NCBI GenBank assembly: GCA_963763615.1
Contig: CAVXPI010000013.1
Coordinates: 718 to 64,717, forward strand
DNA: 64,000 nt
Direction of reading: 5' to 3'
DNA from: Bryobacterales bacterium
GTDB lineage: Bacteria > Acidobacteriota > Terriglobia > Bryobacterales > Bryobacteraceae
In this document: positions 1 through 64,000 of the stretch, piece by piece
How positions within the stretch are numbered: the stretch's first letter is position 1
Layout: each line of letters starts with the position of its first letter
Made by a program: the position numbers and the translations under genes
Notes under the pieces: model-generated
What the model saw: only the letters and a program-made list of their open reading frames with translations
What the model was told of the DNA's origin: nothing
Database searches by the model: none

Positions 1-1796
1 CTACCGGAGCGTCGGGAACATTCGGTAACGGTACTGCCACCATCATGGTTCCGACGAATTCTTTGGGAATCGCGTCGGCTCCCTTCACAGCGAATGCGAC
101 AGCGGGCGGTCCTTATATAGTTACCGCGGCGGCGGCGAGCTTGACGACAGCGAACTTCTCGCTGACGAATAATCCCGGCGTGCCGGCGACAATGACGGCG
201 AACGCAGGCACCACGCCACAGTCAACCACAATCAACACGGCCTTCGCGAACACGCTGGCAGTAACGGTGAAGGACGCAGCGAACAATCCAGTTTCGGGAC
301 TGAATGTGAGGTTTACTGCCCCGCCTACCGGGGCGTCGGGAACATTCAGCAACGGCACGGCCACGATTATGGTGCCGACGAATTCTTCAGGAATCGCATC
401 GGCTCCCTTCACGGCGAATGCGACAGCGGGCGGCCAATATATTGTGACAGCGTCAGTGCCGGGCTTGACACCGTTGAACTTTTCGCTGACGAACATTGCC
501 GGCGCGGCGGCGACTATGACGGCGAATGCAGGCACCACGCCACAGGTAATTATAGTCAACATAGCCTTCCGGAATGCGCTGGCAGTAACGGTGAAGGACG
601 CAGCGAACAATCCGGTTTCGGGAGTGAACGTGACGTTCACTGCTCCCTCTACTGGAGCGTCGGGAACATTCGGTAACGGTACTGCCACCATCATGGTCCC
701 GACAGACTCTTTGGGAATAGCGTCGGCTCCCTTCACAGCGAATGCGATAGCGGATCGTGCTTTTTACACAGTTACTGCGGCGGCGGCGGGCTTGACGACA
801 GCGAACTTCTCGCTGAGGAATGATTCCGGAGCGCCGGCGACAATAACGGCGAATGCAGGCACCACGCCGCAGTCAACTCCAATCAACACAGCCTTCCCGA
901 ATGCGCTGGCAGTAACGATGAAAGACGCATCGAACAATCCGGTTATGGGATTTAGCGTGACGTTTACGGCCCCTTCCTCTGGAGCGTCGGGAACATTCAG
1001 CAACAGCACGGCCACGATTATGGTGCCGACGAATTCTTCGGGAATCGCCTCGGCTCCCTTCACGGCGAATGCGACAGCGGGCAATCCCTATATAGTTACT
1101 GCGGCGGCGGCGGGCTTGACGACAGCGAACTTCTCGCTGACGAATAATCCCGGCGCGGCGGCGACAATGACGGCGAATGCAGGCACCACGCCACAGTCAA
1201 CTCCAATCAACACAGCCTTCCCGAATGCGCCGGCAGTATTGGTGAAGGACGCAGCGAACAATCCGGTGTCGGGTGTGAACGTGACGTTCACGGCCCCTTC
1301 CACGGGAGCGTCGGGAACATTCAGCAACGGCACTGCCACGATTATTGTGCCGACGAATTCCTCAGGAATCGCGGCGGCCCCTTTCACGGCGAATGCGGCG
1401 GCGGGCGGCCAATATATAGTGACGGCGTCAGCGCCGGGCTTGACACCGTTGAACTTTTCGCTGACGAACATTGCCGGCGCGGCGGCGACAATGACGGCGA
1501 ATGCAGGCACCACGCCGCAATCCGCTACCATCGGCACAGCCTTCACTAATGCCTTGGCTGTGACGGTGAAAGATGCGAGTGGGAACCCGGTGTCTGGCGT
1601 AACAGTCGCATTCAGCGCGCCGGGCAGCGGCGGACCCTCGGGTACCTTCAGTAACAACACCGGCGCCATTTCGCTGCCCACCAATGCGTCGGGTATCGCT
1701 TCCGCCGTATTTACAGCTAACGCCAACGGTGGTGGTCCTTACAATGTCACTGCAGCAGCAAACTCGCTGTCCACTCCCTTTTCGCTGACGAATAAC
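1..1796 (+). repeat. In-frame tandem DNA repeat with a 324-nt period (one 327-nt unit), at least 5 copies, encoding the Ig-like units of the giant protein.
   Basis: The unit landmark ATGGT(N)CCGAC recurs at 45, 369, 693, 1020 and 1344, with long stretches of near-identical nucleotides between units. A sixth, more divergent unit ends near 1796. Confidence 0.85.
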
Positions 1797-4559
1797 TTCT
1801 TGCCGCAGAGTATTCAGAACTTTGGCGCCATCCCGGCCCAAACTGTGGGTATCCCGCTGACCCTCAACGCGACTGCCACTTCCGGCCTGACGGTAAGCTA
1901 TCAGTCCACAACGACTTCGGTCTGCACAGTCCCGGTAAGCACAGTGACATTCACAGCTCCCGGCCAGTGCAGCATTACTGCCGCGCAATCCGGCAACGCC
2001 AGCTACGCGGCCGCGCAGAGCATTATCCAGACCTTCACGGTTAACGCTGATGTGGCCGCCATTTCGAATATTCAGGCCGTCACAGTCGGCGGCAACTCCG
2101 AAGTCATCACTTGGACGACAGACCAGCCCTCCACAACGCAAGTCAACTACGGCGCCACCTCCAGTTACGGCTCCTCCTCTCCACTCGACAACAATCTAGT
2201 CACAAACCACTCAGTCACCCTGAGCAATCTAGTGCCTAATGCTACTTACAACTATGACGTTGTCTCCACAAACTCAATCAGCGGAACCGCGACTAGCACG
2301 AACTCCACCTTTGTCACTAAGCCATATGTTGGTTACCTTGCCTTCTGGGGAGTCAATAACTCAGGTGTCACCATCTCGTGGTCCACCGACGTACCGGCCA
2401 ATACCTTCGTTGCTTACGGCACCACCAACGCCTTGGGCCAGCTCAGTCCTGTCCAATCCGCGCTCACCAACAGCCACGGCGTCGTTCTCACCGGCCTGAA
2501 CCCCGGTACTACCTACTATTTCCGTGCCGAATCGACCACTGCTGGCGGCAGCACCGGTGGTTCAACCATCTACACCTTCACGACGACTGGCGTACCGGCC
2601 TCGCCCGCCCCCGTCATTACCAAGGTGGCCGTCACCAACATCACCACCACCTCGGCCACCATCTCCTGGATCACCGACCAGGCTGCTAGTTCGCAGGTCA
2701 ACTACGGAGCCACCACAGCCTATAGTTCTTCGTCGCCGCTGAACTCTAGCTTGGTGACCAGCCACGTCGTCAATCTCACCGGACTCACCCCCGGCACCAC
2801 TTACAACTACGACGTGATCTCGACCAACTCCTCCGGCACCTCCTCCGGCATGTCGACGAACTACACGTTTGCCACCACCGGTGTCATCGCCACACCGCCG
2901 GCGATCATGAACATCCAGGCCACGGTCACCAGCACGACGGCCACCATTACCTGGACCACCGATCAAGCCGCTAATTCGCAAGTCAAGTATGGTGCGACCA
3001 ACAGTTACGGCTCTGCCACCACACCGGACAGCAACTACGTCACCAGCCACTCCGTGACGCTGATCAACCTCACCCCCGGCACCACTTATAACTTTGCCGC
3101 TGTCTCTACCAACGCGGCAGCCCTGTCCACCACATCGCCGAATGGGACTTTCCTCACCACGGCTTCCAACGCCACCGCACCATACGTCGGCTATGTCGCT
3201 TTCTGGGGAATCAACAACTCCGGCGTCACCATCTCCTGGTCTACTGACGTGCCCGCCAACACGCAACTGGCTTACGGAACCACCCCGGCACTCGGCCAGT
3301 TCAGCCCGCTGCAGTCCACCCTCACCGCCAGCCACGGTGTGGTCCTTACAGGCTTGAACAGCGGAACGACTTACTACTTCCAGGCTCAATCCACCGGCGC
3401 CAACGGAGCCACCGGCTACTCCACCACCTATAGCTTCACCACCACCGGCTCACCGTCAGCCCCGGCGCCTGTCATCTCGAATATCCAGACCAGCGTCACC
3501 ACGAACTCCGCCACCATCACCTGGACCACCGATCAGGCCGCGTCTTCCCAGGTGAACTATGGAGTGACCACCACATACACCTCATCCTCCACTCTCTCCT
3601 CAACGCTGACAACATCACACTCGGTCACCCTGAATAACCTGATGCCAGGAACCACTTACAACTTCGACGTCATGTCTTCAAGCGTGGCGAACCTGTCCGC
3701 CACCTCGCCCAACGCGACCTTCCAGACCACCGGCTCGGCGCCGGGGCCGGTAATCAGTAAGGTAGCGGCCAGCAGCATCACCAGCAGCACGGCCCTGATC
3801 ACCTGGACTACCGACCAGGCGGCCAGTTCAGTGGTGAATTACGGAACCAGCAGCACCTCTGATCCAACGCTGGTAACGAGCCACTCTGTGATGCTCACCG
3901 GCCTGACGCCGAACACCGTGTACACGTTCAGTGTGACCTCCGCCAACGCAGCCAGCGTTTCCAGCACGTCGAGCAGCTACAACTTCACCACCTCCACACC
4001 AAGCGCTGGCGCGCCGGTCGTCTCGAGCGTGGCGTTCTGGGGTGTCACTGGTTCAGGAGTGATCATCTCCTGGTCTACCAACGTGCCGTCGAATACGTCA
4101 GTAGCCTTCGGCACCGCCGCCAACCAACTCAGTCAAACCAGTCCTGTACAAACAGCGCTAACGAACAGCCACGGAGTTACGCTTACCGGCCTCAGCCCTG
4201 GAACAGCTTATTACTTCCAGGCGCAATCCGCCGATGTGAACGGCAACACCGGCTACTCGACTATCTTTAGCTTTACGACGCTAGCCGGCCCGCCAACGAT
4301 CTCGGCTGTGACGGTTACACCGGCGGCGAACCACACGGCCACCATGAGCTGGACGACCTCCGCGCCGACGTACAGCTATGTGCAATACGGGCCAGCCGCC
4401 GGCGTGTACGGCCGCTACTCGCCTCAAACCAATCTGACCACCACTCCGCAATGCACGCTCGGCTATGTGCCCAGCGGCGTGAATCACTATCAACTCGTAA
4501 GCACCGATGCCAATGGCCATCAGGTGGTGTCACCAGACGCTACCTTTATTGAGCCGTAA
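1..4559 (+). CDS. Giant secreted/surface repeat protein, 5' end outside the window. It has about 5.5 Big_1/invasin-like Ig repeats, one Cys-pair Ig-like domain, and nine FN3-like modules.
   Basis: The frame is open from nt 3: TGASGTFGNGTATI precedes the first ATG at 45 and matches the repeat unit. The 108-aa units read ...TFTAP.TGASGTFSNGTATIMVPTNSSGIASAPFTANA...AVTVKDAANNPVSGVNV. Nine modules carry ITWTTDQ / ISWSTDVP / SWTTSAP ... (N/A/Q)YG ... TY(N/Y)(Y/F) signatures. Stop TAA is at 4557-4559. Confidence 0.85.
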   Translation, partial: TGASGTFGNGTATIMVPTNSLGIASAPFTANATAGGPYIVTAAAASLTTANFSLTNNPGVPATMTANAGTTPQSTTINTAFANTLAVTVKDAANNPVSGLNVRFTAPPTGASGTFSNGTATIMVPTNSSGIASAPFTANATAGGQYIVTASVPGLTPLNFSLTNIAGAAATMTANAGTTPQVIIVNIAFRNALAVTVKDAANNPVSGVNVTFTAPSTGASGTFGNGTATIMVPTDSLGIASAPFTANAIADRAFYTVTAAAAGLTTANFSLRNDSGAPATITANAGTTPQSTPINTAFPNALAVTMKDASNNPVMGFSVTFTAPSSGASGTFSNSTATIMVPTNSSGIASAPFTANATAGNPYIVTAAAAGLTTANFSLTNNPGAAATMTANAGTTPQSTPINTAFPNAPAVLVKDAANNPVSGVNVTFTAPSTGASGTFSNGTATIIVPTNSSGIAAAPFTANAAAGGQYIVTASAPGLTPLNFSLTNIAGAAATMTANAGTTPQSATIGTAFTNALAVTVKDASGNPVSGVTVAFSAPGSGGPSGTFSNNTGAISLPTNASGIASAVFTANANGGGPYNVTAAANSLSTPFSLTNNFLPQSIQNFGAIPAQTVGIPLTLNATATSGLTVSYQSTTTSVCTVPVSTVTFTAPGQCSITAAQSGNASYAAAQSIIQTFTVNADVAAISNIQAVTVGGNSEVITWTTDQPSTTQVNYGATSSYGSSSPLDNNLVTNHSVTLSNLVPNATYNYDVVSTNSISGTATSTNSTFVTKPYVGYLAFWGVNNSGVTISWSTDVPANTFVAYGTTNALGQLSPVQSALTNSHGVVLTGLNPGTTYYFRAESTTAGGSTGGSTIYTFTTTGVPASPAPVITKVAVTNITTTSATISWITDQAASSQVNYGATTAYSSSSPLNSSLVTSHVVNLTGLTPGTTYNYDVISTNSSGTSSGMSTNYTFATTGVIATPPAIMNIQATVTSTTATITWTTDQAANSQVKYGATNSYGSATTPDSNYVTSHSVTLINLTPGTTYNFAAVSTNAAALSTTSPNGTFLTTASNATAPYVGYVAFWGINNSGVTISWSTDVPANTQLAYGTTPALGQFSPLQSTLTASHGVVLTGLNSGTTYYFQAQSTGANGATGYSTTYSFTTTGSPSAPAPVISNIQTSVTTNSATITWTTDQAASSQVNYGVTTTYTSSSTLSSTLTTSHSVTLNNLMPGTTYNFDVMSSSVANLSATSPNATFQTTGSAPGPVISKVAASSITSSTALITWTTDQAASSVVNYGTSSTSDPTLVTSHSVMLTGLTPNTVYTFSVTSANAASVSSTSSSYNFTTSTPSAGAPVVSSVAFWGVTGSGVIISWSTNVPSNTSVAFGTAANQLSQTSPVQTALTNSHGVTLTGLSPGTAYYFQAQSADVNGNTGYSTIFSFTTLAGPPTISAVTVTPAANHTATMSWTTSAPTYSYVQYGPAAGVYGRYSPQTNLTTTPQCTLGYVPSGVNHYQLVSTDANGHQVVSPDATFIEP

Positions 4560-4864
4560 GCGGGCGGAATTTTCGACGAAGCGAAGAGACGGACCGGGAG
4601 GTCCGCCGCAAGCCAGGAGGCCCGCCCACCCGGTGATGAATCTGACTTGATTGTCATAAACGGCAGTTGGGGCGATTCGTTTTGGGGGTAAGTGGCTGAA
4701 AGTGAAAGTTTTGAACGTGGGAGCGAAGGGCTACAAGATGCGTTGATTGCGAATCGAACTTGGATTTTGCCGGGAGGGGCATTCGGGCACGGTCGGCCAG
4801 CACTGTACCGACGATATTTTCGTTCGGGCTGTCCCGTGAGAAAAATTAAAGGGAGTTTAAGCCG

Positions 4865-5134
4865 ATGCGAACCGCCAACATTATCCTAAGCCAGTGAGGA
4901 CCAGCGCTTCTGGTTTGCTTCACAGTCATCATCGGACTCCTCTATCAGAACGCGCGCATGACCGACCTCCGATCCTCAATGGATAGCCGCTTTCATGATA
5001 TGAAAAGCTCCTTCGACAAGCGCTTCGACGATATGGGTAAGCGCTTTGACGACCTCAAAGACCTGATGAAGTCTGAATTCAGATGCGTCGACGAACGGAT
5101 TGACCGGTTTGAAAGCCCGCTCGTTCGCAAATAG
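4865..5134 (+). pseudogene. Small TM + coiled-coil protein gene with an in-frame TGA at codon 11 (4895-4897).
   Basis: ATG 4865 is preceded by AAGGGAG. It reads MRTANIILSQ*GPALLVCFTVIIGLLYQNARMTDLRSSMDSRFHDMKSSFDKRFDDMGKRFDDLKDLMKSEFRCVDERIDRFESPLVRK, ending at TAG 5132-5134. The paralog at 5195 has TGG (Trp) where this copy has TGA. Confidence 0.45.
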
Positions 5135-5194
5135 CTCCAACCCGGGCCGCTGCCATCAGGGGAGTTCGTGAAAGGATGAAGCGAGTCTAAAGCG

Positions 5195-5359
5195 ATGCAA
5201 GCCGCCAACACAATTCTGAGCCAGTGGGGACCGGCGATTCTCGTTTGCTTCACGGTCATCATCGGACTCTTTTATCAGAACGCGCGCATGACGGACCCCC
5301 GATGCTCGATGGACGGCCGTGGGCCGTTGAGGCAGGGGCGCGGGAAACGAAAATCTTAA
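5195..5359 (+). CDS. Truncated paralog of the 4865 small gene: same N-terminus and TM segment, without the coiled-coil tail.
   Basis: It reads MQAANTILSQWGPAILVCFTVIIGLFYQNARMTDPRCSMDGRGPLRQGRGKRKS*. Nucleotide homology to 4865-4990 is obvious by eye and ends near 5315. It falls below the 60-aa cutoff of the ORF track. Confidence 0.3.
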   Translation: MQAANTILSQWGPAILVCFTVIIGLFYQNARMTDPRCSMDGRGPLRQGRGKRKS

Positions 5360-5607
5360 TTTACAGGATCTGTCATCATTTCAGGATGGTAAAAATGATG
5401 GATTGGAATAGAAAAGGTCCGCTTAAGATCCTGAATTAGTCTGCGCCCACACAATTCTGGGAGGGGCTTCGACCAAACAATATCTGCCTTGATAAGCAAG
5501 GTTGATTCTGGTTCTACTGGGTCTGGATCTGTTATTTCAACTTTATAAAACCGGAGAACCTGTAAAACGGTAACTCGCTGCACTTCCCCGGTTTCTGAGA
5601 TAAACAT
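5356..5607 (-). CDS. Hypothetical protein (83 aa) in the AT-richer islet.
   Basis: The ORF lies 6 nt downstream of the 5614-6054 gene on the same strand. I recognise no motif. Confidence 0.35.
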   Translation of the reverse strand: MFISETGEVQRVTVLQVLRFYKVEITDPDPVEPESTLLIKADIVWSKPLPELCGRRLIQDLKRTFSIPIHHFYHPEMMTDPVN

Positions 5608-5613
5608 TTAATC

Positions 5614-6054
5614 CTAGGCCGCTACTGGCTCTGGAGACTCAATTGCGTATTCAATACCTTCAAATGGTAATAAGTCGCTGGTGCTATCCGAAAACATTTC
5701 GTGAATTGACACGCAATCATAGGTCAGGTTTGTTTTAGCCTTTGTTTTCCATAGATCTCTCCAGATTTCGTTGGGAACGACCCGCAATAGGCCGTCTATG
5801 CCACCAAACATTGTCAGGTGATGTTGGATGCTTGCCGCCAATCCCTTGGCAAACTTATCCTTTGCATCTTCAATATCGTTGCCCTGAACGGCGTAATCTA
5901 TTTCAAATCCTTGAGCAAACCAAAAGCGGCCATCTGGAACTATTAAAACGTGGAGCTTCCATATCCCGACACCGTGCAAATGTGCCTCGGCATCAGCCAG
6001 ATGGGCCGCGCCTGCTCCTGATTTCGTTACCTTAAGATTCTTCGTTTCGATCAT
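5614..6054 (-). CDS. Hypothetical protein, possibly HicB-like antitoxin fold (146 aa from the internal ATG).
   Basis: ATG at 6054 is preceded by AAGAGGAAG. The segment LHVLIVPDGRFWFAQGFEIDYAVQGNDIEDAKDKFAKGLAASIQHHL resembles the HicB N-terminal pattern as I recall it. No search was done. Confidence 0.45.
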   Translation of the reverse strand: MIETKNLKVTKSGAGAAHLADAEAHLHGVGIWKLHVLIVPDGRFWFAQGFEIDYAVQGNDIEDAKDKFAKGLAASIQHHLTMFGGIDGLLRVVPNEIWRDLWKTKAKTNLTYDCVSIHEMFSDSTSDLLPFEGIEYAIESPEPVAA

Positions 6055-6244
6055 TGTGGCTTCCTCTTTCGTGCTCTGACCTCTCGTTCTCTTCTGGCTT
6101 AAACTCAAACCCTCCATCTTTTTTATCGGCCGCCGCTTTAGGGACCGATACAATCATCGCTGCGAACTTCCGCAATCGCTCAAACGGGCTGGCATTAGCG
6201 TCTAGGCCCGGAACTTCCTGAATGGAGCGTGGCCTCATCGCCAA
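6032..6244 (-). CDS. Small hypothetical protein (70 aa), first gene of the minus-strand islet operon.
   Basis: The ORF overlaps the start of the next gene by 23 nt. The FERLRKFAAMIVSVPKAAADKK pattern resembles small TA-associated proteins. Support is weak. Confidence 0.25.
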   Translation of the reverse strand: MAMRPRSIQEVPGLDANASPFERLRKFAAMIVSVPKAAADKKDGGFEFKPEENERSEHERGSHNDRNEES

Positions 6245-6711
6245 CGCCCCAAAGGGCTGTGGTAGCAGCCCCGATAGTTTCTCTTTTATATACCAAACTT
6301 GTGAAGGACATCGCCAACCAGTTTCCTTATCCCAGATGTGCTCCTGTGCAGAACTCCATCCGCCTGACTTGACGTGTTGCCAGCCGATAGCAAAGCAAAG
6401 CAGTGGCGTTTACGACCAACAGATTCAAGCTTATCATGGAATATTGCCTATACCTGGGTATTGGCGGCCTGCCACGCCAAGTCACTCGTACTAGTCTCCA
6501 CGGATTGTCAAGCAGGTGTCTGTTATCGGCGCGACCAGGCGGCCTGCCAGATCCGTTACTCGAAAACACCCCTAGTACGAGAACTAGACTAAACTATTCG
6601 GGCGGGTCGATTGTTTACTTCTTCCGCGCTCTCTATTAGACTCTGAAAATGTCGGTGGTCGAGGTATGGTCAGAAAGGTCATTCAGCCGGACGTACAGAG
6701 GAAACGAAAAC

Positions 6712-8515
6712 ATGTTTAGAGTTTGGAGCATGACGCTACTTAAGGTCATAACCGTGTGGCTTTGCCTACTTTTCGGTACGACACTCTCGGCGGATGTTCT
6801 CATCACCTCTGGAACCTTCGGTGGAGCTATTCAGTCCGGAAGCAGTGGTCCTGCGAGTAGCATTTCAATCCAAGGCCCAAGTTTCAAACTGACCTGTAGC
6901 GGCCTATTCACTCCCTACGTTTGGTATGCGCGGGAGTCACTTTTTATCCCGGAGCGGCGGTCAACGAGAATTGCACGTTCGGAAGCCTAACCTACAACGG
7001 CATCACGTACAACAACGTTGGGTTGAATCTAAGTTTCACCGGCACTGCGGCCACGACGCCAGGTTATCAGGTGGGGGTGGTTCCAGGGGGAGTGCAAGGC
7101 CAGGTGGCAAATGTCGTATTCTCGATGTCTGGAACAGTCACAACCTTCTCCGATATCGCGACGATTTCCAACATCATTTCTGTTTCTGGCTCGGGGATCT
7201 TCAACGCCCGCGGAGATGCAGGCTTTGCGGGCCTTCAAGGCTTCTCGGGGAGCGCGACATACCAATTCATGCCTTTACCCGCGTTTGTTCAAGACAGCTC
7301 AAGCCAGGGGAATTGGAGTTTGAACTACGGGGGTAACGGATTCCAGATCGTGGTTACTCCACCACGTATAGCTTTACCACCACCGGTACGCAAACCACAC
7401 CTGCTCCGGTGATCTCAAACGTGCTGGTGGGCAACATCACCAACACTTCCGCCACCATCACCTGGACTACCGATCAAGCCTCCTCTTCGCAGGTCCACTA
7501 TGGCCTCACCACGGCTTACACATCGTCCTCGACACTCGATCCGACGCTCGTTACCGCTCACTCAGTGACTTTGACCAACCTTTCGCCAGGCACACCCTAT
7601 GACTTCGATGTAATGTCATCGAACTCTTTGGCCGTCTCGTCAACTTCGACGAACTACACCTTCGCCACCACAGGTTCATCGCCTGGGCCCGTCATCACCC
7701 TTGTCGCCTCCAGTAGCGTCACCAGCGGGACCGCCGTCATTACCTGGACCACCGACCAAGCTTCCTCCTCGCAAGTCAATTACGGCACCACAACGGCCTA
7801 CGGGCAATCTTCTACGCCCAATCCGGCCTTAGTAACGAGTCACTCTGTAATGCTCACCGGCCTGACTCCGAACACAACCTATAACTTCGATGTAGTTTCG
7901 GCGAATTCGTCCAATGTAGCCAGCACCTCCGGCAACTACACCTTCACCACCGCGAGTTCCTCGGCTCCGCCGCCGGTGATTTCGGCTGTGGCGTTCTGGG
8001 GCATCACCAGTTCAGGATTGACCATCTCGTGGTCCACCAACGTGCCGGCGAATACCTCAGTGGCTTTCGGCACCACCAACCAACTCGGCCAAACCAGTCC
8101 CGTGCAGACCGCCCTGACAAACAGCCATGGAGCAACGCTCGCTGGGCTCAGCCCGGGCACGACCTACTACTTCCAGGCGCAATCCGCGGACGTGAACGGC
8201 AACACCGGCTACTCCACCATCTACAGCTTTACAACAATAGCCGGTCCGCCCACCATCTCGGCAGTGACGGCGACACCGGCTGCAAATGGTACAGCCACGA
8301 TTAGTTGGACCACCTCCGCTCCGACTCAAAGCTATGTACAATACGGAACGGCTGCTGGCGTGTACGGACGCTACTCGGCGCTGACCAGCCTGACTACCAC
8401 TCCGCAATGCAAGCTGTCCTATGTGCCCAGCGGTACCATCCATTATCAGGTGGTAAGCACCGATGCCAACGGCAATCAGGTTGTCTCGCCGGATGCTGTG
8501 TTCAACGAGCCTTAA
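6712..8515 (+). pseudogene. Chimeric paralog of the giant repeat protein. It has its own signal peptide and a beta-rich N-domain, followed by a copy of FN3-like modules 6-9, and is interrupted by two frame changes.
   Basis: ATG 6712 follows AGAGGAAA and gives a signal-peptide-like MFRVWSMTLLKVITVWLCLLFGTTLSADV. The reading frame moves from frame 1 to frame 3 near 6930 (..TPYVWYA / GVTFYPGAAVNEN..). It moves from frame 3 to frame 2 near 7350 (..NYGGNGFQIV / GYSTTYSFTTTGTQTTPAPVISN..). The 7352-8515 part parallels 3414-4559 of the giant gene. Confidence 0.6.
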
Positions 8516-8535
8516 CGGAACAGTGGAGCAGCGGT

Positions 8536-9582
8536 CTATTCTTCCGTGGCAGCGCGGCGTTTGACCAGGCGGAGGCTGTTTTCGATTTCGCGAGTGCCAT
8601 GAACGACGGTGACGGCTTGCAACTTATTCAGCTCGCGGCGGGCGATTTGCGCCCAGGTACTCGTCGGATCGAGCTTCAAGTAGGCCCGCCAGTGGCGGAG
8701 CGCGCCCATCACGTCGCGCTGGCTTTGGTGGAGCAAGGCCATGTTGTAGTGCGCGTCCGCGTAATTGGGGTGGATGCGCAGCGCCTCGCGGTAGTGTTCG
8801 AGGGCGGCTGGCTGGTCGCTTTGCTCGTCGTACAAATTGCCCAGATTGAAATGCGCCAGCGCATAATCAGGGTCAATTGCGAGCGCCTTTTTGTAATGCA
8901 GTTCAGCGTCGGCCCAAGCGTGGCCGTTGAAGAACACTGTTCCTAAATTCACTTCCGCGCCAGCCGATTGCGGGTCCAGCTCAGCGGCCTTCTCGTAGGC
9001 GGCAATGACCAACTGATAGTCGGCGCCTTGCTGCTCGAGTGCGAGAGCATGCTCAAACCAGCGGTCGGCTTCCAGTTTGTCGCGGAGTTTCGCTGTCACT
9101 TGGCCGGCATTCTGTTGCGCGCCTGGCAGTTGCAGCAGCTTGCTGATTTCTTCTTCGGCGAAATCGAAGAGCAGCTGGCCTGAGCCAGCCTCCAGCTTTT
9201 GCCGCCCAATCTGAATGCGCACGCGGCGCCCTTCGGCATAGACTCGCACATCTTCGCCGAGCTCGGGCGAATCTTTGAGATAGCCTTCGAGCGAATCGAG
9301 GGCTTGCCGCACAAGCCGGGGATTCGCCTTCTCCTGGTGCAGCCGTACCAGGCGCTTGAGCTTTAGCAGATCGCGGAATTTGTATTGCGAAAGTTCGGGA
9401 ATCAGCCTTTGCCGCTCCCAAGTGCGAAGTTGGCGCGGCTCGACCTTCAGTAGCCGACAAACTTCCTTACGGGTGAAGGCTCCGCCCGCTTCGCGCTCCA
9501 AGGCTGGAGTTGGATGTTGCGTAACCTCCCGCACCACATGGAAGATGATAACACCAAGGGGACAATACCATTGGTGGTACAA
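8536..9582 (-). CDS. MerR-like HTH + TPR-repeat protein.
   Basis: The N-terminal FTRKEVCRLLKVEPRQLRTWERQRLIP is MerR-type HTH-like. The C-terminal half has TPR units (AIDPDYALAHFNLGNLY, RIHPNYADAHYNMALLH). The start codon is uncertain. Confidence 0.6.
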   Translation of the reverse strand: MYHQWYCPLGVIIFHVVREVTQHPTPALEREAGGAFTRKEVCRLLKVEPRQLRTWERQRLIPELSQYKFRDLLKLKRLVRLHQEKANPRLVRQALDSLEGYLKDSPELGEDVRVYAEGRRVRIQIGRQKLEAGSGQLLFDFAEEEISKLLQLPGAQQNAGQVTAKLRDKLEADRWFEHALALEQQGADYQLVIAAYEKAAELDPQSAGAEVNLGTVFFNGHAWADAELHYKKALAIDPDYALAHFNLGNLYDEQSDQPAALEHYREALRIHPNYADAHYNMALLHQSQRDVMGALRHWRAYLKLDPTSTWAQIARRELNKLQAVTVVHGTREIENSLRLVKRRAATEE

Positions 9583-9626
9583 TTGCGCCCGTTTAAATCG
9601 TCCCTATCCCCTTGCAAACCAAGCGG

Positions 9627-9655
9627 TTGACAGGGCCACAAAGGTATCTCATACT
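9627..9655 (+). promoter_or_regulatory. Candidate sigma70-type promoter for feoAB.
   Basis: TTGACA (9627-9632), a 17-nt spacer, then CATACT (9650-9655), about 30 nt upstream of the feoA ATG. Confidence 0.3.
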
Positions 9656-9683
9656 AAAAAGGTCCGATATTGATTTCCGCCGT

Positions 9684-9971
9684 ATGGAAACTGGCAAGAC
9701 ACAGAAGAGTCCCCACCAGCAGACGCTGGCAGAATTACGTACGGGCCAGCGGTGTGTTCTAGATCGGCTGGATTTGCCTGAAGACCTAGCCCGACGCCTG
9801 ATGGAACTAGGTTTCTTGCCGGGGAACGAGATCGTCTTAGGCCGAAGGGCACCGGGCGGGGGGCCGCGGGTGTATCGGGTTGACGGCTCGGAAGTTGCCT
9901 TGCGCCGAGATACTGCCGCGCGCATGTATGTGCGGCGCGATCCGGAATCGGATTTGATTGTGCTCTCATGA
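9684..9971 (+). CDS. feoA: Ferrous iron transport protein A.
   Basis: It has the small SH3-like FeoA pattern LAELRTGQRCVLDRLD...LMELGFLPGNEIVL...GPRVYRVDGSEVALRRDTAARMYV. The internal ATG at 9684 was chosen. The TGA overlaps the feoB ATG. Confidence 0.8.
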   Translation: METGKTQKSPHQQTLAELRTGQRCVLDRLDLPEDLARRLMELGFLPGNEIVLGRRAPGGGPRVYRVDGSEVALRRDTAARMYVRRDPESDLIVLS

Positions 9972-11893
9972 GTAGTTGCCACGGAGACCCGCCGCGCGCT
10001 GGCCTCTTACCCAATCCGCACATTCTGCCGCCGCGGCCGCCGGGGGAGCGCCCTATTATTGTGGCGATTGTGGGCCCACCGAATTCGGGTAAATCGACCC
10101 TTTTTAATCGCTTAACCGGGTTGCGCCAAAAAGTCGCCAATTTCCCGGGCGTTACGGTGGAACACCGTATGGGGAAGGCTAAGCTGAAAGGCCACCAGGA
10201 AGTGTTTCTGGTTGACCTGCCGGGCGTGTACAGCCTGACTCCGCGGGCGGAAGACGAACAAGTGACGCACGACGTGCTCAAGGGTGAGCGTGCCGATTTT
10301 CCCAAGCCTGACGCGGTGATCTTAATTTTGGATGTCACGAATTTAGGCCGGAATCTGGTTCTGGCCGCGCCTGTCTTGAGCCTAGGCTTGCCGACGCTGA
10401 TATTGCTGAATATGGCGGACGACTTGGCGACACGCGGCGGCAAGGTCGATATTTCTTCGCTCGCTTCGGAACTGAAATCGCCTGTGGCGCTGATTAGCGC
10501 TTCTAAAGGCACGGGCATTGAAAGCATTCAGCAGTTTCTGCTTGGCACTGCCGCGCGTTTGAATGCGCCGCCTGCGCGTGTTGAGTTGCCGATTTTGCAA
10601 AGCGTGCCGGAATGCCGCAAATGGGCTGCGAATCTTGGTAAAAGGGCTTCCTACCGGCCCCCTGCGCCGCCAATTTGGACACGGCGTTTGGATGCGATTT
10701 TTCTCCATCCAGTGGCTGGCCCGCTGATCTTTGCGGCGATTCTAGTGGCCGTCTTTCAGAGCATTTTCACCTGGGCGAAGCCCATCATGGATCACTTGCA
10801 AGACGCGGTGCAGTATTCGGGCATCTGGATGAAGCATGTGCTGCCGGATTCGCCTTTGAGTTCGCTGCTGATTGATGGGATTTGGCAGGGCGTGGGGTCC
10901 GTGCTCGTATTCCTGCCGCAAATTTTGTTGCTTTTCCTGTTCATTGGCATTCTGGAAGATTCCGGCTATTTGGCGCGGGCCGCCTTGATTGCAGACCGCA
11001 CGATGGCGAAATTCGGATTGCAGGGGAAATCGTTCATACCGCTGCTTTCGGCTTACGCCTGCGCAGTGCCGGCCGTGATGGCGACACGCGTGATCGAGAA
11101 TAAGCGCGACCGCATTGCGACGATTCTGATCGCGCCGTTGATGACGTGTTCGGCGCGCCTTCCGATTTATATCCTCCTGATTGCGGCTTTCATTCCAGAC
11201 GTGAAACTGGCCGGAAACTTGCTCTCTTTGCAGACCGCCACCATGCTCGGCCTGTATCTGCTGGGTTTCGCCGCGGCGGTTGTCACGGCGCGCGTGCTGA
11301 AGTCGAGCATCTTGCGAAGCACGAACACTTCTTTTGTCTTAGAGATGCCGCCTTATCGCTGGCCTACCATGCAATCGTTATCGCTGCGTTTGCTAGATCG
11401 GGCCAAGGTCTTCCTGCGGCGCGCCGGGACGGTGATCTTGTTGGTGACGGTGCTGCTCTGGATCATTGCACATCTGCCGCTACAGGGCGGGAAAACGCCG
11501 AGCCTGGAACATAGCTACGCCGCGTCGCTGGGCAAGGCGATTGAACCGTTGATCAAACCGCTGGGCTTCAATTGGAAAATCGGTATCGGTTTGATCAGTT
11601 CGCTGATTGCGCGTGAAGTGATCGTCAGTACGCTGGGAACAATTTACGGCATTCAGGGCGACGAACATTCCCCCGGATTGCAGGCCGCGCTGCATCAGGA
11701 TCTTTCCACGGCGGGCGCAATTGCGCTGTTGATCTTCTTCGCTTTCGCTATGCAGTGTTTCTCCACGCTGGCAGTGGTAAAACGGGAAACGGGCGGTTGG
11801 TGCTGGCCGCTGTTTCAGTTCTCTTATATGCTGGTGTTGGCGTATTCGGGTTCCTGGATAGCCTTCCATATCGCCCAACACTTTCTCCGATGA
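9968..11893 (+). CDS. feoB: Ferrous iron transporter B (GTPase + permease).
   Basis: It has the P-loop GPPNSGKST and the motifs NFPGVTVE and DLPG, followed by a long polytopic membrane domain. An ATGA overlap joins it to feoA. Confidence 0.95.
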   Translation: MSSCHGDPPRAGLLPNPHILPPRPPGERPIIVAIVGPPNSGKSTLFNRLTGLRQKVANFPGVTVEHRMGKAKLKGHQEVFLVDLPGVYSLTPRAEDEQVTHDVLKGERADFPKPDAVILILDVTNLGRNLVLAAPVLSLGLPTLILLNMADDLATRGGKVDISSLASELKSPVALISASKGTGIESIQQFLLGTAARLNAPPARVELPILQSVPECRKWAANLGKRASYRPPAPPIWTRRLDAIFLHPVAGPLIFAAILVAVFQSIFTWAKPIMDHLQDAVQYSGIWMKHVLPDSPLSSLLIDGIWQGVGSVLVFLPQILLLFLFIGILEDSGYLARAALIADRTMAKFGLQGKSFIPLLSAYACAVPAVMATRVIENKRDRIATILIAPLMTCSARLPIYILLIAAFIPDVKLAGNLLSLQTATMLGLYLLGFAAAVVTARVLKSSILRSTNTSFVLEMPPYRWPTMQSLSLRLLDRAKVFLRRAGTVILLVTVLLWIIAHLPLQGGKTPSLEHSYAASLGKAIEPLIKPLGFNWKIGIGLISSLIAREVIVSTLGTIYGIQGDEHSPGLQAALHQDLSTAGAIALLIFFAFAMQCFSTLAVVKRETGGWCWPLFQFSYMLVLAYSGSWIAFHIAQHFLR

Positions 11894-12825
11894 ACACCAT
11901 TCATAACGTAGTCATTCTCGGCTCTGGCTGCGCCGGGAATACGGCAGCCATCTATAGCGCGCGCGCCAACCTGAAGCCACTCGTGCTCGAAGGCCATGAA
12001 CCGGGCGGCCAGCTTTCCATCACCACCGAAGTAGAGAATTTCCCCGGCTTTCCGGAGGGCGTCAACGGGCCGCAGCTTGTGCAAAACATGAAGCAGCAGG
12101 CCGAACGTTTTGGCGCGACCTTTGAACACGGACGAGTGGTGCGGGCCGATCTGTCGAAACGCCCGTTCACCTTGGAAATGGAGCAAGGCGGGATCATTCA
12201 AACCGATACGCTGATTGTGGCCACCGGTGCGTCTGCCCGCTGGCTTGGCCTGGAGAACGAGCAAAAGCTGATCGGCCACGGTGTGAGTTCATGCGCCACA
12301 TGCGACGGCTTCTTCTTTCGCGGCAAGAAGATCATGGTCATCGGCGGCGGCGATTCAGCGATGGAAGAGGCCAACTTTCTGAGCCGCTTCGGCAGCGAAG
12401 TCTCGCTGGTTCACCGCAAAGATACTTTTCGCGCTTCGAAAATCATGTATGACCGGGTTTTGGCCAACCCTAAAATTAAGCTCATCACGAACACCGTGGT
12501 GGAAGATATCTACGATGTCGGCAAAAACGAAGTTACTGGCGTGAAGCTGCGCAACTTGAAAACGAACGACTCGTATGACCAGCCCGTGGACGGATTTTTC
12601 GTAGCCATCGGCCACATCCCCAACACCAAGCCCTTCGCTTCGCAACTCGATCTAGACCAGGACGGCTACATCATTTCCCACGGTGGCGCCCGGACTAATA
12701 TCCAAGGCGTGTTTCACGCTGGGGATGTTCAAGACCGCACCTACCGCCAGGCGATCACTGCTTCGGGCGCCGGTTGCATGGCAGCCATTGAAGCCGAGCG
12801 TTTCTTAGAGGCCGAGGGACACTAG
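11890..12825 (+). CDS. trxB: Thioredoxin-disulfide reductase.
   Basis: It carries GSGCAGNTAAIY (FAD), the redox-active CATCDG, and GGGDSAMEEA (NADPH). ATG 11890 overlaps the feoB TGA 11891-11893. Confidence 0.95.
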   Translation: MNTIHNVVILGSGCAGNTAAIYSARANLKPLVLEGHEPGGQLSITTEVENFPGFPEGVNGPQLVQNMKQQAERFGATFEHGRVVRADLSKRPFTLEMEQGGIIQTDTLIVATGASARWLGLENEQKLIGHGVSSCATCDGFFFRGKKIMVIGGGDSAMEEANFLSRFGSEVSLVHRKDTFRASKIMYDRVLANPKIKLITNTVVEDIYDVGKNEVTGVKLRNLKTNDSYDQPVDGFFVAIGHIPNTKPFASQLDLDQDGYIISHGGARTNIQGVFHAGDVQDRTYRQAITASGAGCMAAIEAERFLEAEGH

Positions 12826-14010
12826 TTCGTCCAATTTCTCTAGAAAACTATCGATTTCTTCGCGCGTGTTGTATTGCGCCAGACTGACGCGCACGACGCC
12901 GCCCGATTCGAGCAAGCCGAGTCGCTTTACAGGTTCCCAACCATAGTTGTGGCCGTGCCAGACGTTGATTTTGTGGGCCGCCAGGGCTTTGGCCACGTCC
13001 CCAGGACTCTTGCCGCGAATCGTCAAAGCGAAGGTAGGCACGCGGCCATCATAGCCTTTGCCGTGAATCGTGACAGCTTTCATGGTACGCAAGCCGTCGA
13101 TCAAATGCCGCGTGAGCCCAGCTTCATATTCCACGATGGCGGGCATGCCTGCCGATTGCAAATATTCGACGGCACCCCATACGCCGGCTATGGCTTCGCG
13201 CGATTTGGTGCCCGTTTCGAATTTATCTGGCGAATAGGTGGGCGCGGTTCTGACTCTGTAGGGATCCAGCGTTTCGAGCACATCCAACTTCCCCCATAAG
13301 ATTCCATAATGCGGGCCGTAGAACTTATAAGCGGAACACACCAAAAAGTCGCAACCAATCGCTTGCACGTCAATCACCCCATGCGGTGCAAATTGCACGG
13401 CGTCAATGAAAACGAGAGCGCCCACCGCTTTCGCGCGAGCCGTGATGTGATGAACGTCGTTGATCGTGCCGATCACGTTGCTCGCGTAATTAACCGCGGC
13501 CAGCTTCGTGCGTGGGGTCAGGAGTCTCTCCAGTTGGTCGATATGGTAGTCGTAGGTTTCCGTGCTGAAATCGAGCCACTTGACGGTCAGTCCGCGATCT
13601 TCGGCTAGGCTCAGCCAAGGGGCGACGTTGGCGTCATGGTCCATACGGGTAAGAAGAATTTCGTCGCCCGGCTTAAGACGTCGCCCGAAGGTGCGGGCAA
13701 GGGCTAAGGTGAGGGTGGTCATGTTCTGGCCGAAAACGATTTCGCGCGGGTCGTAAGCGTGGAAAAAATCCACCAATGCGGCGCGGCTTTGGGTCACCAA
13801 AACACCCGCGCGTTGGGAAGTTTCGAAGAAACCGCCAAAATTGGCGTTGGCATCGAGCATCGCTTCATTCATGCGGTCAATGGAACGTTTGCAAATTTGG
13901 GTGCCGGCGGCGCCGTCGAAGAAGATGGTATCGGCGCTGGGCCGGTCGGCGGCGAGACTGGGGAAGGCCGTGGCGAAAGCTTCGCGCGAAGGGGCTTGAA
14001 AAGGGCTCAT
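12805..14010 (-). CDS. Class-V aminotransferase / cysteine desulfurase-like protein.
   Basis: The 401-aa ORF has DHDANVAPW, IDAVQFAPH, and SAYKFYGP (candidate PLP lysine). Its 3' end overlaps the trxB 3' end convergently. Confidence 0.8.
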   Translation of the reverse strand: MSPFQAPSREAFATAFPSLAADRPSADTIFFDGAAGTQICKRSIDRMNEAMLDANANFGGFFETSQRAGVLVTQSRAALVDFFHAYDPREIVFGQNMTTLTLALARTFGRRLKPGDEILLTRMDHDANVAPWLSLAEDRGLTVKWLDFSTETYDYHIDQLERLLTPRTKLAAVNYASNVIGTINDVHHITARAKAVGALVFIDAVQFAPHGVIDVQAIGCDFLVCSAYKFYGPHYGILWGKLDVLETLDPYRVRTAPTYSPDKFETGTKSREAIAGVWGAVEYLQSAGMPAIVEYEAGLTRHLIDGLRTMKAVTIHGKGYDGRVPTFALTIRGKSPGDVAKALAAHKINVWHGHNYGWEPVKRLGLLESGGVVRVSLAQYNTREEIDSFLEKLDELVSLGL

Positions 14011-14104
14011 CGGAGGATCGATTTGAGGCTAACAGGTTGTCCCCCAAAAAAGCCCCGGGAAAAAAATTTTGCAGTGGTCACAATTGTAGTGCTATCATCA
14101 AACC

Positions 14105-14365
14105 ATGAACATCGGTGTAAAACAAGCGAAAACAGATTTGACGAAACTCATTAACACGGCGCTGGAAGGAGAACCCGTTGTGATTACCAACCACGGCAGA
14201 CCACTCGTGCGGCTCGTGCCGGAAGGCCCGGCGGCTGCGCAGAACAAAGGCTACGGCTGTCTGAAGGGCGCCTTCGAAATTCCCGGCAACTGGGCTGAAC
14301 TAGACGCCGAAGTCGAAGCGCTGTTCGAGCACATCCAGGAATCTAAGAAAGCCAACAAGAAGTGA
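14105..14365 (+). CDS. Phd/YefM-family antitoxin.
   Basis: It reads MNIGVKQAKTDLTKLINTALEGEPVVITNHGRPLVRLVP. A GTGA overlap joins it to the downstream PIN gene. Confidence 0.85.
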   Translation: MNIGVKQAKTDLTKLINTALEGEPVVITNHGRPLVRLVPEGPAAAQNKGYGCLKGAFEIPGNWAELDAEVEALFEHIQESKKANKK

Positions 14366-14751
14366 AAGTCTTGCTGGACACACACGTCGTTCTGCGATGG
14401 CTGAACGGCGATGTGCTTCCCAAGCGTCTCGTGACGCAGGTACAGAAGGCAGACTCGTTGCTGGTGAGCATGGTGACTCCCTGGGAGTTAACGATTAAGA
14501 CTAGCCGGCACCCGGCTCTGAAACTAATCACCAGCAACCAGCTCAAGTCGGGTATGGAGCAGATGGGCGCGCGCCTCTTACATATTCAACCCGAACACAT
14601 TGAGCGCTTAGCTACGCTGCCCGAGCATCATTCCGATCCGTTCGACCGCATGATCATCGCCCAGGCGATTGAAGAAAAGATCACCTGTATATCGAGCGAT
14701 GAGCGCTTTCCGCTTTATAAACCGTCGGGCCTGAATCTGCTCTGGAAGTAG
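14362..14751 (+). CDS. PIN-domain toxin (VapC-like).
   Basis: It has the LLDTHVVLRW N-terminal acidic motif and HSDPFDRMIIAQA...ISSDERF. The size and the pairing with the Phd antitoxin fit. Confidence 0.85.
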   Translation: MKVLLDTHVVLRWLNGDVLPKRLVTQVQKADSLLVSMVTPWELTIKTSRHPALKLITSNQLKSGMEQMGARLLHIQPEHIERLATLPEHHSDPFDRMIIAQAIEEKITCISSDERFPLYKPSGLNLLWK

Positions 14752-14767
14752 GCTTTCCAGTGCTAGC

Positions 14768-15103
14768 ATGAAGGCAGTGACGCTACAACAGGCAGTCCGG
14801 CTAGCGAAACAGGCCGCCAAACACGCGAACGCCGATAGCGCGCGCCGCTTCACCACCCATGTTGTCCCCGAAGTGACCCGCCCCGCGCGCGTAGTTTGGA
14901 ATCAGGCCATTGGGTTTCTCTTCTGTGTTTTGGCCGTTCCAGCCGCGCTCAAAGGCATTCAGCTTTATGAAAACCTCGATGCCGATCCCAAAGGCGGTTT
15001 TGGCATCGTGGTTTCAGCGATCTTTGTCATAGTGATGCTTAGTTTCGGCATCTCTTCGTTTCTCAAAGCCCGCCGAATCGCTTCCCGCACCAATCGCTTT
15101 TGA
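14768..15103 (+). CDS. Small membrane protein, hypothetical.
   Basis: The 111-aa ORF has two hydrophobic segments (AIGFLFCVLAVPAAL, GIVVSAIFVIVMLSFGISSF). Confidence 0.4.
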   Translation: MKAVTLQQAVRLAKQAAKHANADSARRFTTHVVPEVTRPARVVWNQAIGFLFCVLAVPAALKGIQLYENLDADPKGGFGIVVSAIFVIVMLSFGISSFLKARRIASRTNRF

Positions 15104-15135
15104 TCTTTTCCCTGGGGTTTTGCATCTAAGGGTGC

Positions 15136-16149
15136 ATGAGCGAAATTCACGCGCTGGCGGCCACGGAGGCTTCCGGCAAATTAACTCCATTTTCATACGA
15201 CCCGGGTCCGTTAGGCGATGAACAGGTCGAAATTGAAGTCCAGTATTGCGGCGTCTGTCACTCCGATGAGTCGATGTGGACCAATGAATGGCATATGACC
15301 CGCTATCCATTTGTTCCGGGTCACGAAGCCATTGGCAAAGTCACGCAAGTAGGCGCCGCTGCAAAGTTAGTAAAGGTCGGGCAAACAGTCGGTCTCGGTT
15401 GGTTTTCAGGAAGCTGTATGTATTGCCCGTCGTGTTTGAGCGGCGATCACAACATGTGCTATACGATGGAGCAAACCGTCGTCGGCCGGCATGGAGCGTT
15501 CGCCACACATGTGCGTTGCCATTGGGTTTGGGCCACGCCGCTGCCGGAAGGGATCGATCCCGCCAAAGCAGGTCCGCTCTTTTGCGGCGGAATCACTGTT
15601 TTCAATCCGATTATGCAGTATGACGTGAAGCCAACAGATCGTGTCGCCGTTGTCGGCATCGGCGGCCTAGGCCATTTGGCTCTCCAGTTCCTCAGCAAAT
15701 GGGGTTGCCATGTTACAGCCTTCACAACGTCCGACAACAAAGCGACAGAGGCGAAAAACCTTGGCGCTCACGCCGTCGTCAACACCCGCTCGGCGGCCGA
15801 CCTCAATAAGGTAGCCCGTTCTTTCAATCTGATTCTCTCCACTGTTACGGCGAACCTCGATATGGGCCTCTACTTAAACGCTCTCGCTTTTCGGGGCCGC
15901 TTCCACACGGTGGGGGTCATTCCCGAAATGAAGGTGAACGCGTTCTCGCTGATCGCCGGACAGCGCGAAATCTCGGGCAGTCCTGCGGGCGCGCCCATCA
16001 CCGTTATGAAGATGCTCGATTTCGCTGCTCGCCACGGCGTAGCGCCCATTACCGAGGAGTTTCCCATGAGCCAGGCAAATGAGGCAATGGCGCACTTGGC
16101 GGCAGGCAAAGCTCGATACCGCATCGTTCTGAAGAACGATTTAAACTAG
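15136..16149 (+). CDS. Zn-dependent NAD(P) alcohol dehydrogenase (cinnamyl-ADH/YahK-like).
   Basis: It has GVCHSDES, PGHEAIGKV, the structural-Zn Cys cluster CMYCPSCLSGDHNMC, and the Rossmann motif VVGIGGLGH. Confidence 0.9.
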   Translation: MSEIHALAATEASGKLTPFSYDPGPLGDEQVEIEVQYCGVCHSDESMWTNEWHMTRYPFVPGHEAIGKVTQVGAAAKLVKVGQTVGLGWFSGSCMYCPSCLSGDHNMCYTMEQTVVGRHGAFATHVRCHWVWATPLPEGIDPAKAGPLFCGGITVFNPIMQYDVKPTDRVAVVGIGGLGHLALQFLSKWGCHVTAFTTSDNKATEAKNLGAHAVVNTRSAADLNKVARSFNLILSTVTANLDMGLYLNALAFRGRFHTVGVIPEMKVNAFSLIAGQREISGSPAGAPITVMKMLDFAARHGVAPITEEFPMSQANEAMAHLAAGKARYRIVLKNDLN

Positions 16150-16155
16150 CCCGAA

Positions 16156-17115
16156 TTAAGTTGCGCGCAGCAGCACTTCAATTGCTCCGCGCAACTCCTC
16201 TTCCGTCATCAGCCCTGGGTGGTAAAGCCGCACAATGCCACGCCGGTCAACCAACACGATCGTCGGCGTTGTGCTCGCTCCAAACCTTTGGAAATTGCCG
16301 CGGTCAATGGGCACGCCTTCGGTCGGAACACCCGCATAGTAATGGTCGAACACTTTCGTGATGAACGGCGTCTCTTTCGCCGGCGGCGCGTGGTCGTCGT
16401 CAGCGGTATAACCGTAGCGCCGCGTTGGCGTGACGATCACCAATCCGCGCGGTTTGAGTTCAGCGCCGAGCTTCGCTAATACCGGCGCTTCGGCCTTACA
16501 ATCGGAGCACCAATGCGCCCAGAAAAATAGCAATACAACCTTGCCTCGCCATGCCGTGGGCGTACTGGGCTTCTTCCCAATCCACTCCGTCTCTCGCAGC
16601 AACGGCATGGGCCGCCCTTGCAGCGTCATCAAATTGATGTTCTTTTCGAGGCGGTCTTCCAGCGAACTGTCATGCCATTTCACGGCTGCTTTTTGCATCA
16701 TTTGCAACGCAGCCGTGCGTTGCCCTTTCGCGAACATTGCTTCCGCCTGCACTTCATACGCGGTTCCCAGGGCGAGCGGCAGATAGGGCTCCGCATCAAT
16801 CGGCCGTGACGCCAGCGCTACTTGGGCGTTCTGCAAGATCTCCGCTGCTGTTGCGTTGGCCTTATCGATTTGCCGCGCCGCCAACTCTCCGCGCGCAGCC
16901 CAGCCCAACGCAAGCAACGCCTCAGGCGTATAGCCGTTCAAGCGCCTGTATTGCCCCGCCAGGTCCTCGGCGAGCTGCAAATCGCCGCCTTTCAACGCCT
17001 GCTGCACACGCGCCACAATAGGCGGGTTGGGCGGTTGGCCATAGGTGGGCGGAATGCTCTCTTGCGCGTCTGCCAAAACTAAGCAAAGAACAACGGCAAG
17101 CAACGGCTTTCGCAT
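16156..17115 (-). CDS. TlpA-like thiol:disulfide oxidoreductase with an N-terminal helical (TPR-like) extension.
   Basis: It has a signal-peptide-like N-terminus and VVLLFFWAHWCSDCKAEAP (CxxC). Confidence 0.8.
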   Translation of the reverse strand: MRKPLLAVVLCLVLADAQESIPPTYGQPPNPPIVARVQQALKGGDLQLAEDLAGQYRRLNGYTPEALLALGWAARGELAARQIDKANATAAEILQNAQVALASRPIDAEPYLPLALGTAYEVQAEAMFAKGQRTAALQMMQKAAVKWHDSSLEDRLEKNINLMTLQGRPMPLLRETEWIGKKPSTPTAWRGKVVLLFFWAHWCSDCKAEAPVLAKLGAELKPRGLVIVTPTRRYGYTADDDHAPPAKETPFITKVFDHYYAGVPTEGVPIDRGNFQRFGASTTPTIVLVDRRGIVRLYHPGLMTEEELRGAIEVLLRAT

Positions 17116-18002
17116 TAGCCCAGGTTCAAGCCCTTCAAATAGGTGCGGAAGACCTCGCCTAAATCATGCCGCTCCAGCGCGAATTCCACAGTCGCCTTCA
17201 AGAACCCGAGCTTATCGCCGGCGTCGTAACGCTTGCCCTCAAACTTGAGCCCGTAAATCGGCCGGTTCCGCAGCATAAATTTCAGCGCGTCCGTAAGTTG
17301 AATCTCGCCGCCACTGCCGGGTTCAATCGACTCGATGCATTGGAAGATTTCCGGCGTCAAAATATAGCGCCCAATGATCGCCAAATTCGACGGTGCGTCC
17401 GCCGGTTTGGGCTTCTCCACCATGTTTCGAATACGGAACAAACGCCCTTGCCTGCCGTTGTCCGAGACTGGCTCTGCATCCACCACGCCATAGGCCGAAA
17501 TCTGGTCTTTCGGTACCTCCATAAGCGCTAAGACCGATGCTCCGTAGTATTCATACACATCTAGCAACTGCCGGATGCACGGTGTTTCTCCCGCGATGAC
17601 GTCGTCGGACAACACCACGGCAAACGGTTCGTTCCCGACCAGTTCCTTAGCGCGAAGCACGGCGTGCCCCAAGCCGAGCGCCTCTTTTTGCCGCACGTAT
17701 GACACGTCCAGCATGTCCGAAATGCCCCTGACCATCGAAAGGAGTTCTGTCTTGTTCTTGGATTCGAGCAAATGCTCCAGCTCAAAACTGACGTCAAAAT
17801 GATCTTCAATGGACGATTTTCCTCGCCCCGTGACGATAATAATATTCTGGATTCCGGAGTGCATCGCCTCCTCAACCCCGTATTGAATCAATGGCTTATC
17901 GACAACAGGAAGCATCTCCTTAGGCTGCGCCTTGGTCGCGGGTAGGAAGCGTGTGCCTAACCCCGCCGCGGGAAATACTGCTTTTCGTACTTTAGCGATC
18001 AT
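17115..18002 (-). CDS. galU: UTP--glucose-1-phosphate uridylyltransferase.
   Basis: It reads KAVFPAAGLGTRFLPATKAQPKEMLPVVDKPLIQY and is 295 aa. Confidence 0.92.
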   Translation of the reverse strand: MIAKVRKAVFPAAGLGTRFLPATKAQPKEMLPVVDKPLIQYGVEEAMHSGIQNIIIVTGRGKSSIEDHFDVSFELEHLLESKNKTELLSMVRGISDMLDVSYVRQKEALGLGHAVLRAKELVGNEPFAVVLSDDVIAGETPCIRQLLDVYEYYGASVLALMEVPKDQISAYGVVDAEPVSDNGRQGRLFRIRNMVEKPKPADAPSNLAIIGRYILTPEIFQCIESIEPGSGGEIQLTDALKFMLRNRPIYGLKFEGKRYDAGDKLGFLKATVEFALERHDLGEVFRTYLKGLNLG

Positions 18003-18117
18003 CTAACTCGATTGTACGCGCTTGACTCTCGGAATCTGACCGCTCACTGAAGCTACGTTGGCTCTTTCGGGCTCGTGTGTTAATCCTAAAAGTTAAACTA
18101 GTAAGGAACCTCAAAAG

Positions 18118-18378
18118 ATGGCTTACGTAATCGCCGAACCCTGCATTGGAACCAAAGACGCCGCTTGTGTTGACGCTTGTCCTGTCGACTGCATCCACCC
18201 GAAAAAAGACAGCCCGAAATTCGAGGCCGAGACAATGCTCTATATCGATCCGGTAGAGTGTATTGATTGTGGTGCCTGCGTTCCCGTTTGCCCGGTTTCT
18301 GCGATTTTCGCCCTCGACGATCTGCCGGAAAAGTGGAACGATTTCGCCAAAAAGAACGCCGAGTATTTCGGACGGTAA
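18118..18378 (+). CDS. Ferredoxin (two Fe-S cluster motifs, 7Fe-type layout).
   Basis: It reads MAYVIAEPCIGTKDAACVDACPVDCIHP ... CIDCGACVPVCP. Confidence 0.9.
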   Translation: MAYVIAEPCIGTKDAACVDACPVDCIHPKKDSPKFEAETMLYIDPVECIDCGACVPVCPVSAIFALDDLPEKWNDFAKKNAEYFGR

Positions 18379-18391
18379 CCCTGAAGAAATT

Positions 18392-18751
18392 TTACTTCCG
18401 ATAAACCGCGCAGGACGTATCCGTCTCCCAAACCCGCACATACGCCAGCTTCGCCGGCTCAACCCCACTCTGAATCTCGTCGAAAATAAACTTTGCGATA
18501 TTCTCCGCCGACGGATTGATCGTATCGAACGGCTTCAGTTCGTTAATCAACTGATGATCAAGGTATTCGCTCGTCTTCCGCAAACGCTGCTTTAGGTCGG
18601 CAAAATCGAACAGCATGCCGTTCTCATCCAGCTCACCGGCCATACCCACCTGCACGCGATAATTATGGCCATGTAAGTTTTCGCACTTTCCCTTATAGTT
18701 GCGCAGGAAGTGTGCGCTCGCGAACGTGTGCTCTACAAAAATCTCAAACAT
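18392..18751 (-). CDS. queD: 6-carboxy-5,6,7,8-tetrahydropterin synthase.
   Basis: It reads FEIFVEHTFASAHFL...CENLHGHNYRVQV. The internal ATG at 18751 was chosen because the longer ORF extends to 18811 and would overlap the kinase gene. Confidence 0.85.
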   Translation of the reverse strand: MFEIFVEHTFASAHFLRNYKGKCENLHGHNYRVQVGMAGELDENGMLFDFADLKQRLRKTSEYLDHQLINELKPFDTINPSAENIAKFIFDEIQSGVEPAKLAYVRVWETDTSCAVYRK

Positions 18752-18795
18752 CGAAAAAAGTTCTGCGTATCCTCCAATTTCTTTTTGTTTCCCTA

Positions 18796-20889
18796 TTATC
18801 CTGCACTGCAATTAGGGAAGCGAACGGTAAAGGATGCGCCGGGAGATGCGCCTACTTGCAGTTCGCCATCGAGTTGGCCGGTCAGCGTTTGAACGAGCAA
18901 TACGCCCATTGATTTGCAGCTGTCCCAATCAAAATCGGGCGGCATGCCGATGCCCGAATCGGAAACGCCGAGCGTGATCCAGTGTTCATTCGAGGAAAGG
19001 CGGATCAGGATCTCGCCTCGTCCCTCCGGATACGCATATTTGATCGCGTTTGTGAGGAGTTCATTCAGGATGAGGCCGCAGGGAACCGCTTGGTCTATGG
19101 TAATTCGGACAGGCGTCACATCCAGACGGCAGGTGGTTAACTCGCTCTTGCTGTACGAGCAGAAAACCTGCGCCGCCAACTCAGTTACGTAGGCGGCGAG
19201 ATCAACGGAACTCATGGCGTTCTGTTGATACAGCTGTTCGTGAATGATTGCCATTGACCGCACGCGGCGTTCGCTATCGGCGAACTGATTGGCCATCCTT
19301 TTGTCTCCCGACGCGCTACCCTGTATCGACAAAAGCGATGCAATGATCTGCAGGTTGTTCTTCACGCGATGATGAATCTCTTGCAGCATCGCCTCCTTCT
19401 CTTCCAGCGACCGTTTGACGGCGAACTCAGCAATCTTACGTTCGGTGATATCTTGTAACGTTCCTACCGACCTGACGGGTTTCCTGTTAGCTCCCTCGCC
19501 CTCAAAGAAAGCGTGGCCGTGAGCATATACATGCCGCAGACGCCTGTCGTTCCACGTCGTTATGCGGTATTCCAGCTCAAAGCGCCCATTTCCGGCAGGA
19601 TCGAGGAAAGCTCGAACGGCATTTTGCACGGCGCCTCGATCCTCTGGATGGATGCAAGACAAAGCGAGTTCCCGGTTAATCGCCATGCCGGGCGCAAAGC
19701 CAAAAATCGCTTTCGCCCGCGCATCCCAGAGCGCCTTTGTCGAGGTCGAGTTCTGTTCCCAAATGCCGATGGCCGCCGATTGCAGCGCCAAGCGGAGGCG
19801 GTCTTCTCCTTCCGCCACTTTGCGGTGCATCGCTCTCTCGGCAGCCACTGCCCGGGCCACCTGGTAAGCGGGCCAGATTCTTTCTCCGGCCGACCGCGCC
19901 AACCCCACTTCGCGCTTCGTCCAGGATCTAGGCTGTGTCTCAGACAGCCATAGCAGCGCTACCCACTCACCCTCGCACCGCAACGACACAATCAGCGTGG
20001 CCTCAACCTGCTGCGGTTGATACGCGGACGAATAGAATGCTGCGGTGATCGGATCCACGGCCGTGTTGGTAATGGCTACCGTGTTCCCAGCGGCGAGCAC
20101 TCCCAGAATTCGCTCTTCCGCCCAGTATGTCAGCGGGGACGTGCCGCCTGGTTCGGGAACCGTACCCTTTCTGCAACTCTCGCTCAACCGGGTTGCTTCG
20201 TTGCGCTCAACGCTGACTGAGCTCATGCAGGCACGAGCGGCGCCAAAATGAGCAACCAGCATGTCGGTTGCGACCTTAGCGATTGCTTCGGGCCCACTTG
20301 CCATCTGCAACTGGCCGCTAAGATCTGTCAAGAACCGCTGGTCGGCTTCGAGTTGTTTGCGCTCTGCGATATCTTCCAGGAATCCATGCCAGAGAATAGA
20401 ACCGTTGTCGCCCAAGGCCTGGAGAATCTGGCTGGCAACACCTTCATAACTGGTGCCCAAAGAAGATTTCGAAAAATAGAAATCCGCCTCAGCAGCCTTT
20501 GTCCGCATCACATCTTCGGAAGATGAACTAAGGATCGCGACTCTAATTCTGCTCAAATCCGGCGTTTCGCGGATGAATTGGAGAACTTCCGGCCCGTCGA
20601 ACAGTTTCAAATTCAAATCGAGAATGACAAGATCCGGTAGGGTTTGGTTCTCGAAAATCCCCTCCCTGCGCAATACCGACAGGGCCTGCCCGCCATCCGT
20701 GACCACAATCGGCTCGCCGCCATAGCCCGCCTTTTTCAATCCCCAGCGAATGAGCCTTATATCAATGGGGCTGTCTTCGACGATCAGGATTTGTGGCAAC
20801 TGCTGCTGAATGGCTGTGGGCATACTTATTTCAATTGGCAATCTTGGCCTCCGCGCGCTTTCGATCCGCGCCGCGGCAGAAGAAGTCAT
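18796..20889 (-). CDS. Hybrid sensor kinase: REC - GAF-like - PAS - HisKA_2/HWE-type kinase.
   Basis: It has REC (ILIVEDSP...DLVILDLNL), PAS (IHPEDR...GTLQDITERK), the H-box EIHHRVKNNLQIIASLLSIQ, and the ATPase motif DSGIGMP. Confidence 0.85.
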   Translation of the reverse strand: MTSSAAARIESARRPRLPIEISMPTAIQQQLPQILIVEDSPIDIRLIRWGLKKAGYGGEPIVVTDGGQALSVLRREGIFENQTLPDLVILDLNLKLFDGPEVLQFIRETPDLSRIRVAILSSSSEDVMRTKAAEADFYFSKSSLGTSYEGVASQILQALGDNGSILWHGFLEDIAERKQLEADQRFLTDLSGQLQMASGPEAIAKVATDMLVAHFGAARACMSSVSVERNEATRLSESCRKGTVPEPGGTSPLTYWAEERILGVLAAGNTVAITNTAVDPITAAFYSSAYQPQQVEATLIVSLRCEGEWVALLWLSETQPRSWTKREVGLARSAGERIWPAYQVARAVAAERAMHRKVAEGEDRLRLALQSAAIGIWEQNSTSTKALWDARAKAIFGFAPGMAINRELALSCIHPEDRGAVQNAVRAFLDPAGNGRFELEYRITTWNDRRLRHVYAHGHAFFEGEGANRKPVRSVGTLQDITERKIAEFAVKRSLEEKEAMLQEIHHRVKNNLQIIASLLSIQGSASGDKRMANQFADSERRVRSMAIIHEQLYQQNAMSSVDLAAYVTELAAQVFCSYSKSELTTCRLDVTPVRITIDQAVPCGLILNELLTNAIKYAYPEGRGEILIRLSSNEHWITLGVSDSGIGMPPDFDWDSCKSMGVLLVQTLTGQLDGELQVGASPGASFTVRFPNCSAG

Positions 20890-21134
20890 GCGGCTTGGAC
20901 ATGCAAATAAAAGAAAATCGGCGCAGTTAAAACTCTACGGCTTCTTGTGCTTTAGCGGCCGCAGGGATGCAAGTAGGAGTTGGCTTGAATCCTGGATTTG
21001 AAGCGATTGCGGCTTTAATTGCGCGATAGGTGCAACAACGGCCCTGTTCGCAATTGTCTTACGTTTGTATCCAAAGGGTCAATAGTTTTGAAAGGATAAA
21101 TTGTAGGTGTTCGCCTTACATGACTACTTAGGTG

Positions 21135-23090
21135 TCAAACCGAGAAAAAGTCCCGAATATCCGCTAGTTTCTTAGTAAGCCTGTAAGGAGGCAGGCTGTC
21201 GAAAAAGACCTTGCCATACGGCAGCTTCGTGATCCGGTTATCGAGCAACACCAAAACCCCGCGGTCGGTGGCTCCGCGAATCAGCCGCCCGAAACCCTGT
21301 TTCAATGCCAGCGCCGCTTGCGGCACCTGGTATTCGTAGAACGCATTACCACCCGCCAGGCGAATCGCCTCCGTCCGAGCCGCAATCACCGGATCGCTCG
21401 GCACCGCAAATGGCAACCGGTCGATAATCACGCAACTCAACTGGTCGCCTTGCACATCTATGCCTTGCCAGAAACTCGACGTGCCAAACAACACCGCGCC
21501 CGGCGTATTGCGGAAGTTTTCAAGCAAAGCAGTCCGCGGCGCTTCGCCTTGCATCATCATCGGATAATCGAGCCTGATTTTCAGCATCTCGTATACTTGC
21601 CGCATTTGCTGATAGCTGGTGAACAATACGAATGCCCGCCCATGCGATGCCTCCAGCACTTCAGAAATCACATCCGCCGCGCGCCAGGAAAACTCCGCCT
21701 GCCGCGGATCGGGCAAATGCGGCGGCACGTAAAGAATCACCTGCTTTGTATAGTCGTACGGACTCTCAATCAGCAAAGTCCGCGCGTTCGGCAAGCCTAA
21801 CCGTTTCCGCACATAATCAAACTCACCTGCTACTGTCAAAGTGGCCGAAGTCAGCACCACCGTTTCCAGCCGCTCAAACAGCCGCGACGCCAGCATTTGT
21901 GAAACATCAATGGGCGTCGATTGCAGATACACGCCGCGGCCGCGCGCTTCCACCCAGTAGACCTGCGCCGGGTCCGGCGTCTCCAACCACGTCCGCAAGT
22001 TCTGTTGCAGCAACTTCGCACGGCGCACCAAGGGGAGCGTATCTTCAATCGCGCTCTGCACCAACTCAAGCCGGGCGGCAATGGTTTCCAGAGCTAGCAG
22101 CAGTTCGCTATAAACCGCTTCGTTCAGATGCAGAAACTGCTCGTGGTTGCGAAATCCCTGCCGCCCTTCGCGCGGAAACAACCCAAAAAATTCGTCGCAC
22201 CGGTCGCCCAGTTGGATGAGGCCGCGGTCTAAATCGGGCGTTGCAAATAACTTCCGCCGTGAAATAGCCGCGATGTCTTTCACCAACTCATGCACTTGCA
22301 GATTGCTCACGCTCAGCCCAAAATACTGCCCAGCCACGTCTTCAATCTCATGCGCTTCGTCGAAAATGACGGCTTCATGATCGGGCAAAATCGCTCCGAA
22401 GGTGCGGTCACGCGCCGCCAAATCGGCGAAGTACAAGTGATGATTGACCACCACAATGTCGCTCTCCAGCGCCCTGCGGTGCATTTCGGTAATAAAACAG
22501 CGGTCAAACTGCTGGCACTTCTGTCCGGCGCAATTATCGCTGCGCGCGTCCATCTTCCACCAGGCGCTGCTTCCTTCGGGAAACTCGCTCAGCTCGCTGC
22601 GGTCGCCCGTTTTTGTTTTCTTCTCCCAGTCGCGAATGATTTGGAACTCTTTGCGCTCTTCCAATCCGGTCAGAAGCGGTTCGCGCTCGGCATCATAAAC
22701 CTTCTGCCGGCACAAATAGTTTTGCCGGCCCTTCATGTAACAAGCCCGAATCGGTTTGTCGAACATAGTCTGCAGGAACGCCAGATCTTTGAAGAACAAT
22801 TGCTCTTGCAGCGCCTTGGTACCAGTGGAAATAATCACGCGCTTGCCCGAAAGAATGGAAGGAACCAAATAAGCAAGCGTCTTGCCGGTACCCGTGCCGG
22901 CTTCCACGATCAAGTGCTTGCGATCGGCAAGCGCCTCCGCCACGGCCACCGACATGTCAATTTGCCCAGGCCGGTGTTCGTAGTTTGGGTGCGCTTTTGA
23001 AAGTGCGCCATGCCGCCCGAAGAAGCTTTTCGGCGTCAGCCTCGCGCTAAGGTTGCCACGAGATCGTTCGGTTTGGCTGGTGATGCTCAC
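21135..23090 (-). CDS. dinG: DinG/XPD-like Fe-S DNA helicase.
   Basis: It has Walker A EAGTGTGKT, the DEAH box DEAHEIED, and the Cys cluster C..(CRQK)...NCAGQKCQQFDRC typical of XPD-family Fe-S domains. Confidence 0.88.
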   Translation of the reverse strand: MSITSQTERSRGNLSARLTPKSFFGRHGALSKAHPNYEHRPGQIDMSVAVAEALADRKHLIVEAGTGTGKTLAYLVPSILSGKRVIISTGTKALQEQLFFKDLAFLQTMFDKPIRACYMKGRQNYLCRQKVYDAEREPLLTGLEERKEFQIIRDWEKKTKTGDRSELSEFPEGSSAWWKMDARSDNCAGQKCQQFDRCFITEMHRRALESDIVVVNHHLYFADLAARDRTFGAILPDHEAVIFDEAHEIEDVAGQYFGLSVSNLQVHELVKDIAAISRRKLFATPDLDRGLIQLGDRCDEFFGLFPREGRQGFRNHEQFLHLNEAVYSELLLALETIAARLELVQSAIEDTLPLVRRAKLLQQNLRTWLETPDPAQVYWVEARGRGVYLQSTPIDVSQMLASRLFERLETVVLTSATLTVAGEFDYVRKRLGLPNARTLLIESPYDYTKQVILYVPPHLPDPRQAEFSWRAADVISEVLEASHGRAFVLFTSYQQMRQVYEMLKIRLDYPMMMQGEAPRTALLENFRNTPGAVLFGTSSFWQGIDVQGDQLSCVIIDRLPFAVPSDPVIAARTEAIRLAGGNAFYEYQVPQAALALKQGFGRLIRGATDRGVLVLLDNRITKLPYGKVFFDSLPPYRLTKKLADIRDFFSV

Positions 23091-23157
23091 TTAGGGCGGC
23101 AAGGGTGGAAACTCCCAGTGTAGTATGCGAAACGGAGTGATTGTTCCACCCTCCGTC

Positions 23158-23545
23158 CAATGCGGTGCCCAATGCGGTGCCTGCCACCACAATGCAACAA
23201 TTCCCGTGCCCGAATCCGGTGCCTGCCACCACAATGCAACAATTCCCGGATCAGTTGGCTTCGTTGCGCAAAATAGCCACAGCACGCCCAAAAATGCAGA
23301 ACTCCGCGTCATTTGATGGGGCTTCAACCTTTTTGGGGGCATTCGTGTCCCAATGCGGTGCCTGCCACCACAATGCAACAATTCCCGGACGAGTTGGCTT
23401 CGTTGCGCAAAATAACCATGGCAATCCGGTGCCTGCCACCACAATGCAACAATTCCCGGATCAGTTGGCTTCGTTGCGCAAAATAGCCACAGCACGCCCA
23501 AAAATGCAGAACTCCGCGTCATTTGATGGGGCTTCAACCTTTTTT
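23158..23545. repeat. Compound direct repeats: a perfect 122-bp duplication plus four copies of a 30-mer.
   Basis: 23213-23334 and 23423-23544 are identical by character-by-character reading. GGTGCCTGCCACCACAATGCAACAATTCCC occurs at 23176, 23218, 23357 and 23428. CCAATGCGGTGC is tandem at 23158 and 23170. Confidence 0.9.
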
Positions 23546-23908
23546 GCCCGGATTCATCCGTCCTCCTGACCGCCCCAGAATCACCCGATCCGCATTCGGA
23601 ACCGCGGATAGACACTGTCGGTTACCCCACTTCGCAACGATCTCATCTATTGGTCACAAGCCTCTCAAAATTTCCTTTCTTCCCCTATCGAACTGAAAAA
23701 TCAGCCGCTTGCCCGTTTTGTCTCCTTCACGCTTCGTCGCACGCAACGCCACCCTCAGCTATCCTTTAGTCAGTTCTCGCGGTCGCACCTGCCTGGCGTC
23801 TTCCCGTTTTTCGTGGATCGCGCCCTTCCGCCCAGAATCGGGTTCACCCCAGGTTCGCCCGCCTCCAGGTTCAGTTCTTTCACAATCGAAGACTCACCTT
23901 TCGCCGTT

Positions 23909-24423
23909 GGGTTCGTATTTTAAAAACGAGCCACTCGCTCTGCGGTAGGTCTTTACGGCAAGCGGGTTGGCTTTGTTTTTTCAAAACGCCGGCCCATCAC
24001 AACGGGTTGGGTTCGTTGCGCAAAATGGCTACCTGCCAAAATTAAGTGGTCAGCCTGATGTGGCACCTTTTTCTAAAAGAGGCGGCACATCAGGCTGACC
24101 ACTTTTATCAAGCTCGTAACATCGGGCCAAGTCGCACCGACTAGGTGGGAGTTCGCTCTTTGGGACCGCTACCTTGGCCGGCATATGGCTTCGAAGCGTA
24201 AAAGAGCGAACTCGCGGCGATTTGGCTTCGTTTTTTCAAAAAACGTTCCGCAATAAGCGCTGCCTTCGTGCGCAAAACTAAACGATCGATGGGTTCGTTT
24301 TTTCCACCCAGATCATCGGCCCAGAGTGGCTTCGTAAAAGAGCGAACTCGTGGATATTGGCTTCGTTTTTTCAAAAGCGTTCCGCCGCGCTGGTGGCTTC
24401 GTTGCGCAAAAAACGCTTCGGCG
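23909..24423. repeat. Cluster of short dispersed repeats with a GG[CG]TTCGT core followed by TTGCGCAAAA or TTTTTCAAAA(A)CG. Three more copies lie at 23257, 23396 and 23467.
   Basis: Copies read by eye lie at 23909, 23969, 24009, 24187, 24224, 24261 (variant), 24291, 24328, 24359 and 24395. The sub-motifs TTGCGCAA and CGTTTTTT-C-AAAAAACG are palindromic. Confidence 0.8.
24044..24104. repeat. Perfect 19-bp inverted repeat (hairpin) with a 23-nt loop.
   Basis: AAGTGGTCAGCCTGATGTG (24044-24062) pairs with CACATCAGGCTGACCACTT (24086-24104). It is followed by TT(A)T on the plus strand and preceded by AAAATT, so it could act as a terminator in either direction. It lies about 360 nt from the nearest gene end. 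Confidence 0.85.
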
Positions 24424-24466
24424 AAACGGGTGCGCCTGCACGGTGTTGTTAGGAGTGTAGGCGTCC

Positions 24467-25834
24467 CTAACTCCACAAGCGGTCGTGCGAGTGTTCTTTA
24501 TCCCACTCGGGCGTCGGTTCGAAATAGCCAGGCTCCAGCAGGTGTTGCTTCATGACGTCGTCGTTCAGAGTGACACCCAGGCCCGGGCCTTCGGGCACGG
24601 TGACGAAGCCGTGATTGACGATGGGTTTCTCTACGCCTTCCACTAAGTCGCTCCACCAGGGAACGTCGACGGAGTGGTTCTCCAGCACGAGGAAGTTCTC
24701 GGTTGCCGCCGCGCAGTGCACGTTGGCCATACAGGACACGGGCGAGCCCGCGAAATGCATCGCCATCGGCACGCCGTAAGACTGGATCGCGTCGCCGATT
24801 TTCTTCGTCTCTAAGATACCGCCGGATGTGGCGAGATCGGGGTGCAAGATATCGACGGCATGTTCGGAAGCGAGTTTCAGGAAGCCTTCCTTCAGGTAAA
24901 TGTCTTCGCCGGTGAGCAGGGGAATGTTGACCGCTTGCTTGATTTCTTTCAGAAGGTCCGGGTAATACCAGGGCACCATATCTTCGAGCCACGCGATGTT
25001 ATATTTTTCGAGCGCGCGCCCGAGGCGGATACACGAATTGACGCCGATGTGGCCGAAGTGGTCGCATGAAAGGGGCACTTCGTCGCCCACGTATTCGCGC
25101 ACGGTCGCCACAAAATTCGCCATGGTTTCAATTCCCTTCGGGGTCAGCTCAATGCCGGTGAACATGTGTTCCACGTCCTCCTTGCCAGTAACGCCGACGC
25201 CGAGGGGTGCGGTGATTGTTCCGGGCACGTCTTTCATGAGATCGATGCCGAGGTCCATTTTGAGCCAAGTAAAGCCCTGTTCTTTGCGCTTCTTCAGACG
25301 GGCGCCGTAAATTTTCGGATCGTTGGATTCCGTTGTGTCGGCGTAGCAGCGGATCTTATCGCGAAACTTTCCGCCGAGCATTTGATAAACGGGCACGTTG
25401 TAGGCTTTGCCCGCTAGATCCCAAAGCGCCATTTCGATGCCGCAGACGCCGCCGGCTTGGCGCGATTCGCCGCCGAACTGTTTGATCTTGCGGAAGATCT
25501 TGTCGACGTTGCAGGGATTTTCGCCGAGCAGACGGCTCTTTAACAGCAGCGCGTACGTTTTGCTTGCACCGTCGCGCACTTCGCCAAGCCCGTAGATGCC
25601 TTGATTGGTATCGATGCGGATGATGGGGTCGGTCATCGGCGCGCCTTTGATGGTGGCGATGCGCAGATCCGTGATCTTCAAGTCCGCCGGCTTGGATGCG
25701 CCGTTGACGTAGGCGGTGGAAGCTTCGAGCGTTTTTTCATCCCAGAAGCTAAGACCGAGGGCTCCGGCGGCGGCGCCAAGGAATTTACGGCGGCGAAGAT
25801 GCTTGTTGGAAATCATGAGGGCATTGTATGTCAA
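24467..25834 (-). CDS. Enolase-superfamily enzyme (mandelate racemase/muconate-lactonizing family, sugar-acid dehydratase-like) with a Tat-type signal.
   Basis: It has the RRRKFLGAAAGALG twin-arginine motif, and GIYGLGEV and IEMALWDLAGK typical of the MR/MLE N-domain. It is 455 aa. Confidence 0.8.
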   Translation of the reverse strand: MTYNALMISNKHLRRRKFLGAAAGALGLSFWDEKTLEASTAYVNGASKPADLKITDLRIATIKGAPMTDPIIRIDTNQGIYGLGEVRDGASKTYALLLKSRLLGENPCNVDKIFRKIKQFGGESRQAGGVCGIEMALWDLAGKAYNVPVYQMLGGKFRDKIRCYADTTESNDPKIYGARLKKRKEQGFTWLKMDLGIDLMKDVPGTITAPLGVGVTGKEDVEHMFTGIELTPKGIETMANFVATVREYVGDEVPLSCDHFGHIGVNSCIRLGRALEKYNIAWLEDMVPWYYPDLLKEIKQAVNIPLLTGEDIYLKEGFLKLASEHAVDILHPDLATSGGILETKKIGDAIQSYGVPMAMHFAGSPVSCMANVHCAAATENFLVLENHSVDVPWWSDLVEGVEKPIVNHGFVTVPEGPGLGVTLNDDVMKQHLLEPGYFEPTPEWDKEHSHDRLWS

Positions 25835-25843
25835 TCCCTCGAA

Positions 25844-26218
25844 TCACTTAATCTCCCTGGTGCGTCGCCAATACTCGCCGGGACGTAGGATCGGAATCTT
25901 AGCGATGTTCGTCATGTCAAGTAGATCGCGGTCGACGCTGATCAGCAGCTTGCATTGGCCGCCGGCCGCAGTGCCCAACACCGGTAGGTCGGCGGGCACA
26001 ACGACCAGGGCCACGCGGCGAAGAAATGCGGCAACTTGCGCGGCCTCGCGTTTGGGGAAGCTGAATTTTCCCACCAGTTTTCGGACCAGTTCCTCAAGGA
26101 TAAATTCGGAAGTCACCAGTTCATGGTGCGAGAGAAGATCTTCCAGCAGTTCGGCAAACACGCCCGCACGGCTGATGTGAGCAGCAATCAGAACCGATGA
26201 GTCAAGGGCGATTCTCAC
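25844..26218 (-). CDS. PIN-domain toxin.
   Basis: It starts at GTG, opens with RIALDSSVLIAA, and has ...ISVDRDLL near the C-terminus. A 4-nt GTGA overlap joins it to the upstream RHH gene. Confidence 0.7.
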   Translation of the reverse strand: MRIALDSSVLIAAHISRAGVFAELLEDLLSHHELVTSEFILEELVRKLVGKFSFPKREAAQVAAFLRRVALVVVPADLPVLGTAAGGQCKLLISVDRDLLDMTNIAKIPILRPGEYWRRTREIK

Positions 26219-26436
26219 CTCTTCTGCAAGACATCGAAAACATCATCATCGGTGTTGACCCCGCCCGCCTGCGCGCGTGCAACCAGCCTGGTCCGCAACG
26301 TACGAAATTCAGCGACCCGCAGATAGCGCCTCAGCGCCTCGCGCGCCAGATCGCTCTTCGAGATTCCCAGCGCGGCGCTCTGTCGCTCCAGGGCTCTGTC
26401 CAAATCGTCTGGCACACGCAGCGTTAAGGTGCTCAT
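26215..26436 (-). CDS. Ribbon-helix-helix (CopG-like) antitoxin.
   Basis: It reads MSTLTLRVPDDLDRALERQSAALGISKSDLAREALRRYL. Confidence 0.75.
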   Translation of the reverse strand: MSTLTLRVPDDLDRALERQSAALGISKSDLAREALRRYLRVAEFRTLRTRLVARAQAGGVNTDDDVFDVLQKR

Positions 26437-26506
26437 GTATTACAATTTACTGCAAATTAATGCCTCGAGCACAACGCAGCCGAGAGAATTGTCGAACGGC
26501 AAAGAT

Positions 26507-28879
26507 TCACTCATGCCGAAGCGCCCGCAGCGGCTCAACGCGGGTGGCGCGGTAAGCCGGTAACCAGCACGCCAGCGGTGCGACGACTAGCCACACAGCT
26601 ATGGATGCGGACCAAGTCGCCGCGTCGGTGGCACTCACGCCATAGAGCAGACTCGGCAGGAGGCGGGCGGCCATTGCCGAGAGGACCAAGCCAACGCCAA
26701 TTCCCGCGAGCGTGACGCGCAGCCCTTGACTGACTACCAACTGAAACACGTCGGAGCGCTGTGCGCCCACGGCCATGCGAATGCCAATTTCGCGAGTCCG
26801 CGCCGTGACGTGGTAAGCCATCACGCCATACATGCCGACAGCCGCCAACACCATGGCCAGTGTGCCGAGAATGCCGAGAACCCATACTTCGAAGCGGACC
26901 TGCCAGAAGGACGCGTCGAGAGATTCGCTGAGCCGTTTGACTCCGTAGGTGCGGAAATCCGGGTGGATCGAGACCAACGTTTTGCGGACCGTCTCCATGA
27001 GAGAGCCGGAATCGCCGGCGGTTTCGGCGACGAGAAACGCGATGCCGCCGTCGTATGCCTGAGAGAACGGCAGGTAGACGTGCGGTAAGGCGGCTTCGTT
27101 GAGCGAACGGATTCTTGAATCGCGAGCGACTCCTGCCACGTGCAAGAGACGGGGGTGATCGCAGCCAAAAAGAAGGCTCTGGCCGATGGCCGATTGGTTT
27201 GGCCAAAGCCGTTGAGCCAGAGTCCGATTCACGATGGCGATCGGTGGACTATCCAGCTGATCGGCGACGGTGAAGTCGCGCCCGTCGAGCAAGGCGATGC
27301 GCATGGTGGTGAGATAGCCGGTTCCCACGGTCGTTGTGGTGGCCGGCGTTGGCTTGCCGGTGTCACGCACCACACAAGTGCTCGCCATGCCGGCAGCGTA
27401 TAGCGGCAGCCGGCTGGTCAGCGCAACGCTGCGAACACCCGGCAGCAAACGGACACGGTTTAGGGCTTGGTCATAGTAGACTTTGTTGGGTTTGGCTGTC
27501 GACTCGGGCGGCTGCGCCATGAAGACTGGGGCGAATAAGCGGTTGGCGGTGGCAAAGCCAGGGTCGGTGTTACGAAAGCGCAGAGTGGCCCGGGCGAACA
27601 GCCCCGCCGTGAGCAATAAGACCAGCGAGAGGCCGATCTGTGCGGTCAGCGTGGTGAGGCGAATGCGTAACCTTCCGCCCGCGACGCCACCGCTTTTCAG
27701 CGCTGCAACAAGATCGTGGCGGCTTCCTTGGATCGCGGGCAACAGGCCGGACAGCAACGAGGTTAGAAGCGAAATGATTCCGGTGTAGGCGATGACTCGG
27801 AAGTCCAGAGGCAAATCCAACCGCAGCATTTCTTCAAACGGGAGAGCGGGCAGCGTGTCTTGTAGCAGATGATTGCCGGCATAGGCAACGAAAACTCCAG
27901 CGGCACCACCGGCGAGGCAAAGAACGAGGTTCTCGGTCATCAACTGGCGGAGCACGCGCAGACGGCTGGCACCGAGCGCGAAGCGGACCGCCACTTCGCC
28001 ATACCGGCTCATGCCGCGAGCCAACAGAAGATTGCCAACGTTCACACATGCGATGAGGAGTACAAATGAGACGACGATCATCAACAGAATCACAACCGGC
28101 ATAGCTTGATGGCGGCTAGCCGGGTTCGGCACTCCGCGAACCATTTCCACGGTGAGTGGACCGGCGGCTGTGTGCGCCATCGCCAGGTTGTCCTTACGCA
28201 TTTCGGCGGCGACTTCGTTCAATTCCGCGGATGCCTGGGAAGCGGTGATGCCCGGTTTCAGGACGCCGAACACCATCACGCGCATGCGCTCGGCGTTTCT
28301 TCCGGCCCAGAATTGGAAAGGCACCCAAAGGTCGATGCGGAGCGGCAGATAGATGCCACCGAACTCGGGCGGCGCCACGCCGACTACGTTATACATATGC
28401 GATTCGGAGCGGACCGTTTTGCCGAGAACATTGGGGTCGCTGTGAAACAACGTTTGCCAGATGTGGTAACTGATGACCGCTCCCGGCTCATCTTCGCGAT
28501 TGAACCAACGGCCCAGGAGTGGCCGTGTGCCTAGCACGGTAGAGTAGTTGCCTGAGACGGGCTCGGCGCCGATCAACGCGGCATTGCCTGCGAAGCTCAA
28601 GTCCGATTCCTCGGGCTCGGAGGCGCACAAGCCGGCGAGCGAATTGGCGCGATCCGCCAATCCGCGATATTCGGCGTACGAGAACAGCGGATCGCCGTTG
28701 CGGCTCAGCACCACCAGACGTTTGGCATTCCCGACAGGCAACGGGCGGAGGTAGACCGTGTCCAGGAGGGTGAAGATCGACGCGTTCACGCCGATACCAA
28801 GAGCTAGACACAGAACAGCGAGACAAGTGAATCCTGGAGACTTGACGAACAGGCGCAGAGCTAATCTGATGTCGTGCAT
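26507..28879 (-). CDS. ADOP-family duplicated FtsX/MacB-like ABC permease.
   Basis: The N-terminus reads DIRLALRLFVKSPGFTCLAVLCLALGIGVNASIFTLLD. It has two FtsX-type 4-TM modules and is 790 aa. Confidence 0.88.
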   Translation of the reverse strand: MHDIRLALRLFVKSPGFTCLAVLCLALGIGVNASIFTLLDTVYLRPLPVGNAKRLVVLSRNGDPLFSYAEYRGLADRANSLAGLCASEPEESDLSFAGNAALIGAEPVSGNYSTVLGTRPLLGRWFNREDEPGAVISYHIWQTLFHSDPNVLGKTVRSESHMYNVVGVAPPEFGGIYLPLRIDLWVPFQFWAGRNAERMRVMVFGVLKPGITASQASAELNEVAAEMRKDNLAMAHTAAGPLTVEMVRGVPNPASRHQAMPVVILLMIVVSFVLLIACVNVGNLLLARGMSRYGEVAVRFALGASRLRVLRQLMTENLVLCLAGGAAGVFVAYAGNHLLQDTLPALPFEEMLRLDLPLDFRVIAYTGIISLLTSLLSGLLPAIQGSRHDLVAALKSGGVAGGRLRIRLTTLTAQIGLSLVLLLTAGLFARATLRFRNTDPGFATANRLFAPVFMAQPPESTAKPNKVYYDQALNRVRLLPGVRSVALTSRLPLYAAGMASTCVVRDTGKPTPATTTTVGTGYLTTMRIALLDGRDFTVADQLDSPPIAIVNRTLAQRLWPNQSAIGQSLLFGCDHPRLLHVAGVARDSRIRSLNEAALPHVYLPFSQAYDGGIAFLVAETAGDSGSLMETVRKTLVSIHPDFRTYGVKRLSESLDASFWQVRFEVWVLGILGTLAMVLAAVGMYGVMAYHVTARTREIGIRMAVGAQRSDVFQLVVSQGLRVTLAGIGVGLVLSAMAARLLPSLLYGVSATDAATWSASIAVWLVVAPLACWLPAYRATRVEPLRALRHE

Positions 28880-28964
28880 GGTTGCCTAGACACCATGCAG
28901 AGCCGGTTTGTTCCAAGGCGCTTAGGCTGCCGGATGTAGATTGACACCTCGTTCCGATAAGCTC

Positions 28965-29426
28965 TCAGTCTGACCGGTTTTTTGCCTGCGCATTCACTTC
29001 CTCAACGAATTTTTCAAAAAACTTGCGAATCATCATCTTAGCGGTGGTATCGATCATACGCTGGCCCACAGCCGCGATGGTGCCGCCCACCTGCACGTCG
29101 CCATCGTAGGCTAGTTCGGTGCTGGTTTCGCTGGCGGGCGAGAGGGACATCAGCCCTTCGCCTTTTAGAAAGCCGACTTTGCCGCTGCCTTCCACCAGCA
29201 TTTTAAAGCTTTGCGGTGGACTGGCTTCGGTGATTTTGATTTTCCCGGTGAACAGGCCGGAGAACGCGGCCAACGCCAATTTCATCTTCATGGCGTATTC
29301 GTCTTCGCCGATTTTTTCCAAGGCATCGCAACCTGGCACACAGCGAGACAGAATCGCCGGGTCGTGCAAGTTTCGATACGTCTTTTCGCGGTCGAAGGGC
29401 AGTGTAGAGGAGCCGGAAATTTTCAA
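28965..29426 (-). CDS. CoxG-like SRPBCC protein.
   Basis: It reads MKISGSSTLPFDREKTYRNLHDPAILSRCVPGCDALEKIGEDEY..FTGKIKI. Its position at the end of the cox-like cluster fits. Confidence 0.8.
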   Translation of the reverse strand: MKISGSSTLPFDREKTYRNLHDPAILSRCVPGCDALEKIGEDEYAMKMKLALAAFSGLFTGKIKITEASPPQSFKMLVEGSGKVGFLKGEGLMSLSPASETSTELAYDGDVQVGGTIAAVGQRMIDTTAKMMIRKFFEKFVEEVNAQAKNRSD

Positions 29427-30268
29427 GCAATCCTCGCGAGCGCGGTGTTGATGGCGCGCTCTGTAATGACTTGCGCCAAATGCTTGCGATATTCCGCCGA
29501 GGCGTGAATGTCGGAATTGGCGTCCACTCCATCATTGACTAAAGCGGCAGCGTCGGCGGCGGATTTCCCGGCGACAAGCGCGTCTTCAACAGCGGTTGCG
29601 CGGAAGGCTTTAGAAGCGAGACCTGTTACGGCCACGCGGGCGAAAGTGATTTTAGCTCCGTCTTGCCGCACGCGGACAGCGATGCCCACTGTTGCGTAAC
29701 CGGAAGCCGGCTGAAACACTTTTTTATAACAAGTGCCGACCTTCGAATCGTCGACAGGCACTTGGATTTCCTGAATTAATTCGCCCGGTTCGAGAGAAGT
29801 GCTGAGGGCGTCGACGAATAAATCTTGGACATCCACCGTGCGAGAGCCTTTGCTGGAAGCCACCAGAAATTTGGCTTCGAGCGCGAGTAAAGCCGCCGGA
29901 TAGTCGGCGGAGGGATCGGCGTGTGCCGCTGCGCCGCCAAGCGTTCCGGAATTGCGGACTTGGACATCGCCAATGTTGGAGGCAGTTTCGGCGAGTAGCG
30001 GGCATTTGCCGCGCAAGACGGGCGAGCCTTCGAGGGCGTGGTGAGTAGCCATGGCCCCGATATGAACGGTGCCAGCGGATTCGGCAATCCCATCGAGTCC
30101 GGGAACGCCCGAAAGATCGACAAGCTTTTCAGGCGAGGCAAGGCGCAGCTTCATCATCGGGATGAGACTCATGCCGCCGGCAAGCGGTTTGGCCGAACCA
30201 TCGGCCAATTGCGTCAGGGCCTCGGCAAGGGAGGCCGGTTTGGAGTATTCGAAGCTATTGGCAATCAT
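29423..30268 (-). CDS. FAD-binding medium subunit (CoxM-like) of a xanthine-dehydrogenase-family enzyme.
   Basis: It has PLAGGMSLIPMMKLR and RNSGTLGGAAAHADP. A 4-nt overlap joins it to the coxG-like gene. Confidence 0.88.
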   Translation of the reverse strand: MIANSFEYSKPASLAEALTQLADGSAKPLAGGMSLIPMMKLRLASPEKLVDLSGVPGLDGIAESAGTVHIGAMATHHALEGSPVLRGKCPLLAETASNIGDVQVRNSGTLGGAAAHADPSADYPAALLALEAKFLVASSKGSRTVDVQDLFVDALSTSLEPGELIQEIQVPVDDSKVGTCYKKVFQPASGYATVGIAVRVRQDGAKITFARVAVTGLASKAFRATAVEDALVAGKSAADAAALVNDGVDANSDIHASAEYRKHLAQVITERAINTALARIA

Positions 30269-30269
30269 T

Positions 30270-32603
30270 TTATTGTTTGGCTCCCTGCATCACTTTCCAG
30301 AGGCTTTCCGGCGTCAAAGGCATGTCGAGATGCCGGACGCCGAGAGGGCTGAGTGCATCGACGATTGAATTGACAACCGCGGGCGTAGAGCCGATGGTGC
30401 CCGCTTCGCCCACGCCCTTCACGCCGAGTGGATTGACAGGCGACGGCGTAACCGTGTGGCCCGTTTCGATCCATGGCATCATGCTCGCTTTCGGAAAAGC
30501 GTAATCCATAAATTCGCCGGTGAGCAATTGGCCGCTTTCGTCGTAAACGGCTTGCTCCCAAAGAGCCTGGCCCATGCCTTGCGCGATGCCGCCGTGAATC
30601 TGGCCGTCTACGATGAGTGGATTCAGAATCTTACCGCAATCGTCAACGGCGACGTAGCGCGTGATCTGCACGTCGCCTGTTTCCTTGTCTACCTCCGACA
30701 CGACGATGTGACAGCCGAAAGGGAAACAGAAGTTGGAGGGCTCCCAGAAGTGAGTGACGGAGAGGCCAGGCTCGGTGTTGGGAGGTAGTTCCATGGCCCG
30801 ATAGGTGGCCCCGGCAATTTGCTGGATCGGGATCGTAGCGCCCGTTTTTAGACAAATGCAGTGGCCGCCTTCGAAGCTCACCTCTTCCGATTTGAGCAGC
30901 ATCTTGCCGTAGATTTTGATTTTGTCTTTGAGCTTTTGCAGCGCGTAGTAGAGAGCCGTGCCACCGACGGCCGTGCCGCGCGAACCGAAAGTGCCGATGC
31001 CGTACTGAACAATCGAGGTATCGCCATGCAACACGACTACGTCGTCGATGCCAACGCCCAATTCGTCTGCTGCGATTTGCGCGAAGGTGGTTTCTTCGCC
31101 TTGGCCGTGCGGTGATGCTCCCGTCATGACGGTAACTTTGCCCGATGGTTCGATGCGCACGGTGGCACTTTCCCAACCGCCGGCGGGTGTTGCGGCCGAA
31201 GGACCGAAAGCGCAGATTTCGCCGTAGGTAGCAATGCCGATGCCCATCAGCTTGCCTTGTCTCCGCGCTTCCGTTTGCACAGCGCGCAGATTTTTATAGT
31301 CGATGGTGTGCATGGCTTGATCGAGCGGCGCAGCATAGTTGCCTGAATCGTACGAAAGGCCGGTTCCGGTAGCGAACGGGAATTCTTCGTTGCGGATGAA
31401 GTTCTTGCGGCGGATTTCGGCCGGGTCCATTTTGAGTTCGGCGGCGAGAATATCCATCATGCGCTCGATGCCGTGAGTGGCTTCCGGGCCGCTGGCTCCA
31501 CGGTAGGCGTCAGTCGGCACGCAGTTCGTGAACGCACCCACGACATCGGCTTCAATGTTGTTGCAGCGGTACAAGCCCTGCATCATGAGCACGGTGAGCG
31601 TGGGAATCACTGGGCCGAGAAGCTGGTGATAGGATCCGAGATCTTGAATGATTTTGAGGCGGATGGCGGTGATTTCCCCGGTGTTCTTGGCGGCGACTTC
31701 GTAGTAATCCACTTGGCCACGGCCGTGGATAGTGCAGGTGAAGTTCTCGCGGCGCGACTCGATCCATTTCACCGGGCGGCCGAGTTTCATGGATACAAAA
31801 CCCATAAGCGCCTCTTCGGCGTAGACGTTCAGCTTGCTGCCGAAGCCGCCGCCGACTTCGGGCGCGACGATGCGCAGCTTATGTTCGCCAATGCCCAACA
31901 TCCCGGAGAGAAGGGTGCGGCAGAGGTGGGGAATCTGGGTGGACGTCCAGACAGTGAGAGCGCCGTCGCCACTTTTGTAATCGGCTACGACCGCACGGCC
32001 TTCCATGGCAGCGGGAATGAGGCGCTGCTGGACGATGCGCTGCTTTACAACGACCTCCGCTTCTTTGAAAGCCTTTTCAGGGTCGCCGCCTTTTTGTTGA
32101 TAGGTGAAGGCAACGTTATCGGGCCACTCGGGGTGAACGGGTGGAGCGCCCTTGGCCAAAGCTTTTTCGGGATCGGCCACGGCGGGCAGGGGATCGTAGT
32201 CCACTTCCACCGTGTCGGCTGCGTCACGGGCAATATAGCGGTCGATGGCAACGGCAACTGCTACTGGATGACCAACATAATAGACGCGGTCTTTGGCAAG
32301 AACGGTGTGATTGGGCGTGCGTAAACCCGGAAGGACTGCGCCGCAAGGCACGGGGCCGACGCCAACCGTGTCGGCAAACGTATAAACGGCGACGACACCG
32401 GGAATTTCGAGCGCGGCTTTGATATCGACGTTTTTAATTTTGGCGGCAGCGTGGGGGCTGCGCACAATACACGCGTGATACATGCCGGGCAGCTTCAAAT
32501 CGTCGACGTAAGTAGCAGTGCCAGTGATCAGCCGCGGATCTTCGCGGCGCTTGATGCGCTGGCCAACGAGGGGATCTGTTTTGGTGATGGTAGTGGTTCC
32601 CAT
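30270..32603 (-). CDS. Molybdopterin-binding large subunit (CoxL-like, non-form-I).
   Basis: It is 777 aa. GQRIKRREDPRLITG opens the N-terminus. The active-site loop reads ..PTDAYRGASGPEA.. rather than the VAYRCSFR loop I recall for form-I CO dehydrogenases. Confidence 0.88.
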   Translation of the reverse strand: MGTTTITKTDPLVGQRIKRREDPRLITGTATYVDDLKLPGMYHACIVRSPHAAAKIKNVDIKAALEIPGVVAVYTFADTVGVGPVPCGAVLPGLRTPNHTVLAKDRVYYVGHPVAVAVAIDRYIARDAADTVEVDYDPLPAVADPEKALAKGAPPVHPEWPDNVAFTYQQKGGDPEKAFKEAEVVVKQRIVQQRLIPAAMEGRAVVADYKSGDGALTVWTSTQIPHLCRTLLSGMLGIGEHKLRIVAPEVGGGFGSKLNVYAEEALMGFVSMKLGRPVKWIESRRENFTCTIHGRGQVDYYEVAAKNTGEITAIRLKIIQDLGSYHQLLGPVIPTLTVLMMQGLYRCNNIEADVVGAFTNCVPTDAYRGASGPEATHGIERMMDILAAELKMDPAEIRRKNFIRNEEFPFATGTGLSYDSGNYAAPLDQAMHTIDYKNLRAVQTEARRQGKLMGIGIATYGEICAFGPSAATPAGGWESATVRIEPSGKVTVMTGASPHGQGEETTFAQIAADELGVGIDDVVVLHGDTSIVQYGIGTFGSRGTAVGGTALYYALQKLKDKIKIYGKMLLKSEEVSFEGGHCICLKTGATIPIQQIAGATYRAMELPPNTEPGLSVTHFWEPSNFCFPFGCHIVVSEVDKETGDVQITRYVAVDDCGKILNPLIVDGQIHGGIAQGMGQALWEQAVYDESGQLLTGEFMDYAFPKASMMPWIETGHTVTPSPVNPLGVKGVGEAGTIGSTPAVVNSIVDALSPLGVRHLDMPLTPESLWKVMQGAKQ

Positions 32604-32621
32604 AATATTTGCCCCCTCTGG

Positions 32622-33107
32622 CTATGCTCTCTTCGCGGCTGCCTGCATTTGCGTTGCAGCGGTGCGGGCGGCATTCACAATATGTTGGTAGCCCGTGCAA
32701 CGGCAGAGATTGCCTTCGATACCGTGGCGAATCTCTTCGTCTGTGGGATTTGGGTTGCGGTCAAGCAACTGCTTCACGGCGATGATCATGCCAGGCGTGC
32801 AATAACCGCACTGGAGTCCATGCTCGGACCAGAAGGCGTCTTGCACAGGGTGATATTTGCCGTCTTGGGCGAGACCTTCGATGGTGGTGACGGATTTGCC
32901 GTTGGCCTGGACCGTGAACATGGCGCAGCTTTTGATGGCTTTGCCGTCTACCTCCACAGTGCAAGCGCCGCAAAGCGACGTTTCACAACCGATGTGCGCG
33001 CCGGTGAGGTTCATTTGCTCGCGCAAAAAATGGATGAGCAGGGTGCGTGGTTCCACTTCTTCTGTGACGGATTTGCCGTTGATGGTGAGGGTTACTTTCT
33101 GCTTCAT
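32622..33107 (-). CDS. [2Fe-2S] small subunit (CoxS-like).
   Basis: It has [15 protein letters not shown] and CGYCTPGMI...CRCTGY. ATG 33107 ([12 protein letters not shown]) is preferred over 33137. Confidence 0.9.
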
Positions 33108-33177
33108 TAGGTTCGCCTTGCTAGCGGTAATAAACATATCAAAAGTTGTGAGCTCGTGAGCGCGCCCAACAAAAAGC

Positions 33178-33206
33178 TTGACAAGATTGCCATTGGCATC
33201 TACCTT
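33178..33206 (+). promoter_or_regulatory. Candidate promoter giving a near-leaderless transcript of the 33214 gene.
   Basis: TTGACA (33178-33183), a 17-nt spacer containing the palindrome TGCCA-T-TGGCA, then TACCTT (33201-33206). The ATG is at 33214, only 7 nt after the -10 element. The -10 match is weak. Confidence 0.25.
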
Positions 33207-33213
33207 TGAGGCT

Positions 33214-33810
33214 ATGCCAGTGCCGTCTCAAAGCCTCGTTCTTAATGGACCCGAGTTCACAACCCGAGCCGCCAATTTCGCCCACCTTATGGCCACTCCG
33301 ACCTTCCAGAAGCAGTTTTTCGCCAACCCGTCGGCCGTAGCATCCCGAGAGTTCAACCTGAAAGTGCCCGCCAGCGCAGCCAGTAAGGCGAACGCCATGG
33401 TTTTTGCGCTGTTAGGCGACAAGAAATTCAATAGCTGGGCGAAAGAATTCCAGAAGGAAATTGACACCTCGTTCCATGGCATTTCCGGGGCGGCCAGTGT
33501 TTCCGACGCCCAGAAGGCCCTGAAATCGAAGCAGACGCGCGACCAACTGGTCGCCAAGTTCAACGCCTCCGTTGCCCATCAACTGTCTCCGGAAACGGCC
33601 GCCACGCTTGCCTCAATCAACAAGGGCCCATTAGTGTCCGAAGGAGATGTGGCCGTTATCTTACTCACGTTCGTGGTCGTGGTTGTGGTCGTCGCCATCG
33701 CCGCCGGGATCGCCAACCCCGCAGAACTGGTCTCCCGGCAGCAGGTGCAGCTCGTCGCCAGACAAATTACGGCATCGCAGGTAGCCCAAGTCCGCACAAA
33801 CCAGCGCTGA
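33214..33810 (+). CDS. Hypothetical helical protein with a single C-terminal TM segment (tail-anchored). No family recognised.
   Basis: It opens [15 protein letters not shown]. It contains ..[45 protein letters not shown].. and a C-terminal [22 protein letters not shown]. Its stop lies 6 nt before the radical SAM gene. Confidence 0.5.
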
Positions 33811-33816
33811 AGCTGA

Positions 33817-34863
33817 ATGGACATTCTCGATCCCATCCCTGAAATACGCGTTCTCTCGCTCCTGTTGACATTGCAGTGTACGGCTGAATGCTTGCATTGC
33901 GGCACGAACAGCAGCCCGCGCGTCAAGTCGCGATTGCCGGAAGCCACTGCTGCGCGTCTGATCGACGAGGCCGCGCAAGCTGAATATCAAGTGGTGGCGT
34001 TTACCGGTGGTGAGCCCCTTCTGTACGGCGAGCCGCTCTTCCGGTTGGTTCGCCAAGCCGCCGGACACGGTCTGACCACACGCGTTGTCAGTAATGCCTA
34101 TTGGGCGCGCACTCTGCAGGGTGCTTCCGCTATTGTGGCGTCTTTGTCCGGCGCTGGGCTTAAGGAAATAAACTTCTCGACGGGCGACCAGCACGCCCGT
34201 TTTGTTCCTATGGCCAACGTGATTCGCGCCGTCCGCGCTTCGCTCGACCACAAACTCAGAGTCGCTGTCATGATCGAAACCGTCAAGGAGCGATCTATCA
34301 CACGTGAGGCATTTCTGAACGATCCATTGTTCGTGGAGCTATTCGATAGCGCCGAGCGGGAAACGATCTACTTCTGCGAGAGTCCGTGGATGCCGCTGGA
34401 CCCACACCAACACCTCGAGTATCCGGATAACATGACTGTCACTGCCGGGAATATCGGGCAGTGTACCGGCTGCGATAGCGTTATCAATACCACTACCGTG
34501 CTGGCCGATGGGAGAGTGATGGCGTGCTGCGGGTTGGGAACGCAGCAGATTCCCGAATTGCAGCTAGGTAGAGTGGAGGACGGCAGTTTGACCCAGATGC
34601 GATCCCTTGCGGAAAACGACTTCCTTAAACGCTGGATTCGCTGCGAAGGACCCGAACGCATTCTGCAATGGGCGGCAACGAAAAACACGGCGATTGCGTG
34701 GGAGGGACTCTATGCACACCGCTGCCAGGCATGTGTCCGCTTGTATTCCGACGAAGCGGTTCGTACTGTAATCCGTGAGCAGTATGAAGAGAAGATTGTG
34801 GATGTCCTCGCTTCGGAGTGGCTGACCTACACTTATCCGCAGGCCCAATTGACCGAAGCGTAA
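33817..34863 (+). CDS. Radical SAM enzyme with a C-terminal Cys-rich (SPASM/twitch-like) extension.
   Basis: It has the CX3CX2C motif in LTLQCTAECLHCGT and the GGEPLL SAM-binding motif. The C-terminal cysteines lie in GQCTGCDSVINTTTVLADGRVMACCGLG and HRCQACVRLY. Confidence 0.82.
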   Translation: MDILDPIPEIRVLSLLLTLQCTAECLHCGTNSSPRVKSRLPEATAARLIDEAAQAEYQVVAFTGGEPLLYGEPLFRLVRQAAGHGLTTRVVSNAYWARTLQGASAIVASLSGAGLKEINFSTGDQHARFVPMANVIRAVRASLDHKLRVAVMIETVKERSITREAFLNDPLFVELFDSAERETIYFCESPWMPLDPHQHLEYPDNMTVTAGNIGQCTGCDSVINTTTVLADGRVMACCGLGTQQIPELQLGRVEDGSLTQMRSLAENDFLKRWIRCEGPERILQWAATKNTAIAWEGLYAHRCQACVRLYSDEAVRTVIREQYEEKIVDVLASEWLTYTYPQAQLTEA

Positions 34864-34977
34864 AGCCGTTCGGCGTGTCAATTTTCGGGGGAAGGTTGAC
34901 AGAATGGGTGAGGCAATATATGCTGGCGTTTGATTTGAGTCGTTTCAAAGCTTAAATCCACAGCGAATACCTGAATC

Positions 34978-36192
34978 ATGTCGAACCAAAGCTTCTTTTC
35001 GGATGCGCTTGCCGCGGGCAATGGCGTCGTCAGACTTGCCCCTTGCTGGGTGCCGCGTGCCTTTTTAATGCCGGGTGGGCGGCTCAAACTGGATCCTCGC
35101 GATCTCTATGCATTGGGGGCGCATCGCGGTGGCATTGATGAGCGCTGGTTTTCCTCGACTACCAAGGCGGCGAATGGGCCGTTGACGGCGCACGACGAAG
35201 GCTTGAGCTACATCGAATTCAACGGGAAGAAGGCGCTGTTGAAGGAAGCGATCGATACGGTTGGCGACAAGTTTTTGGGTTCGGCTGTGATGCAGAAGTA
35301 TGGCGGCTTCAATCTGCTCTGCAAGTTTTTCGACAACCTTGGGCCCATTCCTCATCACCTGCATCAGAACGATGAGTTCGCGGCGCGCGTGGGCCAGAAG
35401 GGCAAGCCCGAGGCATATTACTTTCCGCCGCAATATAACTTCAAGGGCAACAATTTCCCTTACACGTTTATGGGGTTGAACCCTGGCGTGACCCGCGCGG
35501 AGGTGAAGCGCAGCCTGGAGCGTTGGAACGAAGGTGATAACGAGATTCTGTATCTTTCGCGCGCGTATAAGTTGAAGCCGGGTACGGGCTGGCAGATTGA
35601 CCCAGGCATTTTGCATGCGCCGGGTTCGCTAGTGACCTATGAACCACAAGTGAATTCGGACGTGTTCGCCATGTATCAATCGCTGGTGGAAGGGCGCGCG
35701 GTGGGCTGGGAGTTGCTGGTGAAAGACGTTCCGCCGGAACACCACAACGACCTTGAATACCTGCTGGACATGATGGACTGGCCGGGAAATACCGATCCCG
35801 AATTCGCGGAGCATCGCCACTTTCATCCGGCACCCGCCGCAGCCCTGGAAGAGATGAAGGATGCGGGCTATTCGGAAAGCTGGGTGGTGTATTCCACCCC
35901 GCACTACTCAGCGAAAGAGTTGACTGTCCTTCCGGGTAAGACGGTGACGATCAAAGACTCTGCCGCTTATGGAATGATCCTGGTGCAGGGCTACGGCGCA
36001 CTCGGCAAGCATGAAATTGAAACGCCGAGCTTGATCCGTTTTGGGCAGATGACCAAGGATGAGCTCTTTGTTAGCGCGGACGCGGCGGCGCAAGGCGTGA
36101 CCATTACGAATAAGAGCGCTACGGAAGACCTGGTCATGCTGAAGCACTTCGGACCAGGTAATCCAGACGCACCGACAAAAAAACTGAGTTAA
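34978..36192 (+). CDS. Cupin-fold, type-I phosphomannose-isomerase-like protein (function uncertain).
   Basis: It is a 404-aa ORF. LLCKFFDNLGPIPHHLHQND and ILHAPGSLVTYEPQ resemble PMI-type metal-binding segments as I recall them. Confidence 0.45.
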   Translation: MSNQSFFSDALAAGNGVVRLAPCWVPRAFLMPGGRLKLDPRDLYALGAHRGGIDERWFSSTTKAANGPLTAHDEGLSYIEFNGKKALLKEAIDTVGDKFLGSAVMQKYGGFNLLCKFFDNLGPIPHHLHQNDEFAARVGQKGKPEAYYFPPQYNFKGNNFPYTFMGLNPGVTRAEVKRSLERWNEGDNEILYLSRAYKLKPGTGWQIDPGILHAPGSLVTYEPQVNSDVFAMYQSLVEGRAVGWELLVKDVPPEHHNDLEYLLDMMDWPGNTDPEFAEHRHFHPAPAAALEEMKDAGYSESWVVYSTPHYSAKELTVLPGKTVTIKDSAAYGMILVQGYGALGKHEIETPSLIRFGQMTKDELFVSADAAAQGVTITNKSATEDLVMLKHFGPGNPDAPTKKLS

Positions 36193-36201
36193 TAATAGAG
36201 T

Positions 36202-36657
36202 ATGCGGCTTATTCCGGTGTTGATCTCCTGCGCGATGGTGGCGGCTGCTGCGGACAAACCCAAACTGCCCGATGGACCCGGCAAGGAGACGATGCAACGC
36301 GTTTGCAGCTCTTGCCATGGACCGGAGATTGTTTTAGGCAAAAAGCTAACGCGCGACGGCTGGAGCCAGATTGTGATGAACATGGTTCAGCGGGGCGCGC
36401 AGGGCACCGACGACGAGTTCGCGGATATTGTCGATTACTTGACCAACACGGTTTCCGTTGAAGCGGCCAAGATTAACGTGAACAAAGCGACGGCGAAACA
36501 ACTGCAGACGGGCCTGGACATTTCAGACAAAGACGCGGATGCGATTTTGCAGTATCGGACTGCGAACGGGGACTTCAAATCGATTGACGATTTGAAAAAG
36601 GTGCCGGGCCTGGACGCGGCTAAGATCGACGCAAAGAAGAGCAAGCTGGTTTTCTAG
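36202..36657 (+). CDS. Exported mono-heme cytochrome-c-like domain fused to a ComEA-type helix-hairpin-helix domain.
   Basis: It has a signal peptide and the CSSCH heme motif followed by ..RDGWSQIVMNMVQRGA... The C-terminal INVNKATAKQLQTGLDISDKDADAILQYRTANGDFKSIDDLKKVPGL is a ComEA-like HhH. Confidence 0.65.
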   Translation: MRLIPVLISCAMVAAAADKPKLPDGPGKETMQRVCSSCHGPEIVLGKKLTRDGWSQIVMNMVQRGAQGTDDEFADIVDYLTNTVSVEAAKINVNKATAKQLQTGLDISDKDADAILQYRTANGDFKSIDDLKKVPGLDAAKIDAKKSKLVF

Positions 36658-36665
36658 GCTCTGGG

Positions 36666-38312
36666 CTAAAGCGGTTCGGTCACATCTAAAACTTGGTTCG
36701 CTTTCACATTGGTAAGCGTTTGTTGGATGCCGCTGGGCCAGCTAATTTTGATCTCTTTCACGATTTGCAAATCGCCAAGTCCGAAATGAACGCCCCAGTC
36801 CGCTGACGAAGCGTAACCGAGCGCGGTGGTCATTTCAGCGTGTTGGGAGCCAATGCGGATCTTCGCGCCAATGCCGTCGCGATTGGAACGCGTACCGCGA
36901 AGTTGAAAAATCAGCCAATTTCCAGCGCTCGGGGTGACGTTTCGCCAAAGTTCGGTAGGTTCGCCCAGTGAGGTGACCACCGCATCGACGCGGCCGTCGC
37001 CGTCAAAATCAGCGAAGGCTGCTCCACGGTGCGCTTTTAGCAAGTTAGCCACACCAGCGTCCGCAGAGACGTCGCGAAAGGTACCGCCGGCGTTCATGAA
37101 TACGGTGTTGTGGTCACGGTAGACGGTCGATTCGAACATCTCTACGCGGTCGTTGACGTGTGAGTTGGCAGTGAAGAGATCTTTCCAACCGTCGTTGTTG
37201 AAATCGAAAAGACCAAGCCCCCAGCCGCTGTGTTTGAGCGCCGCCGCACCCAGTTTGGATCCATACGTTGCGTCCGCGAAGGTGCCTTTTCCTTCGTTCC
37301 GAAAGACGGGATATGTTTCGCCCGCCAGCGCGGTTATAAGCAGATCGGGGCGTCCGTCATTGTCGTAATCTTTGAATTCGACGCCCATGCTGGCGACTGG
37401 TTTCCCAACGTCGCGCAGTGCCGTGCCACTAACGAGACCCACTTCTTCGAATGTGCCATTGCCTTTGTTGTGGAACAGAAAGTTGGGCATGTTGTCGTTG
37501 GTCACGAACGCGTCGGGAAAACCGTCGTTATCGTAGTCGGCGAATGCAACGCTCATGCCGCGCCCGGCGAAGGACTTCAACCCGGCCTTCTCTGTTACGT
37601 CTTCGAACGTGCCATCGCCCCGGTTGCGATACAGGACGCTCGATAAGCCGGGAAAATATTTAGGGTGGCAATAGACGCGAATGCCGCGGGTCGCGTCGCC
37701 ACAATAGCGGTCGTCGGGTAAGGCCCAAGTGGTGTAACGGACCACCCAAAGGTCGAGCTTGCCGTCTTGATCGTAATCAAACCAGCCCGCTGCGACGGAC
37801 CAGCCGTGCGCATTGGCAACGCCCGCTTTTTCGCTGACTTCTTCAAACTTGCCGTTGCCGAGATTGTGGTAGAGCAAGTTGCGATCGACGCCGGCGACGA
37901 AGAGATCGGGTTTGCCGTCGTTGTCATAATCGGCGGCGGCGGCGCCCATGCTATAGCCGATGCCGGATACGCCGGCTTCCTCGGTAACGTCGTGAAATTT
38001 CATGTTGCCGTCGTTGTGATACAGGCGATTCCAGAATTTGGGCGAGGTTTTGGAAAGCGAAGGAACGTCGGCACCGTTAGTGAAATAGATGTCGGGCTTG
38101 CCATCGCCATCGCAATCGAAGACAGCGATGCCGCCCGCCATGGTTTCGATCATGTGTTTGAGCGGGGTGGGATTATTTTCGAGAACGAAATTGAGACCAG
38201 ATTTATTGGCTTGTTCGACGAAACGAATGGGCGGAGTGAACGAGGCGGCACAACAAAAGAGAAGCACGGCCAGCAAAGCCATTCGCGACTGATGTCGAGA
38301 TCGGTATTCCAT
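36666..38312 (-). CDS. FG-GAP/VCBS repeat protein with a C-terminal ASPIC/UnbV-like domain (CRTAC1 family).
   Basis: D.D.DG..D motifs repeat (FDCDGDGKPD, DYDNDGKPD, DYDQDGKLD, DYDNDGFPD, DYDNDGRPD, DFNNDGWKD, DFDGDGRVD), followed by SNRDGIGAKIRI. The start codon is uncertain; the ORF is open to 38402. Confidence 0.85.
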   Translation of the reverse strand: MEYRSRHQSRMALLAVLLFCCAASFTPPIRFVEQANKSGLNFVLENNPTPLKHMIETMAGGIAVFDCDGDGKPDIYFTNGADVPSLSKTSPKFWNRLYHNDGNMKFHDVTEEAGVSGIGYSMGAAAADYDNDGKPDLFVAGVDRNLLYHNLGNGKFEEVSEKAGVANAHGWSVAAGWFDYDQDGKLDLWVVRYTTWALPDDRYCGDATRGIRVYCHPKYFPGLSSVLYRNRGDGTFEDVTEKAGLKSFAGRGMSVAFADYDNDGFPDAFVTNDNMPNFLFHNKGNGTFEEVGLVSGTALRDVGKPVASMGVEFKDYDNDGRPDLLITALAGETYPVFRNEGKGTFADATYGSKLGAAALKHSGWGLGLFDFNNDGWKDLFTANSHVNDRVEMFESTVYRDHNTVFMNAGGTFRDVSADAGVANLLKAHRGAAFADFDGDGRVDAVVTSLGEPTELWRNVTPSAGNWLIFQLRGTRSNRDGIGAKIRIGSQHAEMTTALGYASSADWGVHFGLGDLQIVKEIKISWPSGIQQTLTNVKANQVLDVTEPL

Positions 38313-38435
38313 AACCCGGGGTTGCGAAGATGTGCCGTCCGCCGGTGCCGAGGGTTTGGTTAGTGACGGCGGCAATGGACGAAGCACTATAGTAATATGC
38401 ACATACCATAAAAAAGAATCGGAGATGATCGTGTC

Positions 38436-41400
38436 GTGACGCCTCGCATTGGTTTGTGCCTAATTCTGGCCTCAGTGGTTCAAGGGCAGTCGAATCGGAT
38501 TTCTGGCCCTATCGGCGACTCAGCGCGAGTGGCGCTCTCGGGCCATATTGATCCCAAAGTGGCGGTGGCGAAGGATCTGGGCGCGGTCGACCCGGGGTTT
38601 AGCGTGAACTCGATGGTTTTGCTGCTCAAGCGCTCGGCGGAGCAGCAGCAGGCACTTGAGACATTACTCGCGGAACAGCGCGATCCGAAATCGGCGAATT
38701 ATCATCGATGGCTGAGCGCAGTTCAGTTTGCGGATCGATTTGGGCTAAGCCCTGAAGACTTCGCAAAAGTTGCGGCTTGGATTGAGGCGCAGGGCTTTCA
38801 GATTGAACACCAAGCCGAGGCGCGCAATTGGGTGATGTTTAACGGAACGCCCAGCCAAATCAGCAGCGCGTTTCACACGGAAATCCATAAAGTGGAACTG
38901 GATGGCGTTTCGCACTACGCGAATGTCTCCGACCCGCAGATTCCATTGGCCTTGCGAGATGTAGTGAGCGGTATACAGGGACTGCACAATTTTGAACCGC
39001 CGCCAGCGAGTGAGAACAAGCCAAGGCCTTTGTACACGAATGGCGGCACGGCTTACCTCGGACCCGGCGACTTAGCGGCAGCGTACGATGCCGTACCTCT
39101 TTACAATGCGGGCATCAAAGGGGAGGGGATTAGCATCGCGGTGATTGGGCGTGCGGACTTTGCGATGTCGGACATCGTCGCTTACAAAACTTTGTTCGGC
39201 CTGCCGCTAAATCTGCCACAGACGGTTATGGCTGGCGCGGATCCGGGTTCGGGCAGTCAAGGTGATGTGGCCGAAGCGGAACTTGATTTGGAGATATCTG
39301 GAGGGATTGCGCCCAACGCGGCGATTAAGTATGTGAACTCGCCGAGCGTCATTACATCGGCGATCTACGCGATTGACCAGAACTTAGCGCCGATCATCAC
39401 TTACAGTTACGGTGCTTGTGAGTCGAACAGTACCGTGAGTCCGGCGGCCTGGCAAGGCTATATACAGGAAGCCAACGCAATGGGTATTACGTTTTTCGCC
39501 TCATCGGGCGATGTTGGGCCGGCGGTTTGCGACCGGGGGTCATCGACGGCGACGCACGGCATCACAATGGGGTTGCCTGCGAGCGTTCCTGAAGTGACGT
39601 CGGTGGGGGGTACGCAGATTAGTGGCAATGCTTCGGCGAGCTTTCCGGGCGTTCATAACGAGGTGGCTTGGAACGAAGACGGAATCTATGCTTCGTCAAC
39701 CGGCGGACCCAGCAGCGTTTTTGCAAAACCTTCCTGGCAATCGGGACCTGGCGTGCCTGCCGATGGGAAGCGCGACGTTCCCGATATTGCCTTGGCCGCA
39801 GCCTCTTACCCGGCGGACAATCCGTACGCGACATGTATCGAAGGAGCTTGCGTAGGGGGGAGAGTGAGCGTGGGCGGTGGCACATCCGCAGGGTCGCCGC
39901 TGGCAGCGGGCATTCTCGCTCTAGTCACGCAATACCAGATATCTCATGGCACTCTGAGCGGGCCCGGATTGGGAAATATCAACCCCGGCCTCTACCAGCT
40001 TGTGCAGAACTATCCATTGGCGTTTAGAGACGTGCGTTACGGCAATAACCTGGTGACGTGCACGACTGGCACACCCAACTGCCCGACCGGGGGTTTCGGT
40101 TATAACGCCGGACCTGGTTACGATCTTGTAACTGGGTTAGGCGCGTGGGACGCGTACTATCTGGCGACTTCCTGGAAAGCTCCGACGAATAGGGCAGTCT
40201 CTTCCGTATCCATCGCGCCCACAGCGACTGTCTGCGACACTGCGGTGCAACCGGAAACCTACGTGTATTCGGCCACGGTCAGTACGTCTGCGGCGTCTCT
40301 TGGCGGCGACCTTACGTTCTTTAGCGATATTGGCGGCAACCTTGCGAGAGTGGCGGTTTCTTCGTCTGGATCCACGGCAATGGTATCCGTATCGTTTTCG
40401 AAGCCGGACTTCAACGGAGGGACCGTGTATGCTGTGTACTCGGGAGACGACGGTTCACTGGGAACCGTCTCTACGGAAGTTACACCCAGCCCAATCTATC
40501 CGAATCCTTTGTTGTCTCTTTCGTCCACGTCGCTCTCTGTAATGCCGGGAGTTCCGCTGCTATTAACCGCCTCGTCGCCTGCGTTATGCGGGCCGTTATC
40601 GCAGACAGTTGGGTTTGTCGATCAGTACAATAATGTGCTCTTCCAAGGGAATCAAGGCGGAGCGGGAAGTCTCACATTTAACGCGAACAGTTTGGCGCCG
40701 GGCAGTTATCGAATCACAGCCACTTACAACGGGGGCAACTCTTCTAACACATTGTCTATCAGTATCGCGGACACAGCCAATCCAGGATACTCGTTGAAAG
40801 TGATGGCCGGCGGCAATAGCAGCTATAGCGATACTGGGGACGGAGGCCCCGCCACTGCGGCAACGTTTCAAGATCTTTGGAGTGTGGCAGTTGACGGCAA
40901 TGGAAACACCTTTGTGACGAACCCATTGTGCTGCATCCGGCGCATAGATTCCGCCGGTATCATCACGACTTACGCAACGAATGCGAATGCCAGTAGCTTA
41001 GCCACCGCCCCGGATGGAACTTTGTACACGATTAGCGGATACATGGTTTACAAGATTGTAAACGGGGCGCTGGTTGCTGTAGCGGGGACCGGAGCGCAAT
41101 CTGGATCGTACCAAGGCGACGGCACGCCTGCCTTATCGGCTAACATTTACCCCGAGGCGATAACGGTGGGGCCGGATGGAACCTTATTTATTGCGGATTT
41201 TTCAGCGGGACGAATTTTTCGCGTCGCTAACGGCAATCTTTATACCGTGGCCGGGGGTGGCCAAACGCCGATAGCCGAGGGAGTGGCTGCCAGATCAGCG
41301 TCTTTCGATCCGCTTCGCATCGGTGTGGATGGCGGTGGACTGATGTACCTGGCTGCGTTTGTGGGCGGAACGAACGGGTATTTCGTATACCGAATCGACA

Positions 41401-42884
41401 GCGGCGGAATTTTTCACGTGTTGGCAGGCAATGCAACCGCATCCTACGCCGCCGCAGATCGCCCGGCACTCTCGACGCCGTTTCCAAATATGAGTGCCAT
41501 GGCAGTGGATGCTCAGGGAAATGTTTTCGTGGCCGATGGCGGGAATTATGGAGAATCGCCGACAGTCTGGAGGATCTCTAATGGGCAAGCGATTAGGGTT
41601 GCGGGCAACGGCACCGCAGGTACACAAGCAAGCCAGAACGCTTTGCTCGGCCAGTTACAGCGTCCCGTCGCTATGACCGTAGACTCAAAAGGCAATGTTT
41701 ATGTCGCGAATGGGGGTGTTCTATATCCAGTGTTGCAGCTCCTGCAACCGTATTCCGCAACGCTGAGCACGCCGCTTCGCTTTGTGCCTGTTACGCCGTG
41801 CCGGGTTGCCGACACCCGCTCGAATTCCCCTACATTCGGAGGCACGCTGGCGGCGCAGACTTCACGAGATTTTCCCATCACTGCCAGTGCCTGCGGCATT
41901 CCGGCAACGGCGCAGGCCTACTCACTCAATCTAACGGCCGTTCCGCCGAACGGTATCAGCTACCTTTCATTGTGGCCGACCAATCTGCCGCAGCCTTTCG
42001 TTTCCATCTTGAATTCGGACGGGCGGGTGAAGGCCAACGCCGCCATCCTGCGTGCGGGCGACAACAATAGCGTCAGTGTCTACACGACAGACACGACAGA
42101 CGTAGTTCTGGATATCAATGGGTATTTTGTTCCAGCCACGAATAACTCGTCGGCGCTTGAGTTCTATCCACTTACTCCGTGCCGCGTTGCCGACACGCGC
42201 AACGCTAGCGGTCCGCTGGGAGGGCCGATTTTGCGCTCGGGTCAAACGCGGACGTTCCCAATGCTTTCCAGTTCCTGCGGCATTTCTTCCGCTGCGCGGG
42301 CTTATTCGCTCAATTTTACGGCTGTACCTCCAGGTGGAGTTGGTTACTTGTCGACGTGGCCGGCGGGTTCGGCGCAGCCAGTTGTATCAACTCTGAATTC
42401 ACCCGGCGCTATCGTGGCCAATGCGGCGATTGTTCCGGCCGGTATAAACGGCGACATTGCGGTCTATAGCAGCGACAATACGCATGTCGTGATTGATATC
42501 GACGGTTATTTTGCACCCGCCAGTTCTAGCGGGCTGTCTTTATACACCATGCTCCCGTGCCGCGCTCTCGACACGCGCAATCCAGCAGGTAGCGCCCCTT
42601 TCAATGGAACAATTATTGCCAATCTTTCGAATAGCGGTTGTGCGGTACCGAGTAGCGCGCAAGCTTTTGTGATGAATGCGACTGTGGTGCCGCCCAGTGG
42701 ATTTGGCTATCTCACCCTTTGGCCGGATTTACAGACGAAGCCGTTGGTCTCTACGCTGAATGCATTCGATGGCAAGATTACTTCAAATTTGGCGATTGTT
42801 CCATCGGCAAACGGGTCGGTTGATGCGTTTGGCTCGAGTCCGGTTTATTTGATTCTCGATTTGTCTGGATATTTTGCGCCTTAG
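38436..42884 (+). CDS. 1482-aa secreted sedolisin (S53 peptidase with pro-kumamolisin-type activation domain) + Ig-like domains + NHL repeats + three tandem 127-aa Cys-pair domains.
   Basis: It has a signal peptide from a GTG start and a pro-domain (..HYANVSDPQIPLAL..GLHNF). The catalytic motifs are AELDLEISGG, FASSGDVG and GGGTSAGSPLAAG. NHL-like units include GDGGPATAATFQDLWSVAVDGNGNTFVTN. C-terminal repeats start at about 41772, 42153 and 42534, each with TPCRVADTRN...CG(I/V)P...GY(F)(V/A)P. Confidence 0.88.
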   Translation: MTPRIGLCLILASVVQGQSNRISGPIGDSARVALSGHIDPKVAVAKDLGAVDPGFSVNSMVLLLKRSAEQQQALETLLAEQRDPKSANYHRWLSAVQFADRFGLSPEDFAKVAAWIEAQGFQIEHQAEARNWVMFNGTPSQISSAFHTEIHKVELDGVSHYANVSDPQIPLALRDVVSGIQGLHNFEPPPASENKPRPLYTNGGTAYLGPGDLAAAYDAVPLYNAGIKGEGISIAVIGRADFAMSDIVAYKTLFGLPLNLPQTVMAGADPGSGSQGDVAEAELDLEISGGIAPNAAIKYVNSPSVITSAIYAIDQNLAPIITYSYGACESNSTVSPAAWQGYIQEANAMGITFFASSGDVGPAVCDRGSSTATHGITMGLPASVPEVTSVGGTQISGNASASFPGVHNEVAWNEDGIYASSTGGPSSVFAKPSWQSGPGVPADGKRDVPDIALAAASYPADNPYATCIEGACVGGRVSVGGGTSAGSPLAAGILALVTQYQISHGTLSGPGLGNINPGLYQLVQNYPLAFRDVRYGNNLVTCTTGTPNCPTGGFGYNAGPGYDLVTGLGAWDAYYLATSWKAPTNRAVSSVSIAPTATVCDTAVQPETYVYSATVSTSAASLGGDLTFFSDIGGNLARVAVSSSGSTAMVSVSFSKPDFNGGTVYAVYSGDDGSLGTVSTEVTPSPIYPNPLLSLSSTSLSVMPGVPLLLTASSPALCGPLSQTVGFVDQYNNVLFQGNQGGAGSLTFNANSLAPGSYRITATYNGGNSSNTLSISIADTANPGYSLKVMAGGNSSYSDTGDGGPATAATFQDLWSVAVDGNGNTFVTNPLCCIRRIDSAGIITTYATNANASSLATAPDGTLYTISGYMVYKIVNGALVAVAGTGAQSGSYQGDGTPALSANIYPEAITVGPDGTLFIADFSAGRIFRVANGNLYTVAGGGQTPIAEGVAARSASFDPLRIGVDGGGLMYLAAFVGGTNGYFVYRIDSGGIFHVLAGNATASYAAADRPALSTPFPNMSAMAVDAQGNVFVADGGNYGESPTVWRISNGQAIRVAGNGTAGTQASQNALLGQLQRPVAMTVDSKGNVYVANGGVLYPVLQLLQPYSATLSTPLRFVPVTPCRVADTRSNSPTFGGTLAAQTSRDFPITASACGIPATAQAYSLNLTAVPPNGISYLSLWPTNLPQPFVSILNSDGRVKANAAILRAGDNNSVSVYTTDTTDVVLDINGYFVPATNNSSALEFYPLTPCRVADTRNASGPLGGPILRSGQTRTFPMLSSSCGISSAARAYSLNFTAVPPGGVGYLSTWPAGSAQPVVSTLNSPGAIVANAAIVPAGINGDIAVYSSDNTHVVIDIDGYFAPASSSGLSLYTMLPCRALDTRNPAGSAPFNGTIIANLSNSGCAVPSSAQAFVMNATVVPPSGFGYLTLWPDLQTKPLVSTLNAFDGKITSNLAIVPSANGSVDAFGSSPVYLILDLSGYFAP

Positions 42885-43364
42885 GTGTGCCAATGAAACT
42901 GGCGAATCTAGTGGAATGAAAGGAATCCACCATGTGAATTACCCGTTCAACATGTAGTTGCGCGAGCGAGCGTCGGAGCAATCCGGCGAGTCGAAGCCTC
43001 GCAAAACGAACCTGCGAGCCGTAAAGCAGTTAAACCCGATTCGGCCTCGTGACGCTAAGTGAAGGACGGCCAGCCTGCCTAAGATGGTGAAGCCTGCCAC
43101 CGGTGGAGAAGAAACGGGAGTTGTGCATCCACTGGGCCTTCCGGGGTGGTTGGGGACAGCGCGCAGGGAAAGATTCGTCGAGGAACCTGGGAGATCCGGC
43201 GGCACGGCACGGGAAACCGGGCCAGCAAACTGCGGGAATCCATAACCGTGGAGTGGTGCCGGCCGGAAGTCGGTGAGGCCCGTAGTAGCGGAGAAACGGG
43301 GTAACGCCCGTGGAGCCAAGGGGCCTTACGAAAAGCATGTGATGTAAGAGGAAAGGAGAACCGC

Positions 43365-43721
43365 TTGGAGAAAACTCCCACTACGGAAGACCGGGAAACC
43401 GGGAAACTCTCTTTGCTGAGACAGAAACTCAATCAAAAGGCGAAGCAGGAACCGAAGTTCCGGTTTTATGCATTAATCGACCGGATCTATCGGAGCGATG
43501 TGCTGGAGGAGGCATGGCACCGGGTGCGCGCCAACAAGGGCGCGCCTGGCGTGGACGGCGTGACGATCCAACAGATCGAAACGTCGGAAGCGGGGTTGCA
43601 GAAATGGCTGGATGATATCCAAACAGAGCTGCGCACTAAAACCTACCGCCCTTCAGCCGTACGACGCGTCTGGATTCCAAAGGCTAATGGGAAGCAACGT
43701 CCGTTGGGAATTCCGACGGTG
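43365..43721 (+). pseudogene. Group II intron reverse transcriptase/maturase, N-terminal fragment.
   Basis: It reads ..[38 protein letters not shown]...[26 protein letters not shown], and homology then breaks at 43721. Confidence 0.85.
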
Positions 43722-43724
43722 GCT

Positions 43725-45814
43725 TCATATTGCACCTCGCGCAGGCTGGTTTAGGACTGCGTTGTGATTCTGTATTTTGCTAGAGTGGCGTACCCAATCG
43801 CGAAGGCGTTGTTCGTCTGGCGGGCTGAGTGTAATCCAATAAGGACTCCCCGAGTTCGTTCGGCGCGCCTGGATCACGCCGTGTGTGATCCAGTAGTAGA
43901 CGACGTTTTCGCTAACTGCGAAGTCAGCGGCCACTTGTTGAACCGTTAACTCCTCGGGCTTGCGAAGCACGGCCGGCGCGATCTTATGACGGCACCGAAT
44001 CCACTGGATGATTTTCACTGTATATGGCTTACCGGTGGCACTAACAACCTTTTCTCGATTGAGCTGTTCCGCGATTTGCGCGTCAGGCAAGATGCGAGCC
44101 AGATCGCGAACCCGATCGACAATCGCGGTTGGATATCTTACTTGGTCGGCAACGCGCGGCGGCAGCGGCACGGTGAGATCGCTGCAGGCGCCCCCTGCCA
44201 ACGGATGTGAACGGAGAGCTTCTTTTCCGTGAGCGATTTGGCAACCGTGATGTCTTTGACGAGTAGTCGCAGCATACGCTTGCGATCCTTGGCCTGAGTA
44301 GTGGGAGCATGCCACAAGCGAGGTAAATCTCTGGCTAACGCCAGCACTTTGGCTTTTTGCTCGGGGGTAGCGACGTGGGCTTCTTGTCGCTGAACCTCGG
44401 CGGCCTGCTTTTTGAGATCTTCCCAGTGAAGCAAGGCCTCATTCCAGCGACGTTCCAGTGTGCCCGCTACCAGACGATTCGATGGGTCTACTTCCTGATA
44501 GCGCCGTTCGGCGAGAGCGGCTTCATATTGAGCGCGCTCCAGTCGCATCTGCCATTGGCGGAGGATCGTCTGGTCGCGCGACTCCAACTCTCGCAGAGCT
44601 GCCAATGCGAGTTCTAACTCGGCTGGTTGAAGAGCCCGCAACACTTGTTCAGTGATCGCGCCATCCAGCAGGTTACAGCGAAAGCTCTGGCAATCTTTGG
44701 TCGCCAAGCCTTCCCGACGTAACCAGTTGCACAGATAAATCGGATAGATGCCGCCGTTGCCGGTATAGCGCACAGTTAGAGCCCGTCCGCAATGACCGCA
44801 CAACAACAACCCTTGCAGTAAAGCCAAGCCTTCGCGTGCCGCGCCACTCAGCAGCATATCGTCACCGTTGGTGCGGTTCTTTTCTAAGCGGCGTTGATTT
44901 TCAAAAAACTCTTCCAAACTGATGTATCCCTCGTGATGCTGTTGCAAGTTCACGCGCCAATTCGGCATAGCGACTGCATGCATCCGCTGGCAAACTTCAC
45001 CCTGCGGGCTGATTTCGCGGCGATACTGATAGCGGCCAAAAACATACATGCCAGCATAGGATGGATTTTTGAGCAAGCCGAGTACACGCGAGTGACTCAG
45101 CCGCCCCCATATAATCTTGCCATCCCAAGCCCCACCATAAGCCCGTTTGGGAAATCGCAAAGCGCCTTTCACGAAGCGCTGCATCACAGCATAGGCGGTA
45201 CCCGTTTCGCGAAAGATGCGAAACACCAGCGCCACTGCTCCCCGCACTTCTTCATCGGGATCCAAAGTGATGCGGCCTTGTTCGTCGTAGCTAAAACCAA
45301 CGGGCAGTGGAAAACGCAACTCGCCTTTCTTGGCTTTGTTGAGCTTACCGCCTTGGAGGCGCGCGCGCAGGAAATGGAGTTCTGCCTGCGCCATGGTGCC
45401 CTTCAATCCGAGCACCAGACTGTCGTTGAAATCGGCTGGATCGTAGCAGCCATCTTCGTCGATGACGAGCGTCTGGGTGAGGGCACATAGCTCCAACAGT
45501 CGATGCCAATCCAAGTTCGAGCGTGCCAGTCGCGAGGCTTCCAAAGCAAACACCGCGCCCACTTGCCCCATCGAAACATCCGCTACCAAGGTCTTGAAGT
45601 CCTCGCGCCTGGTCATCTCCGTACCCGTCTTCCCCAGGTCCCGGTCGAGGATGCGAATCGCGGTCTCGCTCCATCCCAACTGCAGCGCCATCTCCCGCAA
45701 CGCGTACTGACGCTCGGTACTCTCCTGATGGTGGCGCACTTGGCCCGGCGTTGACTGACGCAGATAAATGTAGGCAGGTTTGCTCCGGTGCTGTTCTGCA
45801 ATCTTTGAGTTCAT
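43725..45814 (-). pseudogene. Large serine recombinase with an apparent 1-nt frameshift in a homopolymer.
   Basis: ATG 45814 is preceded by GGAGGTGG. The resolvase-type N-domain reads AYIYLRQSTPGQ...FALEASRLARS, followed by recombinase and zinc-ribbon regions (CGHCGRAL). The frame ends ...HIRWQGAPAAIS..* at 44138. The adjacent frame continues GGACSDLTVPLPP...VDRVRDLARILPDAQIAEQLN... to 43725. The switch is at the C5 run 44191-44195 (plus strand). Confidence 0.75.
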
Positions 45815-45950
45815 CGGCCACCTCCGCCGCGGTGAAGAAGTGCGGGTCGCTGGCGAGCCACGCTTCGAGCATATTGGCGAGGAGCACACCACCCAACCCG
45901 GCATCCAGCGGGGCGGGAAGAGTGGGGAGTGCTGTGCTCACAACGATCCT

Positions 45951-46289
45951 TTACAGCGCCTCGCGGCGGCGCAGGAGTTCGCGGTTGATCTCGCAGATCT
46001 GTCCTAAGAGCTCGCGCGCTCGCTGGTAGTTGGCCAGGAACTCGCTGGCCTGCTCGAAGCACTCCTGCGGCACATAATCCATTTGCGGCCGCAGGCCCGG
46101 GTAGCTTACCGAAAGATAATACTTGGGACCATGACCGCGGCCATCGGCACACTTGCATCCGAGCTTGCCGCAGCGTTTGTAGCGCTCGATGAGAGAGCCA
46201 CGCAGGATGGCATCGAGCGGTGGCAGTTGGCGCAGCAGCGCTTGACGGCGTTTGCGCAAGGCGGCGGTCGATTGTTTTGGTGTTTCCAT
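45951..46289 (-). CDS. Small Cys/Gly-rich protein of the recombinase cassette (resembles the family I recall as DUF6788).
   Basis: It reads ..LRGSLIERYKRCGKLGCKCADGRGHGPKYYLSV.. and is 112 aa. A 7-bp hairpin (CAGACCA...TGGTCTG) lies just upstream of its ATG. Confidence 0.65.
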   Translation of the reverse strand: METPKQSTAALRKRRQALLRQLPPLDAILRGSLIERYKRCGKLGCKCADGRGHGPKYYLSVSYPGLRPQMDYVPQECFEQASEFLANYQRARELLGQICEINRELLRRREAL

Positions 46290-46338
46290 CAGACCACGTA
46301 TATGACTGGTCTGATTGTAATCGATATAAATGCATCTT

Positions 46339-46617
46339 TCAACTCCTTTTATTGACTGACTCGTTGTTATCTAGCTGCTCTAGTAAAGTGACCAATTCCA
46401 AAAGAGAATGGACATCGAGTCGCTGCGGCGCTATGCCGAGCAACTCATAGGCGGACGGATCGGCCCAGTCCGTCCACTCGCGCGCGACACTGACGCTGCC
46501 ACGATCCTGCTGAAGTAGCAAGAGAGTGTCGATGCCTGCAACTTTCCGCTGCTTGAGGACTTCGAAACGCTGGCCTCTGAGTGGATGAAAAGGATGCCGG
46601 ATCTCAGCCCATCCCAA
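46339..46617 (-). CDS. Small protein of the recombinase cassette (resembles the Y4bD/Y4pK, DUF5372-type family).
   Basis: It reads ..[50 protein letters not shown]... The listed ORF start at 46776 lies outside the insert. The only in-element start candidate I see is TTG at 46617, so the start is uncertain. Confidence 0.55.
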
Positions 46618-46654
46618 ATGCGTACCGGGCTCTAGTGCAGTTCGTAGTGACCGT

Positions 46655-47631
46655 CCCGACGGTGCGCGACCGCGTGGTGCAGATGGCCACGCTATTGATC
46701 CTGGAACCAATCTTTGAAGCTGACTTTGAAGATTGCTCCTACGGATTCCGGCCCAACCGGTCGGCCCATCAGGCATTGGACGAGATACGCGGTCATTTAA
46801 AGGCCGGGTATCAGGCGGTCTATGACGCGGACCTGAAAGGTTACTTCGACTCGATACCGCACGACAAGCTTATGGCTTGTTTGCGGATGCGGATCACGGA
46901 CCGGAGTGTCCTGCAACTCATCCGAATGTGGCTGGAAAGTCCAGTCGTAGAAGGAGGAGGAAGCAGTGGCGAGCCGGAGAAGTGGCGCCGCGCAGTGAAG
47001 GGGACGCCGCAAGGAGGGGTAATCTCTCCGTTGCTGGCCAACCTGTACCTGCACTGGTTCGACAAAGTGTTTTGTCGAAGTAGGGAAGCGGCAAAGGCGA
47101 AGGCCAAACTGGTGCGATACGCGGATGACTGTGTCGTCCTGGCGCCGCGCTTCGTGGGGCCGGAACTGAACCGATTTATCGAGGACAAACTGGAGACCTG
47201 GCTCGGGTTGGAGATCAATCGAGAGAAAACGCGGGTGGTCAACCTGAAGGAGGACAGAGCAAGCCTTGACTTTCTGGGCTTCACGTTCCGGTACCACAAC
47301 GACCTGAAGGGTCAAGGGTATCGGTATCTGAATGTTTCACCGTCGGCCAAAGCGCTGAAGAAGGAAAGGGAGAAACTACGCGAACTGACCAATGTCAGCC
47401 AGACGTATGTGCCGCTTCCCACCCTGATTCAGCACCTCAACCGGCACCTGGACGGGTGGGCCAACTACTTCCGCTTCGGATACCCGCGCGTGGCCTTTCG
47501 CGAAATCAACTGGTACGTTCGTGACCGGCTCAAGCACCACCTGAGCCCGGCGCAGCCAGCGGCCCTTCCGACCGCCGGAAGGGAGCAGCTACTACGACCA
47601 TCTCGACAAACTCGGGCTTCGGTATCTGTAG
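46655..47631 (+). pseudogene. Group II intron reverse transcriptase/maturase, C-terminal fragment with a 1-nt frameshift near the 3' end.
   Basis: It reads [41 protein letters not shown]...[17 protein letters not shown]...[12 protein letters not shown] (YADD)...[10 protein letters not shown]. After ..RLKHHLS the adjacent frame reads [27 protein letters not shown], ending at TAG 47629-47631. This implies an extra C in the CCC at 47546-47548. Confidence 0.8.
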
Positions 47632-47681
47632 GCTGTTCCGCGCAACTGCCTGAATACGTCTGCGATGAAGCGCTTTTCGGA

Positions 47682-47714
<33 letters not shown>

Positions 47715-47846
47715 GATGAGGGGGGAGTGGACCGCGCCTTACCGCGTCGTCCTCTCTCCTACTCTACCTACGTGAGAGCGGTCCGCAAAGGCTGTGCTTA
47801 ACTATGGAAGAAGGAAACCGCGCTCGTTTCCAACACGGAGTTCAAC

Positions 47847-50102
47847 TTGCGCAATCTACTCGCACTCTTTCTAACCATTTCCTTGGCCGCTGCTCAGACG
47901 CCCACGCCTACGGGCCCACTATTAGGCTTTAGTTCAGAAACCGCGAAAGTCGAACTGGATTGGGAAGCGCGTTTTCGCGCAATTCCCGAGGCCAAGCGGG
48001 TGCATGACAACATGCTGCACCTGGCGGCGCACCCGCATCATGTGGGCTCAGATTATCAACGGCAAAATGCCGAGTGGCTGGTGGCTCGCTACAAGGAATG
48101 GGGATGGGACGCCCACATCGAACGTTTTGACGTACTCTTCCCGACCCCGAAAGAGCGAGTCTTGGAACTGGTGGCGCCTCATAAGTATGTCGCTACGCTT
48201 GATGAACCGGCCTTGCCTGAAGATCCTTATACGCACGAGAAGAGTAGCCAACTTCCTGGCTATAACATCTACTCGGCCGATGGAGATGTGACCGCGCCGC
48301 TGGTATACGTGAACAACGGCATGCCAGCCGATTACGAAATTCTAGAGCGCCACAACATTTCCGTGAGTGGAGCTATCGTGATTGCCCGCTATGGCGGCGG
48401 ATGGCGTGGCTTGAAGCCAAAGCTTGCTGCCGAGCACGGCGCAGTGGGCTGCATCATCTACTCGGATCCAGCCGATGACGGTTACGGACAAGATGAAGTT
48501 TTGCCAAAGGGCCCGATGCGCCCACCCGGTGGCATTCAGCGTGGCTCTGTGGCGGATACCACGCTCTATCCGGGGGATCCGCTTACGCCGGGTATTGGTT
48601 CGGTTCCCGGGGCGAAGCGTCTTAAGATTTCCGAAGCGCAGACGATCATGAAAATTCCGGTGCTGCCCATTGGTTATGGGGACGCTCAACCATTATTAGC
48701 GGCACTCGCCGGGCCGGCTGTGCCAACGGAATGGCGCGGAGGCCTCCCGCTCACTTATCATTTCGGCCCGGGGCCAGCGAAGGTACATCTGAAGCTGGCT
48801 TTCGATTGGAGCCAGAAGCCCGTGCTCGATGTGATCGCGACGCTGAAAGGTTCGGAAGAGCCCGACGTGTGGATTGTGCGCGGGAATCACTATGATGGCT
48901 GGGTCAACGGCGCGGACGATCCGATCTCGGGGCAATCGGCGTTACTCGAAGAAGCACGCGCGTTAGGAGAACTTGCGAAACAGGGATGGCGGCCGAAGCG
49001 GACGCTCATCTACGCGGCTTGGGATGGCGAAGAGCCCGGCCTGATTGGTTCCACCGAATGGGCGGAAACGCATGCTGAAGACCTCAGCCAAAAAGGTGCG
49101 CTCTACCTAAACTCCGATGAAAACGGGCGCGGCTTTTTTAGCGCCGGCGGTTCTCATGAGTTGGAGGAATTGGTCAACAGCGTAGCGAAAGATATGGTTG
49201 ATCCCGAAACAAAGGTGTCTGTGTGGAAGCGGCAGCAGGCGTCTCTGTTGGTTCGTGGTGGCAGACGCACAGGCGGGACCCCGAACCCGGAAGTGCTGAC
49301 TCACAACACCCTGCCGATTGAGGCGATCGGCAGCGGTTCGGATTTCGCGGCATTCCTCGATCACTTTGGCATTGCTTCGCTGAACGTGGGGTTCGGTGGA
49401 GAAGATCGCGGCGGTACGTATCACTCCGCTTATGACACGCCGTGGTTTACCGATCACTTTGGCGACAAGGACGAAGTATACGGCCCCATTCTGGCGCAAA
49501 CTGCCGGTGTGCTGGTTATGCGCTTCGCCTCAGCGGACGTGCTGCCTTACGATTTCACAGCGATGGCCCGAACGCTGCGGCAATATGATCATGAACTGCA
49601 GGAACTGGTGAAGTCTCTGGAAAAAGACGCGGAGACACGCAAGCGAAATCTCGACATGCACGCTTACGCGCTGACCGATGACCCACAGCAAGGTCTGCAG
49701 GCTCCTCCGTCGCTTGTTCCGCCTCCCGAACTGGACTTTGCGCCGTTGAACGACGCCGTTGCCTCGCTGGAGAAGGCAGCTGCTGATTTTAATGCGGCTC
49801 GGCCCGGAATGGAGAGGCTTGCCCCAGAGCAACGGAAGGCAATCAATGCGGAACTAACGACGGTTGATCGGAAGCTCATCGGAGAGCAGGGATTGCCGCG
49901 CCGGCCATGGGTTCGAAATTTGATTTATGCGCCCGGAGTGTATGCCGGGTACGGGGTGAAAACGCTTCCTGGTGTGAGAGAAGCGCTGGAACAGGGACGT
50001 TTTCCGGAGGCGCTGGAACAGTTGAAGATCGTGGCGAAAGCGATCAATGACGAAGCGGTGTATATCGAGAAGATTGCCGCGGGAGCGGGTTCCGTGCGGT
50101 GA
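47847..50102 (+). CDS. M28-family peptidase with PA and transferrin-receptor-like dimerisation domains (glutamate carboxypeptidase II-like).
   Basis: It starts at TTG after GGAG and has a signal peptide. Motifs include IVIARYGGGWRGLKPKLAAEHGAVGCIIYSDP, RGNHYDGWVNGADDPISG and AWDGEEPGLIGSTEWAE. Confidence 0.88.
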   Translation: MRNLLALFLTISLAAAQTPTPTGPLLGFSSETAKVELDWEARFRAIPEAKRVHDNMLHLAAHPHHVGSDYQRQNAEWLVARYKEWGWDAHIERFDVLFPTPKERVLELVAPHKYVATLDEPALPEDPYTHEKSSQLPGYNIYSADGDVTAPLVYVNNGMPADYEILERHNISVSGAIVIARYGGGWRGLKPKLAAEHGAVGCIIYSDPADDGYGQDEVLPKGPMRPPGGIQRGSVADTTLYPGDPLTPGIGSVPGAKRLKISEAQTIMKIPVLPIGYGDAQPLLAALAGPAVPTEWRGGLPLTYHFGPGPAKVHLKLAFDWSQKPVLDVIATLKGSEEPDVWIVRGNHYDGWVNGADDPISGQSALLEEARALGELAKQGWRPKRTLIYAAWDGEEPGLIGSTEWAETHAEDLSQKGALYLNSDENGRGFFSAGGSHELEELVNSVAKDMVDPETKVSVWKRQQASLLVRGGRRTGGTPNPEVLTHNTLPIEAIGSGSDFAAFLDHFGIASLNVGFGGEDRGGTYHSAYDTPWFTDHFGDKDEVYGPILAQTAGVLVMRFASADVLPYDFTAMARTLRQYDHELQELVKSLEKDAETRKRNLDMHAYALTDDPQQGLQAPPSLVPPPELDFAPLNDAVASLEKAAADFNAARPGMERLAPEQRKAINAELTTVDRKLIGEQGLPRRPWVRNLIYAPGVYAGYGVKTLPGVREALEQGRFPEALEQLKIVAKAINDEAVYIEKIAAGAGSVR

Positions 50103-50153
50103 ACTGCCGCTATGGTATTCTGCGAGTGTCCGACGTTTTTCATTGAAGAGTAA

Positions 50154-50230
<77 letters not shown>

Positions 50231-50280
50231 ACCTCTTATCAGCAGCAGCTATTCCAGCCTTTAACGAAAGTATTTTTCTT

Positions 50281-50583
50281 ATGACACCGGGACATCCTGC
50301 TCCGAAATTGCACCTCACACAGACTGCCGAATACCGGGAAGGTTACGCGAATAGCGTGCAGATGCGTGTGAGCCTGTGGGATTTTTTTCTGATGTTCGGC
50401 ATGGCGAACCAGACATCGCCGGAAGCGGTCACGATCCAGAATTTCCAGGGCATCTATTTGAGTCCGCAGCAGGCGAAGGCCCTGTCGAACTTGCTGCAGC
50501 AAAACCTAAGCCAATACGAAGCGGCGTTTGGTGAGATCCGGCTGGACGCAAAAGAAGGCGGCCAAGGCCGCGTGATCCAGTAA
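50281..50583 (+). CDS. DUF3467-like small protein.
   Basis: It reads ..EYREGYANSVQMRVSLWDFFLMFGM...IYLSPQQAKALSNLLQQNLSQYE, a pattern I recall for DUF3467. Confidence 0.6.
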   Translation: MTPGHPAPKLHLTQTAEYREGYANSVQMRVSLWDFFLMFGMANQTSPEAVTIQNFQGIYLSPQQAKALSNLLQQNLSQYEAAFGEIRLDAKEGGQGRVIQ

Positions 50584-50592
50584 GGCCGATAT

Positions 50593-52144
50593 TTGCCGGC
50601 TAAACCTCGACGCCCGCCGATGCCGAAGTTGCCGCCCTTCGCGTTGATGGAAGAGCAGGCGCCGAGAAAAGTTAATCCTCTTCACCTGGTCATTTTTTTC
50701 CTGATCTTTGCGGTTCCGCTATTTCTCATTCATTTTCAGGTTCTGCAACTGCCCTATTTTTGGGATGAGTTAGGGCAATTTGTACCCACTGGCGCTTGAT
50801 TTGCTGCGGGGCGGCGCGCTGGTGGCGCACTCGGTAGTTCCGAATGTGCATCCGCCTGGTGTCGCGGCGTATTTGGCGTTGAGCTACAAGGTTTTTGGGT
50901 TCTCGAGCCTGGTTACGCGCTCGGCAATGTTGCTGTTGGCCGCGGGCGGATTGCTCATCACTTTCTTGCTGGCGATTGAGTTGAGCAAAGGAGCCAACGG
51001 CGCGCCGGCGTTTTTACCGCCAGTGTTCTTGTTAGTGTCGCCATTGTTCTTTACGCAAAGCATGATGGCGCAATTGGACATGCCGTGCATGGTGTTCACG
51101 CTGCTGGCGGTTTTCTTTTTCGTGAAGGAGGAATATGCGTGGTCGGCGGCGGCTTGCGTGGTTTTGGTGCTGGTAAAGGAGACGGGGATCGTCACACCGT
51201 TCGTGTTCTTTTGCGTGCTGGCGCTGCGAAAAGACTGGAGGCGGGCGAGCTGGTTTACGGCGCCGGCCGTGGCGTTACTCATTTGGTTGACCATTCTCCA
51301 CGCGAAGACCGGATACTGGCTCGGCGATGCCGAGTTTGCGCGCTATAACGTAAGTTACGCGCTGAAGCCGGCGCGCATGTTGATCGCGCTGGGGCGGCGG
51401 ATTTTCTATCTTTTCTTTGCGGAGATGCGCGTGGCCGGCACAGTGATCTTGACTGCGACCGTAGCGAAGTGCAAAACGTTTCATACGCGCGCCTGGGCTG
51501 TGGTAGCGGCGGTAGCCGGATTGAATGTGATTTTGGTTTCGGTTTTGGGCGGTGCGGAGCTGGAACGTTACTTACTGCCGTCACTGCCGTTGTTCTATAT
51601 TGCGGTCAGTATTGGCTTGACAGCCATTCGAAAGCCGTTGGCGATTGCGGCGACCGCTGTTATGCTTTTGGCGCTTACGTTTTTCATTCGTTGGAACCCG
51701 CCGTATCCGTTTCCGTTTGAGAACAACTACGCGATGGTGGACTTTCTGCATTTGCAGGCCGTGGCGAGCGCGTATGTGGACCAGAACTTGCGAGACCGGA
51801 GAATCGCGACGGCTTGGCCATATACAGGAGCGCTGCGCAATCCCGATTTGGGCTTCGTGCAGCGCAAGGTTAGAACGGTGGAGACGCATGATTTGCATTA
51901 CTCGTCGATCAAAGCAATTCCGGCGGAGCGTTTCGACACGCTGATCGCTTACACGCGCGAATGGGTTCCGGCGCCGAGTGTAACGGATAACCAATTCGTG
52001 CGGATGTTTCTGCGGCGCTTTTATCAATGGGAGCCGGATGTTACGCCGGAACAGTGTGAAGAGCTGGGTTTAGAGCAACGCATGTCTTGGATCTTGCACG
52101 GGCAGAGCGTCGCCATTTATACCCGTAAAGAGCATGGACAGTAA
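50593..52144 (+). pseudogene. ArnT/PMT-like (GT39/GT83-type) polytopic membrane glycosyltransferase with an apparent 1-nt frameshift near codon 66.
   Basis: The ORF 50593-50799 ends ..LQLPYFWDELGQFVPTGA*. The ORF from 50780 continues ..ALDLLRGGALVAHSVVPNVHPPG.. and is multi-TM. Skipping one G at about 50791 gives a continuous ..YFWDELGQFVPTALDLLRGG... ATG 50620 is an alternative start. Confidence 0.65.
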
Positions 52145-53279
52145 GAGACGGCGGGCCGCGTGGTGGGGCACGGTTGTGTTGTTCCTGGTGCACGGACTGG
52201 TGGTTGCCACCTGGATTTCGCGCATTCCGGCCATACAGAGCGCGCTGCGGCTCAACAATTTCGTGCTCGGGCTTACCTTACTTAGTTCGGCTATTGGCGC
52301 GCTTTGTGCCATTCCCATAGCTGGCATGCTGGTTGCGAAATTTGGCAGTAAACGGATTTGCGTTTTGGTCAGTACCGGTTTCTGTTTGAGCTTAGTGTTG
52401 CCTTCGCTCGCTGTCAATTGGGTCACTCTGGCACTGGCGTTGTTTGTTTATGGCGCTTGGGCTGCGGGGATGGGCGTGGCCATGAATTCGCAGGCAGTAG
52501 AAGTGGAGAGTGCGTTAGCGCGGCCAACGATGTCGCGCTTTCATGCCATGTTCAGCCTTGGCGCCATGATCGGCGCTGCCATAGGAGGTGCAGTCGCCGC
52601 CCGCGGATTCGGGACAGTTGGACACTTCCTGATTAGCGCTGCGCTAAATGCTGCGGCGATTTTGGCGGTTGGACGGTTGTTGTTAGACTCGCACGACCCG
52701 CACAAGAATGTCGACCACCGGTTGCCTTTTCGCAAGATGCCGCGTATCTTGCTGGCGTTAAGCGCCATTGCCTTTTGTATGTTTCTTTCGGAAGGAGCAA
52801 TGGCCGATTGGACCGCCTTGTACCTACGGCAAGTGTTGAAAGCCGGGCAGGGAACGGCGGCGATGGGGTATTCGGTGTTTTCGGCAGCGATGGCGACGAT
52901 GCGGTTTTTGGGAGATCTTGTGACGGCGCGGTTGGGGCCATATAGAGCAGTGAGAAACGGCAGTTTGCTAGGGGCCTTGGGCGTGGGTTGGGCGCTCTGC
53001 ATGCTTAATGCGGCTTGGGCTATGCCGGGATTTGGCTTGGCGGGCTGCGGGTTTTCTATCATTGTTCCACTGGTGTTTGGTTCGGCGGGACGGGTGAAAG
53101 GCGTGGCAGGCGGTGCGGCGATTGCGACGGTTTCGGGGTTCGCGTACATCGCCTTCATTGCGGGTCCGCCGGCGATTGGATTTTTGTCACAGTTAGTGTC
53201 TTTGCGCGGTGCGCTGTTGGTGGTAGTGGGTTGCTGCCTGATCTCGGCGTTCTTGTCGCGGGAGATGAATCGCCCGTGA
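52134..53279 (+). CDS. MFS transporter.
   Basis: The 381-aa ORF has about 11-12 hydrophobic segments. Its start overlaps the end of the preceding gene by 11 nt. Confidence 0.8.
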   Translation: MDSKRRRAAWWGTVVLFLVHGLVVATWISRIPAIQSALRLNNFVLGLTLLSSAIGALCAIPIAGMLVAKFGSKRICVLVSTGFCLSLVLPSLAVNWVTLALALFVYGAWAAGMGVAMNSQAVEVESALARPTMSRFHAMFSLGAMIGAAIGGAVAARGFGTVGHFLISAALNAAAILAVGRLLLDSHDPHKNVDHRLPFRKMPRILLALSAIAFCMFLSEGAMADWTALYLRQVLKAGQGTAAMGYSVFSAAMATMRFLGDLVTARLGPYRAVRNGSLLGALGVGWALCMLNAAWAMPGFGLAGCGFSIIVPLVFGSAGRVKGVAGGAAIATVSGFAYIAFIAGPPAIGFLSQLVSLRGALLVVVGCCLISAFLSREMNRP

Positions 53280-53415
53280 CGTCAGGTCCGGCGCCATTGC
53301 GGGAGTGCCCGGCCGCTATCAGAGCCTAGTAGTAGGGCCATAGGATTGCTCTGGGGGTATGATGAGGGGTGAATCGAAAGATGGTCCTCGGACATCAACT
53401 TAAGCGGAGATTTAA

Positions 53416-53748
53416 ATGGCTGAAAAGGATACGCTGACGTTTACAGACGCTGGCTTTGACAAAGAGGTTTTGGGCGCGGAAGTGCCTGTTCTGGTGGATT
53501 TTTGGGCTGAATGGTGCGGCCCTTGCCGCGCGATGGGCCCCACCGTCGATCAGGTAGCCGCCGAATACGCGGGAAAGGTAAAGGTAGGCAAGTTGGATGT
53601 GGATTCCAACCAGCAAACCGCCTTCCGCTATGGTATTCGTGGTATCCCCACTTTATTGCTCTTCAAAGGCGGCCAAATTCTTGAACAGCGGACTGGCGCT
53701 ATCGGCAAGCCCGAGTTCCAGAAGATGCTAGACAAGCACCTCTCATAA
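53416..53748 (+). CDS. trxA: Thioredoxin.
   Basis: It has VLVDFWAEWCGPCR and ..GIRGIPTLLLFKGG.. and is 110 aa. Confidence 0.95.
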   Translation: MAEKDTLTFTDAGFDKEVLGAEVPVLVDFWAEWCGPCRAMGPTVDQVAAEYAGKVKVGKLDVDSNQQTAFRYGIRGIPTLLLFKGGQILEQRTGAIGKPEFQKMLDKHLS

Positions 53749-55236
53749 ACGCTCTACAAAGGGCGTGAATCTGAGATCGCTCACAAACGGGTAGCTTGGT
53801 TTCCTTCGCCGGTTCTTCGGTAGGTGTTCCAAATCCTGATTTATGGCCCCATCTGAGAGGGCCATCAAGCTAGGATTTGCCAAAGGCTTCAACTCCGGCG
53901 AAAGGTACCCCGATTTCACCACGATGATCTTGAATTCTCTGGGTTCCAGGCCGAGCGAAGTGAAATCGATAATATCGTGAAATGGCCGCCGCTTGGCGGT
54001 CAAGACTACCTTAATTCCATCCCCAACTTCTACCACGGCGGTTCGTTCCGCTTTCGATAAGAAAATGACCGTTGCCTGTGCTTTGACGGGCTGGCTGCCA
54101 AGCGGGTCAAGCGTCGCGCCGATGGAAAGCGGAATCGTAGCGCCCACTCCAGCGCGATAGCATTCGTCGGTTCCCGGACGGTCGGCAATTCCGGCGAAGA
54201 CGACATTGCCGGCTTTTTGATGGAGCAACTCCGCGAGCACCTCCGCACGATCGCCAGTGCCACCCCCGGTCGGATTGTCGCCCGAATCGGCCAAAATTGC
54301 GGGCTTCGTTGGCGCTTCCATGGCCCACTTCACACATTCGGCAATAGTTCCGGTTTTGGTGCCGAACTGAAACTTCTCGCGCGCATTCCAATAGTCTTGC
54401 GCCAGCTTCAAGGCAATCCTCTTTTGCGTTCCAGCCGCGGTTCCGGTAACGACCGCACTGGCCGTGGAGCGCGGTTCGTCTGCCCAAACATAGCCGACGA
54501 GAAGCGATACGTCTAAGACGCCTGGCTGCTCGTTCAAATCCGGTAGCTGCGCCCACAGGCTCTTGCCTGGTTCCCACTCTGTGCTGGTGCGTTCGCCGGG
54601 CATCAATACGGGGATCGGTGCCCACGCCATGGTTGGCCGAACGCCTTGGTCTACACAGTGAATCAACATGTCGCACGAGCGCCGCATGGTTTCTTCGCGA
54701 TCAATGTGCGGGGCGGTGCGAAAGGCCGACAGCATGTTCAGATTAGTGATAATGCGCTTGCTGATGTTGCCGTGCAGATCGTAGCTGGCGCTGAGCAGAC
54801 ATTTGGGCCCAACGAGCTGGCGAAGTGCGGCATACCAATCGCCCTCGGAGTCTTCCATACCCTCCACGAACATCGCCCCGTGCATGGGCAGAAACACGCC
54901 ATCGAGCGGCAATAGATCTTTGATCCGCCGCAGGAATTCGGACTTAATGCTCTGATATGTGTCGGCGGCGACGGGACCGCCAGGAACGGCGGTTGCTACC
55001 AGGGTTGGCAGAAATGGATACTGGTAACTCTTCAGGAAAGCGAAGCGTTCGTTCTTGGCAAGATTGTCGCCACGCAGAATGGTAAAGTCTTCTTCGCGGG
55101 TTCGAATGCGCGAATAGGTGCTGCATTCGATGCTGATACCGCCAAAGGCGATGCGCTTCGCGCTAGCGGCCGGCAACAACAAGGCACTTGCAGATTGTAA
55201 GAGTGCTCGGCGCGTCAGCATGTCGTTAGCGAACAT
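53743..55236 (-). CDS. M81-family (MlrC-like) metallopeptidase with a Tat/Sec-like signal.
   Basis: It has TRRALLQSASALLLPAASA followed by KRIAFGGISIECSTYS, and an MlrC-like C-terminal domain. It is 497 aa. Confidence 0.75.
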   Translation of the reverse strand: MFANDMLTRRALLQSASALLLPAASAKRIAFGGISIECSTYSRIRTREEDFTILRGDNLAKNERFAFLKSYQYPFLPTLVATAVPGGPVAADTYQSIKSEFLRRIKDLLPLDGVFLPMHGAMFVEGMEDSEGDWYAALRQLVGPKCLLSASYDLHGNISKRIITNLNMLSAFRTAPHIDREETMRRSCDMLIHCVDQGVRPTMAWAPIPVLMPGERTSTEWEPGKSLWAQLPDLNEQPGVLDVSLLVGYVWADEPRSTASAVVTGTAAGTQKRIALKLAQDYWNAREKFQFGTKTGTIAECVKWAMEAPTKPAILADSGDNPTGGGTGDRAEVLAELLHQKAGNVVFAGIADRPGTDECYRAGVGATIPLSIGATLDPLGSQPVKAQATVIFLSKAERTAVVEVGDGIKVVLTAKRRPFHDIIDFTSLGLEPREFKIIVVKSGYLSPELKPLANPSLMALSDGAINQDLEHLPKNRRRKPSYPFVSDLRFTPFVERL

Positions 55237-56950
55237 TGAGGCTAAACGGCAGAATCTGCAGGACGCCGCCTTTCAACAATCCGCGGCTGGGCAAGCCCGG
55301 CAGCAGGGTGCGGATCTTTCTCTCGGCGGTTTCTTCTTCCAGGGCTTCGGGTGTCGCGTTGGAAAGCATTTCAAACAAACTGCGGCGCGCCGGGAACATC
55401 ACCAGATTCGTCTCGCCCGTTGCGCTCAGGTTTGCTTTCTTGCGCACAATCGCTATTACTTCGCTGAGTCCGCCGAGTTGATCCACCAAGCCGTTTTGTT
55501 TGGCCTGCGCGCCCATCCAAACGTGGCCCTGGCCGAGAGCGTCAATCTGCTCGAAGTTCTTTTTGCGCGAGGCGGCGACTTTGCCAACGAAAGACTTGTA
55601 GGTTGCCTCGATGGAATCGTGCAGCTTTTGGCGGCCGGCATCGCTTAACGGCTGCGTGGAATCGTCCAGACTGGCGAGCTTGCCCCGGCTGATTTGATCT
55701 TCGGTGACGCCTAGTTTGTCGAAGAGGCCATGGAAGTTGGGACGGATGTAAAGTACGCCGATGGATCCGGTCAATGTGTTGGGATAGGAAACAATTGGAT
55801 CGCCCGTCATCGATATGAAGTAGCCGCCCGACGCCGCGTAGTCCGACATGGAGATCGCCATCGGTTTGGCCGCGCTCAGTAGCTTCAATTCATGCAGAAT
55901 TTCATCCGATGCTACCGAATCGCCACCCGGCGAATTCACGCGCACGATCACGCCTTTGATAGAGCCATCGTTACGCACTTGCCGGATGACCTTGGCGAAT
56001 CCGCCGGAGGAGATATTGGTGGTATCGCCGAAACCTTCTTGCGGATCGCCGCGCACAATTTCGCCTTCACCCACGAGCACGGCGATCCGGTCGCCCTTGC
56101 CCGGCACGGATTTGAAATAGCTGCGGATGCTTACCTTGTTCAGATCGTTCGAGCCCGTGCGCTTTTTGAGGTCTGTATAAACCTGATCTTCATAACCGAG
56201 CTCGTCAATCAGGCCGTTGGCCTTTGCCTGGCTGGCCATGAATGGGCCGTTGTCGACCAGCGACTTCACCTGTTCGGTTGTCAGGTGACGCGATTGGCCG
56301 ATCGAACCGCAAAAGTTGTTGTAGATCTGGTCGAGGACTTGGTTCAGAACCTCGCGCGTCTCTGGCGTCATGCCGCTTCTGGTGAATGTGTCGCCCGCGT
56401 CTTTATACTTGCCGATGTGATCGACTTCAACTTGCACGCCCAGCTTGTCGAGCGAGTTCTTGAAGTACATCTCTTCCAGCAAGAAGCCTTTGACGTCCAT
56501 CATGTCGTCGGGTGATAGGTAGATTTTGTCGGCGACGGAGGCTAGATAGAATTCACGCGACCCGGGGCTCTGGAGGTACGCGTAGACGGGCTTGCCCGAC
56601 TTCTTAAATTCGGCGATCTCCTGGCGGATTTCCTGGAGCTTGGCCCAGCCTGCCGCGATGCCATGGGGCTGGAGGACGATGGCTTTTATCTTGGAATCGG
56701 TGGCCGCGTGGTGGAGGGAAGTCCACAAATCGCGAACTGTGGGCGCGGCTTGGATTCGACCGATCGGAAACGGAATCTCGACGGGCGCAGCTTCAGGGAC
56801 TTCGCCTTGGAGCTCTAATTGGAGTACTGCGTTGTCGGCAACCGTGGGCTGCTTGGAGGCAAATATGCGGCCAATCGCCAGAAGAATGATAATGGAGCCG
56901 AAGACCGCTACGACAATTCCGACCACAACCCCAAGGAAGAACTTCGCCAT
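55226..56950 (-). CDS. sppA: Signal peptide peptidase SppA, 67K (duplicated) type.
   Basis: It has an N-terminal TM anchor and two ClpP-fold halves. Motifs include VRVNSPGGDSVASD and DYAASGGYF. Confidence 0.88.
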   Translation of the reverse strand: MAKFFLGVVVGIVVAVFGSIIILLAIGRIFASKQPTVADNAVLQLELQGEVPEAAPVEIPFPIGRIQAAPTVRDLWTSLHHAATDSKIKAIVLQPHGIAAGWAKLQEIRQEIAEFKKSGKPVYAYLQSPGSREFYLASVADKIYLSPDDMMDVKGFLLEEMYFKNSLDKLGVQVEVDHIGKYKDAGDTFTRSGMTPETREVLNQVLDQIYNNFCGSIGQSRHLTTEQVKSLVDNGPFMASQAKANGLIDELGYEDQVYTDLKKRTGSNDLNKVSIRSYFKSVPGKGDRIAVLVGEGEIVRGDPQEGFGDTTNISSGGFAKVIRQVRNDGSIKGVIVRVNSPGGDSVASDEILHELKLLSAAKPMAISMSDYAASGGYFISMTGDPIVSYPNTLTGSIGVLYIRPNFHGLFDKLGVTEDQISRGKLASLDDSTQPLSDAGRQKLHDSIEATYKSFVGKVAASRKKNFEQIDALGQGHVWMGAQAKQNGLVDQLGGLSEVIAIVRKKANLSATGETNLVMFPARRSLFEMLSNATPEALEEETAERKIRTLLPGLPSRGLLKGGVLQILPFSLNVR

Positions 56951-57002
56951 ACTGGCAGCGTAGCAAGTCCGCCTGAGTGAAGACCGCCAGGGCGGACACT
57001 CG

Positions 57003-57764
57003 CTAAGAAACTTCGACTTTTTGCGAGACCATCAGGCCCATGCGCTGGGCGCATTCGATCAGGCTGGTTCTGTTGTGAATATCGAGTTTGCGCATGAGGT
57101 TCAGCTTGTGAGCCTCAATGGTCTTGATGCTAAGCGACAGTTCGGCCGCTACTTCGCGCACCGTACGACCCTCTGCCAGCAAGCGCATCACTTCCTCTTC
57201 GCGCATAGTGAGTACCGATGGGCGCGGGAAACTGTTCGACGCCGCCAAGGCTTTCAAGTCGGAGGTGAAGAGGGAAAGGCCGCGGGCGGTCTGGTCATCT
57301 TGTTGGGCCACACGGCGAATGCCCGCCGTTAATTGGCTGGCTGCGCTATCCTTCAACATGTAGCCGGTGGCTCCAACGCTCATGGATTTCTCAAGATTTT
57401 CAGGAGTATCCTGTTCGGTGAGAATCAGCAGACCAGTGGTACCGGCGACTTGGCGCAACTCCAACGCCAATGCGTCATTCGCCTCGGCGAGCAGACCGAG
57501 ATCCATCACAAGCGCATCGGGAGTGATCAGCTTGGCCATCGCCAGCGCTTCCGAGAAGCTGCCTGCCTCAGCGACGATTTCCAGATCAGTCTCCCCCGCC
57601 AGAAGCGTCTTCAACCCTCTCCGAAAAAGCGAGTGGCCATCGGCCAGTATAATTCTGTGAATTCGTTTTGCGCGTGTCAAGGCAGTTTCCTCTCCCGTCA
57701 GTTTCCTTATCGGCACTAATGCGCGGCTTAGTGAAAAAAGTAAAGCGAATAAGTACGCTTTCAA
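57003..57764 (-). CDS. NarL/FixJ-type response regulator (REC + LuxR HTH).
   Basis: The receiver reads IILADGHSLFRRGL...DALVMDLGL. The HTH reads LTMREEEVMRLLAEGRTVREVAAELSLSIKTIEAHKLNLMRKL. The N-terminal extension and start are uncertain. Confidence 0.82.
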   Translation of the reverse strand: MKAYLFALLFSLSRALVPIRKLTGEETALTRAKRIHRIILADGHSLFRRGLKTLLAGETDLEIVAEAGSFSEALAMAKLITPDALVMDLGLLAEANDALALELRQVAGTTGLLILTEQDTPENLEKSMSVGATGYMLKDSAASQLTAGIRRVAQQDDQTARGLSLFTSDLKALAASNSFPRPSVLTMREEEVMRLLAEGRTVREVAAELSLSIKTIEAHKLNLMRKLDIHNRTSLIECAQRMGLMVSQKVEVS

Positions 57765-57778
57765 AAGACTGGCACGGG

Positions 57779-59059
57779 CTAGTGCCCGCTGGCCGGAGCA
57801 CTTTTCGCGAGCAACTGGACGATTTCCTCGTTTTCAGTATCCCTGGCCCGTTCCAAGGCGGTATGACCCGCCTTATCTCGCAGCATACGATTCGCGCCAC
57901 GCTGCAAGAGGAGCGTCACCACATCCAACCGTCCCATGGACGCCGCCATCATCAGCGGCGTAGCGCCGGATTGGCGTTCCCGATCGTCAATGAGCGCGCC
58001 TCGATCCAGCAGCAGAGCAACCACTTCCGCATTTCCGCCGAGTGCTGCATCGTGCAGCGCCGAACCGCCGGTCTGGTTCCGCGCCGATAGCGACGCGCCA
58101 TGATCCAGCAAGAGCTGCACCATTTTCTTTTGCCCCTTCAGCGCGGCGTCGTTCAAATAGCTGGATCCGTCCGCCGATGGTTTGTCTACATCGAAGCCGT
58201 TGTCCAACAATAAGCGGGCGATTTCCGTTTGCCCCCGCATGGTGGCCGATTCCATAGTTTCTTCGGCAATTTGTTCGGATTGCTTTAGCTTTTGACCCAG
58301 CCGGAGTAGGGCGGCCACGACATTGCCGTTTTTGTAAGCCAAAGCGATATCCAGCGGGGTTTGGCCGAAGCGGTCGCGCTGCGTTGGATCGGCACCTGCG
58401 TCGATCAGCGGTTGGATCATTGGCGCGAAACCGCGCATGCAGGCCTCGTGAAGCGCCCCGCGCCCATCTAGCGGATGTACATAGGATGCGTTGGCGTGGT
58501 TCTTCAACAAGGCGGCGACGGCAAACGGCTGGTCATGGAGCACCGCACTATCGAGGGGAGTATTACCGTTCGCATCCAGCGTCTGTATGTCTGCTTTGGC
58601 CGAGATGAGTAAGTCAATGATGGACGCATAGCCTCGTGCGGACGCCACATGCAGCAGACTCTGGCCGTCGCGATAATCTCCGTTCAGTTTGCCGCCCGCA
58701 TTTAGCAGCAACTGGGTCATTTTAGCGTGGCCGGTGAGAACAGCGTATTGCAAGGGTGTGCTGCCAGATTCGCCGTGATGGGCGTTGACGTCGGCACCGT
58801 GCGCGATCAGGAATTCGGCGATCTCGATCTGGCCGCTCCAAGCAGCCTCTAATAAAGGTGTACTGCCCAAAGCGTCGCGGATGTCGACAGGGGTGCCGCT
58901 CACGATCAGGCGTTTGACGTCGTCGAGCTTGCCGGTGCGAACTGCTATGTGCAGGGTTTCGGCTGGAGTGTCGGGAGTTTTGGGGGCGAGAGGCGGCGGA
59001 TTCTGGCTCAAGGCGAGCGAAAGCGCGATCAACGGCAAGGCGCTTCCGAGCATTTTCAT
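57779..59059 (-). CDS. Secreted ankyrin-repeat protein.
   Basis: It has a signal peptide and at least 10 ANK units (G.TPL..A...GH...V.LLL..GA). Confidence 0.88.
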   Translation of the reverse strand: MKMLGSALPLIALSLALSQNPPPLAPKTPDTPAETLHIAVRTGKLDDVKRLIVSGTPVDIRDALGSTPLLEAAWSGQIEIAEFLIAHGADVNAHHGESGSTPLQYAVLTGHAKMTQLLLNAGGKLNGDYRDGQSLLHVASARGYASIIDLLISAKADIQTLDANGNTPLDSAVLHDQPFAVAALLKNHANASYVHPLDGRGALHEACMRGFAPMIQPLIDAGADPTQRDRFGQTPLDIALAYKNGNVVAALLRLGQKLKQSEQIAEETMESATMRGQTEIARLLLDNGFDVDKPSADGSSYLNDAALKGQKKMVQLLLDHGASLSARNQTGGSALHDAALGGNAEVVALLLDRGALIDDRERQSGATPLMMAASMGRLDVVTLLLQRGANRMLRDKAGHTALERARDTENEEIVQLLAKSAPASGH

Positions 59060-59125
59060 ACGTTAGCACCAGACAAACGACTTGACACATCCATCAGACA
59101 TGGGTACACTACCCATATAGTATCT

Positions 59126-59452
59126 ATGCCTAAAGCCGAAATGCCTTCCGGGGCGTTGATCCTACTCATCCTTCGAGTGCTGCGCACGGGGCCGCTGCAC
59201 GGTTATGCCATTGCGCAACGGATTCACGCTCTTTCCGAAGAGGTCTTACGAGTGGAAGAAGGATCACTTTACCCAGCGCTGCAACGAATCCTATTAAAGG
59301 GTTGGGCGCATGCGGATTGGGGCATTTCCGAAACCAATCGCAAAGTGCGTTTTTACAAGCTGACGCCCGCGGGCAAGAAGCAACTCGAAACCGAACTTTC
59401 TGAATATGAGCGCCTCAACCAAGCCATTCAAGCTGTGCTGCGAACTGCGTAA
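59126..59452 (+). CDS. PadR-family transcriptional regulator.
   Basis: It reads LILLILRVLRTGPLHGYAIAQRI....EGSLYPALQRILLKGW. It lies directly upstream of an ADOP permease, a pairing I recall as typical. Confidence 0.9.
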   Translation: MPKAEMPSGALILLILRVLRTGPLHGYAIAQRIHALSEEVLRVEEGSLYPALQRILLKGWAHADWGISETNRKVRFYKLTPAGKKQLETELSEYERLNQAIQAVLRTA

Positions 59453-59463
59453 CCTACAGAACC

Positions 59464-62015
59464 ATGCCAGACTTCATACGCCGATTACGGTATCTTTTGA
59501 ATCGTCGCCGCTTCGACCGGGAGCTGGCCGAAGAGATGGAGGCGCATTGCGAAATGACGGCGCAACAGGGCAACCATTTTGGCAATAGCCTTCGCCTGCG
59601 AGAGGAAGCGCGCGATGCGTGGGGGTGGACGTGGATTGACGACTTAATGCATGACGTCCGCTACACGATGCGGGTGCTACGCAAATCACCCGGGTTTACG
59701 TTGGCGGCTGTTCTGACGCTTGCGGTTGGCATCGGTGTGAACGTGGCGGCATTTGGATTTTTCAATTTGATCTTCTTTAAGCCGCTGCCGGTGCGTGATC
59801 CCGGGAGTCTCGTGCGGCTGGAAAGGCTGTCGCCCAAACGCGGGTACTCTACGTGGGTGCCATATCCAGAAATGGCGTTTGTAAGTGAGTATTCGAAAAC
59901 GCTCTCGGCGGTGGTTGCGGCTTTTGGAAGCCGGTTCCGGATTGACGGCGAGGAGAAACCGCAAAGCGCGCGTTTTGTGACGCCGAATTTCTTTGGCGAG
60001 CTGGGAGGGACTGCGAGTTTAGGGCGATTAATTGATTCGCGGACGGATGGAGTTTCGAGCGCCGCTCCAGTGGCGGTGCTCAGCCATGCGTTCTGGCGGC
60101 GGCACTTCGGCGGCGGCCAGCGGGTTATAGGCGAGGTGATTCGCCTCAACAACAAGCCGTTTACGGTGATTGGCGTGTTATCGGCCGATTTCAGCGGCCT
60201 TGATTTGAGCCACACCGATGTTTGGCTGCCGATGAACGAGCAACCGTATTTTTTGACGGGCAGCCGCATGCTGACTGACTTCTCCGAAAACGATGGCGTT
60301 GAGATGTGGGGGCGGCTGAAGCCGGGTTTGACGCCGAAGGTGGCGGAGGATGAAATTCGGGGGCTGCTGGCGCAGTTGTATAAGCAGCGGCCGAACGAAA
60401 TGTGGGAGAACGAAACGCTGCAAGCCAATCCGGCGGGGAATGCGCGCGTTTCGCACGGGCGGAGTAAGGGATCGGGAGCACCGCCAAATCCGTGGCGGGA
60501 CGTCTTTCCCATCATCGGACTGGTGAGTGCGTTTGTGCTGTTGATTCTGGCGGTGTCGAGCGGAAATCTCGGCAGTCTGCTGCTCGCGAGGAGCGTGGCT
60601 CGGGAGCGCGAGATCTCGATTCGCATTTCGGTGGGCGCGGGGCGGGCTCGTTTGATTCGCCAACTTTTCACTGAGAGTTTGGTGTTGGCGTTTCTTGGCT
60701 CGGTGGCTGGGCTGGCGCTCGGCTTTGTGACCCTGCGAACGTTCATTCTATGGATGGATGCGCCGGCCTGGCTCAATCCGAATCCAGACTGGCGCGTGGT
60801 GTTATTCTCGCTCGGAATCGGCGTGGTAGCGGCGGTGCTGTTTGGGCTCACGCCAGCCCTGCAGATTGCAAGACAACGGCATCGGGCGACGATGGTGCGG
60901 AAAATTTTGATTGCCGGCCAGGTAGCGGCGAGTTGCGTGCTGCTGATTGTTTCCGGACTGCTGGCGCGGGCGCTGGATTTCGCGCTGCATTTCAATCCAG
61001 GGTTTGAATATCAGAATGTCGTGCTGCTTCAGCCGGAGTTAGATGGTCATGGTTACACGCCGGAGAAAGCGCGCGCGTATCTCGACGAGTTGCAAAGCCG
61101 GCTTCGGCAGATGCCTGGAGTGCAGTCTTTGGCGCTTACGTCAATTCCGCCATTAGCGGAACGGTTGAGTCGACTGGGACGGCTATCGCGGGACGGCAGC
61201 TTACCATTCACGTCAGTCGAGTCAGCGCTACGTTCTTTCAGACGATGGGCATTCCTATTCTGCGCGGACGCGCTCTGAAGCCGGGCGAGGCGCATGCCAT
61301 TGTCGTTGGCGAATCGTTTGCCAAGATTGGCTGGCCGGATAAAGATGCGTTAGGCGGCAAGTTCGACACCGACGATGACCACTTTACGGTGGTCGGCATC
61401 GTGGGGACCGCACGGCTGGTGGAACGGGAGAATCCGGATGCGGTGGAGGCTTATTTCCCGATGGAACCGGCCGGACTTGTCGGGGCTAGCGTGCTGGTAA
61501 AGACGAACGGTCGGACGGAGAGCATGATGCCCGCGATGAGTGCGCTGGCGAAGTCGATCCGGCCGGATGTGATCCCTTATGTTCAACCCTTGAAGGTGTC
61601 GTTCAGAGAGCAACTGAACACCATTCGCAATGCTGCGCTCGCGGTGAGTGCGCTCGGGGTGGTGGCGCTGTCGATTGCGTGCCTCGGGATTGTGGGACTG
61701 GTCGCCTACGCGGTGTCGCAGCGGACAAAGGAGATCGGGTTGCGGATGGCGCTGGGCGCGAATCCGGCGCATGTGTTGGGTACGCTTCTACGGCAATTTA
61801 GCGGGACCGTGTGCCTGGGATTGCTGGGCGGAGTGGCGGGGGCGGCGGGGCTTTCGCAATTGCTGCGGCAGGTGTTATATGGGATTAGTAGTCTTGATCC
61901 AGTGGCGTACGTAGTGGCGCCGGGGATTTTTGCGGTGGTGGCGGCGGTGGCAGCGTTGTTGCCGGCTCGGAGGGCGTTGAAGATCGATCCGATGTTGGCA
62001 TTGCGGTATGACTGA
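59464..62015 (+). pseudogene. ADOP-family duplicated FtsX/MacB-like permease with an apparent 1-nt frameshift.
   Basis: ORF 59464-61278 and ORF 61245-62015 are the two halves of one permease. The frame of the second ORF stays open upstream, reading ..SGTVESTGTAIAGRQLTIHVSRVSATFFQTMGIPILRGR. The first frame reads ..LALTSIPPLAERLS... The switch is near 61150-61160. Confidence 0.8.
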
Positions 62016-62117
62016 CGGGACGCGTTTAGCTTCCGTTTCTGGCCGCTATCCGGATTTCTGAACTGTGCGTTGATACGCATTGGTACCCGGCAAGAACAGT
62101 TGTAGAGGAAGATCTTC

Positions 62118-63191
62118 TCAGACCTCGGCAATAGAGTCGTAGGTTGCGATCTGGAGGAGCGCTGCGGCAAGCTCATCTGGTGCTGACAGAAATGGTGAGT
62201 GGTCGGTATTCAGTGAGAATATCGCTTCGCAATGCGTAGTTGTGGACATCTTTTGCTGCAATGCGGGTGAGACCGTCCGATCTTGCAAACACTGGATGTA
62301 GAATCTCTTTATTTTTCCAAATCGCCGGGCCGTCACCTGCGCTGGGGTGGTGAATCCGACCAGTGGCTGGGGCACCAGTTGCGCTTCTGCCCATGCCGCA
62401 TCCTCGTCGGTGCAACTTCCGTAGATAAGCTCCCGGATCATGCCGGGCTTGATTGTGCAAGTCAGACCGTCTACCAACAAATACTGGCCATTGGCAGCTG
62501 TCTCAGGATCGCTAGTGGCGACCTCTAACAGAGACTGCCCGGAATTGAGGAGATACGCTGTCAAGTACACGAGCGCTTTGATCTTCTCCGGCATCCTTTC
62601 GGCGGCTTCGCTGATCACAATTCCGCCCATGCTATGGCCTACCAGGATTACGGGTCCAGCTTCACTCGTGAGCGGTTCACAAACGGCGTCCGTATACCGT
62701 TTTAAGGTTATCTCACTAGCGGGTGTATGATCTGAACCGAGACCCGGCAAATCTCTTGCCAAGACTTTACGTCCCTTATGTTCTAGCTTGGGAATTACTC
62801 GTTCCCAGCACCATCGGCCATGCCAAGCACCATGAACTAAGTGAATGCTGCTCAAATCAGCGCCTCCAGGCCCGTAGACGTTACCGATACTTGGTTGACG
62901 CGCTACACGGAGGATATCTTCGCCGTGGCGGGATCGCGTTGAGGTACGTGAGGCGAGGGCACTTTGGGGGGCGGTGCAGTCGCCAGAATTGGGAAGGCAA
63001 AGTTGAAGACGTTTCGCGCGATCTTGACTGAGGCGGAAGAGGCAGCCGAGAAAAGCCATCATTCGATCCCCGATTCGGCTCCTTAGTCGTAGGCTTCTCG
63101 GAGAATTTTGCAACGAGAGGTGGTAAAAGCTTCTCTTCAGTAAACGCGGCGCTGCGGTGCGACCGACCTGACGAAGAGGCCGAAGTAGCAA
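62118..63191 (-). CDS. Alpha/beta hydrolase (esterase-like).
   Basis: It has IHLVHGAWHGRWCW and the nucleophile elbow VGHSMGG. The long low-complexity N-terminal extension makes the true start uncertain; it could be near 63062 or later. Confidence 0.72.
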   Translation of the reverse strand: MLLRPLRQVGRTAAPRLLKRSFYHLSLQNSPRSLRLRSRIGDRMMAFLGCLFRLSQDRAKRLQLCLPNSGDCTAPQSALASRTSTRSRHGEDILRVARQPSIGNVYGPGGADLSSIHLVHGAWHGRWCWERVIPKLEHKGRKVLARDLPGLGSDHTPASEITLKRYTDAVCEPLTSEAGPVILVGHSMGGIVISEAAERMPEKIKALVYLTAYLLNSGQSLLEVATSDPETAANGQYLLVDGLTCTIKPGMIRELIYGSCTDEDAAWAEAQLVPQPLVGFTTPAQVTARRFGKIKRFYIQCLQDRTVSPALQQKMSTTTHCEAIFSLNTDHSPFLSAPDELAAALLQIATYDSIAEV

Positions 63192-63193
63192 AT

Positions 63194-63670
63194 CTAGTTC
63201 CCGCTCCGCCTAGTTCGCCAGTATTCGCGGAATGCCTCTAGGCGGCCTAAGGATTCTTTGTCCTTTCTCCGGTTCGCTGCCCGTTTGCTAGCAATAATGT
63301 CATCCAGGTGGCAGACGGGAAAACCTTCGATATCAATCCGGCGCGACCACGCGTCTTCGAATCTCTCAATGCCATCCGGCGCGAAGATCAAATCGAGATC
63401 GAAGGGGCCGTTCTTGAGCTGAATAAAATCCTTGCCTCGCCGGATCTCGTCATCCTCAGTTTCATTTAGTTCGAAACCAAGCTCATGGAGTGCGGGAATA
63501 AGCGCTTCGCAATTCTCCGGTCGCTTGTCGAGATAAAGGTCGGCATCTTGGGTCGTGTCGGGAAAGCCAAGCAGAATCGCTCCCGACTTCCCCAGAAACA
63601 AATAGCGAACCCCATGTTGGGCAAAAACCCGCTGAATTTCCTGCGCCTGGCGATACTCGAACGCCGCCAT
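63194..63670 (-). CDS. Minimal nucleotidyltransferase-fold protein (TA-like module candidate).
   Basis: It has the GKSGAILLGFPDTTQDADLYL pattern (G.S...D.D) and is 158 aa. It lies 3 nt downstream of a small partner ORF. Confidence 0.5.
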   Translation of the reverse strand: MAAFEYRQAQEIQRVFAQHGVRYLFLGKSGAILLGFPDTTQDADLYLDKRPENCEALIPALHELGFELNETEDDEIRRGKDFIQLKNGPFDLDLIFAPDGIERFEDAWSRRIDIEGFPVCHLDDIIASKRAANRRKDKESLGRLEAFREYWRTRRSGN

Positions 63671-63673
63671 AGG

Positions 63674-63916
63674 TTAAGAGGCTTCTGTCCGGTAGCCGAG
63701 CCACTCGGGCAGCTTTTCATTGCACCAGCGACGATACTCCTGCATGGTGTCGAACGATCGATAACGCGCATCATCCAGGACGGGCTTATAGGTTCGAAGG
63801 AAGGCATAACGCATGCGGGTTTGCAACGGCCGCTTCGCATTCGCCTCGAATTCGGCGAGCAACTCTGGGGTTAAGCAGCCGGCCGCCACAACAGTTTCCA
63901 TGCCTTTACTGTACAC
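63674..63916 (-). CDS. Small partner protein of the nucleotidyltransferase (hypothetical).
   Basis: The 80-aa ORF is tightly linked upstream of the NTase gene and has a ..FDTMQEYRRWCNEKLPEWLGY tail. Confidence 0.4.
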   Translation of the reverse strand: MYSKGMETVVAAGCLTPELLAEFEANAKRPLQTRMRYAFLRTYKPVLDDARYRSFDTMQEYRRWCNEKLPEWLGYRTEAS

Positions 63917-64000
63917 ACTTCCAACCGCTTTCGCGCACCGGGCTGGGACCCGTCACGCAAAGTTTAATCAGCGCCGCGGATGGCGGTCTTCAGCGATTCG

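Follow-up and report, generated by a model that had tools for sequence, protein, structure and literature searches.

In a stretch of 64,000 nt from a Bryobacterales genome (C13:718-64717, hereafter the window; the source genome, G000, is an assembly of 6.9 Mb in 21 contigs with 56% GC), the intergenic region 23091-24466 separates the gene of a DinG-like helicase from that of an enolase-superfamily enzyme (MR_MLE), leaving a gap of 1.4 kb, with the nearest other intergenic gaps in the stretch being of about 245 and 670 nt. The question raised by this locus is what fills such a gap. The original prediction had described it as a repeat-dense region between two minus-strand genes, made of at least four independent repeat systems, and had offered as explanations a long structured UTR, a cluster of small RNAs, decayed mobile DNA, or a protein-binding array. 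Both flanking genes were indeed found on the minus strand, and the repeats were all present, including a 122-nt duplicate, a 39-mer in four copies, a 27-mer in six copies, a palindrome, and other units (Table 1). What did not stand was their independence: they form the modules of a single composite and recur together in a fixed order.

Anatomy of the window copy

Table 1. Coordinates of the features at the dinG-MR_MLE locus, counted from the first nucleotide of the window.
Feature	Position	Strand	Remarks
DinG-like helicase	21135-23090	-	Pfam Helicase_C_2 (1.6e-46), DEAD, DEAD_2; outside the element
Unique segment adjoining dinG	23091-23157		Zero paralogous blastn coverage
Left array	23158-23458	+	Four R1 units interleaved with GTTGGCTTCGTTGCGCAAAAT modules
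R1 units (39-mer)	23168-23206, 23210-23248, 23349-23387, 23420-23458	+	From repeat analysis
Perfect 122-nt duplication	23213-23334 = 23423-23544	+	Family D1, 100% identity
Pre-core segment	23545-23649	+	Common to about 10-12 main-family copies (coverage profile)
Core module	23650-24040	+	About 390 nt to about 0.5 kb; invariant GTCAC at start
Hairpin H1 of core	23795-23824	+	GGCGU-CU-UCC..GGA-UC-GCGCC
Hairpin H2 of core	23835-23872	+	Sequence-variable; ends just before the invariant block
Conserved core block CAGTTCTTTCACAATCGAAGAC	23872-23893	+	Invariant block in all cores, also given as CAGnTCTTTCACAATCGAA
A-tract/hairpin/T-tract of core	23922-23980	+	Strong fold
R2, 61-nt palindrome of two inverted REPs	24044-24104		REP doublet, REPIN-like
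Linker with 13-bp inverted repeat GAGTTCGCTCTTT / AAAGAGCGAACTC	24105-24216	+	Also in other copies
Right array, R3 modules	24186-24420	+	Two units of about 135 nt, families D4-D7
Right-terminal module ..CGGCGAAACGGGTGCGCCTGCACGGTGT..GTTAGGAGTGTAGGCGTCC	24420-24466	+	Same end in 12 copies, which continue past it
MR_MLE enolase-superfamily enzyme	24467-25834	-	Pfam MR_MLE_C (6e-49), MR_MLE_N (3e-11); outside the element

The short segment adjoining dinG was the sole unique DNA within 23091-24466. Its first part, 23091-23129, was kept upstream of dinG in the related genomes G023 and G043 (85-92% identity, in that stretch only), and homology to the relatives stopped at 23129, which marks a synteny breakpoint. 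In the three closest relatives (G023, G043, and G075), dinG was preceded by a gap of only about 55 nt that contained no element; the neighbour of dinG was there a different gene, whose homologue in G000 (C5:166442-166978) had no adjacent repeat. The dinG-MR_MLE order was not conserved among the 13 relatives compared, so the window locus offers no clean comparison between a filled and an empty site. The window element sits at a synteny breakpoint.

Within the left array, each R1 unit consisted of 12-13-nt micro-repeats, CAATSCGGTGCC, followed by TGCCACCACAATGCAACAATTCCCG, and the perfect identity of the 122-nt duplicate points to a recent local duplication inside this array. The window copy also contained the 27-mer GTTGGCTTCGTTGCGCAAAAT.. 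six times, recurring 25/17-mer TGGCTTCGTTTTTTCAAAA units, and a 44-nt pair separated by 136 nt. The core presented three TGGSTTCGT motifs, and a conserved block of the element reads CAGNTCTTTCACAATCGAA. Downstream of the core, the two arms of R2 (24044-24072 and 24076-24104, 29 nt each and 90% complementary) folded with -27.9 kcal/mol (z -10), and the inverted repeat of the linker with -18.5 kcal/mol (z -3.6). Each of the two units of the right array carried three TGGCTTCG motifs with differing tails, and both were homologous to the 3' third of the core (profile matches at model positions 240-365). Finally, position 24466 was the last of the window copy and directly adjoins the MR_MLE stop codon (CTA, 24467-24469), whereas other copies run on from this point with GAACTGAGGGCGCT..GCTTCCGGCTCGGATTCGGA; the window copy is thus cut short and lacks the distal part found in those copies.

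A dispersed family and its turnover

A blastn search of the region against its own genome returned 345 HSPs that grouped into 57 clusters; around 30 clusters measured 0.3-2.8 kb and were strand-consistent, and the element was found at roughly 30-45 places in the genome. Paralogous coverage began sharply near 23158 and ended exactly at 24466. What lies between these limits is a single copy of a mosaic element, dispersed in the genome and strand-consistent. This genome-wide count, which revealed a dispersed family of REP/MITE-like repeats, upheld the mobile-DNA option of the original prediction, in the form of a dispersed repeat. The number of cores detected depended on the method: about 20 copies by blastn, with 68-90% identity, 37 full-length cores by nhmmer, very divergent subfamilies included, and 45 copies by a covariance model. 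Near-full-length copies were found, for example, at C8:120070-119066 (81%) and C7:69545-70579 (83.5%).

Alignment of the ends of 24 copies showed a fixed order of modules, with micro-repeats CAATCCGGTGCC followed by R1 TGCCACCACAATGCAACAATTCCCG, the core, an optional R2 palindrome, tandem R3 units (TGGCTTCG..), and a terminal module in which ...GTTAGGAGTGTAGGCGTCC is continued by GAACTGAGGGCGCT..., a hairpin module on the plus strand that is truncated in the window copy. Two mini-copies, at C19:346283-346418 and C9:130403-130525, had the left and right modules only. The individual modules differed in abundance, with 62 copies of R1 in the genome at up to two mismatches, 24 exact copies of a 15-mer of R2 that included about six doublets, and 171 and 155 copies of the R3 motifs, 80-86% of them at core loci. 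R1 was located upstream of 13 of the 17 main-family cores and was missing from that position in 20 of the 37 cores; the divergent cores were mostly devoid of R1 and R2 but retained R3. In four copies, including that of the window, the R2 doublet lay 13-14 nt past the core end defined by nhmmer, and in three others it was found 28-103 nt past it, a spacing that suggests copying of the composite as one unit. In addition, the left micro-repeat showed a weak 13-nt resemblance to R4, a separate repeat with 69 copies that is not part of the window copy.

Two known types of repeat did not fit these data. Neither TIR nor TSD, the marks of a MITE, was found at the element ends in the 24 aligned copies, and a CRISPR array was not matched either, given that the spacings between repeats were irregular (139, 71, 542, 178, and 208 nt) and that the DNA between them was itself repeated elsewhere.

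The loci of the family were all intergenic, and the genes upstream of the cores were unrelated housekeeping genes. According to crude ORF calls, 12 elements were in convergent, 11 in tandem, and 7 in divergent contexts, which represents only a mild convergent excess, and around 19 of 30 elements were located 1-100 nt after a co-oriented gene. No significant bias with respect to the replication strand was detected among the cores (14 of 37).

Outside the source genome, a blastn search with the core found almost nothing among the relatives, and the homologues that it missed were later caught by the covariance model, which detected the core in 3 of the 60 other genomes of the genus, with 11 copies in G023, 3 in G043, and 3 in G075. 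These are the closest relatives of the source genome, with DinG proteins 85-89% identical versus at most 75% in all others. No core was found in 300 genomes of the order among the best 12 candidates per genome. This confinement to the closest relatives indicates that the core family is clade-specific, in a pattern compatible with vertical inheritance. A GTDB-wide pattern scan yielded one named record, the Bryobacterales MAG PMSX01000224.1, which was a true homologue (E 7e-33), and the element was also present on 25 metagenome contigs. In the relatives, a core of about 330 nt preceded a regular series of 5-6 units, each of 115-118 nt, and in G023 an R1-like REP with micro-repeats preceded the core on its 5' side.

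The turnover of the family was followed at 13 element loci of the relatives, and for 12 of these one or both flanks could be placed on G000. An orthologous copy was present in G000 at 2-3 of these 12 loci (C2:6087, C5:377947, and partly C1:10848), and at least 8 of the 12 had no G000 copy at the orthologous position. At one such site, only about 18 nt separate the orthologous flanking genes in G000, and at another, G000 has a 337-aa ORF (window 15136-16149) where the relative has the element. At these mapped loci, copy positions were mostly not shared between species, and the structured core with its tandem-unit module has undergone amplification and turnover inside a single small clade.

REP modules, the structured core, and competing readings

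Pfam Y1_Tnp gave 12 matches in the genome, about six of them full length, and at nearly every Y1 locus both flanks contained short sequences with 5-30 occurrences in the genome. The window matched two such sets of repeats, one in the left array (R1) and the other in the 61-nt palindrome (R2). R1 was found on both sides of a RAYT-like ORF of G000 (C3:92428-93222), whose protein contains the HUH motif HIHVV and the sequence YVERNPV; its left flank showed four CACAATGCGGTGAC repeats plus TGCCACCACAATGCGAGAATTC, and its right flank ...CATTGTGGTGACTGCCACCATAATGCAACAATTCC. The second RAYT-like ORF (C2:~483900-484620) was flanked by GCGGTCAGCCTGATGTGGGAC and by the inverted GGGACAGATCAGGCTGACCAC, which correspond to both arms of the R2 palindrome. 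Both proteins were above the cut-off for Pfam Y1_Tnp (58.8 and 44.9 bits) and scored 65-66 bits, against a cut-off of 80, with NCBIfam NF047646 (REP-associated tyrosine transposase), the score for IS200 being 21 bits; a search by sequence found no PDB relative. Orthologues of the C3 protein were present in three other species of the genus with 60-61% identity and shared this design of the flanks: micro-repeats of 12-16 nt, specific to each species, directly adjoin a repeat of the GGGACAGTCACC type, whose orientation is inverted on the far side.

For both R1 and R2, a Y1/HUH gene carries the same dispersed repeat on each side, which is the arrangement of flanks in a REPtron, and R1 and R2 are the flanks of two different single-copy RAYT-like Y1/HUH genes. 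The REPIN organization, with two inverted REPs and a short spacer, was found in R2 and not in R1, whose units are direct tandem repeats rather than inverted pairs. R1 formed a weak palindrome with a 4-bp GGTG/CACC core (-3.2 kcal/mol, z 0), and no clear GT[AG]G foot was seen in it, nor a clear GTAG/GTGG foot on the plus strand. With respect to the core, none was located within 2.5 kb of any Y1 gene, on which ground the idea that it represents the end of a RAYT or IS200 element was rejected. Presence of the core was not correlated with that of a close orthologue of the R1-associated RAYT, and an origin in a TnpB/omega-RNA system was discarded too, as the TnpB zinc-ribbon (PF07282) was missing from the genome.

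Taken as a whole, the segment 23158-24466 is probably a clade-specific, non-coding, and modular mosaic of selfish intergenic repeats, similar to BIMEs and NIMEs and driven in part by RAYTs. Under such a scheme, the REP modules would be moved or copied by their RAYTs through single-stranded DNA hairpins, the composite could be copied as a unit, as the spacing of R2 after the core hints, and the arrays would expand and contract through slippage or unequal recombination, of which the 122-nt duplicate may be a product. The modules made of a hairpin and a T/A-tract might have a secondary use as terminators or 3'-end stabilisers of the neighbouring genes. Counting against this mosaic is the fact that no enzyme was linked to the core or to the R3 modules, with no core near a RAYT, R1 missing upstream of over half of the cores, and the R1-associated RAYT not following the core in its distribution. 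The weak palindrome of R1, its direct repetition and its unclear foot, the missing TIR and TSD, and the lack of a replication-strand bias count against it as well, as do terminator-like sites without overall enrichment (2 found versus 2.9 expected), and the conservation of the core in sequence and structure across species could alternatively mean a host function, for instance as an RNA.

The structural data on the core bear on this alternative. All cores kept the 5' GTCAC, H1, H2, the invariant block, and the repeated TGGSTTCGT(T/A)TTTT and TGGSTTCGTTGCGCAAA motifs. H1, which was defined by hand, was 94.9% paired in 26 sequences from its own genome and the MAG, with five of its nine pairs changed on both sides; its covariation score was reached by none of 500 shuffles, and controls slid along the alignment were 34-55% paired. 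Among relatives and metagenomes, 36 distinct sequences gave a pairing of 96.6%, although this alignment was fitted to the model and thus leans toward structure. H2, defined by a stem search in each sequence, presented 26 distinct stems with a mean of 5.5 bp versus 3.7 bp in shuffles and was missing from three short variants; RNAalifold run on an unstructured MAFFT alignment did not recover the variable hairpins. The fold of the core had a z of -2.31 on the plus strand versus +0.23 on the minus strand, the G.U pairs of its hairpins fit the plus strand only, and the A-tract/hairpin/T-tract, a candidate for a bidirectional intrinsic terminator, reached -28.5 kcal/mol (z -3.55) on the plus strand and -20.9 kcal/mol (z -2.1) on the minus strand. 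The two core hairpins are maintained by compensatory changes, and the structure fits the plus strand only.

These data can be read in a different way, in which core and 3' tandem units together represent multi-copy structured ncRNA genes of the plus strand, the core RNA ending at the A-tract/hairpin/U-tract and being followed by arrays of small terminator-bearing units, with the REPs as later insertions into these loci. Such genes would account for the compensatory changes and for G.U pairs on one strand, for a plus strand that folds better than its shuffles when the minus strand does not, and for the strong hairpin followed by a T-run. They would also fit the layout of core plus array and the islands of sequence kept in three other species and in the 25 metagenome contigs, as well as the divergent cores that mostly lack R1 and R2 yet keep R3. 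However, 45 copies with subfamilies and positional turnover in a small clade are typical of selfish repeats and not of a host RNA, the scan for sigma-70-like promoters gave 0 sites in the region, and hairpins of single-stranded DNA would produce an identical covariation and strand signal. Databases pointed in the same direction: the Rfam scan proposed in the original prediction returned no family above threshold for the window copy or for the copies from relatives, with sub-threshold matches to miRNA hairpins by the R2 palindromes of the window copy and eight others (six of them from relatives or the named MAG). Hence, we regard such RNA genes as rather unlikely, bearing in mind that they would be compatible with the mosaic described above. 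A search for tRNA and tmRNA genes found none in the region. Of the options in the original prediction, a role as small RNAs or in protein binding may apply to the core and the tandem units. Doubtful too is the proposal that the core and its 115-135-nt units belong to an undescribed class of multi-copy structured elements of a small acidobacterial clade, which could be either a set of RNA genes, some 45 in each genome, or a mobile element, non-autonomous and based on ssDNA, that travels with RAYT-REP systems without being itself a REP.

The long structured UTR put forward in the original prediction fared worse. A cis-regulatory RNA specific to this locus, either as the 5' UTR of dinG or as the 3' UTR of the enolase-family gene, would suit a region placed between the stop and the start of consecutive minus-strand genes, with a small minus-strand hairpin and T-run about 40 nt past the MR_MLE stop. 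Nevertheless, this hairpin was no better than shuffles (z +0.33), and in the relatives the short gap before dinG, of about 55 nt, lacks the element. Moreover, some 30 unrelated loci carry the composite, in every orientation, which does not support a UTR specific to one of them, and in the window the conserved structure lies antisense to both neighbouring genes. A locus-specific UTR is effectively excluded by these observations, and we consider it very improbable.

Finally, a decayed protein-coding gene in this region, or a coding sequence for small repeat proteins, is hardly conceivable, since the plus-strand ORFs of up to 142 aa, with the three plus frames each open for 60-120 codons, are due to the pyrimidine-rich composition of this strand, no ORF inside 23091-24466 had a Pfam family above the cut-off, and 14 near-full-length paralogous copies of the core showed variable columns without 3-nt periodicity (62/61/67 per codon position) and indels mostly of 1-2 nt. 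The core is non-coding, a coding function is effectively excluded, and the absence of a credible CDS noted in the original prediction was confirmed.

Comparison with known systems

In the mosaic of selfish repeats that we favour, the 1.4-kb gene desert would be explained as ordinary selfish or structural repeat DNA, and neither genes nor a regulator of dinG should be annotated there. The genome would also contain an unusually rich REP-RAYT set outside Proteobacteria, with 12 Y1 loci, most of them with their own multi-copy flanking repeats. The core represents a new conserved and structured family, with 45 copies, covarying hairpins, and no Rfam relative, and it may offer a concrete substrate on which to ask how REP-type elements recruit or carry larger modules and how these could come to be used as terminators or RNAs. 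On the practical side, repeats located at synteny breakpoints are expected to break assemblies and to confound the annotation of related MAGs.

Tandem sRNA arrays, such as NsiR1 in Nostoc and LhrC in Listeria, are single loci with demonstrated transcripts. The element described here resembles them in its head-to-tail units of about 115-135 nt, each with a T-run at its end, which come after a conserved segment resembling a leader, but differs in being present at about 45 loci per genome and in its association with REPs.

A second likeness is found with the BOX elements of Streptococcus pneumoniae and with MITEs, which share with it the succession of an end module, variable internal modules, and the other end, the non-coding, intergenic, and dispersed character, and the existence of short deletion derivatives that retain both ends. 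In contrast to them, neither TIR nor TSD was detected here, no cognate DDE transposase was identified, and the element, of about 1 kb, is far above the typical length of a MITE.

Systems of the REP/REPIN-RAYT type were reportedly the subject of the studies of Nunvar (2010), Bertels & Rainey (2011), and Ton-Hoang (2012). In the picture drawn for REPtrons (PMC6006769; see also PMC3733652 for REP/REPIN-RAYT systems), each REP family has its own gene and a genome contains several families, and atypical REP feet have been described for some Y1 classes (PMC6006769). As in those systems, the repeats described here are short, extragenic, present in tens of copies, and clustered in intergenic DNA, each repeat family flanks one Y1_Tnp gene, several families and genes coexist, and R2 is an inverted doublet able to form a long hairpin, as REPINs are. 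Different from them are R1, which is direct, weakly palindromic, preceded by micro-repeats of 12-14 nt, and devoid of a clear GT[AG]G foot, the RAYT-like proteins, which score below the NCBIfam equivalog cut-off, the unusually high number of Y1_Tnp loci (12, about six of full length), and the largest module, made of the core and R3, which has no RAYT link.

The last comparison is with the BIMEs of Enterobacteria and the NIMEs of Neisseria (dRS3/RS arrays). Unlike these, the element has a structured core of about 390 nt without counterpart among them and a module order that is fixed and strand-consistent instead of alternating. What it shares with both is the organization as mosaic intergenic arrays, in which palindromic repeats alternate with conserved modules, with a variable number of tandem units and a frequent location at the 3' ends of genes.

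Y1_Tnp loci and their bordering repeats

The genome under study (G000, contigs C1–C21) contains 12 Y1_Tnp (RAYT/IS200-like) loci, about six of them of full length (Table), and nearly all are bordered by an inverted multi-copy repeat of their own, such as GGGACAGTACACTCAAACAC, GGGGACAGACGAC, and GGAGGGCGGACTTAAGTCCGCG. This number of parallel REP-RAYT systems is unusually large for one genome.

Table. Positions of the Y1_Tnp loci in G000
Contig	Positions
C3	92428-93222
C2	483904-484620
C20	174181-174831
C5	316830-317231
C18	177966-178259
C18	4783-5088
C21	221623-221862
C8	11933-12127
C1	124552-124800
C2	2910-3107
C7	237815-238009
C20	250357-250524

At orthologous RAYTs from four species (loci L068–L071, from G000, G068, G043, and G005, respectively), species-specific tandem micro-repeats of 12–16 nt were found at the edges, immediately outside the REP-like sequence; the architecture of these flanks is conserved, but not the micro-repeat sequence.

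Core arrays and boundaries of the mosaic element

A divergent subfamily of the structured core of the mosaic element, a dispersed non-coding composite, is present in three head-to-tail copies at C4:53629-56419, repeating about every 640 nt. Each copy carries R1 (REP-type repeats) upstream and R3 (tandem TGGSTTCGT units) downstream, the whole forming a gene-free block of 2.8 kb.

With regard to the copy in the window, an imperfect inverted repeat (GGGTGGAAACTCC ... GGAGTGATTGTTCCACCC, 23103-23151) spans the synteny breakpoint at 23129, where homology to the DNA upstream of dinG in relatives stops. Its 5' arm is kept in these relatives, upstream of dinG, and its 3' arm, located at the very left edge of the repeat block, is found only in G000. 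A small inverted repeat at 24449-24470, composed of GTTAGG (24449-24454) and CCTAAC (24465-24470), spans the join between the truncated end of the element and the MR_MLE stop codon.

In other copies, the right end of the element is adjoined by a separate repeat, GCTTCCGGCTCGGATTCGGA, with 69 copies genome-wide in G000 (two mismatches at most) and frequent inverted pairs (e.g., C7:143670/144289, C9:376748/377014, C17:118259/118388, and C19:430098/430212). It is followed by another module, GTTAGTCGTGGGTCAGAAAATGT, present in 20 copies.

Genes and repeats at sites shared with G023

Between the same orthologous flanking genes, G000 encodes a 337-aa ORF (window 15136-16149), whereas locus L065 of G023, another species, contains a core with an array of six units. 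The site is orthologous in the two genomes, and the difference amounts to a gene-for-repeat replacement. At another G023 locus, L051, a small ORF (2138-2660, about 174 aa) adjoins a REP plus core element, at a site where the flanking genes are only about 18 nt apart in G000. The N-terminus of this G023 ORF, as judged by eye, appears to resemble Uma2/DUF820-type endonucleases; its closest G000 homologue lies at a different place, C2:393546-394064.

Follow-up and report, generated by a model that had tools for sequence, protein, structure and literature searches.

Proteusins such as polytheonamide, aeronamide and landornamide derive from precursors with an NHLP leader and are accompanied by PoyD-type radical SAM epimerases. 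To our knowledge, radical SAM epimerases are the only direct route to D-amino acids in ribosomal peptides, and we know of only two epimerase lineages that have been characterised, namely the PoyD type and EpeE of Bacillota. EpeE (YydG) modifies the precursor EpeX (YydF) and belongs to the epeXEPAB system of Bacillus subtilis. It carries one auxiliary cluster (PMC5682303, PMC8326336, PMC13012085), its natural targets are Val and Ile (PMC8326336), and its Cys223 serves as the H-atom donor (PMC5682303, PMC13012085).

Here we describe a two-gene cassette in which a radical SAM enzyme with the EpeE fold follows a partner protein. The partner has no family match in Pfam, NCBIfam, PADLOC or PHROG, and neither family is described in these databases or in the searchable literature; within this scope, the suggestion of a preliminary description of this DNA that the genes may be a protein-substrate/maturase pair of a type not yet described holds. 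We propose, with about an even chance of being right, that the two proteins form a RiPP-like pair in which the enzyme would epimerise Val and Ile in the middle segment of its partner.

The cassette and its genomic setting

The cassette occupies positions 33163-34876 (approximately 1.7 kb) of the window, by which we mean the whole stretch of 64,000 nucleotides that was analysed, and consists of the partner gene followed by the radical SAM gene (Table 1). The partner gene ends with TGA at 33808-33810, and the enzyme gene starts with ATG at 33817 after a gap of 6 nt; both reading frames, their spacing and the protein strings quoted in the preliminary description are present in the sequence. Upstream of 33163, the sequence is unrelated to that of the related cassettes L097 and L131-L133. 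Downstream, homology to the closest relative that lacks the cassette (genome G027) picks up again at 34902. In close relatives that carry the cassette, only the sequence corresponding to about 33163-34876 is common, and the surroundings are unrelated.

On the minus strand, coxS ends at 33137; the cassette and the cox-like operon thus diverge, as described earlier. The next genes beyond the cassette encode a cupin/ManA-like protein and a cytochrome c-ComEA fusion, both of which are kept in relatives without the cassette. We found no protease, transporter or immunity gene in the cassette, adjacent to it or in its conserved borders, which agrees with the earlier observation, and no mobile-element signatures at the borders.

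Table 1. Features of the cassette, with positions in the window
Feature	Position	Strand	Remarks
Cassette left end and promoter-like element	33163..33213	+	homology to cassettes L097 and L131-L133 begins here
Partner ORF	33214..33810	+	198 aa; no Cys
NHLP-leader-like motif in helical N-domain	33268..33357	+	residues 19-48; A2/A3 alignments, sub-threshold HMM matches, hhalign
Val/Ile/Ala-rich middle segment	33649..33714	+	residues 146-167; proposed modified 'core'
C-terminal amphipathic helix	33727..33792	+	residues 172-193; possible follower/recognition element
Radical SAM enzyme ORF	33817..34863	+	348 aa
EpeE/YydG-fold radical SAM enzyme	33817..34863	+	TIGR04078, PDB profile match, AF2 and Foldseek
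CX3CX2C radical SAM cluster motif, C21/C25/C28	33877..33900	+	invariant in 28 diverse homologues
C219 ... C237-C238 (GC[DNT]S ... DGR..ACCGLG)	34471..34530	+	predicted auxiliary-cluster ligands and candidate H-atom donor
C303-x2-C306 (HRCQAC)	34723..34734	+	predicted remaining auxiliary-cluster ligands; invariant
Cassette right end	34864..34876	+	homology to L097 stops about 13 nt past the stop codon

The sequence TTGACA-17-TACCTT, quoted earlier as a possible leaderless promoter, is present: TTGACA lies at 33178-33183 and, after a spacer of 17 nt, TACCTT at 33201-33206, which is 7 nt before the ATG at 33214. The stretch CTTGACAA is invariant across four independent cassettes (L097 and L131-L133), and all four have a TAnnnT hexamer 17 nt downstream of the TTGACA box. 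The -10 element TACCTT matches the consensus at only three of six positions and was not called by the promoter scanner. An alternative TTG start at 33178 would coincide with the putative -35 box itself, and the 198-residue ATG form is the version called in all close homologues. Given that four diverged cassettes share an invariant TTGACA box, leaderless transcription from this predicted promoter is plausible.

Synteny and distribution

To be counted in the synteny analysis, a locus had to lie on a sufficiently long contig and to encode a related enzyme with 37% identity or more; this gave 24 loci, including the window and two near-identical Bacillus places. The partner gene adjoins the enzyme gene in all of them, across Actinomycetota, Bacillota, Alpha-, Beta- and Gammaproteobacteria, Bacteroidota, Deinococcota and Bathyarchaeota, so the partner-enzyme synteny is obligate and the upstream gene is indeed conserved beside the enzyme. 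Overlaps of 1-8 nt between partner and enzyme genes are common, and three loci (L009, L012 and L100) have two partner paralogues per enzyme. No third common gene was found among 14 loci compared all-against-all. Both genes of the cassette have a dN/dS of 0.05-0.10 (0.075-0.079 for the partner and 0.05-0.10 for the enzyme). Together with the cross-phylum synteny, this places the gene pair far beyond chance.

The cassette was absent from all 80 related genomes searched. With its defined borders and this patchy distribution, we read it as a self-contained, horizontally mobile module. The enzyme family comprises at least 342 clusters in a word-index search. For the partner, the word-index search reached only close or seed-like relatives, and a full HMMER scan gave 518 representative clusters. 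Of the reciprocal synteny scans seeded with the partner, the one with the single-protein query reached close relatives only, and the one with profile A6 found nothing. At the more distant EpeE-like enzyme loci (L015-L084), the partner HMM gave nothing even at E<=1; an 'F..DP' motif noticed in ORFs upstream of three of these enzymes (L015-L017) was therefore dropped.

Some relatives have additional genes. The operon of Thermus plasmid pTA14 encodes a partner that is a Tat-lipoprotein in which every second residue is Asn, the radical SAM enzyme, an SdpI-family protein, a methyltransferase and a serine hydrolase, and a sister clade in Lactococcus occurs with a C1 peptidase and an ABC ATPase.

The radical SAM enzyme

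The best NCBIfam match of the enzyme is TIGR04078 (YydG), colinear over residues 13-313 (62.9 bits, E=3.4e-17; 59.4 bits in the genome search). This score is far under the equivalog cut-off of 300 bits, and the enzyme is not a YydG equivalog. No PoyD-like families are among the NCBIfam matches listed for it, and no true YydG genes were found in 200 genomes from the GTDB family of Bacillus sp. V3B. The best PDB sequence match in a profile search was again YydG/EpeE (8AI1/3/6, E=9e-19); in phmmer with the single protein, only the N-terminal half aligned to 8AI1. When the AF2 model (pLDDT 89) was compared by Foldseek, the best matches were 8AI4/8AI6 (TM 0.72/0.77, 332 columns), all of 8AI1-8AI6 scored TM 0.69-0.72 on the query and 0.75-0.77 on the target over 332-336 columns, and the next-best fold family reached TM 0.49. 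The enzyme thus has the EpeE fold over its full length, namely a radical SAM core and an extended twitch ('T-SPASM') domain, at 17-19% sequence identity. YydG/EpeE is the top match in NCBIfam, among PDB sequences and by fold, which places the enzyme outside the cofactor and lipid families, in line with its earlier reading as a maturase.

Next to the CX3CX2C motif (CTAECLHC, residues 21-28), the 28 diverse homologues share invariant C219, C237 and C238, together with G218 and S221; position 220 is mostly Asp. C303-x2-C306 is kept as CxxC in sister clades, and among the EpeE-like enzymes examined that are more distant, most have the same C-x17-CC spacing. The preliminary description had listed the C-terminal cysteines as CTGC...ACC...CQAC. 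Five of these (C219, C237, C238, C303 and C306) proved invariant, and the first Cys of CTGC (C216) is not conserved. Its label 'SPASM-like' does not extend to a full SPASM domain: PF13186 stayed below threshold (16.6 bits vs a cut-off of 21.5), and in place of the seven-Cys SPASM motif there are five conserved C-terminal Cys and no CX2CX5CX3C. The C-terminal domain is of the one-cluster twitch/'T-SPASM' type, and the protein is not a full SPASM protein. The cysteine pattern suggests that C219, C237, C303 and C306 probably bind one auxiliary [4Fe-4S] cluster. The C237-C238 pair aligns with C247-C248 of the EpeE chain, which are C222-C223 in native numbering, in a weak second HMM stretch only, so that the equivalence of C238 and Cys223 is based on a weak local profile alignment and the global fold match.

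Two other assignments were considered and rejected. The JGI label 'organic radical activating enzyme' points to a glycyl-radical activase, but the enzyme has the fold of EpeE and a Cys domain at its C-terminus, and no glycyl-radical partner accompanies it. A sacti/ranthipeptide synthase disagrees with the composition of the partners, given that 98 of 151 (65%), the window's included, contain no Cys; thioether chemistry is thereby excluded as the common reaction. In PADLOC 2.0, matches were confined to the enzyme's generic radical SAM core (residues 14-95), which touched pVip models at 27-37 bits, and viperin folds reached TM 0.46 at most against the enzyme model.

The partner protein and its middle segment

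The partner family has a helical N-domain in which F35, P39 and N60 are invariant or nearly so, and a C-terminal pattern, [ST][RP]..[LV]..[LI]..[QE]L, that is found family-wide whatever the middle segment. The N-domain had been likened to long RiPP leaders. Slight support comes from NHLP-clan models that touch the F..F..[DN]P motif (four members out of 14, E 0.005-0.06), although these matches are far under the cut-offs (NF038399 in three of the 14 members at E about 0.05; TIGR04509 in one at E 0.0045), and an hhalign comparison with 11 true NHLP precursors, covering 30 columns (P=0.0014), had a probability of 17%, so that the NHLP likeness is not significant. The AlphaFold model of the partner has a pLDDT of 54, and Foldseek found no meaningful match for it (best E 1.5).

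The segment that had been described as a single TM helix is atypical for one. It follows a conserved GPLVSEGD and contains 11 Val and Ile in its best 19-residue window, a number reached by only 0.6% of the hydrophobic windows of the same genome. Compared with such own-genome controls (832 hydrophobic windows from this single genome), the middle segments of the family have 36% vs 16% Val and 9% vs 23% Leu, and 52% of members vs 12% of controls have Asp or Glu inside the segment. Their periodicity is of period 2 (z from -8 to -10 at lag 1 and from +4.5 to +6.8 at lag 2), whereas the controls show the helical lag 4; the family members are related, so that these composition and periodicity statistics overstate independence. 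The hydrophobic segment is missing in 29 of 151 members, and some members have polar or Asn-alternating middle segments in its place. Across the family, the middle segments have class-specific conserved motifs (V.VE.ET.YAVA..., ...TQID.TP and NNAAGT..TPV..PSTSDQS). Tat signals occur in 20 of 151 members (approximately 13%). Within the partner, the middle segment has the lowest dN/dS (0.018 vs L131). In both composition and periodicity, the segment is therefore unlike an ordinary TM helix, and, not being present throughout the family, it does not fit an ordinary tail anchor. On this pattern, it is more likely a modified 'core' than a mere anchor.

Several observations count against the modified-core reading. 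AlphaFold draws the stretch of the window as a helix, with low confidence, and in the lineage of the window the stretch is a plain Val run. The Pro-rich spacers that follow the stretch in some members would fit a genuine membrane-spanning topology. In addition, the N-domain and the C-terminal helix are conserved more widely than the middle segment, and the modified site could lie there instead.

A proposed reaction and its alternatives

These results support the earlier interpretation of the pair as protein substrate and maturase. The partner is likely the substrate of the enzyme. The chances that the reaction is a C-alpha epimerisation seem evenly balanced, and for the Val-rich segment as the site of modification we consider them slightly below even. 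In the proposed mechanism, the substrate would be the whole protein of about 200 residues from the upstream gene, with a helical N-domain in which a short motif resembles the NHLP leader, a middle segment that differs by class, and a C-terminal helix that is conserved; in most members, that of the window included, the middle segment is an unusual Val/Ile/Ala stretch with period-2 alternation. [quoted passage not shown] The modified protein would then pass to or through the membrane, by the Tat route in those members that have a Tat signal; the Tat-signal variants suggest that modification precedes export. Epimerisation leaves no trace in a sequence. Against this reading, we count the low TIGR04078 score, and the lack of protease, exporter and immunity genes sets the window's cassette apart from known RiPP toxin loci.

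A bolder version is that every second residue of a period-2 segment (Val/Ile-Ala, or Asn-X in Thermus) is inverted processively, which would give an alternating L/D beta-helix. We regard this as quite improbable. If it were true, the product would be a gramicidin- or polytheonamide-like, genetically encoded and protein-borne ion channel or membrane-piercing element, with an evolutionary origin separate from the PoyD/proteusin route, and its minimal cassette of two genes would be spreading through bacteria and archaea.

The same enzyme-substrate pair might instead perform a different reaction after H-abstraction at C-alpha or C-beta, such as a C-C or C-O crosslink, dehydrogenation, hydroxylation or backbone cleavage, either in the middle segment or in the region of the invariant F35, P39 and N60. 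EpeE-like and twitch/SPASM enzymes are chemically versatile, and the C223A mutant of EpeE breaks its peptide (PMC8326336). The low identity to EpeE, the score far under the family cut-off and the polar and Asn-alternating segments, which are not Val/Ile-rich, also fit such a reaction. On the other hand, the CC pair that corresponds to the H-atom donor is invariant, a requirement for an epimerase but not for a crosslinker, and the usual crosslinking residues are missing: besides the scarcity of Cys, the partner of the window has one Trp and no Tyr. A different chemistry seems unlikely. It is rather less likely still that the partner is a membrane-anchored accessory subunit (a tether, chaperone or regulator) of an enzyme whose target is something else, be it a different protein, a lipid or some small molecule. 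In favour of this, the hydrophobic stretch might act as a tail anchor, docking might involve the conserved N-domain and C-terminal helix, the Pro-rich spacers resemble envelope-spanning linkers, and there is no protease for product release. However, partners are duplicated per enzyme in some loci, a cytoplasmic enzyme cannot be tethered by variants that are exported via Tat or are not hydrophobic, the composition and periodicity of the stretch are not those of a TM helix, and the closest fold is that of a peptide-binding enzyme. The module also moves alone into unrelated contexts, so that any other substrate would have to be universal.

At the functional level, and compatible with an epimerisation chemistry, the cassette could be a conflict module (a bacteriocin-like toxin, an abortive-infection or an addiction system) in which the enzyme matures or arms a membrane-disrupting protein. 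Its distribution is extremely patchy, and it occurs in a Bacillus conjugative element, on plasmids and in islands with ParE, HigB/Gp49-HTH and RHS fragments. It also occurs next to ParD/TacA antitoxins, the SdpI-family protein adjoins the cassette in Thermus, and a CPBP/Rce1-like protein is nearby in Roseiarcus. Moreover, EpeE is known to produce a cannibalism toxin that acts on membranes (PMC7026026). Nevertheless, neither a defence-system nor a phage-gene reading finds a PADLOC or PHROG family beyond the generic radical SAM core match, the cassette is absent from 50,697 phage records, and self-intoxication by a minimal cassette that has neither an immunity nor an export gene would need explaining. 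We consider such a role improbable.

If the proposed epimerisation is true, it would add a large and phylogenetically broad EpeE-like clade, spanning the enzyme and partner clusters counted above in bacteria and archaea, and a whole-protein substrate that combines a leader-like domain of a new type, a follower helix and a highly unusual Val-rich alternating core. RiPP mining that seeks short precursors with co-encoded proteases or transporters would overlook such a cassette. Given that the module consists of two genes with their own predicted promoter, a direct co-expression test is feasible. Peptide engineering could gain new epimerase specificities from the cassette, and it might also yield a membrane-active protein of a new kind.

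Comparison with known systems

EpeX/EpeE resembles the cassette in the overall fold of the enzyme, including the one-cluster 'T-SPASM' C-domain, in the CX3CX2C motif with a CC pair that aligns with C222-C223, and in having the precursor gene directly upstream of the enzyme gene. Its Val and Ile targets and its membrane-active product can be likened to the proposed substrate of the cassette. Apart from the low identity and family score of the cassette enzyme, the two differ in the substrate, which in the cassette family has 190-350 residues vs about 49 in EpeX, an N-domain that is unrelated and, C-terminal to the putative core, a conserved helix. As candidate core it has a Val/Ala/Ile stretch of 20-30 residues, as opposed to two isolated residues in EpeX. 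Furthermore, the cassette has neither the EpeP protease nor the EpeAB transporter, and it occurs in many phyla, including archaea, whereas EpeE is known from Bacillota.

The proteusins share with the cassette an N-domain that is large, structured and leader-like, where a short stretch of the partner resembles the NHLP leader, and hydrophobic or Asn-rich period-2 cores that would suit an alternation of L- and D-residues; a methyltransferase is present in the Thermus relative, as in polytheonamide clusters. In contrast, the cassette enzyme is of the EpeE type, with an auxiliary cluster and no RRE, and not of the PoyD type, which has a single cluster plus an RRE at its C-terminus. The NHLP comparison stayed at the low hhalign probability given above, the partner has a conserved C-terminal helix after the core, and the minimal cassette has no further tailoring enzymes.

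The maturases anSME/AtsB of sulfatases and QhpD, which acts on QhpC of quinohemoprotein amine dehydrogenase, belong to other enzyme clades with other chemistry (formylglycine, thioethers). Their substrates are enzymes of known function, and they do not form two-gene mobile modules. Like the enzyme proposed here, however, they are cytoplasmic enzymes of the twitch/SPASM type that act on protein-sized substrates exported later, and this order of modification before export fits the Tat-signal members of the partner family.

Gene organization

The two open reading frames of the preliminary description were located in the window, as were its quoted motifs and the TTGACA-17-TACCTT-7-ATG arrangement. 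The neighbouring cox-like operon is divergent from the pair, with coxS starting at 33137. An alternative partner start, a TTG at 33178, coincides with the TTGACA box. We compared the window with four independent close-relative cassettes. In all of them CTTGACAA is invariant, with the left cassette junction ~15 nt upstream of it; a TAnnnT hexamer lies 17 nt downstream, the ATG another 7-10 nt on, and the right junction at most ~15 nt from the stop codon. Because the invariant CTTGACAA and the hexamer fall inside the junctions, the promoter moves together with the genes. Judged from sequence, this geometry implies that the mRNA would be leaderless or nearly leaderless. The best sigma-70-like site in the region (34896-34924, TTGACA-17-TATGCT, 10/12) lies just upstream of a conserved 404-aa cupin/ManA-like gene and coincides with the point where homology to cassette-less relatives resumes.

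Coordinates of the cassette genes and of two related plasmid loci
Feature	Position	Strand	Description
Partner gene	33214-33810	+	198 aa counted from ATG
Radical SAM gene	33817-34863	+	348 aa; 6 nt past partner TGA
Thermus pTA14 operon	L127 = NZ_CP010823.1 2271-7270		Thermus aquaticus Y51MC23; extended operon around family member
Eleftheria terrae plasmid locus	L130 3236-7150		Sister-clade EpeE-like enzyme

Conservation and mobility of the pair

Word-index searches with the partner returned close relatives only, and a full HMMER scan with its family found 518 representative clusters at E<=1e-3 (366 at E<=1e-10). Directly upstream of diverse enzyme homologues lies a Pfam-less gene of 190-350 aa, often overlapping the enzyme start, and these upstream proteins are mutually homologous (partner alignment A2). 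The coupling suspected from the window alone extends to diverse bacteria and Bathyarchaeota: Streptomyces, Duganella, the Bacillus cereus group, Methylococcaceae, Bacillus sp., Kibdelosporangium, Flavobacteriales, Sphaerisporangium, two Bathyarchaeota, Bacteroidota, Aestuariivirga, Rhodospirillales, Roseiarcus, Amycolatopsis, three soil contigs and further metagenome contigs, a Streptomyces canus plasmid and Thermus aquaticus pTA14. In an all-against-all comparison of flanking ORFs at 14 loci, partner and enzyme were the only two shared families, and both genes are under strong purifying selection (dN/dS 0.05-0.10). Three loci (L009, L012, L100) have two partner paralogues per enzyme; at L100 they lie on either side of the enzyme gene (4819-5838 and 6920-8053). 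Some partners have long Pro-rich repeats inserted after the Val-rich stretch and ahead of the C-terminal helix: (PGPD)n at L100 and (PPPxC)n in the Roseiarcus partner (L098 4937-6001).

Each gene is single-copy in the genome. We screened 80 related genomes, 48 of them from species of its genus and 32 belonging to its order, and found the partner in none. Homology to the closest relative resumes at 34902, ~40 nt past the enzyme stop. The cox-like operon on the other flank (28965-33137) is likewise strain-specific, since three close genomes of the genus yielded no CoxL orthologue at E<=1e-100; this places the cassette at the right-hand border of a larger block specific to the strain. The four close relatives (74-92% nucleotide identity) share only ~33163-34873 with the window, in unrelated neighbourhoods, one of them an island with ParE, HigB/Gp49-HTH and RHS fragments. 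Neither repeats nor a recombinase was found at the module flanks; plasmid records seldom contain the module (6 of 72,556), and it was not found in phage records. The two-gene module is real, conserved and mobile.

A decayed copy occurs on metagenome contig Ga0193753_10002539 (L135, ~3024-3504), in which window 33359-33440 is fused directly to 34444-34844, so that the enzyme gene has lost its first two thirds and the partner most of its length. Window 36202-36657 encodes a 151-aa protein with cytochrome c (CBB3-type) and ComEA-type helix-hairpin-helix domains (Pfam, NCBIfam); in the closest relative this protein is likewise conserved beside the ManA-like gene.

The suggestion of a type not yet described agrees with our searches: the partner has no match in Pfam, NCBIfam, PADLOC or PHROGs, and our literature searches, which covered YydG/EpeE and T-SPASM, homologues of epipeptide systems and genome mining for radical SAM epimerases, turned up no description of the pair. 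The NCBI names are only 'radical SAM protein' and 'hypothetical protein'.

An EpeE-like enzyme

The enzyme contains the Pfam domains Radical_SAM and Fer4_12; its earlier SPASM-like label was not borne out, Pfam SPASM being sub-threshold (16.6 bits against a 21.5-bit cut-off). HMM classification gave the peptide epimerase YydG (TIGR04078) as the top NCBIfam model, colinear over residues 13-313, at 62.9 bits against a 300-bit cut-off. A profile built from 28 diverse homologues had YydG/EpeE as its sole strong match among PDB sequences (E=9e-19), and the AlphaFold model (pLDDT 89) superposes on full-length EpeE with TM 0.72/0.77 over 332 columns, the next-best fold family being BlsE (TM 0.49).

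Across the 28 homologues, C21/C25/C28 and C219, C237, C238, C303 and C306 are invariant; among the additional C-terminal cysteines pointed out previously, C216 is not conserved. EpeE carries a single auxiliary cluster, located in an extended twitch ('T-SPASM') domain, and its Cys223 donates the H atom that completes the conversion of L-Val and L-Ile to the D form (PMC5682303, PMC8326336, PMC13012085). The five conserved C-terminal cysteines can therefore be assigned as four putative cluster ligands and one putative catalytic thiol. The family's 'DGR..ACCGLG' aligns to EpeE 'HDGEIYPCC' at chain 247-248 (profile alignment, weak second HMM stretch), which is native 222-223 because the CX3CX2C motif stands at chain 39/43/46. 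Most of the more-distant EpeE-like enzymes examined retain the C-x17-CC...CxxC signature. On present evidence, the enzyme is predicted to work like EpeE, yet it falls outside the YydG family.

The partner as a putative substrate

The partner's N-part had been likened to RiPP leaders. Its F..F..[DN]P motif (residues 29-46) makes weak contact with NHLP-clan models in 4 of 14 members, but hhalign against 11 genuine NHLP precursors from related genomes aligned 30 columns (P=0.0014) with a probability of only 17%. The resemblance to NHLP leaders is suggestive at the sequence level, and we do not claim membership. True NHLP precursors occur in clusters of three or four in same-genus genomes (G035:C6:567791-570596, G008:C16:73579-76272; loci L102, L118, L126, L103, L119), with scores of 64-79 bits (cut-off 50.9 bits). 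Their hydrophobic cores, rich in Val/Ala/Thr/Gly, follow Gly-Gly and end in Trp, which makes them proteusin-like candidates. In the window's own genome the NHLP matches are all sub-threshold and lie in longer candidate ORFs (271 aa).

The middle segment (residues 146-167) was originally read as a single TM helix. A strongly hydrophobic stretch is present in 122 of 151 family representatives, Pro-rich spacers past it in some partners would fit a real membrane topology, and AlphaFold renders it as a helix, at low confidence. However, its composition and order are unlike those of 832 hydrophobic control windows: Val 36% versus 16%, Leu 9% versus 23%, V+I per 19 residues 9.3 versus 5.2 (p about 2e-56) and internal acidic residues in 52% versus 12%, where the partners are kin to one another and the controls come from the window's own genome only. 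V/I/T and A/G positions follow a period-2 order (lag 1 z -8 to -10, lag 2 z +4.5 to +6.8), whereas the controls are alpha-helical in pattern (lag 2 depleted, lag 4 enriched). The other 29 representatives have no such stretch, and one class among them conserves a polar segment instead, NNAAGT..TPV..PSTSDQS..SSQNFNG.GFG; the Thermus partner has Asn at alternate positions across ~37 residues. An N-terminal Tat signal occurs in 20 of the 151 (13 with the stretch, 7 without). End motifs (V.VE.ET[FY].YAVA... and ...TQID.TP) are conserved in large subfamilies, and in the window's lineage the middle segment has the lowest dN/dS in the partner (0.018).

Proposed reaction and product

Cysteine is absent from 98 of 151 partners, among them the window's, which also lacks Tyr and contains a single Trp. 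This rules out thioether formation and the usual crosslinks through aromatic residues as a reaction common to the family. The most economical proposal, based on the invariant thiol at the H-donor position, the Val/Ile-rich target and the EpeE fold, is that the enzyme would epimerise C-alpha positions of the partner.

As first described, neither an immunity nor an export gene is present in the minimal cassette. The pTA14 operon encodes an HTH protein, a 301-aa partner with a Tat-lipoprotein signal, the enzyme, an SdpI-family protein (PF13630, E=1e-15), an MTS/PrmA-like methyltransferase and a beta-lactamase-fold hydrolase. A CPBP/Rce1-like gene lies near the Roseiarcus locus, and at the sister-clade locus of Lactococcus lactis plasmid p001F (L129, 3823-9473) a C1 peptidase and an ABC ATPase are also encoded. 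The p001F and Eleftheria enzymes are 29-35% identical with the same Cys signature; their neighbour proteins have V/A-rich stretches, yet no detectable homology to the partner, and the 368-aa Eleftheria neighbour carries a Tat signal and an 'RRFHRDPGGYL' motif. Based on the SdpI, CPBP and peptidase/ATPase neighbours and the island and plasmid contexts, we tentatively lean towards a membrane-active, conflict-related product.

With moderate confidence in the mechanism, we propose that the module is a novel variation on the theme of radical-SAM-epimerase/precursor systems, with a putative substrate of protein size. The pTA14 operon, in turn, resembles a polytheonamide-style pathway that would employ an enzyme of the EpeE type.

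Follow-up and report, generated by a model that had tools for sequence, protein, structure and literature searches.

In the 64-kb stretch of DNA analysed here, called the window throughout, the reverse transcriptase (RT) gene of a group II intron is split by an insert which encodes a large serine recombinase (LSR) on the opposite strand (Table 1). This mobile element within a mobile element had been recognised in the first-pass annotation and is borne out by domain matches on both sides, where the flanks of the insert match the Pfam families RVT_1 and GIIM. The intron begins with GTGTG directly after the TAG stop codon of an open reading frame (ORF) of 1482 amino acids. Its domains 5 and 6 were located at 47680-47767 (Rfam Intron_gpII RF00029, 54 bits), and domains 1-4 gave a weak match to group-II-D1D4-4 (42912-43029, E 4e-5) which lies under the gathering score. 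Both hallmarks of a group II intron are present, the RNA of domains 5/6 and a maturase domain in the RT. Intact RTs which are 94-99% identical to the RT rebuilt from the window were found among public proteins (P0241-P0248, with 99% for P0242), and comparison with intact RTs revealed an extra C near 47546 which puts the final 35 or so codons of the C-terminal fragment out of frame. When 2943 bp are taken out, i.e. the element together with one CC, the RT frame is restored, and the insertion is precise, as had been concluded before.

Table 1. Features of the interrupted intron and of the inserted element, in window coordinates.
Feature	Position	Strand	Basis or remark
Group II intron, host of the insertion	42885..47790	+	3' end approximate
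RT N-terminal fragment, ends ...RPLGIP	43365..43714	+	Rebuilt ORF compared with intact RTs, 94-99%
CC crossover dinucleotide, first copy	43713-43714	+	Last two bases of RT N-terminal fragment
LSR element, 2941 bp	43715..46655	-	Ends conserved in 66 complete relatives
Right end, P arm of attP, GGTGCAATATGAAGCCACCGTC	43715..43736	-	Column conservation
LSR gene, MNSKIAEQ... to ...ARGAI*	43725..45814	-	Pfam, alignment with 690-aa homologues
DUF6788 gene, 112 aa, Cys cluster CGKLGCKC	45951..46289	-	Pfam PF20586, E 1e-29
Palindrome TCAGACCAGT-N6-ACGTGGTCTGA, adjoins DUF6788 ATG	46314..46289	-	Clade comparison
Promoter-like site (TTGAAA, 17-nt spacer, TACAAT)	46342..46314	-	Promoter scan
DUF5372 gene body, Pfam domain from IRHPFHPL	46339..46655	-	PF17342, E 5e-24
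Left end, P' arm of attP, GACGGTCACTACGAACTGCAC, blocks GACGGT and AACTGCAC	46634..46655	-	End conservation
CC crossover dinucleotide, second copy	46656-57	+	Start of RT C-terminal fragment
RT C-terminal fragment, starts PTVRDRVVQ...	46656..47801	+	Pfam RVT_1 and GIIM, comparison with intact RTs

The sequence of the element on its coding strand, the minus strand of the window, is GACGGTCACTAC...GAAGCCACCGTC; the ends are imperfectly inverted, and GG stands on either side of the element. Most of the 66 complete relatives measure 2914-2966 bp. Its three genes, for a DUF5372 protein, a DUF6788 protein and the LSR, all lie on this strand and were recognised by Pfam profiles, in agreement with the gene content noted earlier. 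The LSR matches Resolvase (PF00239, E 3e-19), Recombinase (PF07508, E 1e-9), and Zn_ribbon_recom (PF13408, E 3e-10). Residues Y47, R49, S51, T52, and Q55 of the YxRxSTxxQ motif are invariant in the alignment of its homologues, and HTH-like modules are found in the C-terminal third. By tblastn, alignment with homologues, and comparison at the indel site a 1-nt deletion was located near 44190-44195 of the window copy, which leaves two ORFs, 44138-45904 (588 aa) and 43725-44315 (196 aa); the homologues have a single ORF of about 690 aa, which is intact in 63 of 66 relatives. Unless it reflects a sequencing error, the frameshift in the recombinase probably makes the window copy non-autonomous.

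For DUF5372 and DUF6788 no NCBIfam match was obtained and fold searches led to no functional assignment of either protein, the search with an AF2 model of DUF6788 (pLDDT 91) giving no significant PDB fold match. The promoter-like site was the sole hit of the promoter scan within the element (10 of 12 matches). Like the palindrome it is situated 3' of DUF5372, and both are conserved across the clade.

The nine-nucleotide repeat at the junctions

The nonamer CCGACGGTG flanks the insert at 43713-43721 and 46656-46664; the second copy had previously been placed one base too low. Three occurrences were counted in the window where 0.87 would be expected; the count by itself is weak evidence, whereas the placement of the nonamer at the junctions is not due to chance. 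A different integration chemistry had been considered as its origin. No unusual chemistry is needed, and a 9-bp target duplication is contradicted by a flanking repeat that ranges from 2 to 12 bp over 56 complete related insertions and is exactly 2 bp long in 26 of these. In the comparison of flanks across copies which had been proposed as a check, the dinucleotide CC proved to be repeated always and the full 9-mer to be variable. This CC supplies the opening two bases of the Pro codon in LGIP/TVxDR (the slash marks the split) and is the sole constant part of the repeat. The remaining 7 bp (GACGGTG at 43715-43721, CACCGTC on the minus strand) are the conserved terminus of the element, whatever the target reads there, and L001, a copy of 99.8% identity inserted into another RT, has only GG in common with its flank. 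These comparisons indicate that the 9-mer is a 2-bp crossover CC extended by a 7-bp chance match of the element end to its target; the P arm CACCGTC is identical to the commonest Thr-Val codons of the target. The 9-bp identity had also been called unexpected for an LSR. From general knowledge this premise is mistaken, because common cores of more than 2 bp are usual between the attP and attB sites of these enzymes.

A true 9-bp target-site duplication, produced by staggered cleavage and repair in a chemistry other than that of serine recombinases, would account for the same 9-mer at both junctions of the window and for a repeat of exactly 9 bp in 5 of the 56 relatives. It is nevertheless very improbable in the face of the variable repeat length, the seven 'extra' bases belonging to the element regardless of the target, and the copy L001; in addition, a Pfam domain search found no DDE, HUH or tyrosine enzyme encoded by the element. 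An extended common core, with an identity of about 9 bp between attP and attB required for the reaction, would fit with the agreement of the P arm with the commonest target codons and with the at least 8 bp of identity seen in 14 of the 56 insertions. But nearly half of the insertions have the dinucleotide alone in common and their targets differ at most synonymous positions, which makes such a requirement quite improbable; a resemblance of half-sites, three of four of which start with GACGGT, is the better reading.

Target choice and distribution

Homing into a conserved RT motif, which had been offered as one possible explanation, was confirmed by the rebuilt empty sites. The motif R.LG(I/V)P(T/S/A)(V/I/M)xDR is encoded in frame at 49 of 52 such sites, from several phyla, and six of the rebuilt ORFs contain full-length RVT_1 and GIIM. 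Sites other than RTs are L037, L081 (ParB_N-domain protein), and the left half of L043. The element is inserted antisense at 40 of the 52 sites and sense at 12, and the dinucleotide, when read along the RT coding strand, is invariably CC: elements flanked by GG lie antisense to the RT, those flanked by CC lie in its sense, and elements which are 96% identical were found in opposite orientations with the dinucleotides swapped. Elements with a GC core exist as well, including L075 with rearranged flanks.

Relatives with 62-97% identity were found at 80 genomic loci in Acidobacteriota, Beta-, Gamma-, and Deltaproteobacteria and Spirochaetota, with RT fragments adjoining both element ends and a break at RT residues 111-119 or so. 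Relatives on Burkholderiales plasmids (70-73% amino acid identity) occupy the same RT position as the window copy and have conserved ends GACGGTCA...TCACCGTC within flanks which are variable except for the GG. A rhizobial sister clade targets the transposase genes (IstA) of IS21. The element is widespread and apparently undescribed, no published description of it having been found.

The location of the element nearly always inside introns might suggest that it is the cargo of one intron lineage and spreads with it by retrohoming. This is most unlikely, since the same element is found in unrelated, diverse RTs and in both orientations, RTs with empty sites and contigs with joined element ends exist, L037 and L081 are insertions into non-intron genes, and a split RT would be unable to support retrohoming in cis. 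Assembly chimeras at the junctions can hardly be entertained: the window apparently stems from a metagenome assembly and contains two 1-nt indels in a 5-kb stretch, but junctions of the same architecture recur in over 80 independent assemblies, among them complete plasmids and chromosomes from cultured strains, and the reading frame is exactly restored.

Joined-end contigs and a probably split DUF5372 gene

A search for joined ends and empty sites, as recommended in the first-pass annotation, yielded both, the latter being the uninterrupted RTs described above. Four attP contigs (L093-L096, from JGI, NCBI, ENA, and Logan) contain the 3' end of the LSR gene followed by attP and then by DUF5372, with both GG and CC cores. 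The ends of L096 overlap by 30 nt, which corresponds to a 2922-bp circle, and those of L093 overlap with three mismatches. Such contigs could come from tandem copies instead of free circles. A scan of JGI metagenome contigs with an attP pattern gave a chance match only.

Judged from these sequences, the element would be a compact, autonomous IS-like unit of about 2.93 kb with the LSR as its sole recombination enzyme, and by analogy with other LSRs it would be excised as a circle. The attP of the circle would read GGTGCAtTATGAaaCCACCGTC-GG-GACGGTCAgcgCGAACTGCAC, an imperfect inverted repeat whose arms contain two conserved blocks each, and attB would be the DNA for the RT motif R-x-L-G-I-P/T-V-x-D-R with the CC of the Pro codon as crossover. 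Integration would be a conservative exchange at this 2-bp crossover, with the cleavage positions placed by comparison. As CC is not palindromic it would set the polarity of insertion, an attP with GG on the coding strand leading to an antisense insertion as in the window, and one with CC to a sense insertion. The data are consistent with what is expected of an LSR, namely a 2-bp crossover exchange, a central dinucleotide which determines the orientation of integration, and an excised circular form with attP as represented by L093-L096, for which a tandem arrangement is possible too.

The frame of DUF5372 is open to the element end, with a possible internal TTG start at 46617, and a start codon is found at the opposite end of the element. 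There, next to the block GTGCA, the LSR stop TGA (43727-43725) overlaps with an ATG (43728-43726) which opens a DUF5372 frame spanning the junction; this ATGA overlap occurs in essentially all elements. The frame leading from the ATG across the junction is free of stops in 60 of 60 distinct elements, whereas the other two frames contain stops in 58 and 20 of the 60. The spacing does not vary, codon 26 of the junction frame being the His of HPFHP, and it is also kept in relatives from Microvirga and Streptomyces and in the IS21-targeting clade at 43-63% LSR identity. In four elements DUF5372 lacks a start codon of its own. The N-termini chosen by gene callers differ widely except on junction contigs, and the junction N-terminus is present in the database proteins P0006 and P0078. 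The right-end ATG has a purine-rich stretch in front of it, and no Shine-Dalgarno sequence is evident before the internal TTG.

With its start at the opposite end, the full DUF5372 gene would exist solely in the excised circle or in a head-to-tail tandem. In the integrated copy the internal promoter with its palindromic operator would drive DUF6788 and the LSR. DUF5372 would lie upstream of this promoter with its ribosome-binding site, ATG, and first five codons at the other end, and it would be the final gene of the operon, expressed by translational coupling, with the full-length protein made from the circle or tandem only. Both small proteins are candidate recombination directionality factors, DUF6788 as a possible excision factor and DUF5372 as a proposed circle-specific switch favouring integration or blocking re-excision.

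DUF5372 may instead be an ordinary gene, initiated at TTG in the integrated copy, with the open junction frame as a by-product of constraints on the att site. The Leu codon at LGW is TTG in 57 of 63 elements, so that a shortened DUF5372 could be translated from an internal start while the element is integrated. No third-position bias is seen in the six linker codons ahead of LGW, the starts given by PGAP are TTG or GTG, the model shows the first 20 residues as disordered, and part of the 'coding' conservation lies at the DNA level, GTGCA and AACTGCAC being motifs of the attP arms. An ordinary TTG-initiated gene is a serious but rather unlikely explanation, opposed by the translation signals just described, by junction frames which stay stop-free and of fixed length even across clades with other targets and diverged DNA, by the four elements that lack an internal start, by the conserved promoter downstream of DUF5372, and by the near-universal ATGA overlap. 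As a whole, an IS-like LSR element with an RT-motif attB, a 2-bp crossover, a fortuitous 9-mer, and a circle-specific DUF5372 is very probable.

Relation to known systems and wider reading

Phage-type large serine integrases (Bxb1, phiC31, A118, SPbeta SprA) share with the element the architecture of Resolvase, Recombinase, and zinc-ribbon domains, an attP of about 45 bp which forms an imperfect inverted repeat, the lack of a true target duplication, and a 2-bp non-palindromic crossover which alone sets the polarity. Common cores of more than 2 bp occur among them. The element differs in measuring only 2.9 kb without phage genes, in the very distant sequence of its recombinase (best PDB match SPbeta SprA/YokA, E 1e-7) with an extra C-terminal region of about 130 aa containing the HTH-like modules, and in an attB which is a degenerate coding motif in thousands of genes and not one locus.

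Tn4451/Tn4453 (TnpX) and Tn5397 (TndX) likewise have an LSR as transposase, a circular intermediate, and a 2-bp flanking dinucleotide, and carry resistance or conjugation cargo. Recombinases of the TnpX/TndX type possess a DUF4368-type C-terminal domain and a relaxed target choice. The element was not assigned to them: no DUF4368 match was found in the Pfam search, and the element is highly specific for its target (49 of 52 sites), a motif of another mobile element. In Tn4451, Lyras and Rood are said to have found in 2000, circle formation creates a promoter for tnpX; here an accessory gene would regain its start codon and ribosome-binding site in the circle, and no recombinase promoter would be formed. 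Circle-specific expression from ends which cooperate only once joined is also known from IS911, IS2, and IS30, but there a transposase promoter is assembled, whereas here a full translation start would be joined to an accessory ORF, with the att site within its 5' coding region.

The fdxN element of Anabaena (XisF/XisH/XisI) also combines an LSR with two small accessory proteins which control the reaction, but measures 55 kb, is excised developmentally, and is not mobile between sites. XisF was rejected as an assignment, the best NCBIfam match (NF041201) reaching 66 bits against a cut-off of 375 and the accessory families being different. IS607 resembles the element as a small IS-like unit with a serine recombinase and no target duplication; in its TnpA, a small serine recombinase, a MerR-like HTH at the N-terminus is followed by the catalytic domain at the C-terminus. 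The target specificity of IS607 is low, and TnpB often accompanies it. The IS607 family was dismissed as well, as the catalytic domain of the element is N-terminal and the intact protein has about 690 aa.

The 'res hunters' Tn5053/Tn402, IS1111-attC, group IIC-attC introns, and RmInt1 in ISRm2011-2 follow the same safe-harbour strategy and insert at conserved features of other mobile elements or plasmids, but the LSR element hits DNA coding for a catalytic-core motif of the victim's enzyme (RT, or IstA of IS21 in the sister clade) and inactivates the victim. Such parasitism of mobile elements on other mobile elements, directed at the most conserved coding motif of the victim enzyme, is relevant to how intron and IS populations behave and to the annotation of many RT and transposase genes as fragments.

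A wider reading is put forward tentatively, as possible though somewhat doubtful: a large and so far unrecognised DUF5372-LSR superfamily of 'hyperparasitic' insertion elements whose clades would each home to DNA for a catalytic-core motif of another mobile element's enzyme, with the RT as target in the intron clade and IS21 IstA in the rhizobial clade, and in which DUF5372 would act as a circle-only directionality switch, returning the recombinase, expressed together with a DUF6788-type excision factor, to integration. With the att site placed within the 5' coding part of DUF5372, this protein would be made only from the excised circle, which suggests a new regulatory principle of a gene split by an att site and restored on excision. 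The element would provide a function-linked context for two domains of unknown function, and its many natural attP/attB pairs, degenerate but defined targets, and swapped cores would be raw material for integrase engineering. It would also add to the LSR-based elements a minimal IS-like class, abundant in soil bacteria and plasmids. At E <= 0.001 there are 1157 cluster representatives for DUF5372 and 2452 for DUF6788, and relatives of the recombinase were found on 524 plasmid records.

Insertion point and boundaries of the element

The claim that a cassette had inserted precisely and in frame into the group II intron reverse transcriptase (RT) gene was borne out: removal of 2943 bp from the window rebuilds the RT motif and rejoins the reading frame, and RVT_1 and GIIM domains were found in the flanks. 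The 9-mer CCGACGGTG, which the first-pass annotation had reported at both junctions, is indeed present there, with the second copy one base higher than the 46655-46663 assigned to it. With three occurrences in the window, where 0.87 would be expected, its count is unremarkable, and its placement is the point of interest.

When the flanks of other copies were compared, a constant dinucleotide was recovered but not the 9-mer as a repeated core. The flanking direct repeat amounted to 2 bp in 26 of 56 complete insertions and to 3-12 bp in the remainder, its sole constant part being the dinucleotide; the 9 bp of the window are one of five cases of this length. A metagenome contig (L001) carries a 99.8%-identical copy of the element in a different RT (PTVSDRIAQMVVK), and this copy has only GG in common with its flank. 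The junctions of Burkholderiales plasmid copies, written on the coding strand of the element, read target-GG/GACGGTCA....TCACCGTC/GG-target, and TCACCGTCGG is kept in every one of these copies whatever the opposite flank (AACAGTTGG, GCAGAGGGG, TACGGTGGG). As the dinucleotide alone is constant in the repeats, the window element was bounded as listed in the table. Bases 43715-43721 are the element's own terminus, equal by chance to the Thr-Val codons of the target, and the 9-mer is not a target duplication.

Features of the element, its surroundings in the window and its rhizobial counterparts
Feature	Location	Strand	Remarks
ORF of 1482 aa	38436-42884		
Intron 5' end	42882-42890		GTGTG directly after the TAG stop of the 1482-aa ORF
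9-mer, first copy	43713-43721		
Window element	43715-46655		2941 bp, CC on both sides
Missing nucleotide in recombinase gene	44185-44200		
Palindrome	46289-46314		adjoins DUF6788 start codon
9-mer, second copy	46656-46664		
Extra C in intron RT	47532-47560		near 47546
Intron domains 5/6	47680-47767		
DUF5372 protein	within insert	-	profile match E 5e-24
DUF6788 protein	within insert	-	profile match E 1e-29
Large serine recombinase (LSR)	within insert	-	Resolvase, Recombinase, Zn_ribbon_recom domains
Rhizobial elements L089-L091	Bradyrhizobium, Sinorhizobium, Mesorhizobium plasmids		inserted in IS21-family istA at PRDK/AKVE

Target motif and orientation

The empty site is real, since uninterrupted RTs with 94-99% identity to the rebuilt window RT are found among database proteins (P0241-P0248). 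Within the 64-kb window, element and intron were each detected only once. Burkholderiales plasmid relatives with 70-73% amino acid identity occupy the same insertion point in RT genes, and when one genome was scanned for each species, 80 further loci (62-97% identity) came to light in Acidobacteriota, Beta-, Gamma- and Deltaproteobacteria and Spirochaetota; the best hit, at 97%, makes Bryobacterales the probable source of the window. At nearly all loci RT fragments adjoin both ends, with the break at residues 111-119 approximately (tblastn with the rebuilt RT as query). The motif R.LG(I/V)P(T/S/A)(V/I/M)xDRxxQ was rebuilt in frame at 49 of the 52 insertions with both flanks, and six rebuilt ORFs from diverse hosts gave full-length RVT_1 and GIIM proteins. 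The target RTs are widely divergent, with DNA that varies at the majority of synonymous positions; 49 distinct sites give the consensus cGnccgcTnGGnATn-CC-gaCggTgnngGAcCG. The same RT motif is struck by Nostoc and Streptomyces relatives of 45-47% identity. Exceptions are L081, inserted in a gene for a ParB_N-domain protein, L037, inserted in an ORF without family match in a genome which also holds an RT-inserted copy (L040), and L043, where the left flank is not RT.

Judged by the flanking dinucleotide as read on the element strand, 55 loci (GG) run antisense to the RT and 20 (CC) in the sense direction; on the RT coding strand the dinucleotide is in all cases the Pro codon's CC. Members of both classes are intermingled within the family, and L021 and L054, which are 96% identical, have opposite orientation. 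The cores of these two loci read GG-G and CC-C, resembling a 3-bp inversion. In serine integrases the non-palindromic central dinucleotide alone sets orientation, as established for Bxb1, and the observed pattern is what such enzymes are expected to produce. The recombination chemistry of the element is ordinary for LSRs. In one small group the core is the palindromic GC, and the target is the motif variant GVA/ALEDK. Among its members is L075, flanked on either side by the same downstream portion of two RTs, one inverted relative to the other, which indicates rearrangement. At L020, compared with L019, the left flank stems from one intron type and the right flank from another. The chimeric flanks of L075 and L020 suggest rearrangements between element copies.

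Relatives of the recombinase are found on 524 plasmid records, mostly rhizobial. Three of these rhizobial elements, with 43-45% identity, were examined and consist of DUF5372, an HTH protein and an LSR. None of the three has RT flanks; the flanking sequences are homologous among the three and, when rebuilt, give an IS21-family transposase (NF033546, 278 bits versus a cut-off of 160) broken between PARPRRPRDK and AKVE. With this sister clade residing in an IS21 transposase, the wider family appears to seek out conserved motifs in the enzymes of other mobile elements.

Joined ends and the DUF5372 gene

Joined as in an excised circle, the element ends (attP) read GGTGCAtTATGAaaCCACCGTC-GG-GACGGTCAgcgCGAACTGCAC, an imperfect inverted repeat with GACGGT at positions 1-6 and TGCAC at positions 17-21 of each arm. 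The last bases of the element include a purine-rich stretch and an ATG which overlaps the LSR stop codon (ATGA), and this right-end ATG, read through the junction, is in frame with DUF5372. Stops were absent from the junction frame in all 60 distinct elements and present in 58 and 20 of them in the other two frames. Counted from the junction ATG, codon 26 invariably encodes the His of HPFHP; relatives from Microvirga and Streptomyces and the clade that targets IS21 have the same spacing, and Nostoc has one codon more. The ATGA overlap and the junction reading frame are likewise found in L089-L091.

Two database DUF5372 proteins (P0006 and P0078) have N-termini exactly as the junction predicts. 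The contigs that encode them come from JGI, NCBI, ENA and Logan, and each has the order LSR 3' end, attP, DUF5372, DUF6788, LSR 5' end and a GG or CC core. A terminal overlap of 30 nt in L096 yields a 2922-bp circle; at L093 the overlap between the ends contains three mismatches, and tandem copies are thus a possible source of such contigs. When JGI metagenome contigs were scanned for an attP pattern, the sole match was L092, unrelated and due to chance; the pattern demanded TATGA, the junction contigs L093-L095 read CATGA, and L096 fits but belongs to Logan, another collection.

Judging from these reading frames, the DUF5372 gene is probably split, with its start codon at the other end of the element, and whole only in the circle. 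A sigma-70-like promoter, kept across the clade, lies between DUF5372 and DUF6788 beside a palindrome; its position and the junction frame point to promoter, DUF6788, LSR, attP, DUF5372 as the functional order of the circle. In the integrated copy the DUF5372 body is upstream of the promoter and would be without its start. An own start codon before the DUF5372 domain is absent in four elements, which also favours a split gene; against it, a TTG present in 57 of 63 could be used for initiation inside the element. The att arms account for part of the junction-frame conservation, and a third-position test of the linker codons gave no bias, leaving ordinary coding constraint unsupported.

Element genes, condition of the window copy and known systems

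The three-gene content named in the first-pass annotation was matched by HMM profiles (see table). Structure prediction yielded a small beta-barrel plus helix for DUF5372, and a helix, a Cys-rich sheet and a long helix for DUF6788. Fold searches against PDB gave no significant match for DUF5372 (weak KOW/SH3-like matches, E about 0.01) and none with E below 0.4 for DUF6788, and an NCBIfam search provided no name for either protein. DUF6788 is a candidate excision factor and DUF5372 a candidate circle-specific integration switch. The palindrome TCAGACCAGT-N6-ACGTGGTCTGA, with the perfect 8-bp-arm form TCAGACCA-N10-TGGTCTGA, is conserved across the clade and across phyla, and is likely an operator or an RNA hairpin. 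Two further ORFs (174 and 198 aa), which overlap the element genes in different frames, have Arg/Ala/Pro-rich products and were taken to be spurious.

In the window LSR gene one nucleotide is missing at TGGCAGGG(C)GGCGCC, near 44190, and the gene is read as ORFs of 588 and 196 aa; the LSR is intact in 63 of 66 relatives. Cultured strains with intact copies include Paraburkholderia phymatum STM815, Burkholderia sp. OK233 and Cupriavidus sp. P-10. In the window intron RT an extra C (AGCCCGGCG versus the expected AGCCGGCG) shifts the frame and swaps the normal C-terminus for an unrelated 80-aa tail. Both changes could reflect genuine decay or sequencing errors at homopolymers.

The closest solved relative of the LSR is SprA of SPbeta (E 1e-7), and its score with the XisF profile is far below the XisF cut-off. 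No published description of the element was found in the openly accessible literature. Four features appear to be new: an element pared down to three genes, homing to an RT motif (in the sister clade, to IS21 IstA), an accessory gene that contains the att site, and the abundance of a previously unremarked family.

The recombinase of L008 (Streptomyces plasmid) has 910 aa and four C-terminal VYYWI..G.L.A....GRW.IPW repeats; members of the window clade have one or two of them. In L007 (Nostoc pNPM3) about 1.27 kb (5580-6845), containing a 319-aa ORF in opposite orientation, separate the recombinase stop from the conserved right end, and are either cargo or a nested insertion. The elements at L087 and L088 are also enlarged, to 3.5 kb.
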